NCBI GenBank assembly: GCA_964057225.1
Contig: OZ059899.1
Span: 6,262,001-6,326,000, forward strand
Length of the DNA: 64,000 nt
Reading direction: 5' to 3'
Source of the DNA: Auanema rhodensis
Lineage: Eukaryota > Animalia > Nematoda
In this document: positions 1 through 64,000 of the stretch, one piece after another
Numbering within the stretch: position 1 is the stretch's first letter
How the letters are laid out: each line of letters opens with the position of its first letter
Notes under the pieces: model-generated
The model's input: only the letters and a program-made list of their open reading frames with translations
The model's database searches: none
What the model was told of the DNA's origin: nothing
Position numbers and translations under genes: made by a program

Positions 1-199
1 GCTGTTTCAGTAAGACATCGACTTCCCTCAGCTGTGAACTAATAGCATTAGACCAATGTCCGCGTTTTGCCCTGGGCAGTTGCTTTGTGTTCAGTCAGCC
101 ATTTTATATGATGATGAAGCCATGGTGAATAGTGTGGCAGCTTTCAATAAGGTAGAATTGCGAATTATGTTATTCTTGGTCCTCTTCTTGGTTCTTAAC
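1..199 (-). other. Candidate 5'UTR exon of a minus-strand gene continuing beyond the left edge
   Basis: GC-richer block preceded on the minus strand by the acceptor ttccgtcag (ending at 200). All three frames contain stops, and there are several short ATG-stop uORFs. Confidence 0.3.
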
Positions 200-1620
200 C
201 TGACGGAAGAACAGAAAGATGAATGAATTAAGTCCAGAAGCCATCATCAGTTATTTTATGAAATTAAATGTCATTGTTCTGCCATCCAATATACATTTCT
301 TAGATAATCAGTAGTAAAAATAAAGAAAATAAGACTAATATCTAAAGAAATAACATGAATATACTATATGATATGAGGTTGGATGATTACAATAAGAAGC
401 AAAGAAACGTGTATTAGTCACTTTTCAACAAGGAAGATAAGATATTGGTAAGGATCAGTTTACAAGAATGATCAGTACTAGGCCATAGCAAAGTAATGTG
501 TCCAAGGAAAAGAGAAGGGGGCAAATCTGATAAACTAGAGACTCAGCTTCTTGTTCATTGACTTTACTTTAGAATTTGCACGTTAGGAGTTTAATATGTT
601 ATTCAAGCTGGAATCGTACTACTATTAAGCTTAAGAACCAAGTCCTTTTTATCTGTTCAACTAAAAGTTCATAACAACAACTGAGGGAGAAAGATATTAG
701 CAAAATTATTTCTTATCTCTATGTATATAATATTTAAAAAAAAATAAGAATATAAGGCTAAATTATAATATCAGCTTATACAGTTATATCTTTTTTTATT
801 TATAAATTATTAATATTATATTTTATAACTTATAAATATAAAAATATTCAAACTATTTCATCATTTTTCTACTTTTAATATTCATTTTCACAAATTCCCT
901 TTGATATTGTTGCAATAGATTTTCTTTATGTGTGAATAATTTTTTATGATTTTCATGCTCAAATTTTCAATTTGATTATATTCTGATGAAAACATTGTGA
1001 AAAATAATATTATATTAACCATATAAATAATAATTAACTTATCTTTGAAAATAATTGAAATAGTTAAATGAATTTCACGTGAAAAGTTCATTTTGTTGTA
1101 ATGGATAGTATTTGTGTTCAAGTTAAAGTAAGATGAAGTTTTTTAGAATTCTTGAAAACAGAGTGATAAATTTTCTTTTTTTTTCTTATAAATATATGTA
1201 TGATGAATAGATAAAGGTTAGTTAAGTATCAATAGCATAATATAAATAAAAGTTATTCTAAGATTTCCGGTATTCTGTATGTCCATTGTCCATAACTGCT
1301 TGACTCGTATCAAATGGACTTGTTTGCCAGATATCCAATTTCTTTCATTAGGTTTAAGCATTCAATATAAATAGTAAAAACAGTTCATTTACACATAGAT
1401 CATGAATAATGATCTTTGCCTTTACGAATGGGTCCGTTTACAAATATAAATTGTATGTATTATAAGCATGTGGATCAAGCTTTTTAATAAATTATAATAT
1501 CTATTTCTAATTAAATTTAATCTGTTGAGAGCTACTAAGTAAGAAAGAACAATAAAGATAATTAAGAGTAGAAAATGAGAGGAAGATAAGTAAGAGGGAA
1601 AGAATATAAGAAGACAAAGA

Positions 1621-1629
1621 AAGAGAGAA

Positions 1630-1697
<68 letters not shown>

Positions 1698-1708
1698 GAG
1701 AGAGAGAA
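1621..1708. repeat. (GA)n microsatellite
   Basis: Directly visible. It explains the poly-SL ORF at 1422-1757. Confidence 0.95.
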
Positions 1709-2873
1709 GAAAGATATTATTAAGTATTAATAGTTTAAGATACGGTAAGAAGAGCAAACGAGAATAACAGAAGGTGTGAAATACAATAAAAGAAAAGAAG
1801 AAAGGAAGAAGAATAGGATGTATAAAAGAGATAGTTGATAAACTAGATAAGTTATAAGCTTAACTAAAAAAAACTAAAGTTATATTCTTTATATGAAATA
1901 AGAAATAATTTCTAAAATATAGAATATGTATATATAAAGAAATGAATGATTAATATGGTTTTGAAAATGGTGGTAACAATATTCAGATTACTAATATTAT
2001 AGTTAGTATTCATATAACGTAACAATGGATAATTATTTTCTTCATCGGTCATCGATGAAAAAGGATAAAAGCCACATTTACATATCGTCAGAATGCTAAA
2101 AACGAATTGTTCAGATGTTTCAGATAATATATATATATATAAAGTACTAAAGAATATATTTATTCTATTTATAAAATATATTTAAAATAATTTTTCGTTT
2201 GTTTTATATGTTCTATATGATCTTATAAGTATATATTAATGATGAGAGATTTGATTTTTCTTTCTTTTCTGACTCAAAATATCAAATATCATGAGAAAAA
2301 TATTGTGGGAATTGGTAAATATTTGAAAAACAATGCCTAATGGCATCACAAAATTGGAGACCGACAGAAATAAGCTCAAAAATTTTGAATAACTGTACTA
2401 GGTAATACTCATAGATATGGGAATGGTAATTTAGATTAAACATCATATGGTTTTGCGAGAAAAAAAAAGTAATAGAATTTACAGAGTATAACTGTTGAAC
2501 AGAAAAAAAAGAGGAGATAGAGATTGTGGATAACAACTAGTTGGTCTTCGGATTATCATCATTTTACGATCCAGAGGAGCGAATCGGTGTTGCCAATGTT
2601 GAATGTTTTGTCGGCGAAGATAAATGCAGAATAAAGCATGAAGTTACAAATGAATAGAGGATATATAGAATAAAAATAATATAGAGGGAAAAAATAAAAG
2701 AAATTGATAACTGAAAAAGGGACTGTAATGACAAATATAGAATACGTTAGATAATAATAACTAGAAATAGATATATTATATTTAATATTAATTAGACAGG
2801 TCATGTAGATAAAGAAGAAATAGAAATACAGGCAAAAAACCAAGAATGGCAGTTTCGAATGGCAAATGCTTAC

Positions 2874-3070
2874 TTCTATGACACACAGCCTCTTACTTCC
2901 GACTTCTACAGATCGCTATCTTCAACTAATACATGAACAACTGGTTCCATTGCAGGCAACGACCCCTTTTCCATCTGAAGCAGAAGACACGATAAGCAAA
3001 TCGGCAAGTGGTGGGTGGACGATCGAGACTCGACTGTCAACGTTCACATGAAGAACGGAGTCAATCAAAT
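2874..3070 (-). other. Candidate non-coding 5' exon
   Basis: GC-richer island ending in a strong minus-strand donor GAA|gtaagc at 2874/2873. It contains the short ORF MEKGSLPAMEPVVHVLVEDSDL*. The 5' boundary is approximate. Confidence 0.3.
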
Positions 3071-3143
3071 CTTTTTATGAAGACTTCATAGAAGAGCGTT
3101 CAAAAAGGTAGAGTGATTGAGAAAGAGTGTGTGTGTAAAAGAG

Positions 3144-3145
<2 letters not shown>

Positions 3146-3210
<65 letters not shown>
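3146..3210. repeat. (GA)n microsatellite
   Basis: Directly visible. Confidence 0.95.
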
Positions 3211-3213
<3 letters not shown>

Positions 3214-4308
3214 TCTTGATAACATATAGCTATGATTTTGCCAAATTATTGATGTAACTGTCATTTTGCCATTATTTGATATATAGCTTAGGAAGGCTAT
3301 TTACGGTTTAAGCCAATCACTATGATATTAATCACATCTGCTTAATATTTAATTCTTTTCTTAATTTCTGTATTTAATTATCACAATTTAAATTTATTAA
3401 ATTTGGAATTATTAGTGATTAGGTTGAAGAGATATGGATAAGAAGAGCAGTGTATATAAAACTGCGGGAATATATGGTAAATAAGAGGGAAGGAAGAGAA
3501 AAAGAGAGAAAATGTGATATTTATATATAAATATATATAGATAGATTGATAGATTGAGAGAGAGAGAAGAAAAAGAGAGAATATAAAGAGAGAAAATATC
3601 GACATTTTGCTAAAAAGGTGTGTTAAGAAACCTGATGTTTTAAGTTGGGATAGCAAAGAAATCCTTTTAATCTTATATGTACATCAATAGTTTCATTCAG
3701 GCAAATAATATATTTTCAAATAATCGTCTTGTGAGAAAAGATGTTAAACAGCCTGTGGCTGTATGATTTTTTGATTAAATTTATCAAGAAAGGAAAAAGA
3801 AGATGATTGGTTTTATATCGTTATGAAAGATTTTTTTATGATTTTTTGTAAAGCTTTTATTGGCTTAGAGGTGTTATTCTAAAAATACAGTACTCATTTA
3901 CAATGTTGTGTTCATTTTAGATATCCAGAATCGAAAATTACTGTTTCACTCTGGAGCATTGTCGAATAATTTTAGTACGAAAATACCTGGTGCACTCATA
4001 AGGAAGTGAGAGAGACCAGACATTTTGCAAAAAAATTGAAAGAGAGAGAGAAAGAGCGAAAAAGAAGGTGACAGAGAAAAAACGAAAAAAGGAGAGATTG
4101 AGAGAGGGAGAGAGACATAAAAAGAAAAAGAAAAAGACGTAAGATGTGAGAACAAGAAAAAATGAGAGCGGAAAAGAAAATGGGAAAAAGAAGTTTTCGA
4201 ATAATAGTTAGAGCGGATGAGAGGGACATGTTTTTCTAATAACTGAATACGTGATTCGATGGCAAAGTATTTGCCCTTCACGGTAGAAAGGCTACCTACC
4301 GAATACTC

Positions 4309-4314
4309 TTTCTC

Positions 4315-4370
<56 letters not shown>

Positions 4371-4372
4371 TT
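4309..4372. repeat. (CT)n microsatellite
   Basis: Directly visible. Confidence 0.95.
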
Positions 4373-6200
4373 TCTTTCTTTTTTTTGCCGCAACTAACAC
4401 GATAATAAAATCTAGGAGCCATTTCTTTGGCGTCGTTGGCGGTATAGTTCGGCACCTCTATCGCTGTTACCGTTGTCTTCGCCGCGACCGGTTTCATCAT
4501 TCAGCCGTGATGTGTGTTTTGTCTGACGTGATGCTTCTTCATTCATCTCATCTATATATGAAGAAGCTGGATGGCTTTTTCTATGTCTCACTAAATTGAT
4601 GTGTCTTGTTTTCATCTGAATATGAACATTGCACTTAAGTTCAAACGTGCGTAAAAGTTGCAAGCATATGATGAATTGCCGGAGGCAACATCTTTGCAAT
4701 GTTTCATTTTTTAAGCAAAACCTTTAGAACCAATATAATACAATGAGTTGTATTAATTTCTTTAACCACGAAGAAAAGAAAACTAACGTCAAACGGTATA
4801 CATTTCATCGACAAAGAATCCAAAATTGAGAACATAGAAAAACATGAAACACAAGTATCAACTTGAAAATTTTTTAGAATGGAAACTTGAGTGCAGAGTC
4901 AATAACAAGAATGAATTCAAAATGAATACAGTCAAAATGCGAGGCATAGGATGGTTATAACACGCTTGAGGAGATTGGTGTTCTTTGAATTTGTCTTTTA
5001 AAACAGAAAAGAGCCAGCCGACAAAAGGGAAATACCGTTAATAGATAACTTTCATCTTGTCGTATAACAAACATAAAAATAAAATTTGTTTTTTCCTACT
5101 AAAGCTTAGGCTAAAAAAATTAATCGAAAGAAACATTTTGTTAAAATAAGTCATGAAGAAGCGAAAATCGTCAATATCAACTTTATGGCATAGGTTTAGA
5201 TGAAGTGATGCAGGGGGCTTTTTAGCATCACACTGAAAATACTCTGAAGGAGAAAGGAACCCAAATGTTTGAATTGAAAATAGATGTGAAATGAAACAGA
5301 TTGAACTGTTAAAAGGAACAACCAGTGATAAATTGCTATTAGTAATAATTCTTATAATATAATATTGAAATAAATAAAAAAATATATGAACTAATATAAT
5401 TTTAATAAAATTTAATATGTTATTTGTAAATAAAAATAAATAGCAACCGCATCACAAATATAAATATTTCAAAATGTTTAAAATTGTTAATCAGTTCACG
5501 TGTATGTTCACGTAATTAGAATGTAAAAACGGAGAAATTAACATCAAATTATCAACATCAAGTTATTGAATAGAAATAAAATATAAAAATAAGTAATAGA
5601 GAGCATTTTAAGTAACTAATTATATTTTTAATGATGATGAGCTTATTTATTTCTAGTTTATTCTACTCTCCTTTTCCCTCTAACTCTCTTTCTTTCACTA
5701 TCTCTGTCTATTTTCTCTTGCAATTTTCGAAGGTTAAAAAATAATTTACAAGCATTGTAAGAAGGAAGCAAATCATCAAGTTACTTGATCTAATCACTTA
5801 ATGTACAATCTATGTATGTTTAGGTAGTGTTCTTTCTTTTTCTCTCTTTCTCTCTCTTTCTCTTTCTTTCCCTCTTTTTCTCTCTCTCTTTCTCTTCCTT
5901 TCTCACACTTTTTTATTTTTAACAATGTCCTTACATAGATGCATAGAACATGTATAGAACATACATACTTTCAGCTTCTCCTTTCAAGCTCTTATCATAT
6001 ATTTCAATTTCTTTTTTTTCTTTATTCAGTTTGTTTGTATTTTTTCACAAAATCAAATGTGAGAAAACTAAAACCACATTGCCAATATGATTTTAATTTC
6101 TTTTTCACTCAGCTCTCTATGAAAATGATTCAACAAATCACGAGAACGATGAATAAAGAAGTCGCAAAAAAAAAAGAAAACATAAGAAGTAAAAGAAAGA

Positions 6201-6206
<6 letters not shown>

Positions 6207-6252
<46 letters not shown>
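6207..6252. repeat. (TA)n microsatellite
   Basis: Directly visible. Confidence 0.95.
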
Positions 6253-6256
<4 letters not shown>

Positions 6257-8012
6257 TGTTTATAAGTTAATATTTTAAATTCAAAAATAATCGTAAATAT
6301 AAGATGATAATTCTCTGAAAATCAATACAATTTGTCTGGAACATTAACGAAAGGAATGATTTAGTTCCATGATTTTTAAAAGTATTGGAAGCGACTAAGA
6401 AAGAACAATGATATTGGTTTTTTCAATGATAAAATGATAATTGTGATAACAGGTATAGTTAGATAGCTTAGTTCGTTTATCATAGTTGATAAGAACATTT
6501 GAAAGTTTTTAAGATATGTGATGTGCCATTTACAAGGATTGGCTGTTCAAAAAAGAAATGCTGATATGATCCTGTTGAAGAAATGCTTTATCATACATGT
6601 TCTATATAACAATTAGAATAATCCTAGGGTTTTCAAGTGCTATTGTCAGAAACATTGGTAGAACAATGAATTAATGTTTCTAACTGCTTTCAAGGTTCTA
6701 GCACTAGGAATGAATAGGTTGTTGGGCTAACTCAGAAGTGACTGTAGAAGTTGATGAACGAACTTCCGATAGAGAGCGCATAAAGTTGATCAGCGTTGCT
6801 TGAAACTGGAAAATGAAATTTCTAAAGATAATTGAATCGGGTCTTGAAACGAAATCTATAACCCATTTGAATGAAGTTGAATATTATTGATCAGTATAAG
6901 ATGTTTAAGAGAATTATAACAAAAATTATAATTTTCTATTTAGTTCACAATAACATCGATAATGATGGTAACGACGACGATAGGAATTTCATCCAACCGT
7001 GATAGGTTAGGCAGGAATTTTGGGCTGAATTTGCCATATACAAAGATTCTCAAAAGCAATTTTGATTTTGAAAAAAAAAGTTATTCAACCATGTAGAGGA
7101 CAAAATGACAGAATGATGTGCTGTTGATTGACTATATGCCCTAGATAGTTTTAGCTGGAGTATAAATTCAAACATCATCCAAGTTTAAATTGTATGATCT
7201 ACCGTATCTGAGGTGATCTTTCTCTATCGAACTGAATTGTATCGCTTAAACTCTATTTAAATATTTAATGACTGATTTGACTCTATATTATATGTTTTAT
7301 ACGTTAATACTAGTTATGTAGAAAGACAAGCAAGACATTTGAAGTGCAGAATCATCAAATGACACATGAGGAAAAACTAGAAGTTTCATTATCGTGGGCT
7401 ACTATGTATGGCCACAACGACAATCACGTTCACAAGCTCTGGCAATCTGTCCATCTATTTGACAGACGAATTGTATACAAAGTACGATGTTGATGAAGAT
7501 GATGGCGATGTCCTTAGTACTGAACTAGGAGGAGATTGTAAGAGAGATGATTGAACTGTACTTTAGCTATACGATAGACATAGATGTCACTCATCTATTT
7601 ATTCTTTCAAACTACCATAATTTTGCTGAGATTTCAAGGTAATCAGCCATAAAGACCTACAAAGAAATTAAATAAGGTTAAGCTGAAAGATAACTAATAA
7701 TAATATAATATATTACCTTATTATATGATATTCATATATACGCATATAGTCAAGTTTTTATAAAATTAACTTGTCATCAATTCGAATTGATTTTACAACA
7801 TATGTATGTAGTTGTTATCCAGTTATATATAATACGTTTGAGGAAATTTGAATTTTTTAGAACAGGCATATGATCTAATGAGAAAATGTGAGATTCGACC
7901 TCCAAATCTACCTGGAAATAAACAACAATCACGTCATATACCTCTAACTAACAATTATTGTTGGAACATATTCAACAACATGATTTGGACCTTTCTATAA
8001 TCAATCCTAATT

Positions 8013-8013
8013 T

Positions 8014-8050
<37 letters not shown>

Positions 8051-8064
8051 TTCTCTCTCTCTCT
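8013..8064. repeat. (CT)n microsatellite, imperfect
   Basis: Directly visible. Confidence 0.9.
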
Positions 8065-8955
8065 GTCTTTTCCACTCTTTTTCTCTTTTTCTTTCTTTTA
8101 TTCTATCATCTATCTACTCCTTTTCCCTTGCATTCTTTTCCATTATCTATAACCTAGTCCCATTTCACTTTCTCTCTCCATATCTCTTTCCCTCTTTTTC
8201 TTTCTTTTTCCGATGTTCTTTCTGATTATACAAAAAGGATAAATTTTCTACCATAAGGGACTGACTAATACTAAATATAACTAGAAAACATTGAATAAGA
8301 GCAAGAGAGAAAGACGGTGAAAAAGAACTTTTGTTGCATGATTTTCTTGTTATTCAGTTTATTTCATAAGCTATTTCAATTTTCTATTTTCTTTTTTCAT
8401 TGAATGTACATGAAATATTTTTTTTTTTGAAACGTCTTCTAATTACGAAGGATTTAGCTGTTACATTGACTTTCTTACAAAGAAATAGAGCAACAAGCTA
8501 TCGAAATATCGTTACTAAAATCGTCAGGTGTGTCCTTGTCAAATCGGATCAGAAGAAAGTGAGTAGGAATCAGTTGCCAATCTATTGACCGATGTCTGAA
8601 CATGAAAAGTTGTTTTTTTAGAAACAAAAATTGTGTAAAAAAAAGGAGATCATCTTAAAAAACTTTGAGGTTCAAGAAAAAGCTTTTGAAAAATAAATTT
8701 TGATCTAAGTTTATGAGTTAAATCATTAATAGTTATAGAACATATTGTTTTTCTGGTCTTGCGCTTATCATCATTAAAACTGTGTGTATTAGATCTAATT
8801 AAAACGGATCCAATTAGAAAATTATATTAGAGAAGTACGAAGGTGAACAAATGAATAAAGAAAAATACGAGCATTTGTATGATAGAGAGTGTTAGAGATA
8901 GAAAGAGGTGAACGAATTAGAAGAGAAGAAGAGGCATCCAAATGAATAGATAGAA

Positions 8956-8960
<5 letters not shown>

Positions 8961-9029
<69 letters not shown>
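8961..9029. repeat. (GA)n microsatellite
   Basis: Directly visible. Confidence 0.95.
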
Positions 9030-9030
<1 letters not shown>

Positions 9031-12000
9031 ATGAGATAATGAAGTGATTGGGTAGCAGTTTACGAGCTCATAAAGGCAAATCCATGGCTATTAGAGATCG
9101 GTAAAGAGTAAGATAGACTATTACAGAGTTATAATCCATATATATATATGGATTACTGTTGAATATGTTTGAAAGATATATGTCTAGCTAAACATATTTA
9201 GATTTTAGCTCATTTCGTTTACATTACCTGACACATTCATACATATGGACATCGAGAAATAGATTGAGAACGAGCTTCCACAATTCTCAACAAACAGCCT
9301 GATTTTGTGAAATTTGAGAAAACGAAAACAGAAAACTGAATTGAAAACCGGAGAGAGAATTTTAAGCTAAAAAATACTGTTGGCAACACAAAGCCGACAT
9401 AGCCGGTGGTCTGGATCCGATTCTATTTCCAAATCGCATAGAGTAAGTAGTCAGTCACTAAGAGCCAAAGCCCATTTCTTGAATCTCGTCGTTTTTTTTT
9501 TGTGAAAATAAGGCAAGCCAGCATCGCAGGAAGTTCATAAAATTCAAAAATTTCGTAAATTGTAAAACGGATTTCAAAGTACACTTTTTTTGCAATCCAA
9601 TACTTTCATTTTTGTGAACTAACAGGGAGGGGTTGTGGAATATTCGTTATAAAGTTCAATTGAATAGCACATGAAAGTTACATATTTTTCTTTTATACTA
9701 AAAAAATTTTTATTGAAGAAAATGAAAATAATATATTTTAATTTAATAAGTAACATCCTACAGTTTATACTATATGAACATAGCGAAAATAGTATAGTTA
9801 AAACAATTTTTTTCCCACGAACTGTCATGAAATTATTGAAAAAATTTCAAAATAAAGTTTCTAGAAATTTTGACTAAGTTCTTGAGAATTGAAGAAAAAG
9901 AGCACAGAATGTTCAGAAAAACCATTGAAAAAAGAATGAAGGGGAGATTATTCTAATAGAAAATAGAAATAGCCTTGAGGTTTTGAATCGAGAAATGGAA
10001 TAAAAAGAGGGAATAGAAAAGAAATCGAGAATAAAGAACACGTTTTCAAATTGGGGAAACCCCCCCCCCCCTTCCTTCTCTTTATTTTCTGTCTCTCACT
10101 CTCTTTAAACGTTAAAAGTTTCCCTCTATTTCGTTGCCTTTCTCTACCATCGTTGTTAATCACTTGCTTCGCTTCTTCCATTAAATTGAAGTAGAAATAG
10201 TAGAAAATGATATGTGGAAAGATTAGAAACAGAGTAGTATTTGAATTTTCAATAGTTTTATTCATAATATTCAATAAGAGTATTGTTTAGTTCTTTTATA
10301 TAAATTATTTCAAGGATTTATTGAAAAATCGTAAATTTTCTTTTTCTTTCTCATCAAATGCAATACAATCTTACAATGAAGCAAATAAAGTATTTAAATA
10401 ACTTAAATTGGGAAAAGTGGTCATTTCATCTTTTGCTTCTAATTCTTTTTATATCTATTTATATATATATAAATAGATAGATAGATCTGTATATATATAT
10501 ATATGTTTAATCATTATTATTTTTGAATGATTTTATGTATAAATCAAATAGTTGTTCTACGTAAGGGATTAGCTAATAACTGATGTATAACGGCTTTCCC
10601 AATGTATACCAATATTCATTTTTCTCTCAGATTTCTTTACTCTTTCACGAGCATTGGGAAAAATTTAGCTGATCAAACATCGACTTTCATTCTCATCGAG
10701 CAGATATTAACTTTATTTGGGCCAACCTAATTAGCATAATCGTTTAAGTATCAAAATTTATTTTGAATCATCTCTTTGTGTTACACCGATTTAAATTATA
10801 AATTATACAAGAACACCTGAAAATTGATTGTACTAAACAGAATGACCAATGTGTGTTGTATCTTTATATTTTATAAAAGAAGAAGGGGGGTATATTATTT
10901 TTGTTTTCAATATTATATAAATACCAATTTAAAAGATTTAGGTGAAATATGATTTTTAACCTTAAACCATCGTACCACTATAACTGGACAGCCTTAGAAT
11001 ATAAGAGAAAATGCGTAGAGAAGTTTATAAAGAGAAGGAGGGACAGGAGCGAAGACGACATATTGAATTGAATAATAGAAAGAAGTGGAACCTATGATTG
11101 GTATAAAGGCAAAACTTGTTGAAGTTTAAGTTGTTTCATAAGTATGTTGCTGTGATAAATCTAGAGAAAAGGAGCAAAGTTAAAGACGTAATACTAATGC
11201 TTGCTGAGACTCAAAACGGTTTAACAAACAAAATCTTTCAGAAATAAAGATTGAAATGAGAGAGCATATTGATGGCATCGATGAAGATTAAAAGAAATGG
11301 TTATGAAAACATTTTAGATCATATTCAAACATATTTAATATATCTGTAATTAGATGGAAAAATGAATAAAAAGAGCTGGGAAACCTTCAAAAGGAGGATA
11401 GAATAAACTTAAGTAAATTCTATAGCATTTGTGATGATAATTTTATTATTTACTTTACTAATTGAGTTATACTTATCAAGAATTATGTGAAAATAGAAGT
11501 AATTGTTTTGAAAACAGTGTAAAATTACCATAACATAAAAATAGCTTCCCTTTAAATTGCTTTTTGAAATAAAATAATTATATTATATCATATACTTAAT
11601 TTACATTTGTTCAATGATTTTGAATACAACTTATCTAAATGTTCAAAACAATTAGAAATGAATGTTATTGATAATAATAAGAAAATAATTCAAATTGATG
11701 CCGAAACTAATGAATACAACCGCTTATGAGTTACAAATAAATAAAATTAATAATTATCAAAGTATAGGCGTGAAACAAACGTGAAGTTCTATTGTTTTGT
11801 AAAAATTCTATATATATACATACGTATGTATATATAAAAATGATACTTAAATATAAAATAATTCTCGGTTATCATTTTCTAAATTTACCACATTTTTACT
11901 TAAAATCCTCAGAAGTGCAAATCAAAAATAAGGAATTTGGAAAGAAATTATGACAGTGCATAAGCTCTAAAAGATTAAGAAAATCTATTATTAATTTAAT

Positions 12001-15000
12001 TTTTTTTCTTTGAAATGCGATGCTAGAAAAGATCATATTTGATATGTGATGTTTCTGCCACAAATCTTTTTTATCAATTCTGAGTCATGTGCATTAACCG
12101 GAATGACCTAATTGATATAAGGAATAAAAAAGATTTATGACTTGTTGGAGGAATGTTTATAATCAATTTTATAGATATTCATACATATATTATGCATGAT
12201 CTTCTAATAAACGAAAATCCAAAAGAAGCGGGTGGTCTGATTACGAGAAGAACAGTTGTTAACAATTCAAACTAGCCGATTAATTGCCAGTACTCGGAGA
12301 TTAGGCGGCACAAGATCAGAGAAAAGCTCAAGATTTATGCAGTGAATTTAAGCTTATAGTAATGGCAGTCTGAGACACAAATAATTGCAAGCGTAGTGAT
12401 ATTAAAGACAAGAACAAGAAAGAAATTGAAGTGAGGGATGAAGTTTGAAGAATATTCTAGAAATTAGTAAATAACATATGTTATTAGAATTAATTAATAA
12501 GCTAGAAATTAATTGAACTGATAAAACTATGAAACAAAAGTGAAACAGCAGTTTAACTTCTGTTTAATTATGAATTTATGAGTCGAAGAATAAAATATGA
12601 TTGATAACAAGTTTCAAGTTAATAGTTAATCTAAGAAACTAATAATAGAACATATTAATAGAATCATTCTTCTAAAAATCGTTTAAATAGACTAATAAGA
12701 AAAATATTGTTGATAATGATTATGATAGTAATTTAAAAGAAAATGATGATGATGGTGCGATGTTGAATTCGTGAAATAATATAACAACACCTGTCTAAAA
12801 ATATTAAACAACATGAAAAATAGATGGAAAAACGTAAAAAAAAAAACAGAAATCATATATATACTATATGATATATGTTATATATTATATGTTACATTAC
12901 TTTTATGAAAAGTATATTCATATATTAATAGTTAGTGCTCCAAAAGCTATTGTATATTTCTGTTTTCAATATATTATTACAATTTTTGTTGTTTAATTTA
13001 TGACTAATAAGTTTTTTTGTTTTTTTGAACTAAAATTGTTTCAATTTTATCTTGTAGCTAAAATATATGAGATTGAACTCTATAACTCTTTAACCTAAAA
13101 AAAGAAATTAAATAACCCAGAAAAACTGATAAAAGCAGTTAATATTCAGGTCTAATTTTCTATGATGAATAAATGATAAGTAAATCTAATCGTTAGGTTC
13201 TGATGAAATAATTGATAAAGAAGAAGGAGATTGAAAAAGATTGAAAAAGAAAAAAAGAATGTTTGAATGAAGAATAAAAGACATTGATAGATGTGCAATA
13301 AAATCGAGAGGAAGTGGTATTACTTATTGTGAATACAAATATGAAAACTGTAATCGTTGTTTTCAATCAGAACAGCTGCTGTCAGTCTGTCATCCAAAAA
13401 CATTTGCCAGATATGCGTCGTACAAGAATTTTAAAGATGTTTTAATGGTCATGATAAGTTGCGGTTATGATCTGCTTATGTTCGGTATCAGATGTGCAAG
13501 TTCTCAAGATAATATATCGAAAAAAATTTATATTCCGAGTCAACACGACGCGAAAAAAATCATTGAGAGAGCTTACTTGCTGATCATCTTCCATACTTAA
13601 CTGGCATTTTAACATCATGTAGTTTGCCGTTTACCTCATAAAAATAAAAATGATTGACATATGATGGAAAAACAAATGTTTCCAACAGGACAAAGTATCT
13701 TAGACAATAAACTTAAAATTTTAAGGAAGGGATTAACGGACCAGCTACCAAAAAAAGTTTTTTCAAAGATTTCAAATGGTCCATGAGCACGAAAGCATTT
13801 TTTGTTTCATTCGATAGCTAAATGAAATATAAATAAAACAAATAGAGATATAGACCAAAAGCTGAAAGCATAAGAATGTCAATGTTTGAAAAACTTTTAA
13901 ACGTTTAGGCAGCCGTATTCATTAGAAAAGGACAGAAAATAATGAAAAACCTCTAAAACAATTCATAATGAACTTATGAACATATACATATATCATCTCT
14001 TTTGTATTCCATTTTTGAGTTTAACAAGAGATTATACATAGTTTGTACATGTGTATGTTTGTCATGAATTGCAATCAAGTATGAGAAACATAATGACAAG
14101 AACTTTTTCATATGTTCAGTTATGATGGTTTTATGATTCTCAAAACTTTCTTATACCATCACATGTTTGTGGAGAGGCGAACAGAACAAGGAAAGAGTAC
14201 GGAGAAACCTGAAAAGTGCATTTCTCAGTCATTTTTTAGTTTTGCGCATCCACGCCATATCGAGAAATCACGTGTGGCTTTGTCTGATTCAAGGTCATTT
14301 CGAACCTAGACGTTTGCAGGGCATTAGCTCTCAATGTCACCCTGCACCGAAATCATTCTCATCATAGTCTTTTGCACAATACACATGCTATAAGCTCGAT
14401 TTTTAGCCATTGAATAACCCATTTATTTGATAAATTTCTTTATTTTTTAAAGGTTATATGCAAAAAATAAATTGTTATTTTGCAAAAGAATATTGCGGAA
14501 ATGGAAATAAATCTGAACTGTTTTTAGTTCATGCAGAATTGTTGCTTTTTTCCAAAGAAAACCAAACATGAAATTCACAATACAACTTGCAGATTAGCGA
14601 CTTAATGAGTAAAACATCAAAATGTGATAACGTGTTATATTATGAAAATCTCAATGTTTTTGCACTTTTATGAATGAAAAATGAATGATCACTGCCATAT
14701 TGTCGTTTTTGAATGTCAAATATTCTTGACAACGTGTGTATGCGTTTGTGAATAATGAAGGTGGATGACATCATGTAAGTATCCTCGTGGCATCATCCGG
14801 AAGCTCGTAAACGCTGATGAGTTGAACAGATTCTGGCGACAGTCCGACGTGGTGATGTCAACCGGAATGACAAATGTTGCTTTGTGTGAATCAATGACCT
14901 AAACACAAAAACAAAATTCCCTACCGTATTAGCTAGCCAATCTCACAATAGCTCAACATCATTTATCAAATCCATTTGGCATTGTCGTTCAATTGAAAGA

Positions 15001-16147
15001 GTAATTAGTATTGTAAACATAGATAAACAAATGCTACATCATTGTGAATAATTAAAAATTCAGCAAATCCATGTTTTCTAAGAGGGCTACAAAGCTAAAA
15101 ATATAAAACGAAAGGAATTATCATCATTTCATGTATGAACTATAAATTGTGGGCTACAAGTTAACCTCTCATCCTGCTTTACGTTTTCTTTCTTTCTTTT
15201 TTATTTTTGATAAGGGAGCTTAAAATAGATTTCATCATAACACTGCATCATTCAATCTATCTGTCATTTTCTGCATTCTCAACTCAGTTTAAGGAAATAA
15301 AAAATAGGAGTAAATTCATCTATAAGAATAACGAATTTGCCATTTCTTATAAATAACTTAACATAGTCTATTACCAATCAAACAAAACCATTTTTATATT
15401 TTAGCCGAATTCAAGCGTAACAACGTCAGTTAATGATTGGATGATAAATCTAGAAATTGAATTTACTTCTTTTTTAAAGTCAATATGTAACAAGATTTTG
15501 CTCAACTTATTCATATTTTACGGCTTTTGTGCGACTTAATGAAATACAGGCAACAATGCAAATAAATATTTTTTAAAAATTAAAAAGTTTTAACATCCCT
15601 CCGAAAAATTATTGTGTATAATACACTGGAGCTCCATTATTTCGAAATTCAACTTCAAATCAAATTCAATAGGAAGAGCTTTTAAAAAGTTTTATCTAGT
15701 TGTGCACAAAATACTTATGCTCATTTCCGCATGAATACATCAGTATTTGACACCAACTTTTCTTATTTTTCAATTGTAAATATCAATATTTGTTCTATAC
15801 TTCTGGATAAATGTATAACTCTTGTTCTGCTCGAATTCGTTGAAAATGTTTCGCAAGATAATAACAAAATCAGAATTTTGAAAGCATAAACTAAATAATA
15901 AATAAACAACAAAAAAGGTATTCACCTTTAATCACACAATCATTTCTTCATTTGAACCCAAAACATAGGATTTTCACCCTAATGTTTCTTTAGCCAATGT
16001 ATTATGGAGAATAAATGTATTGTTAAGAATTTTCTGGAATATTTGTTTGCATTTTATTGACAACAATGACAACGAAGATTTTTTACATGCGATAATTCAA
16101 GAAGTGTGAAAGTGAGAGTAAATGCGAAATTATAATAAGTATCATAG

Positions 16148-17834
16148 TTAGCCTTCTCTTTTGCGGATGTTTCGAGATCCGGATTTCTTTTTAAACTCAA
16201 TGGGACCTTTTACCTATAAAAATATCGTTTCAACATATTGCAACCAGATTGAAACTAACTTTTTTCGTTATAGTCTCAGCTACTTTCTCCTTAAACTCTT
16301 GTCTCGGCTCGAATCGCTCTTCTAACTTCTCTTTAGCTTCGCGCTCAGCTTCTTCCTTTGCTTCAGCTTCGCGATATTTAGCGGTGAGAGGAGATTCATT
16401 GCACACTTCACTAAAAGGGTTTTAATTATTAAAAATAAAAATTTGGTAATCACCCACCTTTCATCTTTAATAACTTTCGTCCATTGTCCAAGAGCTGGAG
16501 CTTCATACTTCTTTCTTCTGATTTCTTCAACTAATTGTGCTCCCGGAGCTTCCGGTTCTATTTTCTTTAAACATAAATAGTAGAAGAGAGCATCACATGA
16601 TGAAAATTACCAAAACGGCACCGTCAACATGTATGACTTGCGATGAAACTTCTTTTTTAACATCCGTAGTGGAATGTTCGATTAAAGGATTGCTTTCTAT
16701 GAATTGTTCTGCAAAAGGCTCTTGTGAAACAGGAGCTGCTTCCTCCGCATCTTCGTCAAGTTCTTCAGATTTTATTCTTATAGTTGATTCTAAACGATTA
16801 TGTTGACATGCAAAAAAAAAAAAATTTACTTTGTCCTGGTTGGAAATGTTGAACTTTAGGTAAATCATTATTAGCGCTTGGGACCAAAATTTGAGGAACT
16901 AGAAATTCGGTATTCTTTTTAAACGGCTCTAGTTTCGGCAAATTTAGTGAATCGAGATCAACTTCAGGCTTTTTTTCAATCTCATGTCTGTGTCTTGGTT
17001 TTCGTTTTTTCTTTTTCTTTTCCGGTCCCGATTCCCCTACAGTGTCGTTGACTTCATCTGGATCTCGTCCATTGAGTATAGCATCATATTGCTCTGAGGT
17101 GAAAAAAGTAGCAGGTTTTGTCCAAGTGGTTTCTACATAAGGATATTAAATTTGTTTTTTAATAAGAAAGGATAACCTCCAGAAGTCATATGGAAATAAT
17201 ACTTTCTACCGTAATCGCCTTCAGCCTCAACCCAAACTTTTCCCTCAAATCGAGCATCATATGCACTCATATCTAAATGCTGTTTTCATATCTAATTCTT
17301 AGAAATTAGGGAAACCTTCGACTTTTGGCACTTTTGTTTCAGGTTCGTCATTACCGGACGAAATTACAGGACCAGCCCTTTTTCCAAGTTCCCAGGCCAT
17401 TGATCTAATATCTTTAAAATTTCTTGGATCGAAAAATGATGCTGTAAAGAAAACTTTATGTGGAAAAAAAATATAGGTGAAATTACTTGATGAAGAACTA
17501 GCTTTGTCATTTTTCATAGAAGCTAGAGCAGAACTTTCCATCAATGCTAGGGTAGAGTTCAAAGATGCTTGCTTAAACGATGGCATTTTTTGAAAATTTC
17601 TAGTCTGCTACTCACTTGTCGTGCATCTCTTTCTTGCTGCTTACTATTTTCCCTAAGCGATCTAGCTAAAGCATTTTTATGACGATCTCCTTTTTCGTGA
17701 AAGTCAATTGATGCTTTATTATCAGCAAACCAGCACTAAAATTGATTAACCTTTACTATAGTACGTCATTAAACAAAACGCACCTTGCATATCTGACAAA
17801 ATTTTTTAGCTTGAGACTTCCATACTTCTGTCAT
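16148..17834 (-). CDS. WBP4: WW domain-binding protein 4 / FBP21-like spliceosomal protein (multi-exon)
   Basis: N-terminus MTEVWKSQAKKFCQICK..WFADNKASIDFHEKGDRHK is a U1/matrin-type zinc finger typical of WBP4. WW motif VWVEAEGDYGRKYYFHMTSGETTWTKP. Basic C-terminus IEFKKKSGSRNIRKREG*. Confidence 0.85.
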
Positions 17835-18518
17835 GTTTAATTATAAAATATTTTTATATCTCGTCAAGGTTGAAATACGTTTTTTTCAATATTGAAAAGC
17901 TTAATACTTCCTTATTAATAATTATTTAGGAAAATCTTATAGAGAACAATTCGATTATAACGTTATAATAGATAAAAACGTTCGTTTTCTAAACGAATTT
18001 TATAAGAAAACCATAGTTTTAAAATATTTATAAGACACTCTTCGAATCATAGAAAAAAATTTATAATAGTATGTACAATAGGACATAATTTAAATCATTT
18101 GATTACATCGCAACATTATATGAACCAATTATCAATAGTTAAATAAATACCATCCACCTATTACGGTTTTGGAACACAAAGGAATTCGTACCCATAGTTT
18201 TACATTATGTTTACAAATACGGTAAGTAAAAGTTTAAGTTTTCTACATTATCGGCAAGATTTTTTGTTTAGTTTTCTAACTGGATAGATTATAAATTAGT
18301 TAGAATTTCTTAAATAATATAACGTTTTCCATGCATTGTACTCTTAAATATTAGAATTCATATTACACCAAATAAATCATGGCAACTGATCTATATGGTG
18401 AGTGACAATTATTAGTTTTTCCTAATGATCAAAATGTACAATATGTAAAAAGTAAAATAGTTAGAATAGTTATTACCAGCAATTGAGGAACGATCGATGC
18501 TGTTAGTGATAGCGCACC

Positions 18519-21500
18519 TCATAATGGATCATAATCTTGGTCATCCTGTAAAATTGGTCCTCCAAGAAACTCCTCAAGCGTAATTTGTGGGTTTTTAGAA
18601 GTACTTCCTGCTTTAGCCGATGATTTCTTTTTTAATTTTGTCATGCCATCCTTGCTTTTAGTCTTTCTCTCTGTTCCACTTTCAATAGTTTTCTTTTTTT
18701 TCTTCTTCGGTTTTTCTTCACCCAGAAGATTCTGTAATAAAAAAGGGATTCCATTCATAATCATATTAGCCTACTGGAATGATCATGGGAACAGGTTGAG
18801 GGGCATTAACAATTGGCTTAGAATCTGAAGTTATTGGTAACTTGACTCCGATTTCTTCATCAGATGATTCGACAGTTACTTGAAAATTAATCTATAACAA
18901 CATGAGATACATTTCAACAGAAATTGTGTATGATACCTTTGAACAAGCTGTGCTCTCCTCTTTTCCAAGCCATTCATCTAAATCTTCAGTTGTAAAAGCA
19001 GAACAACTCTCTGTTGGTTCTGTGATGCTATTAACAACAGGCAACTATAATAAGTGATTATTTATGGAATAGAAAACGGTGTAAACAAAGGCAAATTTGG
19101 ATTCTTCTCATTTCGAAGATATAAGAAAGATACAGGGCCAAAATAATAATATACAACTTTGAACAGAATATATAAACGGCTTTCTTTGTATAATTATTGT
19201 TTTAATAACTTTGATTAATTCCAATAATTACTCAGAATTTTTATTATATTTTATTTTATTTTACCTCTTCTGTTATAGGACTGCTCTGAGTAGTATACGT
19301 AATAGGACAGTCTGAATCGGTTCTATCAGGTGTTATGTACTCCTCATTAGATGAATCAGCATTATCACTTTCAAGGTTAACATGGTATGCTAAAAAACAT
19401 GGTAGAGATGTATGATAGAAAACAAACAAACCTGGTGGTGTTACAGATGGTGGAGGAGGTTCATGAAATTTCAAAACAGTACTTTTTTTTACTTTTTTCT
19501 GTTCCACAGCCATTTTAGACATTTTTTCATTAAGATCATCATCCGCATAAAAATCTTCCTCGAAAGTTCGTACCATTGTATTACCGAAATTTTCACTGAA
19601 AAATTCAAATAGAAAATTGAATAAATTATATAACCTACTCATCACTAGCACTAGGACGATGAATGGGTAATGTAGCAGGCCGTTTAGCTTTTTCTAAATT
19701 TTCAGAACTATCTAAGAACTGATTAATACTGTCATCCTCATCCTCATCATCATCAACTCCGAGCATTTCAAATGAATCTTTTCGTGCCTCCTTATTTACA
19801 GGTGACCGTTCTGAAGAGAGGACGACTTTAAAGTATTAAAGCTAATACATTTTCTCACTCGTGATAGTTGAATCAGCTGTTTCAGCTACAGAAGCATCGG
19901 ACGGTTTGCGACTTGTTCTAAAATGCACAATCAGTATACAAACTAAACAGTAAAAATACTTTTCAGGCGACAGATTTTGACCAGGTATTGGCTGTCCCCC
20001 ACCCATTACTCTTCCCGAAGGAGTTACCGAAGAAGCCTTCACTCCTTGGCTTTCGGCCACTTGACGACGTCGTTGAGTTACAGCATCCATAAACTTATCA
20101 TAATCAGCTTCAGGAGTCTCTTGATAGCAATCTAATTCAGTATAACTAGAGATAATTTCAGTCTTATTTCGCTCCAATTGTAATTTTAAAGTATTTCGCT
20201 AAAAAAGAACTATAAAATAATATATTTGTACTTAAACAAACTTGTAAACATAAGAAAGGAATGTTGAAGAATAAATGTACAAGGCGTAATCCAAAAGCAT
20301 TTCTCATCGATGATGCAGTCCACCGTACTCTTGGAGATCCATCGGGCATAGAATTTGATCTAAATATATAAAAACCATTATTTTAAAGTTCAAACAAAAT
20401 ATTATCGTTTATGGCTATTTATATTTGTAAAACTGCTTAAACTATTTGCGATTACTTACATATTTATTGAAAAAAATGTAAAACATATACTCAAATTTGC
20501 TTGACAAAACCCGATTAGTTCATATAATAAAGCATTCTACAAATGAATCGTTACAAATTACGATTCTGGTGGAGGCGGTACTGCAATAACAGAATAATCC
20601 AAAGATTCGCTTTGTCTTTCAATATCAGCGAATTCTGATCTATTTAATCCGCAACAACTACTTATGTCTACATTGCCACCATGAATAAGGTGAAGTTTTG
20701 TTACAATATATACATCACCCCTACAATATGGACACCTTGCATTAGAAAACCCAGTCTCCTGGAATGTGGGATAAATATGTACAAACTGGTATATAAGAAC
20801 ACACCTTCCATATCCGAAATAGGCAACAACAACAAACTAAATGTCCACATTCCAACTTTCGATTACTCCAGTTGGTATCGCATATATTACACATTTCCAC
20901 TGTTAAAGATACTTCAGCAGAAGAAGGTTCATCCCCTTCTTTAGTTATTCCATTTAAATCATTGATAGGCTCGGGTTTGCGCTTTGGAAGCCCTACAGGT
21001 TCAAAGAACAGGCGGCCCAGAGCAACAATGAATATGACAAGTGAAATTGTTTGGTCAACCTACAATTTATCATAGGGGAAAAGCAAAAATGTAACAGAAA
21101 TTACTTTAAGCAAAATCAAGAGAGGGATACCTTTGCCTGCATATTCAGGCAAATAGAACTGAGTTATAACCATAATTGTCACAATTGATTGGAGCAAAGT
21201 CATACATGACAAAGCTAGTGATAAGCTCAAAAGAACACGGTGAGCTCTTCGAGAGGATCTAACAACCCATCCTTTTCCTCTAATTTTACCGGTTCTTACG
21301 TCTATCTGCAAGAAACATCCAAATCCTTGCAAAATTGAAAATATACCAAACCTGTACTCTACCTGCTGATACAAGGTAATGATATAAACAGGCTGACCAA
21401 AATGTAAGAACAAATATTATGGCAGAAAGATGAATAGCTAGTGTACGATCAGTTTCCGCCCAATCAGTTACGGCTATTCCTTTAAGAGTTTGAATTACTC

Positions 21501-22964
21501 GCAAAGTTCAAAGAGCTATGCTCTTGGTCTAATGACGAACCTGGCCAATGAGCAAAAGCAATACCGTACAAACACAGGGCCGAGCCATGTCTTAGAAGAA
21601 AAGACCAAGGTACAGCTGTCAAATTGAATTGATCGTAAGTAAAATAAGGTAGACAGAAACCGCTCATCTAGAAGTTGAATCTCCACATTGAATAGTTAAC
21701 TTTCGGAATCAACACTAAGATCGATAACAGTGCCACCCTATCTTATCTCTGGGAAGAGGTTAACGAAGATAGTGAGAAGAGGAAGAAAACAGTCAGGCAA
21801 TATTGTTATAGTACCAGGCGCAAACAGAAACACTAACATATATAAAGTTCGAACCCGAAAATAGTATTGATTATTTATTCACTTTTGCTCGAATGGAAAA
21901 GTGAGATAGTGAGAAAATGGTTAGTGAGAATAGGCGGAGAAAACTAGAAAAGAGATTGAAACAACAGGTTTCAGTACTTTCCTTTGAAAACAAGCTATTG
22001 AATTGGTGAGTCTCTTTGATGAAAAGAATCTTTTTTTCAAATAACCTCGTAATATTTGTAATTTAATTTCTTTAACTTTCAAGATTTTCTCTATATTTGG
22101 TAAGTGCTAGTTTCGAAACTGATCAGCTATCATGCATGAATAAGTCAAAGTCATAAAAAACTAACTTATTGAATGAATCCACAAAACTATCGCACATCTC
22201 ATCTGTAACCACACGATGGTGACCCATATCTCTTCTGTTAGCAAGGATAATAACCTTAACAGGTGGAGTTATAGTTATAGTTCTCAATTATATATACTGG
22301 GATGGTATCCGGTATATGGTTAATTTCCTTCTGAACATATTCCCAAGTCCATTGCTTCGTTAAATCGAACATTAGAACTATTCCATGAGCACCCTTATAG
22401 ACATCAACAAATCGGGCATCACATATGGCATCTTCGAGTGACTAAAAAAATTAATTTTTTTTTAAATACATTATCAATTAATTACATCCTCAGCAGGAGA
22501 CGAAGAATTATTCTGTGAATTGTTACTAAGCTTGAGCTTATCATTTTTTATCCGTTTTTTGGTACTTTGATCAACTATATCCCATACATCAACTTTAACA
22601 ACATCATCAGTTGCTTTGTAATTCCAGTGTATATTTACAACCTGGATAATTTCAAAATGAAAAGTGAGTTCTACCGTAAAATATACCTGAATCTCTTCTG
22701 TGGGCACGTACTCCTCACAAAATGATAAGCCTTGCAGCCGCTTTAAAAGACATGTTTTGCCTACATTTCGATCGCCGCGTATAACTATTTTCACTAAAGA
22801 AAATTTGAATATTCTTTAATACATAAACACGTACTATTATACTGAACCCCACGAGCATATTTCTTTTGTAATTCATTATCAACTCGTGAAACTCCTGGAG
22901 GCATTACTGGATGAGCAGTGGAATCCTTATCTCCCCCCAACTTTCGTCGAAGCGCAGAAATCAT
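18519..22964 (-). CDS. RABL6: Rab-like protein 6 (RBEL1/PARF), multi-exon; one intron of about 1.8 kb (20360-22165) hosts a nested gene
   Basis: [28 protein letters not shown] (G1), [64 protein letters not shown], and a Lys-rich tail ending LEEFLGG...DYDPL*. TTCAG lies directly before the ATG. Confidence 0.93.
20558..21667 (-). CDS. Multi-pass transmembrane protein with a C-terminal C3HC4 RING finger (putative membrane E3 ligase), nested in the RABL6 intron
   Basis: Five exons joined by four short GT..AG introns give an open protein of about 300 aa. About 4 hydrophobic segments precede [42 protein letters not shown]. ttctag precedes the ATG, the stop is at 20558, and a minus-strand AATAAA is at 20463-20468. 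Confidence 0.85.
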
Positions 22965-23104
22965 CTGAATACATAAATTCTGAATAATTTTTAAATTTAT
23001 TGAAAGTAGTAAGGGTGATAAACCCATTAAAGTAAAAAACGTAAACGTGAAGAAATCATGGATATTATTGAGCATTAGTAACAACAAATAACAACATAAT
23101 GCAA

Positions 23105-24039
<935 letters not shown>

Positions 24040-24406
24040 TGTAAAGGAAGGGAAAGCAAATGAAGGTTTGCGGGGTATAAGAAGAAACTTCTTCAAATTT
24101 TTCAAAGTATAACAACCTGCCAGAATCTATAAAAAATACAAAAAATATATACAAAAATATATATACATATAATTAGCTAGTATCATGCTTACATAAGTCG
24201 TTCACTTAACATGAAGCTTTATTAAGAAAAGAACGTTCAAGGAAAAATAATCCATAACAAGTAGAAAGCTAAGCGTGGGAATAAGTAACTGACGTTAGTT
24301 TGCGTCCACAATTTTGAAAAAATTCTCTGCATAGAGGTAACTGGTGTCACAAGTTTTGTTATTATCAGCAATGGAATCAACTTAATGTGGTTTCATACCA
24401 CACATA

Positions 24407-25129
24407 ATGGCGTTTTTGCGATCGATACTCGAGAAAATTACTAATATCAATAAGAATAAGGTATATTCTAATATTTTATGATTAAAAAGTACTTTTTTAG
24501 TACCCTGTGCCGCATATTGAAGGAGCTGAACTCGTAGTTGTGGATTCATCAACACTTTGTTGTCCTATTTGTTATAACGTTTATGGAGCTGTGAGTAATA
24601 ATTTATTCAAAACTTTGTTCTAAGAGTTATAGGTTCCTCTAATTCTCTCTTGTGGTCATACCTTCTGTGAAACATGTATAAAAGTTATTACCTCACGTCA
24701 TCACTTAACAGAAAGAGTAAATAATGAATTGGTACAATTATTCAATATTTTTCTGTTATTCTGTATATTTTAGATGTTTTTCTGTCCTCTTTGTCGTGAT
24801 AGATGCTCTTCCAAAAAAATAGTTAAAAACTATGTTATAGAGGATATTTTGAGTAAGCTTGGTGAAATGCCACGAGAGGAAAAGTCTAAAGAATCTGTAC
24901 AAATAGCTACTCTCAGGCTCTCGGTACTTTTTATTTTGAAATAATTTATAATTTATTGATTCAGAAGCAAAGATTGGAAACAAAATGCCAAGAATTGGGA
25001 TCATCTTTAAGCCGTTATAAGAAAATAGCAGAAGACCAGAAATCAAGAGAATTTCGTAATTATTCATTATTTTTTATTTCTTTCATAATGTATATACTTA
25101 TATCCAAATATTTTGGTACGCCTCGATAA
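24407..25129 (+). CDS. Small C3HC4 RING protein with a coiled coil and a C-terminal TM segment (tail-anchored E3-like), 5 exons
   Basis: Spliced translation: CPICYNVYGAVPLILSCGHTFCETCI...FCPLCR..VKNYVIEDIL, then KQRLETKCQEL, then hydrophobic YSLFFISFIMYILISKYF and GTPR*. Confidence 0.85.
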
Positions 25130-25198
25130 ATTTTTTTAAACTAATTTATTAAAAAAATAACAATCAAATTGATAACAAAGTTAACGAACAAAAAACAA

Positions 25199-28100
25199 CT
25201 AAGCAGCTCTTTTCAAAGCCTTTTTGATGGTCGGGAATACACGACTATATTGTCGCTTTTCCCCAGACGGCAAGGTTGTAGCTAATAGAGCAGTGCTAAA
25301 ATAATAAATATGGATAAATTTTAAAAGTATCAATTCACCTATGGCTATCGCAAATGCTGTGCAATCTCATCAGTGGTAATTCCAAATGTTTAGCGCTCAT
25401 TATAATTTCGGATATTAAAAGAGTAACAATCTAAATAACGTAATATTTTGAAGCAAATGGAAAAAGAAATTTTACTCTGCTAAAATATTTTTCGTGTGTA
25501 ACAATTTGTTGAGCAATCTTAGCACATCCATAATACAGTCTATCCTGTTCTTCCTTAGTTCCACAATTGGAATCGATGGTTTCATTTATCATTCTAAAAT
25601 GCTTAATCAAGCATTGCCTAAAAAAAAGTTTTTTAAGGGAAAGAAAAACACCAACTAACAGATACACAGCGCACTGGTCCTCATTCAGACTATATGAACA
25701 GCAGCGTATAGCATTATACAACAATGAATTCAACACAAGAAGCTTGGAAACTTCATCTTTCTAAAAAATTAATAAAAGTAAAACAATAAAAACTGTAGCA
25801 AACTTTTATATTTATTGTGGCTGCTATTGACAAAGCAAGGCACAGGAGAGTTCTTTCTCCCTTAGCACCCGAAGTAACCTAAAAACCAGAAATATCTAAT
25901 TTCAATATAAAAATTTAAATAACCTTTAGTACTTTATCGAACAAAAGAAGCATATCTTCATTTAATTCTCCACGAGAAACAATTTTATGGCAAGATCCTG
26001 AAATAGTTAATTTATTTTATTTAGCTTTTAGAACACTAATAATACCCAATAATTGAGGAATCTCTGGTTTTACATGATCGTTTAACAAAGCAGTTGTTAT
26101 TCCAACAACGCATTCAGATGAAGCACGTTTATGTTTTCCAAGAATTTTGGCAACTTCTAGTGGCTTCATACGCTTCGCATACATTTCGAGACTGGCAGGA
26201 TCATATTTATAAAGTGTTTCAAACGTATCCCAATTGGATAATAAGTCCAAGGAATATTCCTCTTAAACAAAATAAATTTTAGAATAGTGAAATCAGTGAA
26301 TTAAATACCTAGTTCAAATGATCTAGCGATTGTATTATAGAATAAGAATGCTCTTTTTACTATAATAGTTTGCACAACTCTAAGTGTGGCAGAAATTTCA
26401 CCAGTCAGAATTCTCAGTGCTAATCTAGAAAGCAATAAAAGATGTCAAGAACATATTTTCCACTTTACCTGCATAACTTGTTTTGCATCTCAGCAGGGAA
26501 TGTTAGTTTAGCATATTTTGATCTCCACTTTCTTAATATGATATTATATTATTTATATATTTTATTATTGCATTATATTATTTTTAGAAAATAAAAAAAA
26601 TACCGGGAGAAAGTGGTAAAGAAGGTAAACATAAATGTCGTTAACTCGAGCTGTTGATCATTATAGGTGCATTCATCCTTGTTAATAAGATCGTTCTTAG
26701 CCAAAGGATGAAACAACACCGTTTTAAACTGAAAAAATTAATTTTTCTTCATTTAACATAACATAAGTCGTACCATATCAAGATACGATTCATAAAAGAA
26801 ATCATTTTCATTTTGAACAACATGTACGTATAAACCAGCACTGAAAAGTTATAAATACTATGCAAACAAGTTTTTTTCAACATACTGCATCATATGTGCT
26901 TCTTGACACTCATCAGAACGATGAACAATATATGACAACGAATCTAAATAAGAAACATAAAAAAAATTAAATAACTCATGCTAACAATCTCTTCTCAGAT
27001 CCGGAGGAATTAATATGCAATTGATACATTCAACAATTTGTTCGCGTGAGCAAATTGTGTAGTCATTTTTCAGCTAAAAGATTTAATGACAATTGCCATA
27101 TTTTAAGTAAAAATAGTTACAGTGTTCCTAACAGCTCTCAGCCATATTTTTCGTATACGTATAATTCCTGCATCATCACGTTCGATATCGAAATACGCCA
27201 TTCTTTAACGAAATTATAAAAATGGAACTATAAGCTTTTATATATCACATACTTCATATATTTTGCAGCAATTTTCATACAACGGAAGAAATGCATACTT
27301 TCCATTGTAGCAAATGTTGATATAATTAAAAGGAAAAACATCTGAATACCCAAATTTTAAAATTTAGGGAATACATACAACAAACCTTAATGGCCAAGCC
27401 GGATTGACAGCTTACAAGATCCGAAGGAAGATACTCAAACAATGCCAAAAGTTTTTCCAATGTTGCACAAGGTTCAAACGCATCGCATTTTTTTTTCGGA
27501 AGACTACTGGCGAATTTCTTGATCCAAGCAGTTGAAGAGTCTTTTTTACTAAATATATAAGCTAATACTTGTTTAAACGTTTTAGAAAAGTTCTCACGAT
27601 ACTACACGACGAAGATTTGGTTGTATGCAAGAAATCCACATTGCTACATGTTTCCAATTCTAAATGCAAAAGCAATATAATCGTCAAATTTTAAATCAAT
27701 TACTTTGTCATTTTCCACAGCGGTCTGATAGAGCTCTAGAACACTGGATATCAGGAAAGCGTCAATTCGGGGAAAATTGATGGAGTCTTGATTATCGAAA
27801 ATATTTTTAAAAGCGAGTATGAGCTGAAATTTCATTATACATCTTTCATACTACTAATACAAGCTTACCTCGTCTTTTTCGACAGCAGCTTTGATATAGA
27901 AATCACACAAAGCAGGAACATCAGATTCTTCTATTCCGTACAAGAATGTAGGTAAGTGAGAATTTATGAGATCGTACATCTAAATATCAGAAGTCTTACA
28001 GGTTGAAAAAAAATTATTTACCTGGTCTTTTTCAGAGAATTTAGGATGTCCGAATGGTATATCAGAAGCTTCAACAAATTTATCACCAATTGTGCTGCAT

Positions 28101-28925
28101 TTTTGACCCATCAACACATGAAGACAAGCCATCATTGGGGAAGTATTTAAAGGCTAAACCAAAGATATTTGTTATATAGATTGGGTAAAACTGACCTTTA
28201 CATATAGAGACATCCATAGATCACTAGCATTACAATGTTCGTCAAGTTTTAAAACATATATGTAAATGCGGGCCAAATATAAGGAAATACCTTAAAGCAA
28301 AGATTAAAAAACAATGAAAACTTCAAAACACACCCTTTCGTCCTCCCTTTTTAAATAACTTCGTTTTTATTAATGTTGGAAGTTCTCTATGAATAGCTTC
28401 AAAAAGGTTGTTATGAGTGATGAGGTTAACAGTGGTTAAAAAATATCCCAGAACACATACAATATTTCTAGATTATAACTGATATTAGAGTTTTGCATCA
28501 TTAAACATACTCGATCCTATCTGACAAATCCAAATTTTCATCAATAAGTGAAATAATTTTTTCGAAGTATGCAATTGAAGTTGCTTCTCCCAACTGTAAG
28601 AAGTATGGAGTGAGATAAGAGAGGTCAGATTCCCCGAGAATTATAGAACTCTAAAAATGTTAACAATTATGAGCAAAACTATGCTGTTTTATATACGTCG
28701 GAACTAAGAGCATGAAGAAAAGCGTAAGCAATATCACGGTCATATCCTTTACCGGCTAAGCCGCCAATTTTTTCTTCTCTACACTCTGCGCTGTCTGAGC
28801 AAACATAATTAAATAATAAGGTAAACTCATGACATACTAGATAACAATGCATTCAGTACACAATCGTTGATAGCTTCTGTTGTTAAATTAGGAGCAAGTT
28901 TAGGTATTTTTTTGAAAGGAGGCAT
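25199..28925 (-). CDS. Large helical-repeat protein, probably an Urb2/Npa2-like ribosome biogenesis factor (many short exons)
   Basis: Run of short exons starting MPPFKKIPKLAPN; the first two and last few were translated, and the internal ones were not all checked. The C-terminus CAKIAQQIVTHEKYFSR..LELPLMRLHSICDSH..LLATTLPSGEKRQYSRVF resembles the Urb2 C-terminal domain. The gene is clear but its identity is tentative. Confidence 0.55.
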
Positions 28926-28951
28926 TCTTGAGAGTAACGATTGTATATATC

Positions 28952-29787
28952 TCAACTATCTCTGACGTGTTCTTGAAGTGCTTCTACGGGATCTAAAGTT
29001 GCTCTCGGTAACGCGTGTTGGCTTAAATAATGAGGATCGCTGAAGTATCGTCTGTAGCTATGAATTCGTGAAATAGATTCTTTGATATAACTCTGAAAAT
29101 TTTGTTGCTCAGTTTTCATAATTCCAGACATACCAGAATAGGTAGTGGAAGCGGTAACTGTTCAAGAGCTGTTGCGTTTTCCAAATGAGTAAAAAAAAGT
29201 TGTCTAAGACAAAAATCCGAAAGCTTAGTTTCTAAATAAAGCTGATTATATAGAAAGAAATAATTGAATGATACGAGCTAAGCGTATGAACACTAAAGTT
29301 CTGCAAACAATTCTCAGGTTATTTCCAACTCTTCTTTTGGGAATATAAATTGAGAAATCCTAAACTAGCATAATTTTTATGTTAATCAAGGTAAATACAA
29401 GACTTCGCTCTCTGTAGAAGAATAAAATATTTGCCCCTTTAGAGGTAGACCTGTATTTGATTCACGAAAAATCCAAGGATGTTGTTCGTATGTTCTAATA
29501 TCAATGTGGCGATTTTTTCCTAATTTCGCGTAACGAATGCCAAAGCCCTAAATTAACTTATAAAATTGATTTGATAAGCTCTACTATTACTTTCTGATTG
29601 ATCCAAATTAAATCAACTTCTCTAGATGTTAAATTATAAAAACGAACGAGCACCTGTAATAACAACAAAAAAGTTATTCCAGCAAAAAATAAAAAATGTA
29701 AACCTCAGGAGTTGCAGCAGCAATTGTCTTTATATCTCCTTGGATTCCAAGAACTATCCGTTGCGTGAGTACAGCCTCACTGTTCAT
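28952..29787 (-). CDS. vhl-1: von Hippel-Lindau protein homolog (6 exons)
   Basis: Beta domain VRFYNLTSREVDLIWINQKGFGIRYAKLGKNRHIDIRTYEQHPWIFRESNTG, BC-box TKLSDFCLRQL, cullin box LEQLPLPLPILSYI, stop at 28952. Absent from the ORF track because the exons are short. Confidence 0.88.
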
Positions 29788-30043
29788 AAAGTAACCCCTA
29801 AAATAAAATCATGTGATATTCATTACACTAATGCAATAAAATTAATTAAGTAAAATCATTAGGATTTGATAAACATTTTGAAACAGAACAAGCATCAATA
29901 TGCGTAAATTTCTTTCAAATTTGAGACCACACATTTAGGACATTTTTTATCCAACGCCTATTTCCTCTAGCTTCTGCTAGTGTCTAGTGGAATCCGTAGA
30001 AAATAGTTTAATTCCTGCTAACAATTATATTCAAATTATTCTA

Positions 30044-33000
30044 ATGGGTGATCCTTATGTAATTCCTCTTAACGAAAGCAGTGACACATGCTCGGAACTC
30101 GACGGGCTGGCTCTGAATCATTTCTCTTATGCTGATTCTGAAGTTCTACATCAACAGGTAATCTCATGATTCCGGCGATGATTTATTCTTTATATAGTAT
30201 AACGTTATTGATGATAAAGAATATCTTAAAAGAACATTCAATTTATTTCCTCGTTTTGCTTGCAATGACAAGGAAATTGACGATGAAATTGACGAGGTAT
30301 CAATACATCTGTACCATTTATTTGTTAATAATTTATTAGGACGAAATCCGTGCTCATGTTTTGGGTGCCGCAATGGCAAACGCTGATCTTCTGCACACAG
30401 GCTTAACAGCTCAAGATATAGATAATAATTTACAGTAGTTTATATAGTCTTTCTCTTGATCCTTTTCATATTCAGATGTATGACTAACGGGTTTATGAGC
30501 CTGAAGAATATAGCGGACATTCTTGGTGATAGCGACGCTGCAAAAAAAAATCGAGTATAAAACATTTTTTTTTACATTCTCAATTTTATTGTTGAAGGAA
30601 ATTGCTCTTAAGAACAAATTATTTGAATCGGTATTAAAAATTACTGAAACGCCGAATGGTCTTCGATTCAGGTAGCTCTCCACAGTTATAGTAATAGCTT
30701 TTGATTGAAATTCCAGTCCAATTGGAACAGACCTTACAAAAGAATTAATCGACGAACTTGAACGATGTGGAAGAAAAAACAAAGCAGAGTAATTGGGTTC
30801 ACGGTCTTCAATTTAAATGTTCCACTTTTGATTTAGGCGAGAGAGACATGAGAAGCGGAAACGAGAAGAAATGCATATTCCAGAAAATTTAGAAAGACAC
30901 ATGATGGCAAGTGGTATATATGTTTTTACATTATATTATTCTTTAGGCTAGAAATCTCTTAGTTTATATAATATGGCATGTAAGGTTGTCTAAACAGTGT
31001 CCTAAGGTTTCCTCTATATAAAAAAAGTTTTCATTATTGTATCATAGGTTAAATGGCAAGACGTTCAGTCATGTTATGCTAGTATGAGAGATTCAAAACA
31101 CTCATTATATCACGACCTATATTTGGTTTTCAAAGATGATTTGAATTTGGAATCCTATCCCTCTCTTGATGCTAAAGTTTTTATTGTATTTTGCAACTAA
31201 CTAATCACTATCTTTAGGCAAACAAATATCTTTTCGGACGAAGTAAAACTTCAGTTTTTCTTTCGGTTGCAATGTTCAATAAAATTATTTCCTTTGAAAT
31301 GAATCAAAACCAACTGTACGTGTTCCTGAATAAAGATATTACACCTGAAAATTGTAAAGAATTTAGTGAGTTGTTTTGGCACATAGAATTCATTATTTTT
31401 TTTTGCAGTATATGTTGAGCAAGATTTTGATGAGTTGACTGAACAGCGAAAAGAACGAGAATATGAACACAATGCGCGTGATCGATATGAACGGAAGGTT
31501 TATACACATTTCTGTTTCGACACGTATCGTATGTTTCAGCAACGTCAAGATGATTATTCTTCCAGTAATTGGAAAGAAGGTGAATTACCTACCGCTACAA
31601 CTTTGTATACAAAGGTATGTTAAGAATTATTTTTACAATATAGTTTCCTTATTGATATTAAATATATTTTCAGCGATTCGTTGCTAAAAACACTCCAGAA
31701 AATACCTTTTTATCAAAAAATAATGATACAGCTCCTTTTGGAAAAAGTCTGAATGAAAATAGTTCTTCCAGTGAACTCTCCAGTGATGAAGATGATGTAG
31801 ATGTTGAGAGGCATTTCTCTGATGAAGTTTCGTTATATACCATTTTTTTGTTATAACTCAGTTTTTAGGATGATGATACTAGGCGCCAAAAAGAAGAGCA
31901 AAAAAAGAAAAGAGAGAAAGAGGCATTTTTTTGGGTTTTTCTTGATTTATTGTTTGATTCTTTTATTTTAGATTGCTGAAAAGGAAAGGCTGAAGCAGGA
32001 AGCTAAGAAAAGACGTGAACAGAGGCTCCAGTCTGCTGCACATCTTCCTGCGCAGTACGTTTACTTTCCACTTTAGGAATTGTCTTTTTATTTGTCTTCT
32101 TTTCCTTCAGGTCTACTGAACATAAAGCTTTTAATAGCAGTCCTGATAAATTACAAGATGTGGATGATGATTTGGTATGATCAATTAAAAATTAAAAATA
32201 AAACATTACAATGTTTAGCCTGAAGTGTGTAATCAATGGGAAAGATTGGATGATTCATCCCAAGGTATTTTGTTAAAATCAAATATGAAGAAACGTTTCT
32301 ATCTTCAGATCAAAACCAACGAAAAAATAAAATTATTCCAATTAAAGTTGATCAAGGTCCAGTTCAGACATTATTCAAGAATGAATCGATGGTCAGAAAA
32401 CAAACTCATATTTATAAGTATATACAGTTGATTATAGGTTAATAAAGAAACACAAATTCTAAAAAAAGTACCACAGTCTTCTAAAAAGTATGCGTGGTTT
32501 GTTATTAAAAGCTTATTATGTTTCTTTTAGAAGCTTATTTGGTGGACCTTCCCAATCACGCCCAGGCACTTCCGTTGAAATTAGAGAATGCTCTCCTGAC
32601 TATATTTCCACAAAAAAGTATGATAGCCTAATCTATTATGTGCACATTTTTCTTTGTTGTAGCGTAGCTAATCCTTTTGAATTCCATCAAAGTTCATATA
32701 ATATGACTTCAAGCCGCTCTTCTCTGGATAGAAGCAACTCTTCACTGTCGATTAATACTTTGCGGTAAATTTTATATTGTTATTTTCTGTAAATATTGAT
32801 AATAATATTTCAGAACTTCGCTACCGCCCGCTGGAAATTTAGAAGAAAGACAGAAGGGATTTTTATCATATTTGAAGATTTTAGTTTTTACTAATCGTTC
32901 TGATACAGCTCGTCATATGCGATTAGTTTGTTTACATTTATTTTTAAAACCTTTAAACTTTATTATCAGATGTCAAATATTTCTTGTTCTTGTTACGGTC

Positions 33001-33171
33001 ACCCTAGCCTTCTATTTGGATCTAAATATATCGAGAAAATTCAAGAAGAAATTCCAGAAATTTCGGCGGAAGACTTAAAAACAGCTTATGGATTTGATGT
33101 GAGTTTTATTGTTTAAATATTTAACATAATATCCTACTGTACTTCAGACTATTTTCAATTGGAATGGATAA
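30044..33171 (+). CDS. Uncharacterised multi-exon protein with LOTUS/winged-helix-like folded segments and a long charged, Ser-rich disordered region
   Basis: Exon chain from MGDPYVIPLNES to GFDTIFNWNG*, with AATAAA at 33245. The domain assignment is by eye only. Confidence 0.7.
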
Positions 33172-33384
33172 TAATTTTTTTCTTTTTCAGCTAATTGTCA
33201 TTTTTCTTATAATATAAAAATTACGGTGGTTCTATATAGTATTGAATAAATTTTTATGTTTGAATTTGATCAGTTTATAGAGCGATCAGTATACAGTTAC
33301 AATTTTGTTTATAAATGTTTTGTTGGGCGATAAACTAATGAAGGTAAATCTCTCCCAAATCAAAAACTTAACGCACTTGGCTTT

Positions 33385-34989
33385 ATGGCGTTCAAAGCTT
33401 TTCTCCTAATTGCGATATATTTCTTATTCGCCAATGCTGTGATTCCTCCTCCTTACCTGATTCGAGAGAAATCTGTGCCTCCTAATGGCCCAATAACTGT
33501 TAGAGTCGGAATTGATATATATGAAACTTTTATGGTAAATAGATTCAGTGTTGCACGATCAATCAACTTTAATTTTTTTTAGAGTTTTGATTCGGATACT
33601 CTTACTATCCATGGATCATTACGATTAGTAAGATATATAGTTAAAACCTTTTCGTATATAATGTTTTTAGTATTGGAGAGATATTCGAAAACGTTATAAT
33701 ACTACAGATTATAACACTGTCTCATTCTTTAGTGGTATTAATGATAAGGAATACAAAATTGTAGAAAAGAATATTTGGGTTCCTGGTCTTAAACAACAAA
33801 TGCAGCTACTTACGTTTAGGTTTTTATTTATAAACAATTATTTCTGATATTGATAAATGCTTAAGATCATCTAGTTACTTCAGTGGAGAAACTATATCTC
33901 CTTTCAAAGATGGATCTATTACTTATTCTATGCGTTTTATAATGCCAATATCATGTACCCAAATATCAGTAAATTATCCATTTGAATCATATTCTTGCTT
34001 TCAAATCTTATTAGATAGCAATGCAAATAAGAACTATGTCTATAAGAGTATGTTTTAATTTTCTTTCTGCATTTGTTTTATAAGTTTTTAGGCTATTATC
34101 CAGATGAAGATATAATGAAACTAAACTTTAATTCTAAGCATAATGGTCATTCAATTACTAACGTTAATTCTAGTGTTTTCACAAAGACCATTGATGATTG
34201 GGATAGGTTAGAACATAATAACGGCTTGTTCACGCTTCTCTAATTTAGGGATGGATCAATTAATGTACCATATCTTCAATTTGGATTCGTAGTTCAAAGA
34301 GTATCACCTAGGTTGATTACAACAGTATTCACCCCAGCTATCGGTAATTCAGTTATCTTTCTTCCCTTAAAAGGCTGGTAATTGCAAGCAAAAAATGTTT
34401 TGCTTTTGTCATGAATTTGAATTGTTAATGTAAACAACGCGAACTATTTTTAAGAAAAAACTGTTGAAGCTTATGAAGAGATGGGAATTTTCTTATTTTT
34501 TTAATATTTCAGCTATTGGTATTATTGATGCTCTCTTGTTTGTTTTCTCTAGGAATTTATACTTAAATTGCGCAATGCTACCAGCGTTTTGCCTTCATTT
34601 TCAAGAAATGACTTTGAAAAATACGATTGAAGAGTTTCCACCAATTGGTTTGTTATCAATATTATACAAATTTATAATTATTCGTATGCTTACTTACAGT
34701 TAAATTCTTCTATGCACGATTTTTAACATCAGTCTTGTGTAATTTATGGAATTTCTTGTTATGTATTTCAAGAGAATTCAAGACAACCCTTCATCAGACA
34801 TCTTCCACTGAATTCATCGATGAGGAGATGACTGCGGATATATCATACTTCACTTTACTTCAATCATTCTTATCAACTTGGAAACGCAGATTATGTATTG
34901 TCTTAGTATTTTTAATAGTATTTTATGGTATTCTGTCTATTAATCTGACCAATATTCCCAATACTGTTATCAAAGAACCCAATTATTAA
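33385..34989 (+). CDS. Divergent Cys-loop ligand-gated ion channel-like subunit
   Basis: Signal peptide MAFKAFLLIAIYFLFANA, PITVRVGIDI, YWRD, IWVP, Cys-loop CTQISVNYPFESYSC (C-x13-C), followed by hydrophobic segments. Confidence 0.8.
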
Positions 34990-35172
34990 TTGAATATAAT
35001 TCTTTTAAGATTTTTGCTTTTAATTACTTTATTTAGAATAATAAAACATATACATTTACTGACAAAAATATTTGAAACATATGAAGAAAGCACTTAAAAG
35101 AGGTGAACTTACCTTCATCTCTTTCTATAATACTATCTTATCAAACGACAAAAAAACAAAAATTGAAACAAA

Positions 35173-36017
35173 TCAATTACATTTCACTGGTTCTGGAGCA
35201 TTCATCCAATCTATGCTGCAAAATCCACATGTTTCACGACAAACTCTGAACCCAAGACGATAGTGTTCAGCTCTGCAAGACCATCTGAAAGAAGTTTAGG
35301 TTAAATAAAAAGAAAAGAACTGAAAAGAACCGTTTAGCACTCCATGAATCTGAATTACTTTGGAAGCGTGAGCAATATGTGGAGCTCATACGATCGAAAC
35401 AATTCGCGGTATTATTGCCAGGCGAGAAGAAACTTGAAAAATTTTGTAGAATGTTTTATGAACTGATTTCTAAATAAGACTTACGCAGTTGCCCTTTCTC
35501 TATAATTTTGTCCAACTTCATCACAAGATTTACAACATACAACCAGAGAGAAATCTGGCTCTCTAGAGCATCTAGAGAAATTAAATTTTAGTAGCTGAAT
35601 GCTTAAATGGCACTTTGTTACTTTTGAGCAAATCCTCTAGGATCATTTGATTTCATTGCTCGACAAATAGAACCTCCAGACTCATCTTTACAGCAAGGAA
35701 GAGGTTGAGTAGCATCAAGATTGTTTTTACGAATTGTAGAAGAAGCTGGAACACGAGCTGAATTCAATGAATGTGTGTATGTTTACAAGTTTTGTTCTTA
35801 CCAATTGGCATAGAACGTCTGGCTGTATTTACGAAACTGGTTGGTCTAATTATAGAAGACGGATTGTATCCTCGATGATATATGTGATCACTCAACAGAT
35901 TATTAGCTTGTGAATCTATACATAGAAATTTCAATTCAGATTAGAGGTGTAATACAAACCTATGGAATGTAAGATAGATAATAGCAGCGTCAAGGTAAGA
36001 CTTCTGATGAGGACCAT
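35173..36017 (-). CDS. Secreted ShKT-domain (SXC-like) cysteine-rich protein, 6 exons
   Basis: Signal peptide MVLIRSLTLTLLLSILHSIDS. Two Cys modules: CCKDESGGSICR..CSREPDFSLVVCCKSC and CFDRMSSTYC..WSCRAEHYRLGFRVCRETCGFC. Confidence 0.85.
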
Positions 36018-36857
36018 GATAGTTGAAGACCTAGCCGCCAGCCAAGCAAAGAATTTGAATTGGAATGATTTCTGGAGACTCAATCAAGAACTTCAAGCGA
36101 TAAAATGGGAGGGTCAAATTCTTTGACCTTCATCAATTGACACAACCTTCTGGTCTTGCGCACGAAGAGGTGACAGCTTATACGTGAATGAACTATCAAA
36201 CGAATTGACGTTCACAAACATTTCAACTTCGTTTCAAGCAAAAGACATTAGAAAAGAAGGCAATGATCAATAAGGTTTTGAACATTGGAGATTTTATGAA
36301 AACAAAGAAAATTGATATCCCAATAACTTTGGAATACTGCTAAAATGCAAAGCTATCCATATAATTGCGTCATCATAAGCACAAACTTCTTTTGTGACAA
36401 CAAAAATAATAAATGGTAATAATGAAAGAAACCATCACTTTTCCATCGCATATTTACTTCTATTACTAATTAGTTATTTTCATTTTTATTCGGCCTTAAT
36501 GAAATAGTTATCCAGTTGGAATGCAAGGTATTGGCAAAGCATTAGAAAAGTGCTAATAACAAGAAGATGAAGATGGAACCATTAAAATAATATATCTAAA
36601 TAATTATAAGATGAATATGGTCAAGCAAGTAGTAATCAAAGACTTTTTCATTTTGATGTGAAATTTCATTTTTCATTTGATTTCTCAGTTTCTCACAGAT
36701 CGGTTGTATATAAAGGTTTTCCGAGCGTTAGATCAATAAGTACAAACATCAACTAAATTATCAAAATGATAAAGCTGAATAATGTTAAAAACAAAGTTGT
36801 GAATAGAAATTGGACCTGTTTGACCTAAAAATGGTGTGAAACATATAAAGCTCTCGA

Positions 36858-37125
36858 GCATTGTTCGAAAAATGAAACCTCCAGGCTCATCTTTGTATCA
36901 GGAAATACGTTGTTTAGCATCAAGATTGTTTTTACGAATTGTAGAAGAAGCTGGAACACGAGCTGAATTCAATGAATGTGTGTATGTTTACAAGTTTTGT
37001 TCTTACGAATTGGCATAGAACGTCTGGCTGTATTCACGAAACTGATTGGTCAAATTATAGAAGACGGATTGTATTCTCGATGATATATGTGATCACTCAA
37101 CAGATTATTATAAATTTGTGAAAAT
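36858..37125 (-). pseudogene. Decayed partial duplicate of ShKT gene exons 2-3 including the intron
   Basis: Near-identical to about 35655-35915 (e.g. the shared run starting gcatcaagattgtttttacgaattgtagaagaagctggaacacgagctgaattc), but with in-frame TGA replacing an Arg codon and a Cys codon. Confidence 0.85.
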
Positions 37126-37388
37126 AGATACAGGTAACACTTTATTTTCTGTGAACAGTGAACCCATATAAGACAGTTGTTGGCTTTTATATCTACAAAC
37201 AAAAGCATATTTTTAAAATAATATATCAGAGAGCGCAAGAAATATTAAGGAAATAGTATAAAATTGTTTTGTATGCACTGGTACTGGCCCGAAAGAACGG
37301 TGCAAAAATGCTAGAAAGAATATAAAGGAAATTAAAAATATTATGAAACGACTAGATTTTCAGAAATAAAACGAGATGAGGAGTTTAG

Positions 37389-40219
<2,831 letters not shown>

Positions 40220-40731
40220 CTGAAATTATTTGATTCTGAATCACGGTAGATTGAGAAGATTCTGAACAGATTGAGAACGAGTGCAGGAAATTTCTGCCAA
40301 AGGGAAAGATAAAACAAATTTACGTCACTAATGATGCAATTCCATTTATATCATACTGCAATAAAGTCATAACGCAAAAGCGGAAAACTACTGAGAACTT
40401 GATATAAGTTCAACATAGCATTGTAATCATTTTCTCACAGTTATTAATATAGAAATAGGATAGTTTAAATATAGATTATGATTGATGTTCTAACAATAAA
40501 TGAGCAACTTTTGGAAGAGGAAATAAAGTATAATAAGTCCAAATAATTGGATAAAATACTGATAAATCAGTAAAATGAAGTTAAAAAGAAAACGAACAGA
40601 TATTTTTCATAAAAGCTGAAAGCCTCGGCCGTTTATAAGAAAAAATCATATTAAAAACATTTTTCCTCCATCTGAAAACACTTTATTCGCTACTTGGAAG
40701 AATATAAGCACAGTATGAAACATCAAGAAAT

Positions 40732-40967
40732 CAGTAGACTACGGTATTACTGCGGACCAAGAAGCTTGGCGGATGATGGATGGCTCTGGATGGCTGATGT
40801 ATCCGCCGAGGCGATGGCAGGCTCCTCCCCCTGATTCCAATTGAACCAATCAGCGAACAGCCGGGCCGGGCTAGCGGGGAGAGAAGCAGGAAAACATCGG
40901 GATGAGACCCGATTACAAAGCAGGATTTTGACGAAAAAATGCTAATAAGCATAATAGTCTAGTACTG
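40732..40967. promoter_or_regulatory. GC-rich island about 0.5 kb upstream of fax-1 (enhancer/promoter or structured RNA)
   Basis: Sharp GC enrichment, no convincing ORF, several short inverted repeats. Confidence 0.4.
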
Positions 40968-41819
40968 TTTGGTAACAGTCCAGGATTGTAGAAAAACTGG
41001 AAGCCGAAGTACTCAAAACCTACTTTCAAGTTGCATATATTAAAGAAAGAAGGCCCAAGGAAAATAATGAAATCAGCTTAAGCACAGAATTCAATGCAAA
41101 ATTCAATAAAATTTGAACATATATGCTGTAACCTAATGAGGACCATATTATGAATTATAGAATCTGTATATATTATGATGAGGTCAAGAAGATACTCTCA
41201 ACTTCAATCAGTTGCTTGATACTTTAATTTTTCAGGTTGAACTGACATCCGAGTGCGTTGATCGAGCAAATGACTGAAAAGACCGCTAACTAAAGTGGCC
41301 AAGTCGTAATTGGCAGAGGTTTGGACATCGGCAAGTCGTTCATCTATTTGTAGACCTACTGCAGACACCATATAACTTTACTCATTCAGTTACCAGATGT
41401 TTAGCAATAGAATCAGAAGAATAATATAATATGGTTTGATACTAATTTAGAAATTTGCATACTGGTTATTCGAAAAATTTATATTCATTTTATAATTTTA
41501 ATGGTAAGAATAAAGAATTTCAAGTCAAGAAAATTAATAGAATATCAGATGACAGTACTCGTTTTCCGAAGAGTACCGGATTCTACCTTTATAAGTAGAA
41601 AATCATGAAAACATTAAGTTTTTTATTGATTTGGAATACGATTTGCATAAGATTTTCTCTATTCGAATTTGAAAAAACTATTTTCATTTTATTTATTAAA
41701 AGCATATTCTTAGATTATGTACTGTTTTAGTGTTTCAGTGTTTCAGTGTTAATAGTCTTTTACTATATCAAACTAAATGTATAAACTGCTACAGGGAAAA
41801 GCAGCAACTACTTTTAACG

Positions 41820-42400
41820 AAGTAGTATCCCAATACAAGCCTGTCAATTTTTATCCAACACGCCATGCTTTCACTTGTCGACAATACTGACGTCGTTGTC
41901 GTCGCCGTTGTCGTACTTCCACATCAGCAGCCGATTGTGTTTATTACTTGGTTTCAGAATAGAAAGTTAGAGAAGGGGAAAGGTTGGATAGGATGAGAAA
42001 AAAGAGGATCAGACGATGGAACGAAAAAGGAATGGAATGACAAGCATTCGTCTCAATGGCAGCGCCAGCAGCAGGGGCTGGAGGTTGGAATTGAATTGAC
42101 GATAGCACTTCTGCCAGCCTAATCTCTTTTCGTGGTCGTGTAATGACACGTCCTGATCGGATAACTTCACCAGGGCCCAAGACTCGGTCGCCTGAGAGCA
42201 GTCTTTTCCCTCTATTATCTAGCTCTCCATATTACCTCCTCTATTTCGCCTCTATCGGAAGCTGCAGCAACAACGACAGCTGAGGCAGAAGCATCAAAGG
42301 ATACGGTAGTCGACTTCGTTCCCTGGGGACAAGGTAAAGCAGGACTCTGCCAACAGCCAGAGGGTGAGTAGACGGCTTGTCAGCTATCAAACTAGAGTTC
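41820..42400. promoter_or_regulatory. GC-rich non-coding island upstream of fax-1, likely cis-regulatory
   Basis: GC-rich relative to its flanks, with no splice-consistent ORF found. Confidence 0.35.
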
Positions 42401-43135
42401 TATGAAAATTGAAACGTAGAATTTAGGATTGTGGAGAACAAAGCAGGGGAAGTTGTTAGTCTACTTACTGCAAATTTCTGGCAGTACTACAATCAGTCTC
42501 CCAATCATAGGGACAAGTAAAAGAAATAAAGAATTAGATCTTATACCTATTGGATATTCCTCTTCTAACAACTTCTGTCTAACTTTGAATTAGCACAGAT
42601 GATCACATGTACAGCCTGTTGAAGGGATAGAGCCAAAAATCATGCCGACATCTGAAGAAGTCTACAATAAAATGAGGGACCTACTCTTCATCCTCAATAT
42701 CCGGATAATTAGATATCTAACGCTAATACCAATTACAGTAATCCTTTACCCACTCCATATATATATATCTATATCTATATCGTGCGGCAAACATCGGGTC
42801 ACATCTGTGCAGTGTTCCTATTAGATTATACGTGTTATTGGAGCGGGGCTTTGTGATGCTGTAAGTAATGTCATTATATCAATCATTTACACACAAACTG
42901 GCAAATGACATGAAATAGGATAGAGATATTAGTTTTGAGGAGGGAAGAAGTACCCTATAGCAAGCCGATCAGTTTATAAGTCTTAACTTTTATAATTAAG
43001 AGTGTGGAAACCTCGAAGCATTTTTCACAGAAAATACATATATATTTATATACCAGTGTTAGACTATTGTAAAACAAAACGAATATCAAGATCTAATTAT
43101 TATACAATTTCTATAAATCAACATAAAGTGGAAAA

Positions 43136-46100
43136 TTAAGCTTCGCTTGTTTTCATTTTTTTTGACATAAGCACAGAAGCAATATCGTTGATTTTTCTTT
43201 TACTCTGGAAAAATATATTTATCAAAGAAATTATAATCTTATAATTACCATTGGCTTCTTAGTTGGTTCGTATAAAGGTGTTGTATTGACAGATGATGTA
43301 ACATCGTTCGTCGATGAGGAACAACTTTCCGCATTAAGTTGAGGTGATAATGAATCCCCTTTCTCTTCTCCTTCTCTTATGTGTTGGAACTCTTCGCACA
43401 ATTTGAAGTCAACTTGGTCGCTTACAGTGAGTGAAAGCGATTGCTCTAATGAGATATCTCTGCTTGATTCAGAAGTAGAAAGAACATCTAAAAAAGAAGT
43501 AGCGTGCAACTTGTCAGCTGTCTAATTCGTACCTTCGCCTGTTTGTTCAGAAACCTCGGGACAAAACAAAGCAACAAATGAAGAAAAATCTGCGAAATTC
43601 GAAGATCAGAATATTTTCAAAATTTGCCACCCACCCTTCATTCCTTCGATTTCTGGTTGTTTTTCCTCAACTTTACGTTTTTTCTCAATGCTTGGTGGTG
43701 GACCTAGCGATTTTGCGACTGGGATAGCATCGCCAGTTTCTCCTAGTGTTTTTAAACTGAAAGCGTAGATTACGGAATTTGTTTTCTTAATTTAACAAAC
43801 TTATTGATATGAAGATTTAAAGATTTTTTGCTATCGAAACACCATCCACAACACCAGCAAACTAATGCGGAAGCAATTTGATGCCTTGTCAACATATGTT
43901 CTTTCACTACTTCAAGTCTGCCAGCTATAATCCAAATAAGGTCATTTAGAAGTATAGATTATGCTTACGATGCAAGACCTCAGAGCACAGTTGGCATTCA
44001 TAGTCATAGACGTGAACTTTACCCCTATGCCGATGCAAGGAAGCTGAGTGACAGAAAAGCTTACCGCAATCAAGACAACCAAATTGTCCTAAATGAATTA
44101 GTTTTTATAATTTAGTAAAGCCAACAAACCTTTGAGATCTGGACGCTTCAAAGATCCATCCGACTCAGCCTAAACCAAGTGGAACATTAATTGAGTAAAA
44201 TTGGTTAAGATATTAAATACAAACCTTGAGGCCGGGAATGGCATCCTTAGAATTCTCATCCTCTTCTGAACTTGGTACATCCTGTAGAAAGCAGATTATA
44301 TCCCATCCTTACAAAATATCTTACCATTACTAGCATGTCATCACTGGCTGCTTCATTATCAGACAATGTTTCATGCTTAGAAGCATCTTCAATTTTCTCT
44401 GGTTCATCATCATTATTATCTTTATCTTTCTCATCGTTCAAAGCATTAATAGCGCTATCGCTCTAAAGTTAGTTGTAAACCACTTCTACGTATATTAAAT
44501 CTTACTAATTGCTGGAAAAACTGAGAAAAACTATCAGTCAGAATACTCAACGTCTGCTCTGTAACTGTATTCATAAATTACATAATATTTATTCTTTTTA
44601 AGTGTCAAACCTTGCATTTTTTTCCGACTGGTTGCAATTTTTCTATAATCTCCTGGTTCACCGTGATTCATCATTCTAAATAGCTAAAGGTTAAAGATAA
44701 TAAAATTAATTGAGTCACCTATTATTATGATTATATAAATCTTTTTTGTTATCAAAGGCCCAGAAACAACATGAGCACGTATAAACATTACTTATATTAT
44801 GAAGTGTTAACATATGACGTCTCATCATATTATCCGAGCCATCAGTATTACTTACTATAATTAAAAATCAGATTCTTGACAAAAATATTCCATACCTAAT
44901 ATTTCTTCATCACATAAGCAACAAATATGAGCCTCCAAATGGGTTTTAATTGAATGTCTATATAAAGATGATTTATTAGAGAAGGAAGCACCACAGTCTC
45001 GACAAAAAAGAAGTTCTAGAAAAATAAAATATTTTGTGAATTTCATTTAGCTTAATACCTTTATTTTCTACTTTTTGTGCTGTTTCCATACTTTTGGCCA
45101 ACATTGTCATTAACTCATTAGTAATCTGTAAATAATGTATCAGCAAAAGACAACAGGTAATATACTGACTACAGCATTGTCTGTATTAGTTAGGTCTGAA
45201 GAACTGGCTTTACTCTCATCCGTAGGTTTCATTATCTAAACAAAACGTAGAACTTTATTTAATTTATATGAATGACGATCTTACTTCTTGACTTTCACCA
45301 TCGGAATCGTTCAGTGGTTCGCTCTTGACAGAGTCTGATGTTTCCTGAAGATATACACATGAAAAAGCTATACAACTAAATTAAAACCTCAGATGATTCT
45401 GATTTAGTTGGGTTATTCAAGCTATAAAAAAACTTATACAAGTCTACGAATTGTTCGTCTAAACTGGGGGCCTAAATGAAATGATAAAGTTCAATTTTGA
45501 ATATGCTAACAAACGCCGCTCTTCTTTTTAGGTCTTGGACCAGACGAACGTTTAGGAGTTTTCTTCACATCATTATTAGGTGAAGGTACATTTTCCTCGT
45601 TAGTTTTCGTTACAGTTACCGTTTTCTCACCTTCTTCAGCATTTTCATATATCCCTACATAATTTATTTAAAAAATAAATCAAAGAATATAAACCTGATG
45701 ACGCTAGAACAGTAGCGATAGGAACAGCCGGTCCAGATCCACCAGAAGAATTCATACTATAATAAGGAGATATGATAGGAGTAAATCTTGAACATCCAAC
45801 CTTTTACAGTGCATATGTAAATGACTTTTGTTACTGAATATCCAACAACAACATCCACAACTGTAAAAGTTTGAGATCTGATGATTATCAAGCATGTGCT
45901 TCTTTAAATCAGCAAAGCCGCCAGATTCTGAAGAACCACCTATAAATAATTCAAAAATAAAGAGCGGAAACAAGTATATTTATACTTCTCAACTCTGCTT
46001 GGCATAAAGTACATTTATGTCCGGTAATGTGAAAGCGCAAACGATGCCTAAGGAGGGAAGCATGGTGAATAAAACAGCTACCGCACTCAACACATAAAAA

Positions 46101-46184
46101 GTTTTCTAAAAATAATTGAGATATATGAATATATTAAATAAAGTAACCTTTAGCACCAACAGCTTTAGACCTCTTTGTTTCCAT
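43136..46184 (-). CDS. C2H2 zinc-finger protein with three repeated triple-finger modules
   Basis: Starts METKRSKAVGAK. Module-opening fingers are CVECGSCFIHHASLLRHRLRFH, CRDCGASFSNKSSLYRHSIKTH and CLDCGKLFCHSASLHRHRGKVH. Ends KRKINDIASVLMSKKMKTSEA*. Confidence 0.85.
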
Positions 46185-47574
46185 TTTTGGGAAATCTAAA
46201 AAAATAATAGGTATTAATAGGTAATATAAATAAAAGGAAACAGCAGAAATACAACCAAGGAGAATGCTAGCACAGGTTTGCCTGCGGTAACCTGGTTCAC
46301 ATTTCAAACCTAAAGGGCGCCATCTACTGATACTGCCGAAGCGGATCCTTTTTGTGTTAACATAAATTTACAAAAAAATGTGAACAATTTAGAAAAAAGA
46401 ATATGTTTGGGTTCACTGTTTAGGATAACAGGATAACAAACAGTTTACAATATAATAAGAATAATTAAACGATACCCTTAAATATAATCCAGTGGACTGA
46501 AGCTATTAAGCTATTAACACTTAAGAAATATTTAAATATTATTAGCAGATTATGAATTAGTGATCATAATGAACAATAAAAAATGTTACGTATGAAGAAA
46601 GATCATTACGAAACCACATTATCAAATGGCAACTCTGAGAAAAATGAGGTAACACCTCTTAGTGATTATTGATTGAAGTTACTGTTCTTTGTGCACAATC
46701 CCTTAACCGAAAAATAAGATCCGTTTCGTTTTAAAAATGTGAAATGTTCTTACATTTCTATTTTTATCTTAGTTTATTGCTATATGGAGTATAAGATTTT
46801 GTTTTTAATGAATTATTCAGTTCAAGCTTTATCATATCATGTAGAATAAAATAAATTTCTCATATTGAATATACATTTAAAATCTATGTGAGATATTATT
46901 TGGCAGTTACTTAAAGTACGTAAAGATCAGCACAAAATGGCTCATATGGTTATTGAACTATGTGCTCTTCAATTATCAAAAGACCCCACGATTTGAAACT
47001 CTCACTCAAGTTATAAATATTGATTGGAATTTTATAAGATATTATTTCATATTGCAAGCAAAGAAAAAAGTACAACATCGGAAAAGCATAATTTTCATAA
47101 TATGATGATTGTTTGAAATCTGATAACTTTTTATGTTTATTTAAAGAAAAATGAACTTTTTTCCCGAAGACATGAGCTAATAAGAACTTGGGTATTTCTG
47201 TTCTCTGATATTTAACAATTTTCAAGTTTTTATTTGTTGAACTTTAATCCATATTCATAATTCAACAAAGAAGGAAGGACAATATTAATATCGGGCTTTC
47301 CAGAGTCAATTTCTTCAAAGTGTTTTCATAATTATCAAGATATTTTCAATTTTTATACGTTGATATTAGATTTGTAGTATGAAATTCGATAAGTAGAAGC
47401 CCATCACTCTTCCAAATATAGCAGCTGTTTCGAGAAGTGCAGCTGTATTTTCTATTAACAACTTCGACTATCTCCAAATTATCGTACTATTTCCACCCTT
47501 GTACTATTTCCATTTTTCATATTATGTATATTATGTATATATCCAGCTTTCCGAAAAAAAGTGCAAACAAGATT

Positions 47575-47877
47575 ACGATACATTAGTTTATTGCATTAGA
47601 AAAATATGAAAAAAAAAAGTTTGTCATCAAACTGAAGTCGATTATAAATATAAATAGTAAATAAACATATGTTCAAGTAGCAGAGACCTTATTAGTATAT
47701 GAGGTATTTAAGGTAGGAGGATAAGTAAACAATACACAGATAGAGGTGATATATGAAAGATAACTTCGGAAATAGAAAGAATCCTCTGAAACTTGAGAAA
47801 TAACCACAAATCCCTGCGCTAAACGCGGATAAATGCGACTAGTTTCAAGTTATTTTGCGGATATTAATAATAATATT

Positions 47878-47926
<49 letters not shown>

Positions 47927-48876
47927 TAATATATGTATATAATGAGGTACGTAACAATTTGAACAAGTAAACAAAAAAACAAACAACTGCCACATTTGGT
48001 CTATGTACAACGATCAATGTCTCTTGCCATTTTCCTGAGAGAAAGAGAGTGGATGTGGGTTAAGGATTAAGAAATAAGAGAGAGAGAGAAAGAGAGAAAA
48101 AGATAACTCTTTATCTACTACACGAACTATAAGGTCCAGGAAACGATCGAGCTACCGAACGTTAAGGACAAGATGCATTCTTAAACTGATTGTTTCGTTC
48201 TATATAATCTTAGAGACTAGTGAAACAAAGAAACAAATCACTTGAAGTCGACATCATTATCTACTCGAGGAACTAGCTTAAAATGAGTGACCAGGGGAGA
48301 AGACAATTGTTGCTGTTCGGAAAGGAAATGAATATTAATTACTATACTAATGTACATCACTGAAAGAATAGTATGGACTAAAGAGGTTTACATACGAGGG
48401 CAAGGAAGAGGTACGTAATGATTTTTCTAAAGAACTAGCGTACTGTACATATCTTAATCTCTATACTCTACGATACATCTCTCTGTTCTCGACGATACAA
48501 TGCCTGAGGTGAAAGGAAAAGAACCGTATAGGGAAGACACGCAAACAACGACTTGAATTGAATGGAATCGCTAAGGTGATTAGAAAGGAAAGAATAGATT
48601 AAAAAGATTATTAAATATGGATACATATATTTAGCCGAGCTGAGCCTAAAACAGACGGCTAAGGTGAAGATATACACGGGAAGTGGCAACGCGGAAATAT
48701 TCAGCAAATAATTCAAAAGAACGGGCCCATGAGCGATAAAAACTAACACGGAATTTCCTGGCGTTGTTCCCTAGACGTAGAAGAATCACGTTTTTGAAGT
48801 GGCGTCCCACTCATCAGAAGGCGCATTTCGAAGAAGTAGACATGTAAGACACAACGATGACATCATCGTCCCGAAG
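47575..48876 (-). promoter_or_regulatory. hbl-1: hbl-1 3'UTR (about 1.3 kb) with let-7-family, miR-71 and PUF sites
   Basis: Plus-strand TGAGGTA at 47700 and 47943 and GAGGTA at 48408 (let-7 seed matches on the mRNA). TGAAAGA at 47754 and 48361 (miR-71). mRNA TGTACATA at 48002-48009. Minus-strand AATAAA near 47590. The 3' end is approximate. Confidence 0.8.
47866..47927. repeat. (TAA)n microsatellite within the hbl-1 3'UTR
   Basis: Directly visible. Confidence 0.95.
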
Positions 48877-51800
48877 TTACTCGTGAGAAGCCTGGAGCAG
48901 GTGAAGGTTGAACGTCAGGGCGTCAGTAGCCACGTAGCCGCAACGATTGCACTTGAAGGGATGTTCATATCCATGATATCCCATATGAATTTGATACATG
49001 GCTTGTTCCTGAAAAATAAAATAACTTAATAAATGTGAACCATGAAGAGAAGAAACTATTTACTATTTTAGGATTATTAGAAATGGTAATAATATATATA
49101 TATATATATATTTATAGGGTTCCGCTTTCACAATAGAAAAAGTAGAAAGTAGACAACATGTTTTTATTTAATTCTTTTCTTTTTCCCTCTTTTTTCGTTC
49201 CGGACAATTGTAAGACAAAAAGATATAGAAGTGGTAAATAGACGAAGGGAAAGAAATTTCTAACTTGAGCTTCATGTTGCTTTTAAAGCTTGATGATGTC
49301 CTTTGATTGCCAATAGTCATCGTGTTTTCGCATGTATGCTCGTAAAAGGACGCACTTTTTTCATCATCAATAGTGCGAGACGACTAGCAAATATCAACAC
49401 GTTTTATTTACTTATTCACTTTCTTCTCTCACTTCCCCATCCTCCCCACTCCTCTATATATGGGTAATTAGCTTTGGAAATTCGAAAAGGTCAAAAGCTT
49501 GTAGTTATTCAATTAAATTCAAAGACTGTACCTGGAAAGCCATACGACAGTGCTGACACTGGAATTGCCATGATGGCTCATCTCGTTTGCCCTGAAAACG
49601 TAAACGAGATCAGAGAACATTCGATGTAGTCTTTGAATTTAAGTTTTTCGTGCGAAAGATTTAGGTAATTTTTAGAACTAAGAGGAAAGACACAACAGGC
49701 AATAAAATACTCACTTGAAGAACATTAGAAAGTTGAGCAAGACAGGCTTGCTGGAAAATGCTCAGTTTGTTATCTGGAGTTAATTGTGAAAATGCAGAAG
49801 AAACAGGCATCGATGAAAGCGATGGCTGTTGTGCTTGTGGTTGAGCAATGAGTAAACCTTCTGAAGGAGTACTGGATGCTTCCATACGCTGAAAAAAAAA
49901 TTTATAATGATATAATGAAATATAAGAATATGAATTTAAAAATTGATAAATACACATACCTCTTCTGTTTCCTTATCTTCACAGTGACTTCCACATTCGC
50001 TGGCAGATGGACTCTTTCCGAGAAGACGTTCGCCGATTTGATCGACTTTGAATCCTTTGCGTTTGCGAGGCTCTCCTTCATCAGCTGAACTATTTCCACC
50101 TTTGGAGCTTCCCATAGGGCTATTGGTACTTCCACTTGAACCATCCATCTCATCATCTCCAACATGCCCACTCTCATCCTCATTTTGAGTATCTACGTTA
50201 ACTTGTTCATCAGCATCAGCATCAGCATCAGCGCTTCCGATGCTGGGTACTGAGGGTAGAAGTCCAGACATTTGAGGTAAAGATTGATATAAGCTAACAA
50301 TAGGAGATTGAGAATTAGCTCCGGACATCAGATGTGAAACGTTGTGACGCATGAGGTCTTCCTGTGACGTCGTTTGGAATTCACAGATGGAACAGTTAAA
50401 CTGTTGAGACAATCCAGCAAGTCCGTTGATCAAATTGAGCTGTTGTTCCATTTGATGTTGACGAAGAAGCATTTGACTAGCATAATTTAGACTCTGACTA
50501 GTGACAATAGGAGTAGCTAATCCGAGAGACTGAGCCAAACTAGTTGATGGTGAAGAGTTTTGGAACTGATTCACCTGGTATGAATTACTGGTACCAGCAC
50601 TCTCGTTCTATAAACATATATGTATAATGAAAGAAGTGGGAAAATAATTCCTACTTGACTGCTTGATCCAGGGGATGGATCGCCTACATCTACACCTTCG
50701 GGCACTCTTCGATGTTCATACTTGCGCAAATGTAACTAAAACATCAAAATGAGACAAGAATCAAGAAAGTATTATAAAATAAAATGAAAATATACAAACC
50801 TTAAGACTATGACAATACTTTGTGGCATATGTACAATCCATACAACGGAATTGATAAACATTAGTGTGACTTTTCATATGCGAATTAAGCATAGATTTAT
50901 TCACACATTGATATGAGCATTTCTTACATTGGAATGGCTTGCTTCCCAAATGGTTACGGATATGATATTCCTATAAAATAAAAAAATAATGTTGATCAAA
51001 TCAATCGTCACATACCAAATGATGTTTGTATTCAGTAACGAAGTTGCATTTTGGGCAATTCATCTGTTTGTCAGCAGGAATGTGAGTTCTGGCATGTGCC
51101 CACTGGTCATCTTTGGAATATGATATATGAGGACATTGCTTGCATTTGAGTTGCTTGATTTTGCCATTGCTATTCCGTCTTGGTTCAGCATTTCCAGATG
51201 ATGCACTCCCACTAGGACCGGTATTTCCAGCATTCGAACTACCTCCAGTGCTAGCAACCTCAGCATTAGCTACTTCATCAATCTGGACCATTGCTCCAAG
51301 AGCGTTAGCCAAATTGACACTGTTCTCGTTGTTTAAGATTGGAGACTTTTCCGTTAAAACACGGATTTGATCGAGAGCTGTTGATTGAAGCATTGGTGCC
51401 ATAGTGTTTAGTAAGCTGGAAGATGTAAGATTCTCAGCCAATGATAAGGCAATAGATGACACAATATTACTCTGAAAATAGCAACATAATTCGATGAAAC
51501 AATTAAACAATACTTACTTCAGGCAGACTGTTGCCAGCTTGGGCTGCAGCAGCATTAGCTGCATCTACTAACGAAGCCATAGTTGTGGACAAAGATGATG
51601 TGTCCGCAAAAGGTGAAGATGACACTATGGTAGCGGTAGCAGACGAAACAGCAGAAGGAGAGCTAGCTCCTCCACATGAGCTAAGAGAAGTCGTGCTGAT
51701 ACTGCTAGCTGCAGATGAGGTAGTTGGGGTGCTTGATGCATCTCTCGATTCAATCTCTAAACCAACGGCTAGTTGCTCTTCTACAGTATGGGATTCGCGC

Positions 51801-54800
51801 ATATGCTTCTTCAACCTGAAATTATAAAAAATAATATTCGATAACTTATTGTTGTTTTCAGCTTAAAAACAAAGCGCTCTCAATAATCCGGACAACAGTC
51901 CGATGGATTTTTTTAAAATCATCACAGCACCCTCAAGCTGTTCTCCAAGTGCATTCAATAGTTATGAAGCTTCTTCTCTTTTCATATATGGTGTGCAATT
52001 TCCGGATTTTTGAAAGAGAACAAAAGTGCAAGTAAATTGGCGACTAGACAGCAGTTCGCCTTCGCCTGTTTCTCTTCTCCTTTTCTGGCTAATTGCCAGA
52101 AAATTTATGAGAAACAAATGAAAACAAATGTGATGAACTAGAAAAACAGGAAAGCTACTTACCGTCCTTCGGTGCGACTTGTGTAATCACACATACTACA
52201 TTGATGATCTCCATGAGTATTCATGTGTGAATTATAGTGGAACTTGGAGTTGGAGCTGAAGCCACAAATGGGGCAAACCAAAGGCATTCCTTGTCCTGTT
52301 GGAGTTGGTACAAGAGATGGACCTAGTCCGGGGGGTCTGCAGAATGATGACGAGGTCGTAGTTGTGGAAATGGACGAAGTTCCAGAGTTGCTAGTAGTAT
52401 TGCTGCTGCTGCTTCCGGCTTGGTCATGAGAGATCGTGCTGGTGCTAGCTTCCTCAGACTTAGGTTGATCGGGATTGCTAAAGGCACTGTTGTTGCTTTG
52501 AACAAATTCATTGCGACTGTCTCCAACGCCAGCAGCTACCAAAGCATCCGTCAGATTGCTGAAGGACTGATGGGAAAAGTTGAGTAGAAGTTTTCTGAAA
52601 ACAAGAGAATTAATGAAACGTCGACAACGTTTGGCTAAAACGATTCAGGGAGATAATCAGCCCTCAAATGTTTTTTCTCTCATCTTGTTGATTGTACTAG
52701 GCTTTGTCAACTAACCAAGTGCCAATACCGTATTCTATCTCTATTCTGATGTCTGTTTCGATGTGTTATGTATGCGTATGTTGAATAGAAGTTGAAATGT
52801 ACTTAGGAAAAATAGACTGGGAACAAGAAGTAAGAGTTTGTTGCTTACTAAAAGACCTTTTCTCTCATTTTTTCGCTCTTTTCTCATCTGCTCTCTCCTT
52901 CACTCAAATAGATTCTGTCTACTACTATCTCGATCATCAATACAACTGCTCTAGTGCCCTCTGTCTAAATTTTCTTTTTTCCTCTTCTCCATCATTATTA
53001 TCGTTGTCATAAACTGTCGAACCACCGCCAAAAAAGGAAAAATAGAAAAAAAATCCCATTCTAGTAATCTATGTGGAAAGCCCTCGTATTCTGTTCATTT
53101 GCACTTGTTTTTCAGCACGTGATTTTCAGATGAGCTCAAAGTGCATTTGGGCAACGGCTTCTGATCAGTCTCTTTTTCTTCTTTCTCTTCTTTTTTGATA
53201 CTTTTCAATCATCTATTTCGCCATGAAATCTTTCTTTCATTCTGCTTCGCACTTTCTATCAATAGAATAAAAAAAGATAAAGGGACATTTTTTTCATCCG
53301 AGGAGAGACGAAGCACCTAGTTTGAATAGGGTCGGAAGCTGAAAGTTCACCCGCCCCTATATTGCTTTCAACTTGAACTATTACTTCCTACTTCGTTGGC
53401 ACTACTATGAATACATAAAACAAAATAAATTTTGTTAGAAAATAGATTGAGGAAGAAAAATTCCATAAAAAAAGAACTTACGATGCTTCTTGATTCTCAC
53501 GATGATCCTCGGCTCCTAACATGTCCATTTTTTCTGGTTCAGCCTCATCTGAAAAGATAAAAAGTACAATGATTCGTTTCAACTAGCTGTTGTTTAGTTA
53601 TAATTTTTAGTTATTTAATTCTTCTTCATATCAGACAGAATAACATCTGCTTAACATCAAAAGCATGAGTTTTAAACTACAGTATATAAGCACGTTTCAG
53701 CACAAAAATAGAAGTTGCACTCGAAAAACCGAAGAGGAGGGCAATAGTCCTTTGAAGGAAAACACTTGGCACACCCAACACATACATACAAACCTTGGTG
53801 TTCCCCGTTCAGTTAACTCTTTTTTCTGCATGTTTTTTCCGTGCAAAACGGAATCTGAGACGAAATTGCTGACACAAATGTCATTAATTACATCGTATGG
53901 TATTCACTAGGATTTTCTTTCTTTTTTCCTCAATTTCTTATATTCACTCCCTTTGTAAGTCCTTATACTGACCTAATAAGCAAGCACGTTTTCAAGCATT
54001 CACCATGCTTTTTCTCACTCTTTTTTTCACGTAGCTCACGTGAAAGTACAGCACACGCAAAGTACACATAAAGTTCATATTTTACTTTTTTTACAATTTG
54101 AGCAAATCACGCAAAACTTCTTTCTATGTTTACTTACCTCTTTCAATTTCTACTTTCACATTGGCTGCTATCCAGTCGGTAGATGTCTTCTGGGGTGAAG
54201 CTTGTTGATGGTCACTTGGCGACACAGCCAAAGCCGGCTGTGGTGTATGAGTTGTCGCTGAGTCCACATCTACATCTATGCTGTCCTCTGTAGGGTCAGA
54301 CTGGCGTTCCATAGCGCCAGCAGGCTCCATTTCGCCGTCTGATGGTGATTGAGAAGCCGAAACATCATATGAAGCAGTATTCTCAGACGATTGTCGTTCC
54401 TCCTAAAAATATATTGTGGTTAGACAATTATCAAAAACACAGAAGGATTAAAAATAGATGTTGGGAAAAGCAAAATGGATATAAAACATTTTTCAAGAAA
54501 GCCAGAGTATTTTATGAAAAAAATAAAAGACTATAAATTAAAGTACATATTCTTTTCAAATAAAGAAAGAAAAACATATTGAAAAACTAATTTTTGTGTT
54601 GATCTACTTTGATTAATCAGAACAAGGGATTACGAAACTGGCTAGAATTACTATAGCTATTTTAAATTTCGTTTCATAATAATGAAAAGAAACATAAATT
54701 TTATTTTAGCTTGATTTTTAATTATAAGAGAGCTCGTACGTGATTTAGCTGTTACTAGTTTTTAAAAATAATTAAGATTACTGGTATAGACGATATACAT

Positions 54801-55406
54801 AAATTTAAAGTTTAAAACAGCTACTGCGGCAAGAGAGACTAGCGAATAATCATAGACAAGAGGCGTGTGCAAATGAGAGGACGGTTCGAGACAGTCCAAT
54901 ATTATGATGACGGCATTAGGGAGGGGTTCCCCCGATTGTTAAAGGACAAATTTAAAACATCAGAACTTTACCTCTTTAAGACTACGATTGCTATATGCTG
55001 GGTCATGATCCATAGCATCATCCTTGTCTATGATTTTAGGCATAATCGGACTTGGCGACGGCAGGGGAGCTGACGTCATGATCGTTCCTAGCTGTGCCAT
55101 AGGACGCGGCACGTCAATCTCGGCGCTTGGACTCCACTTCTCCCAGTCAACTTTCGTGTTATTGTTAGCGGCGCTGGCCCAATCAGTAGCCGAAGTCTGT
55201 TGCCACGGTTGCCTGTAATTTTAAATTAGAGCATTGTTGATAAGGTTCCAAAAAAGGTTGAGTGCAAGTTTTTTTTAGCAAACTTACCGTAAAATTGGCG
55301 GTTGTGGCGCTGTGATTCCGCCCACGAAAGAAGGCGTGAATCGCCAGGCTCCTTGATGTGCCATCGAATGAAAAGCTCCTGGAGCTACACCTTCTATTTG
55401 TCGAGC
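48877..55406 (-). CDS. hbl-1: Hunchback-like C2H2 zinc-finger transcription factor (core exons; 5' exons lie further right)
   Basis: N-terminal fingers [47 protein letters not shown]. Central Hb fingers [79 protein letters not shown]. Terminal fingers [33 protein letters not shown]. Confidence 0.97.
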
Positions 55407-58400
55407 CTGGAAATAATTGAACTGATAAGATAGTTCTTTATGGTTGAAACTTTTAATAGTCTAAGGACAAAAAGTTATAAGGCTTAACCAAAAATGAATC
55501 AGAATATAAAATGAGAATGAAACGTTAATGAGAAATACAAAAAAGCTTCCGAGTCTTGTTAGGTCATTGCATCTTATGAGCCCGACTAAAGGGCAGACGA
55601 TGAGCTGAGTTCTATACACTTATAATGAACTAGGAGGAAGTGAAGTGAGGACGATGAAAAAAAGCAAAGAACGAATGAATAGTATAAACAGAAATAAATG
55701 TGAGAAAAAGTAATACAAAAATTTAAAAAAAAAAGAAAACAAAAAATAGCCCGAGGCAATAAACGCGATAATGTGGAAAGGTTTCATGTCTCTCCTTAAG
55801 CATTGCCGACGAAAAACAATGGTGAGAGAATGGCAGAAAGGACAGGCTCAGTACAAAAATATAGAGAAATAGAGAGAAAAGGAAAGGGATATAGCTCTAT
55901 GTGGCAACTTGTATGTATATGTGTATGTGCAATTGGCGACAAAAACAGAGGAGGTGCTGCTAAGTTGTTGAGACTTGTTAAAAATGCTCGAAAAGTACAC
56001 AGGCACATACATTGAGCCTGGCTTTTTCAAAATACACATGTTTGTATATAATTATGTCAGCCAAGTACAAAAATAATAGAATTCAGAAGTTAATTTAATG
56101 GAATTACAATGAAGAAGGATTATATTTCAATACGATATGGCTTTCGAATTGTTACAGGAATTCAGCTTGTAAGTCCTGATGAAGCGCCAACTTGCATCTG
56201 CAAATGCGTCAGTAGGCTCGTGACTCACTATGACCACAGGCAACATATAGGCTAAAAACCACAACACAAAAAAACATGAAATCTGAGCAAGAAAGAATAG
56301 GGCAGAGTTACTCAATAGCAAAAATAGCGCCAGGGATACGAAATTAAGGATATTACACACTTTACTGGAAGAATTGAACTCAAGTCAACGGGATTCTGAG
56401 TGCTGAATTTAGAAAAATGCTAAGGGATATAACCTTCCAGAGCTGGACGAATGATTAAGAAAATAGCGCGCAGAAAGGAGAGACGACGGATATGCAACTA
56501 TCTTTGATCAACGAAAAAATATGTGTTGAAAGTGCAGTTGTTGGACTAGCAGAGTGCTGAAAAACAAGCGAGAGACGTAGAAAACGCTGCATATACATAC
56601 ACATACACGACGCGAAGAAGGCGACGACGGCTACGAAGCCGTTGAAGACTTCAACGAGGACAAGCTCTCGGATGCGCGTTACGGATAGGTAATCAACATG
56701 TAAGTAGTGTATTTGGAACACTACGTAAACTTTCTTATTAACTATCATTAACATAATTGCACAGGTGTATTCCAATAAAATTTGTCATGAATCGCCAGTA
56801 CCAGATTAGGTGGGAGGAGACATACAAGTATTAGGAATTTATTTATTTGAAGGAAAAAAAGCAAAAACGAGATGAAACTTCGTCAAGCATTAATAGTTTT
56901 ATTTAAGAAAAATAGGGTAAACGTAGACAGTTCAACTATCAGCCCCGAATTAGAGTACAAGGAAAGAGAAAAAGGTCTGATAAAAGAGCATGATAGAGAA
57001 AAATTGAGAATATAGCAGCTAAGAGGGTACAAGAGAAATGTTGGTAGTAAAAAGTACAAAAAAGTAAGTAAATATTAGAAATAATAGAGCAGGGATGATA
57101 GAGAGAGTGAATAGTGCCAAATATAGTCTGGCTAATCATAATACTAGCAGTTAAAATAGTACCAAGTCCTAATAAAATTGTTCGCAAAGGTAGGTAGTAC
57201 TTAGTTGATCCAAAAAAACGAATAAAGATACTTTCGGATTTAATCAATCTATTAGCGCAACCTCTATATGCTCAAAGTGAAACATGGAGTGTGAAGCTCA
57301 TGAAGCTCGCAAACGGCTGGAACTCAAGCAGGCGGGGCGGAACATGAAGCTGTGCTGGCCGGAAAAGAACTGCCCTTCTAGTACATATAGCCTTCGCCGA
57401 TGGCGACGTGTACTTTGTGTTGGGCAAGGAATAAAACATCAGAAAATTGACGACGAGACGAAAAAGGAATACGAAATGTGAATAAGAAAGCTTGAGCAAA
57501 GCACATCTGATGAAATAATGATGATTTAGAAATCTTCATCAATAGTAGTTCGGAAGTGATGAGCTTCAAAAATGACTCACAGTTCTTATTCGCACCTTCT
57601 ACATGACACGTTCTGTTGGTACAGAGGGCGATGACTACACCACGTCGTCACGTGAATTGAAGGGTTATTTTAGAATTTGGCTTAGCAGGTTGAGGGCGAA
57701 AACAGGGCGAAGGCGGAGAGGACATGTGGCCTATTGGCGCATTTTTTGAATTTCCAAAAAATCATATTCAAAATCAGATCTTAAAAGCTTGTAGAGGTGA
57801 CAATGATCAAGAAAGCGCCATATGATTCGAACAAATATTTACAAAAACTTTTCAAATGTAGATAAGAAATTTGAGTCTCTTTTGAATAATTAAAACAAAA
57901 AATAGCAGGATCTGAAAGTTCCCCAAGGCAAAGGGCGGAAGAATTAGAGAAGTAGAGAAAGAAATAACTGACATACTACAACAAGGGCAATCCGAAACGA
58001 TGGAAGCAGGACGTCTCCAGACGAGAGAGGTAGTGGAATTCAAGGTTATTCAAGTACTTTTATTAAAAAGAATGAGAATGAAAAAGAGAGGGAGAGAAAA
58101 AAAGAAAGATAAAGATGAAGCACAAATTCAAAAAGAGAATTTTTGAGAGAGTTTGTGATTCTTATTCTCTTGAAGAATATATCTCTCAAAGCAAAGAATT
58201 TAAATGATTGGATTTAGTCTGATGAGTAGATAGCTTGATGAGAAAGACAATAAAGAAACGGAGCTAATCAGAGTACTTCCTATGTACTTAGTTCATCTAA
58301 ACATAATAGAAAAACATCTCCTTCAGGCAATTTCTATTTTCAATTTCTCATTGCACCAAACAACATTGGAAATAGTTCGTTTAACTTTTTGAAAGTTTTT

Positions 58401-61400
58401 GCTCTTTTTCTTTTTACCCTCTTCACTTCCTTCATATCATGTAGCTTCGCCCACCTCATTCTGTCTCTCTCTTTCAACAATCTTTTAGTTTTCTCTATTT
58501 TTTTCTTTGCTATAGACAAAAACTATCGTCATCTCATCTGTTTTCTATTTCAATCAACAACATTCTCTCTAAAGTTTTTATTGAGCAGAAAACGAGAAAA
58601 AATTCGTAAGTCATCATCATCATTGCAAAAAATCATTGAAATAATGAAGACAGATTGCTAAAATTACCAAAAAAGAGTTATGGTGATGATAATTCAACTA
58701 TCTAAAGTCAATGATTTAACTTCAAATTTCGATTTGCTTGCCCTGATTATTATGGGTCATCCAATAATATATTTGTATAAAAATGTTTTCTTAGAAAAAC
58801 TCAAGTAAAAAGCTTGCCTAAGGGCTTTCGGATGTGATCTTTGCAATAGCATAGGTTGACCTTTAAGTCCTTGTGTTGTTAACAACATGGTTGAAAGATG
58901 TAAACTAAGCAAATGAAAGTGTGAGGTTTTTTGTTTTGTTTTTTGTTAGACAGATATGTTTCAAGCTTATAAATGTTGCAACGATGTACCCAAGTGTTTT
59001 CTATTTTTAGATTCCCTCCACTCCTCTTCGAACGGGCGAAGATAAGAGAATACGAGAGGTGGAAAAGAGAAAAGTGAATGTCAGATTTTTCAATGCCGGA
59101 TTCTGTTTTTCAGCAGGAAGCCGATGAAGCTATGACGCTTTTTTAGCCGCCGCATAGCGTCCCACAAAACGATAGAAGTCAGTACTTTTCTTGTACTTTG
59201 TATTGACTGATTATGGAATTTTTGACTGAAGGGTGGGGGGAAGGGTAGTATTCCATGCTAACTAAAATTTATATATTTATATTTGGAAAAGAGCATGCTT
59301 TAGAAGGAACTATTTTTAGTAAAGTTCAGAATCAATGAATAAGAGATTTAAAGCACTCGATGTTGTAGTTGAGCAGTTTTTCTGATATAAGATTTACAAA
59401 GAAAACAACAAAAAAAGTTTGAAGAAGAGTAGATAAAATGACACACATTCACATCATTTCTTTCAAAAATAGGGCTTAGCGAATGATGACTATGTTGCTA
59501 ATCTTATATTATTTTCAGTGAAAATGAAATTAAAAAAAAAACGAATGATAGAGTTTTTTCAGCTATGATATGAAGATTCTATTATGTGTTGCGGAGAAAA
59601 GGGCAACTCAGAAAATTCAATCAGAAAAAGGAAACAAACGAAATCTGGTTAGGATGGAGCAGGTGAATATTCAAGCTCACACAGATCATTTGATAAAGCC
59701 CGATATCCTGAATACATTACTAATGACTCCAATTTAAAGATATCATTTGAAAAATTTTCATTTTTTCCATTCACAACGTCATTTTAGTTTTATCAAGCTC
59801 GTAATAGTCTTCCCTCGCTGTCACATAAAATGTTTAGAGAATCGTTGGAATTTGATTGGTCACATGGAAACAGAAAAAATGAAAAAAGCTTTGAATTTTC
59901 ATTAAAACTTATCGAACATTTGCCTGCTACGAGACCACAAATTTCACGCGAAACATCACGTGGATTACCATAGAAGCTCAGGTTTCTCGAAAAGCTCGAG
60001 GAACTCTGAGGACAATATGGAAAGAGCAACATTGGAAGCTCAAACTAAAACTATGATGATGGAGGGTTTTTTTAATTTCGTGATCATTTCAGAGAAAAAA
60101 GAAAAGAAAACAATAAAGAATTCGGAGTCGTAAAAGATAAGGAGAAGCAAGTACACTAGGTGGTTCCCAATGTTTATCATAGTTATAAAGAACATGAAAG
60201 ATACTTATTCTATCATTGTAATGCTGAAAAAAAAACAAAGTTTAATGGCAAAAAAAGTTTTAAGCTGAACCGATATAACGAATGATGCATGAGAAAGTAT
60301 ATTGAAGTAAGAGAAGGAGAACAAGAGCACGAGTGAGAGAGGCACAAACCCTTATTTAAAGAACGTTGTAGAAAGTGCTTAAAGAGCACAATTTTTTTGG
60401 AATTTCCTTTTATTCAAATAAGAAAAAAAGCCCAATAGCTCATCTGACATTTTGAGGGCAATGTCAAATGTAAAAGACATTATGTCTTTATTGACAAGAA
60501 CAGATAGAATAGACAACTGAATGGCTTTTACCTTGATGGAGCAAACAACTCGTCAGATCTATCAACCTACAAGCAGCTGCATATAGTTCTAATATAACTC
60601 CATTATAAATTAGAATATAACAAATAGTTATTCTATCTATCTATCTATATATATATATATTTCTTTTATTCCTATACATATATATATTCAATTCATAATA
60701 TCATATAGACTTAAATAAAAGTATGTATGAGCTCTATGTACTCTTAATTCGTTTTTCTTCTTTCTTTTTTTTGAAAACCACGCACATCGTATGTCGGCAG
60801 TATTAAGCTCTTTTGACCTTCTCGCCCTTTGTATTTAACTTCCTCAGATATTTTTCTTCTTTTCGCTTTCGACGTTCATTTCTCACCATATCTCACTTAT
60901 GGTCTTTTTCTGTGCCCGAAGCTCTTCTTTTCAATCTATCACAACAGAACTATTATATCTCATGCCAATAAGTATATTGAGTTGGTTATTGGAACAAACA
61001 TACATACATACATAGATTGTCTCTCTTATTTATCTATCTTTCTATATCTATATATAGCATATTTCATTCAAAGACCTGTCCGCTTAAAAGAACAAGACAA
61101 TTTTGAAATAAGAATAGTTTACTTCTTTTGAGTTATTCAACTTTGTTTCAAAAATAAATTCAAAATATCATCAGTAATATTAAATAAAATGATATTTGAA
61201 TGTTTCAAAATATGAAAGAATATGAAATGATTGAAAGAGATCAGAATAACATGAAGCTTAACTATTATAAAAATTTTCAATAGTATTCTGATTTTGTAGT
61301 TGGACTTCTTTTATAAAATAAAAGTAAGAAAAGTGAACATTGGAAGTTGGCAAGCAGTATGATTACATACATACATAGAAAAAAAGAATTTGCCGAAATA

Positions 61401-62218
61401 CTAGAGATTGAGCTAAACAAGGAGAATCAGAGAGCCTTCTAGTTGATCAAAGGACTATGAGAATGCGATGAGTTTCAGATGAGGCCTTTCATGAGTCGCC
61501 CTCTCTCCGTTTTTTTCTCATCTCTCGCATTTCTCGATCGCTCTCTGTTATACACGTACACTCCTTTTTTCTATTTCTTTCTCTCTCTCTCTCTCTTTTG
61601 AGCATTCATCCGTTTCTATCATTGCGGGTCCCGTGACTAGTCGATCTTTTAGAGCTTTCAGCTCTTTGAGTTGAAAAAATGCTAAAGTTTTCATGAACCC
61701 CAATTTAGCATTTTTTTAAGAGCTATTCCAATTTAAATTCTGTTTAATTTTCACTTTGTTTATTTATACTTTTTCTAATTCATATTAGTATTGAAAGTTT
61801 GATATATGAGCATCATTCTCATAGGACAATCCTATGAAATGAGAATTGAGAAATACTTTTTGCTCATATTCGTTCTTTTAACATGTCAGAGCTCAAAGAG
61901 CTTCAGCACTTTGAAGAAAGAAATTGCCCGATTAGAGAAGTAGATCTATAAGTTATAGAAAACATTTCGATAATCAAAATACTGATTAACAAACATTTCA
62001 AAGTATATCCTTGTCTACATGTCAAGGAGATTAAGCAAATTATGCTATTTTTAATTTTTATATTGTTCAAATGTTAAAAAATAATATTTTTTAGAGAAAT
62101 AGTTTTAGGAATAAAGTATATTTGATTCATTTTTGTTCATACCCGGAAAAATATTAAACTTATTTAGTTTACTATATATATATATATATTAAATTTTTTA
62201 GGAAATTAAAAGACATAC

Positions 62219-63236
62219 CTGAATTGGCGTATGTGTTGCCAAATGTATCAATGGGTCACACGCTTGCCACGAGCCCTATAATAATATAAAATAAGTTTTT
62301 AAAAAACGAATATGTCTAAAACAATAAAATCAGAGCAAAAAGATAGTTTGAAAACAGAAAAAAAGAAACATATTAAAAAGCAGTATAAATTCTTTTAGAA
62401 AAAAAATGAAACAAAAAAGCAGAATATATTAGAGAATGTAGAGATAACAAAAAAAAAAGATTCTAAGCTAGTCAAGCAATAGAAAAAAAAACGAAAAAAA
62501 ACGAGTGTGATAACACTGTGAAAGTTCCATCCGTAAAAAAACGAATGTCAAAAAAAAAACTGGCTCTTAAAACTCATCTCACCAATGGTTACAATTAGTA
62601 GAAAGAGGCCTTTTTTGCCGATAAAAGTAGCTGATAACTCCTCTCCATAACCAAGCAAATGATCGAGAGAAGAAAAAAGGTATTAGACAGAGAAAAGGTT
62701 GATTAATATATTTTCTGATAAGACCATTTAGGGACACTGTATGTTAAGGGGGGGGGGGGGGGAATAGAGCATTGGGATTGCAAACAGTTCGCAACATTGA
62801 CGCTTGAATGACCAGTGGAAAGCGAATACTGATTGCTGGACATTGAAGACATTGAAGAAATTTATTAAATCTTAATAATCCTTGTCATATTTGGATTCAG
62901 TAAGGAAAGAAAATAGTTAGAATGGTATATGAGCAAAAAAGGGAAACAACGGAACCAATATTCTGAATGGATGGATGCTGCCCACTCTTTTATAAAGGAC
63001 GGGATATAACTATGATGTTTAAAGCTATTGTTCAGAGGTGAAAAAACTTGTAACATCAGCTGATATTTGAATTTACTGTGTATGTTCTCTATATCAGATC
63101 GTAGTACTGTAGATAGGAATAACGAAAAATAAACTGAGGAAGCATTGAATGTCGTTCAAACTGAACGTGAAGCTAAGCTAGATGCACATGCTTGAAAGAT
63201 ACATCTCACCTTCTTGCTTTCTTCAAAGTGAGCCAT
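62219..63236 (-). CDS. hbl-1: Probable 5' coding exons of hbl-1 (63210-63236 MAHFEESKK; 62219-62275 GSWQACDPLIHLATHTPIQ)
   Basis: Good splice signals (ttctag.., AAG|gtgaga; tatag|, CAG|gtatgt). Both junctions are phase 0 and join in frame to exon 55288-55406 ([10 protein letters not shown]). Confidence 0.6.
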
Positions 63237-64000
63237 GTGAGGCTGGTCTATCCTCTACGGAACATATGCTGGATCTAGAAACATTTTTATGAAATAGAAA
63301 GCATCAGAGCTCATGGAAGAAAAATCAAGTTATTAAGTCCGAAATCAATGATGCGAGAACGATTGAGTGAAAAAATGCCAAAAAAACCGAAATACAAGGA
63401 GAAAACATAAATTGCTTGTCCGTTTAGGATTAAGAGCAGCTTCATGGGAATTAACGTGACCGACGACAAGAAAAGGGCGGTCCCCATAAAGAAGAAATCC
63501 AATTTAAGGAAGAAATTAGATAAAATTTCAGGAGCCAACGAGGTGCTCTTGGTCCAACCTTTTAGCCGAGTGTTGGTTTCTGTCTCAACTTTCAAAAAAA
63601 AACTTTTCTGTTTAAAAAAACTTCAGCACACGTTTTTGCGCTAGTAAATCGGATTAAATTGAATTGAATGGTGATGACATGAGCATGAGGAAATATTAAA
63701 AAAATGTTGGGAATGAGTCAATTGTGCTGGAAGCGAACATCGGCAGAAGTGGGACGGTAATCAAGAAGACAGTTACGATTAGACAGACGCGGACAATGAA
63801 CCGACGATGAACATTTGCGCAAAACGTCTGTCGGAGCAAAAAATTGTTGAACAAACACCATTTCTTCCGTACTTTGCGTAAAAAGAACAGATTGCAGAAT
63901 TTTGATCAGAAGAAATACGGATTGGTTCAAGCTCGAGATGCTAAAGTGCAGAAACAGCTAAACAGGATATTGTTAATTTGTAGGTAGATAAAGCAACATA

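What the first reader, a model, noticed from the sequence alone, without database searches (positions are those of the whole stretch)
20360..22165. Complete same-strand TM-RING E3 ligase gene nested in a RABL6 intron that splits the GTPase domain
Seen: typical introns here are 40-60 nt, but this one is 1806 nt and holds a 5-exon gene in the same orientation. The nested gene has its own acceptor-ATG, and its AATAAA sits only about 100 nt before the next RABL6 exon. Producing RABL6 mRNA requires skipping five exons and a polyA site, so one transcript can probably yield only one of the two products. Established: most nested genes are antisense to their host. Inference: the nested mRNA could be released by SL trans-splicing from the intron of a polycistronic homt-1/RABL6 transcript (an intronic cistron), or come from an internal promoter.
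Basis: partly seen in the sequence, partly recalled or inferred. Interest (0 to 1): 0.75.

Follow-up and report, generated by a model that had tools for sequence, protein, structure and literature searches.

The report
Membrane RING gene nested in RABL6
A complete gene for a four-pass membrane RING-finger protein sits on the same strand inside one intron of this nematode's RABL6 GTPase gene; the layout is shared by distantly related nematodes and looks like an ordinary self-contained nested gene rather than a new way of making mRNA.

Summary
Window 22165-20360 (minus strand) is one 1806-nt, phase-2 intron of a RABL6 orthologue. Its neighbouring introns are 41-61 nt. It splits the G domain between G4 and G5.

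Inside it, on the same strand, lies an intact five-exon gene (ATG 21667, stop 20560-20558, AATAAA 20468-20463). The gene encodes about 303 residues: four transmembrane helices and a C-terminal C3HC4 RING. Two exon borders differ from the simplest reading.

The same layout occurs in Auanema, Diploscapter, Pristionchus, filariae, two other Logan contigs and one metagenome contig. Caenorhabditis briggsae lacks both the intron and the gene. In one rhabditid contig (L018) the gene sits in the same intron but inverted.

RNA contigs from other nematodes show the RING mRNA alone and polyadenylated, and RABL6 mRNA with exons 5 and 6 joined.

A short GATA-containing block upstream of the nested ATG is conserved, and it travels with the gene in the inverted case. 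I read the gene as an autonomous unit with its own promoter. The "intronic cistron" idea is not supported, but it is not excluded without RNA from this species.

This is a new member of a known kind, of moderate interest. Earlier notes of this scan record two other same-strand nested pairs elsewhere in this genome.

The parts
22835..22964 (-). RABL6 exon 1 (ATG at 22964)
   Evidence: Direct reading. 70% identical to residues 1-43 of Caenorhabditis RABL6.
22687..22793 (-). RABL6 exon 2, carries the G1 P-loop (GDRNVGKT)
   Evidence: Pfam Roc E 9e-8 and Ras E 1.5e-5 on exons 2-3 read through the 45-nt in-frame intron. 91% identical to Caenorhabditis RABL6.
22486..22641 (-). RABL6 exon 3 (G3 region)
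22298..22441 (-). RABL6 exon 4
22166..22254 (-). RABL6 exon 5 (G4, NRRD); ends in phase 2
   Evidence: Aligns to residues 178-206 of Caenorhabditis RABL6.
20360..22165 (-). Host intron 5, 1806 nt, GT..AG, phase 2
   Evidence: Same intron position in seven other loci (L002-L004, L006, L014, L015, L018). L007 lacks exon 5.
21719..21796 (-). Conserved non-coding block 51-128 nt upstream of the nested ATG; GATA core GATAAGATAG at 21747-21738
   Evidence: The only alignable part of the intron against Auanema: 81 nt, 74%, E 6e-9. The core recurs upstream of the inverted copy in L018. By chance the motif is expected 1.4 times per 64 kb.
21541..21667 (-). Nested gene exon N1; ATG 21667 directly after AG 21669-21668; first transmembrane helix
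   Evidence: The start (MSGF here, MSSF or MSF elsewhere) matches orthologues.
21352..21479 (-). Nested exon N2; second transmembrane helix and the conserved HY-VSAGRV motif
21105..21305 (-). Nested exon N3; conserved hairpin and third transmembrane helix
   Evidence: Donor AAA|GTAATT at 21105/21104.
20805..21059 (-). Nested exon N4; fourth transmembrane helix, linker, and RING zinc ligands 1-6
   Evidence: Seven library hits at E up to 0.001. Pfam zf-C3HC4 partial match E 0.04. Single copy in this genome.
20558..20758 (-). Nested exon N5; RING ligands 7-8 (CPYC), tail, stop 20560-20558
20463..20468 (-). AATAAA of the nested gene
   Evidence: The equivalent signal lies about 60-90 nt before host exon 6 in L002, L003 and L007.
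20242..20359 (-). RABL6 exon 6 (G5-like SSMRNAFGL and the FFNIPFL motif)
   Evidence: 69% identical to residues 208-246 of Caenorhabditis RABL6. 73% to the Ascaris protein named GTP-binding protein Parf.
19960..20198 (-). RABL6 exon 7
18519..19917 (-). RABL6 exons 8-14: 19917-19859, 19810-19639, 19595-19432, 19389-19265, 19044-18937, 18891-18775, 18731-18519. Stop 18521-18519. Total 646 codons.
   Evidence: Direct reading. The exon lengths sum to a multiple of three. The C-terminal YDPL matches the Brugia model.
22996..23001 (-). AATAAA of the upstream homt-1-like methyltransferase gene, about 36 nt before the RABL6 acceptor and ATG
   Evidence: The methyltransferase-then-RABL6 order is kept in L002-L006 and L018.

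Best explanation
The interval is a single intron of a RABL6 (Rab-like 6 / Parf) orthologue. It houses an autonomous, same-strand nested gene for a nematode-specific four-pass membrane protein with a C-terminal C3HC4 RING finger, presumably a membrane-anchored E3 ubiquitin ligase.

Shown:
- Both genes are intact and conserved.
- The nesting at this exact intron is shared by rhabditid, diplogastrid and spirurine (filarial and other) nematodes.

Inferred:
- The nested gene is transcribed from its own promoter in the roughly 500 nt of intron upstream of it. The conserved GATA-containing block at 21796-21719 is the candidate.
- Its pre-mRNA has no 5' splice site upstream of the AG that abuts the ATG, so it would receive SL1 there.
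- It ends at its own AATAAA.
- RABL6 mRNA arises when polymerase starting upstream (probably in an operon with the homt-1-like gene) reads through the nested poly(A) signal and exon 5 is joined to exon 6, skipping five exons.
- A host transcript that instead joins exon 5 to the nested first acceptor reads Lys-TGA immediately. It would give only a G-domain stump lacking G5 and is a likely target of nonsense-mediated decay.
- The deep conservation is most simply passive. A gene inside an intron cannot be moved away by rearrangement without breaking its host. It can be inverted in place (L018) or lost together with the intron (Caenorhabditis).
For: Host is one gene:
- Window exons 5 and 6 abut at residues 206 and 208 of Caenorhabditis RABL6 proteins.
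- C. briggsae has no intron there (one tblastn segment over residues 121-319).
- Intronless RNA contig L017 and the Ascaris protein P0015, named GTP-binding protein Parf, join the two halves.
- Pfam Roc and Ras match exons 2-3.

Nested gene is real:
- Orthologues P0002, P0008, P0009 and P0130-P0140. They are colinear with my exon model.
- All eight RING zinc ligands are present.
- Single copy in this genome.

Same layout elsewhere:
- Auanema L002, Diploscapter L003, Litomosoides L004.
- Pristionchus mayeri L006, where the public annotation already has a nested pair.
- L015, L014 and L007.

Autonomy:
- L018 has the gene inverted in the same intron.
- L008 is a 1003-nt intronless contig with AATAAA and a poly(A) tail. 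It holds only the RING ORF and no RABL6 exon.

Promoter:
- The only conserved non-coding block of the intron lies 51-128 nt before the ATG (81 nt, 74%, E 6e-9).
- Its GATAAGAT core also lies upstream of the inverted copy.
- Filariae have their own conserved 199-nt upstream block containing TGATAA.

Trans-splicing:
- The genome has an SL1 gene array and at least four SL2 genes.

From my own knowledge, not checked here: an upstream 5' splice site turns a nematode trans-splice acceptor into a cis acceptor (Conrad et al. 1991, 1993).
Against: - There is no RNA evidence from this species. The promoter, SL1 use and read-through are all inferred.
- L008 shows no spliced leader at its 5' end. Its first 40 nt could come from unspliced precursor, and its species' genome layout is unknown.
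- Five public gene models fuse the RABL6 G domain to the RING protein (P0004, P0010, P0011, P0012, P0014). One of them is named 'Bm3207, isoform b' of Brugia malayi. Cross-splicing between host and nested gene may therefore really occur.
- The GATA motif was picked after seeing the data. It was not found upstream in Diploscapter. In Pristionchus one match lies about 330 nt upstream of the conserved start, on the opposite strand.
Confidence: 0.6

Rival explanations
1. Intronic cistron. The nested mRNA has no promoter of its own. It is cut out of the homt-1/RABL6 primary transcript by SL trans-splicing at 21668/21667 and cleavage after 20468, so each host transcript yields either RABL6 or the RING mRNA.
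For: - Same strand; an AG abuts the ATG.
- The genome has SL1 and SL2 genes.
- homt-1 and RABL6 are packed like an operon.
- Spacing from the nested AATAAA to the next host acceptor is about 100 nt, as between operon genes. It is about 60-90 nt in L002, L003 and L007.
Against: - The acceptor follows a 5' splice site 497 nt upstream, not a poly(A) site. By the known outron rule (my knowledge, not checked here) cis-splicing should win.
- A conserved block sits upstream of the ATG.
- The gene works in inverted orientation in L018, where this route is impossible.
- Spacing is 0.5-1.5 kb in Pristionchus and filariae.
Confidence: 0.12
2. Alternative 3' module. RABL6 exons 1-5 are spliced in frame into the nested gene, for example at the internal AG near 21591 that reads Lys-His-Gly. 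This would give a G-domain-membrane-RING fusion as a real isoform alongside or instead of the separate mRNAs.
For: - Fusion models exist in Auanema, Setaria, Onchocerca, Wuchereria and Brugia (Bm3207 isoform b).
- The internal AG is in frame with exon 5 in the window, Auanema and Diploscapter.
Against: - The AG comes from an AGA arginine codon. It is absent where Arg is CGT (L008, L009).
- Frame compatibility has a one-in-three chance and is inherited with the gene structure.
- The fusion points differ between species' models, as expected of gene predictors.
- The fusion would lack G5.
- It is impossible in the inverted L018.
Confidence: 0.1
3. RABL6 is really two genes here, an N-terminal G-domain stump and a C-terminal protein, with the RING gene simply lying between them. 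Diploscapter and Litomosoides are annotated this way.
For: Public models split it: 224 + 496 residues in Diploscapter and 209 + 419 in Litomosoides.
Against: - The split would cut the G domain between G4 and G5.
- Donor and acceptor phases match in the window, Auanema and Diploscapter.
- The halves are contiguous in Caenorhabditis, in the Ascaris protein P0015 and in RNA contig L017.
- Pristionchus is annotated as one gene spanning the nested one.
Confidence: 0.04
4. The nested open frames are a decayed or chance feature with no function.
For: None beyond the lack of RNA data from this species.
Against: - Intact 303-codon frame with canonical splice sites.
- Of 22 family-invariant positions, all but two (Ala to Gly, Ala to Ser) are kept, including all eight zinc ligands.
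- Orthologues occur across Rhabditida.
Confidence: 0.02

Closest known systems
Same-strand nested (intronic) genes as catalogued in Drosophila and other animals (Lee and Chang 2013, PMC3814207; Solda et al. 2008, PMC2330155)
   Same: One gene lies wholly inside an intron of another on the same strand, with no shared exon and the risk of cross-splicing.
   Different: In flies 71% of nested genes are antisense, and 72.5% of same-strand ones are single-exon. Parallel nested pairs are poorly conserved. Here a five-exon same-strand gene sits in a mid-coding intron and the pair is shared across distant nematode lineages. In filariae the nested gene is intronless, which fits that paper's idea of selection against mis-splicing.
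cha-1/unc-17 cholinergic locus of C. elegans (VAChT gene inside the first intron of the ChAT gene, shared 5' exon); from my own knowledge
   Same: A conserved same-strand nested pair in nematodes. Splice choice decides the product.
   Different: There is no shared non-coding leader here. The upstream host exons are coding, and joining exon 5 to N1 gives an immediate stop. RNA contig L008 carries no host exon. The nested gene sits in intron 5, not intron 1.
Nematode operons resolved by SL2 trans-splicing
   Same: Same-strand genes packed within about 100 nt. The genome has SL2 genes. The upstream homt-1-like/RABL6 pair looks like an operon.
   Different: The nested gene's acceptor is preceded by a splice donor, not by the poly(A) site of an upstream gene. 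The inverted copy in L018 shows independence from host transcription.
Membrane-anchored RING E3 ligases (for example RNF5/RNF185, MUL1, AMFR)
   Same: Transmembrane helices plus a C3HC4 RING with the Ile and Pro that usually contact the E2. The RING resembles TRIM32, CBL, RNF8, IDOL and MUL1 RINGs.
   Different: No homology outside the RING. The four-helix membrane part with its conserved hairpin has no Pfam, PDB or Atlas relative. The family was found only in nematodes.

Membership tests
RABL6 (Rab-like protein 6 / Parf) orthologue | N-terminal Ras/Roc-type G domain with a P-loop | tested here: met
   Pfam Roc E 9e-8 (32.8 bits, cut-off 27) and Ras E 1.5e-5 on exons 2-3. GDRNVGKT read in exon 2.
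RABL6 (Rab-like protein 6 / Parf) orthologue | Colinear with named RABL6 proteins through and beyond the G domain, including the [15 protein letters not shown] segment | tested here: met
   Exons 1-7 are 62-91% identical, in order, to Caenorhabditis proteins named Rab-like protein 6. The C-terminal end matches as well.
RABL6 (Rab-like protein 6 / Parf) orthologue | GTP binding or hydrolysis | not testable with these tools
   Biochemical property.
RING-type (C3HC4) E3 ubiquitin ligase | Eight zinc ligands in C3HC4 order and spacing | tested here: met
   Read across N4 and N5. They match the invariant columns of alignment A3. The exon-wise Pfam hit is only partial (E 0.04) because an intron splits the RING. 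Orthologue P0009 passes the zf-RING_2, zf-C3HC4_3 and zf-C3HC4 cut-offs.
RING-type (C3HC4) E3 ubiquitin ligase | Ubiquitin-ligase activity with an E2 | not testable with these tools
   Only the E2-contact-type residues (Ile after ligand 1, Pro after ligand 7) can be read.
Nested (intronic) gene pair | The inner gene lies wholly within one intron of a single outer gene | tested here: met
   The flanking exons are adjacent in intron-less orthologues.
Nested (intronic) gene pair | Two separate mature mRNAs | tested here: inconclusive
   Seen only in other nematodes: L008 (nested gene alone, polyadenylated) and L017 (host alone). No RNA from this species.
SL2-type operon cistron | The acceptor lies about 100 nt downstream of the poly(A) signal of the preceding gene on one transcript | tested here: not met
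   The nested acceptor lies 497 nt after a 5' splice site, with no poly(A) signal of an upstream gene before it.
SL2-type operon cistron | SL2 on the mature mRNA | not testable with these tools
   Needs RNA reads.
Shared-leader nested locus (cha-1/unc-17 type) | A common 5' exon spliced alternatively to the nested gene or the host body | tested here: not met
   Joining exon 5 to N1 reads Lys-stop. The 5' end of L008 holds no RABL6 sequence.

The most novel reading that the evidence does not exclude
The pair is kept together because the intron acts as a switch. Use of the nested acceptor or poly(A) site on host transcripts would tune RABL6 output. Alternatively it would yield G-domain-membrane-RING chimeras of the kind modelled as Brugia Bm3207 isoform b. 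The two genes would then be functionally coupled rather than merely trapped together.
Probability: 0.12. Interest if true: 0.65.

Novelty: new member of a known kind. Interest (0 to 1): 0.4.

Why it matters
Same-strand nested genes that contain introns are the rare class thought to be selected against because of mis-splicing. This one is shared by nematode lineages as far apart as rhabditids and filariae. Nature has also supplied two informative variants: one lineage with the gene inverted in place, and one (Caenorhabditis) with the intron and the gene both gone. That makes it a convenient natural system for asking how a host gene splices across an active same-strand gene.

It also has practical value. 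Several public nematode annotations split RABL6 in two (Diploscapter, Litomosoides). Others fuse its G domain to the RING protein (Auanema, Setaria, Onchocerca, Wuchereria, one Brugia isoform).

The RING protein belongs to an uncharacterised, apparently nematode-only family with no detected Caenorhabditis member. That may be why it has never been studied.

Tried and rejected
- **Bacterial promoter and terminator scan:** irrelevant to a eukaryote.
- **PDB sequence search with RABL6 exons:** only weak generic Rab/Rho hits.
- **Remote homology of the membrane part:** the profile against PDB, Foldseek on the AlphaFold model of orthologue P0002 (pLDDT 64) and Pfam found the RING only. The ESM Atlas gave scores of 0.82-0.84, which is chance level.
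- **Stems that could bridge the host donor and acceptor across the intron:** only AT-rich pairs of 10-13 nt, at chance level.
- **Non-coding RNA in the intron:** no tRNA. One sub-threshold snoRNA-like match on the plus strand (23 bits against a cut-off of 40, E 0.19).
- **Literature:** nothing on RABL6 in nematodes or on Bm3207. The Chen and Stein paper on C. elegans gene topology was not in the library. I could not find a passage stating the outron rule, so that rule is given as my own knowledge.
- **L016:** colinear with genomic L015, so uninformative about transcripts.
- the joined (spliced) window proteins were not assembled, searched or folded. All searches used single exons by reference or orthologue proteins returned by the tools.
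Full report
**What is in the sequence**

The window is nematode DNA with about 32% G+C. Its genome is 181 Mb in 112 contigs. Earlier notes of this scan place vhl-1 and hbl-1 in the same window. All genes discussed lie on the minus strand.

From direct reading and three-frame translation the host gene has 14 exons from ATG 22964 to stop 18521-18519. The exon lengths sum to 646 codons plus the stop.
- Exon 5 (22254-22166) ends with two bases of a codon.
- The next GT..AG intron runs from 22165 to 20360 and is 1806 nt long.
- Exon 6 (20359-20242) completes the codon.
- Neighbouring introns are 41-45 nt.

**The host is RABL6 and is one gene**

- Exons 2-3 match Pfam Roc (E 9e-8, above the cut-off) and Ras.
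- A search with the G-domain part of a Setaria protein returned 963 proteins at E up to 1e-5. The listed ones are overwhelmingly named Rab-like protein 6 or Parf, from nematodes, arthropods and molluscs.
- Window exons 1-7 are 62-91% identical, in order, to Caenorhabditis RABL6. Exon 5 ends at residue 206 and exon 6 begins at residue 208.
- In C. briggsae the region is uninterrupted: one tblastn segment covers residues 121-319.
- The Ascaris protein P0015, named GTP-binding protein Parf, joins the two halves.
- So does L017, an intronless 2291-nt Logan RNA contig.

**The nested gene**

Five exons on the same strand give a 303-codon frame: N1 21667-21541, N2 21479-21352, N3 21305-21105, N4 21059-20805, N5 20758-20558. 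Two donors had to be placed at 21352/21351 and 21105/21104. The nearer GT sites break the frame.

With these borders the product is colinear with Diploscapter pachys protein P0002 and other orthologues. tblastn of P0002 against the window gives E 1.6e-47. The gene is single-copy in this genome.

Exon N4 alone retrieved seven proteins at E up to 0.001 from 1.8 billion representatives. A family profile then found 18 proteins. Every one with a source name is from a nematode; the others are unnamed Logan contigs. They include filariae, Diploscapter, Pristionchus and several Logan assemblies. None is from Caenorhabditis.

All eight zinc ligands of a C3HC4 RING are present, split by an intron after ligand 6. 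Orthologues pass the Pfam RING thresholds.

An AlphaFold model of orthologue P0002 (mean pLDDT 64) shows four long helices. A short hairpin lies between helices 2 and 3, which is the best-conserved stretch. A disordered linker and the RING follow. Foldseek and a PDB profile search recognise only the RING.

That step is left out by rule.

**Signals**

- An AG (21669-21668) abuts the ATG. The same is true in Diploscapter and in RNA contig L008.
- AATAAA at 20468-20463 lies 104-109 nt before host exon 6.
- The corresponding distance is about 90, 80 and 60 nt in Auanema, Diploscapter and the metagenome contig L007. It is 0.5-1.5 kb in Pristionchus and Litomosoides.
- Joining host exon 5 to the nested first acceptor reads AA|A TGA, that is Lys then stop.

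**The layout elsewhere**

The order [quoted passage not shown], all on one strand, is seen in these loci:

| Locus | Organism or source | Note |
|---|---|---|
| L002 | Auanema melissensis (identified via PMC9984802) | |
| L003 | Diploscapter pachys | |
| L004 | Litomosoides sigmodontis | nested gene is a single 930-nt exon |
| L006 | Pristionchus mayeri | public annotation already shows a nested pair; the inner gene is the divergent orthologue |

Three further contigs are too short to include the methyltransferase gene and show only part of the order.

| Locus | Organism or source | What is seen |
|---|---|---|
| L015 | Logan contig; host about 90% identical to the protein of L017 | RABL6 exons 1-5, then the RING gene |
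| L014 | Logan contig | the RING gene, then RABL6 exon 6 |
| L007 | soil metagenome contig | the RING gene, then RABL6 exon 6 |

Public annotations handle the locus badly.
- RABL6 is split in two in Diploscapter and Litomosoides.
- Its G domain is fused to the RING protein in Auanema (P0004), Setaria (P0010), Onchocerca (P0012), Wuchereria (P0014) and Brugia (P0011, 'Bm3207, isoform b').

C. briggsae has the same neighbours (RING gene, VHL, methyltransferase, RABL6). It has no nested gene, and the three adjacent introns flanking window exons 5 and 6 are absent. That pattern fits intron loss through a cDNA copy, which would delete a nested gene with its intron. This last point is my inference.

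**The inverted copy**

Logan contig L018 is genomic, 16.8 kb, and its RING protein is about 60% identical to that of L008. It carries homt-1 and RABL6 on one strand.
- RABL6 exons 1-5 run from 10060 to 9240, and exon 6 onward from 7365.
- The RING gene (7755-9189) lies in the same intron on the other strand.
- Its poly(A) signals abut host exon 5.
- The 389 nt before its ATG now face host exon 6.

The nested gene can therefore function antisense to its host. That is incompatible with dependence on the host transcript in that lineage.

**Evidence for its own promoter**

- Between the window and Auanema the intron is unalignable except for one block 51-128 nt before the nested ATG. The block is 81 nt, 74% identical, E 6e-9. 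A wider blastn found only coding matches.
- The block holds GATAAGATAG (21747-21738) and a further TTATC.
- The core GATAAGATRR is also present upstream of the nested ATG in Auanema and in the inverted L018. By chance it is expected 1.4 times per 64 kb on both strands.
- Filariae share a separate 199-nt upstream block with TGATAA.

WGATAR sites are the binding sites of GATA factors, and in C. elegans TGATAA marks intestinal promoters. This is my own knowledge, and the tissue is a guess.

**Trans-splicing**

The genome has a tandem SL1 gene array with more than 50 copies, and at least four SL2 genes above the Rfam cut-off. From established work (Conrad et al. 1991, 1993; my knowledge), a 3' splice site is trans-spliced only when no 5' splice site lies upstream on the same RNA.
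- On host transcripts the nested acceptor should therefore be cis-spliced to exon 5, giving the dead-end Lys-stop product.
- On transcripts started inside the intron it would take SL1.

**Transcripts**

L008 (SRR6179856) is a 1003-nt intronless contig with AATAAA and a poly(A) tail. It encodes only the RING protein. It has 40 nt upstream of the ATG that are not RABL6 sequence and not a spliced leader. L017 shows the host spliced across the junction. Neither is from this species, and the genome layout of the L008 species is unknown.

**Verdict**

This is a real same-strand nested gene in a G-domain-splitting intron, but the evidence favours an autonomous unit with its own promoter (confidence about 0.6) over an intronic cistron (about 0.12). 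Chimeric isoforms (about 0.1) remain possible as minor products.

The literature agrees that this class is unusual. In Drosophila 71% of nested genes are antisense and same-strand ones are mostly single-exon, attributed to selection against mis-splicing (PMC3814207). Same-strand overlaps are under-represented and poorly conserved in animals (PMC2330155).

The deep conservation here is most simply explained by entrapment within an essential-looking host gene. Notes from this scan list two other same-strand nested pairs in this genome. I did not test them.

Noticed in passing
window 22964-23107 (minus strand): The homt-1-like methyltransferase gene stops at 23107-23105. Its AATAAA (23001-22996) lies only about 36 nt before the acceptor and ATG of RABL6 (22964). 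The two genes are adjacent on one strand in every nematode locus examined, and Plectus has a fused gene model (P0020). This looks like a conserved operon with very tight, SL1-type-like spacing.
   Followed up: partly
window 19045-19264 (minus strand): RABL6 intron 11 is 220 nt, the second-longest in the gene. It opens with GTAAAATAAAATAAAA, so an unspliced transcript meets a stop after two codons and an AATAAA at once. This could give a short 503-residue isoform by intronic polyadenylation. The full gene runs on to 18519.
   Followed up: partly
L018:7234-10060: In this Logan genomic contig the RING gene lies in the same RABL6 intron but on the opposite strand. Its poly(A) signals (about 9225-9237) abut host exon 5 (donor about 9243), so the two mRNAs probably overlap tail to exon.
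   Followed up: partly
L005:6001-9980 (C. briggsae): Caenorhabditis RABL6 lacks three adjacent introns around the nesting site and has no nested gene. No Caenorhabditis member of the RING family was found. This is consistent with cDNA-mediated intron loss deleting the nested gene.
   Followed up: partly
L004:10001-10930, L009:520-1461, L015:2519-3517: In filarial and other clade III contigs the nested gene is a single exon. Rhabditid copies have 4-6 introns. Same-strand nested genes without introns are the class favoured in Drosophila.
   Followed up: partly
G000:C3:6741531-7099372; G000:C5:8569074-8569180 and three other sites: A large tandem array of SL1 RNA genes (more than 50 scored copies, many spaced at multiples of 252 nt), and four SL2 RNA genes above the Rfam cut-off.
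   Followed up: no
L002:21517-21607: Auanema has a second sequence 76% identical to window RABL6 exon 1, about 12 kb downstream of the real exon 1. It could be a duplicated exon or a paralogue fragment.
   Followed up: no
L002, L003, L004 and proteins P0004, P0010-P0014, P0020: Public gene models at this locus are wrong in several nematodes. RABL6 is split into two genes, or its G domain is fused to the RING protein or to the methyltransferase.
   Followed up: partly
window 21985-22059 (plus strand): A sub-threshold C/D snoRNA-like match (RF00324, 23 bits against a cut-off of 40, E 0.19) in the upstream part of the host intron. Probably chance.
   Followed up: no
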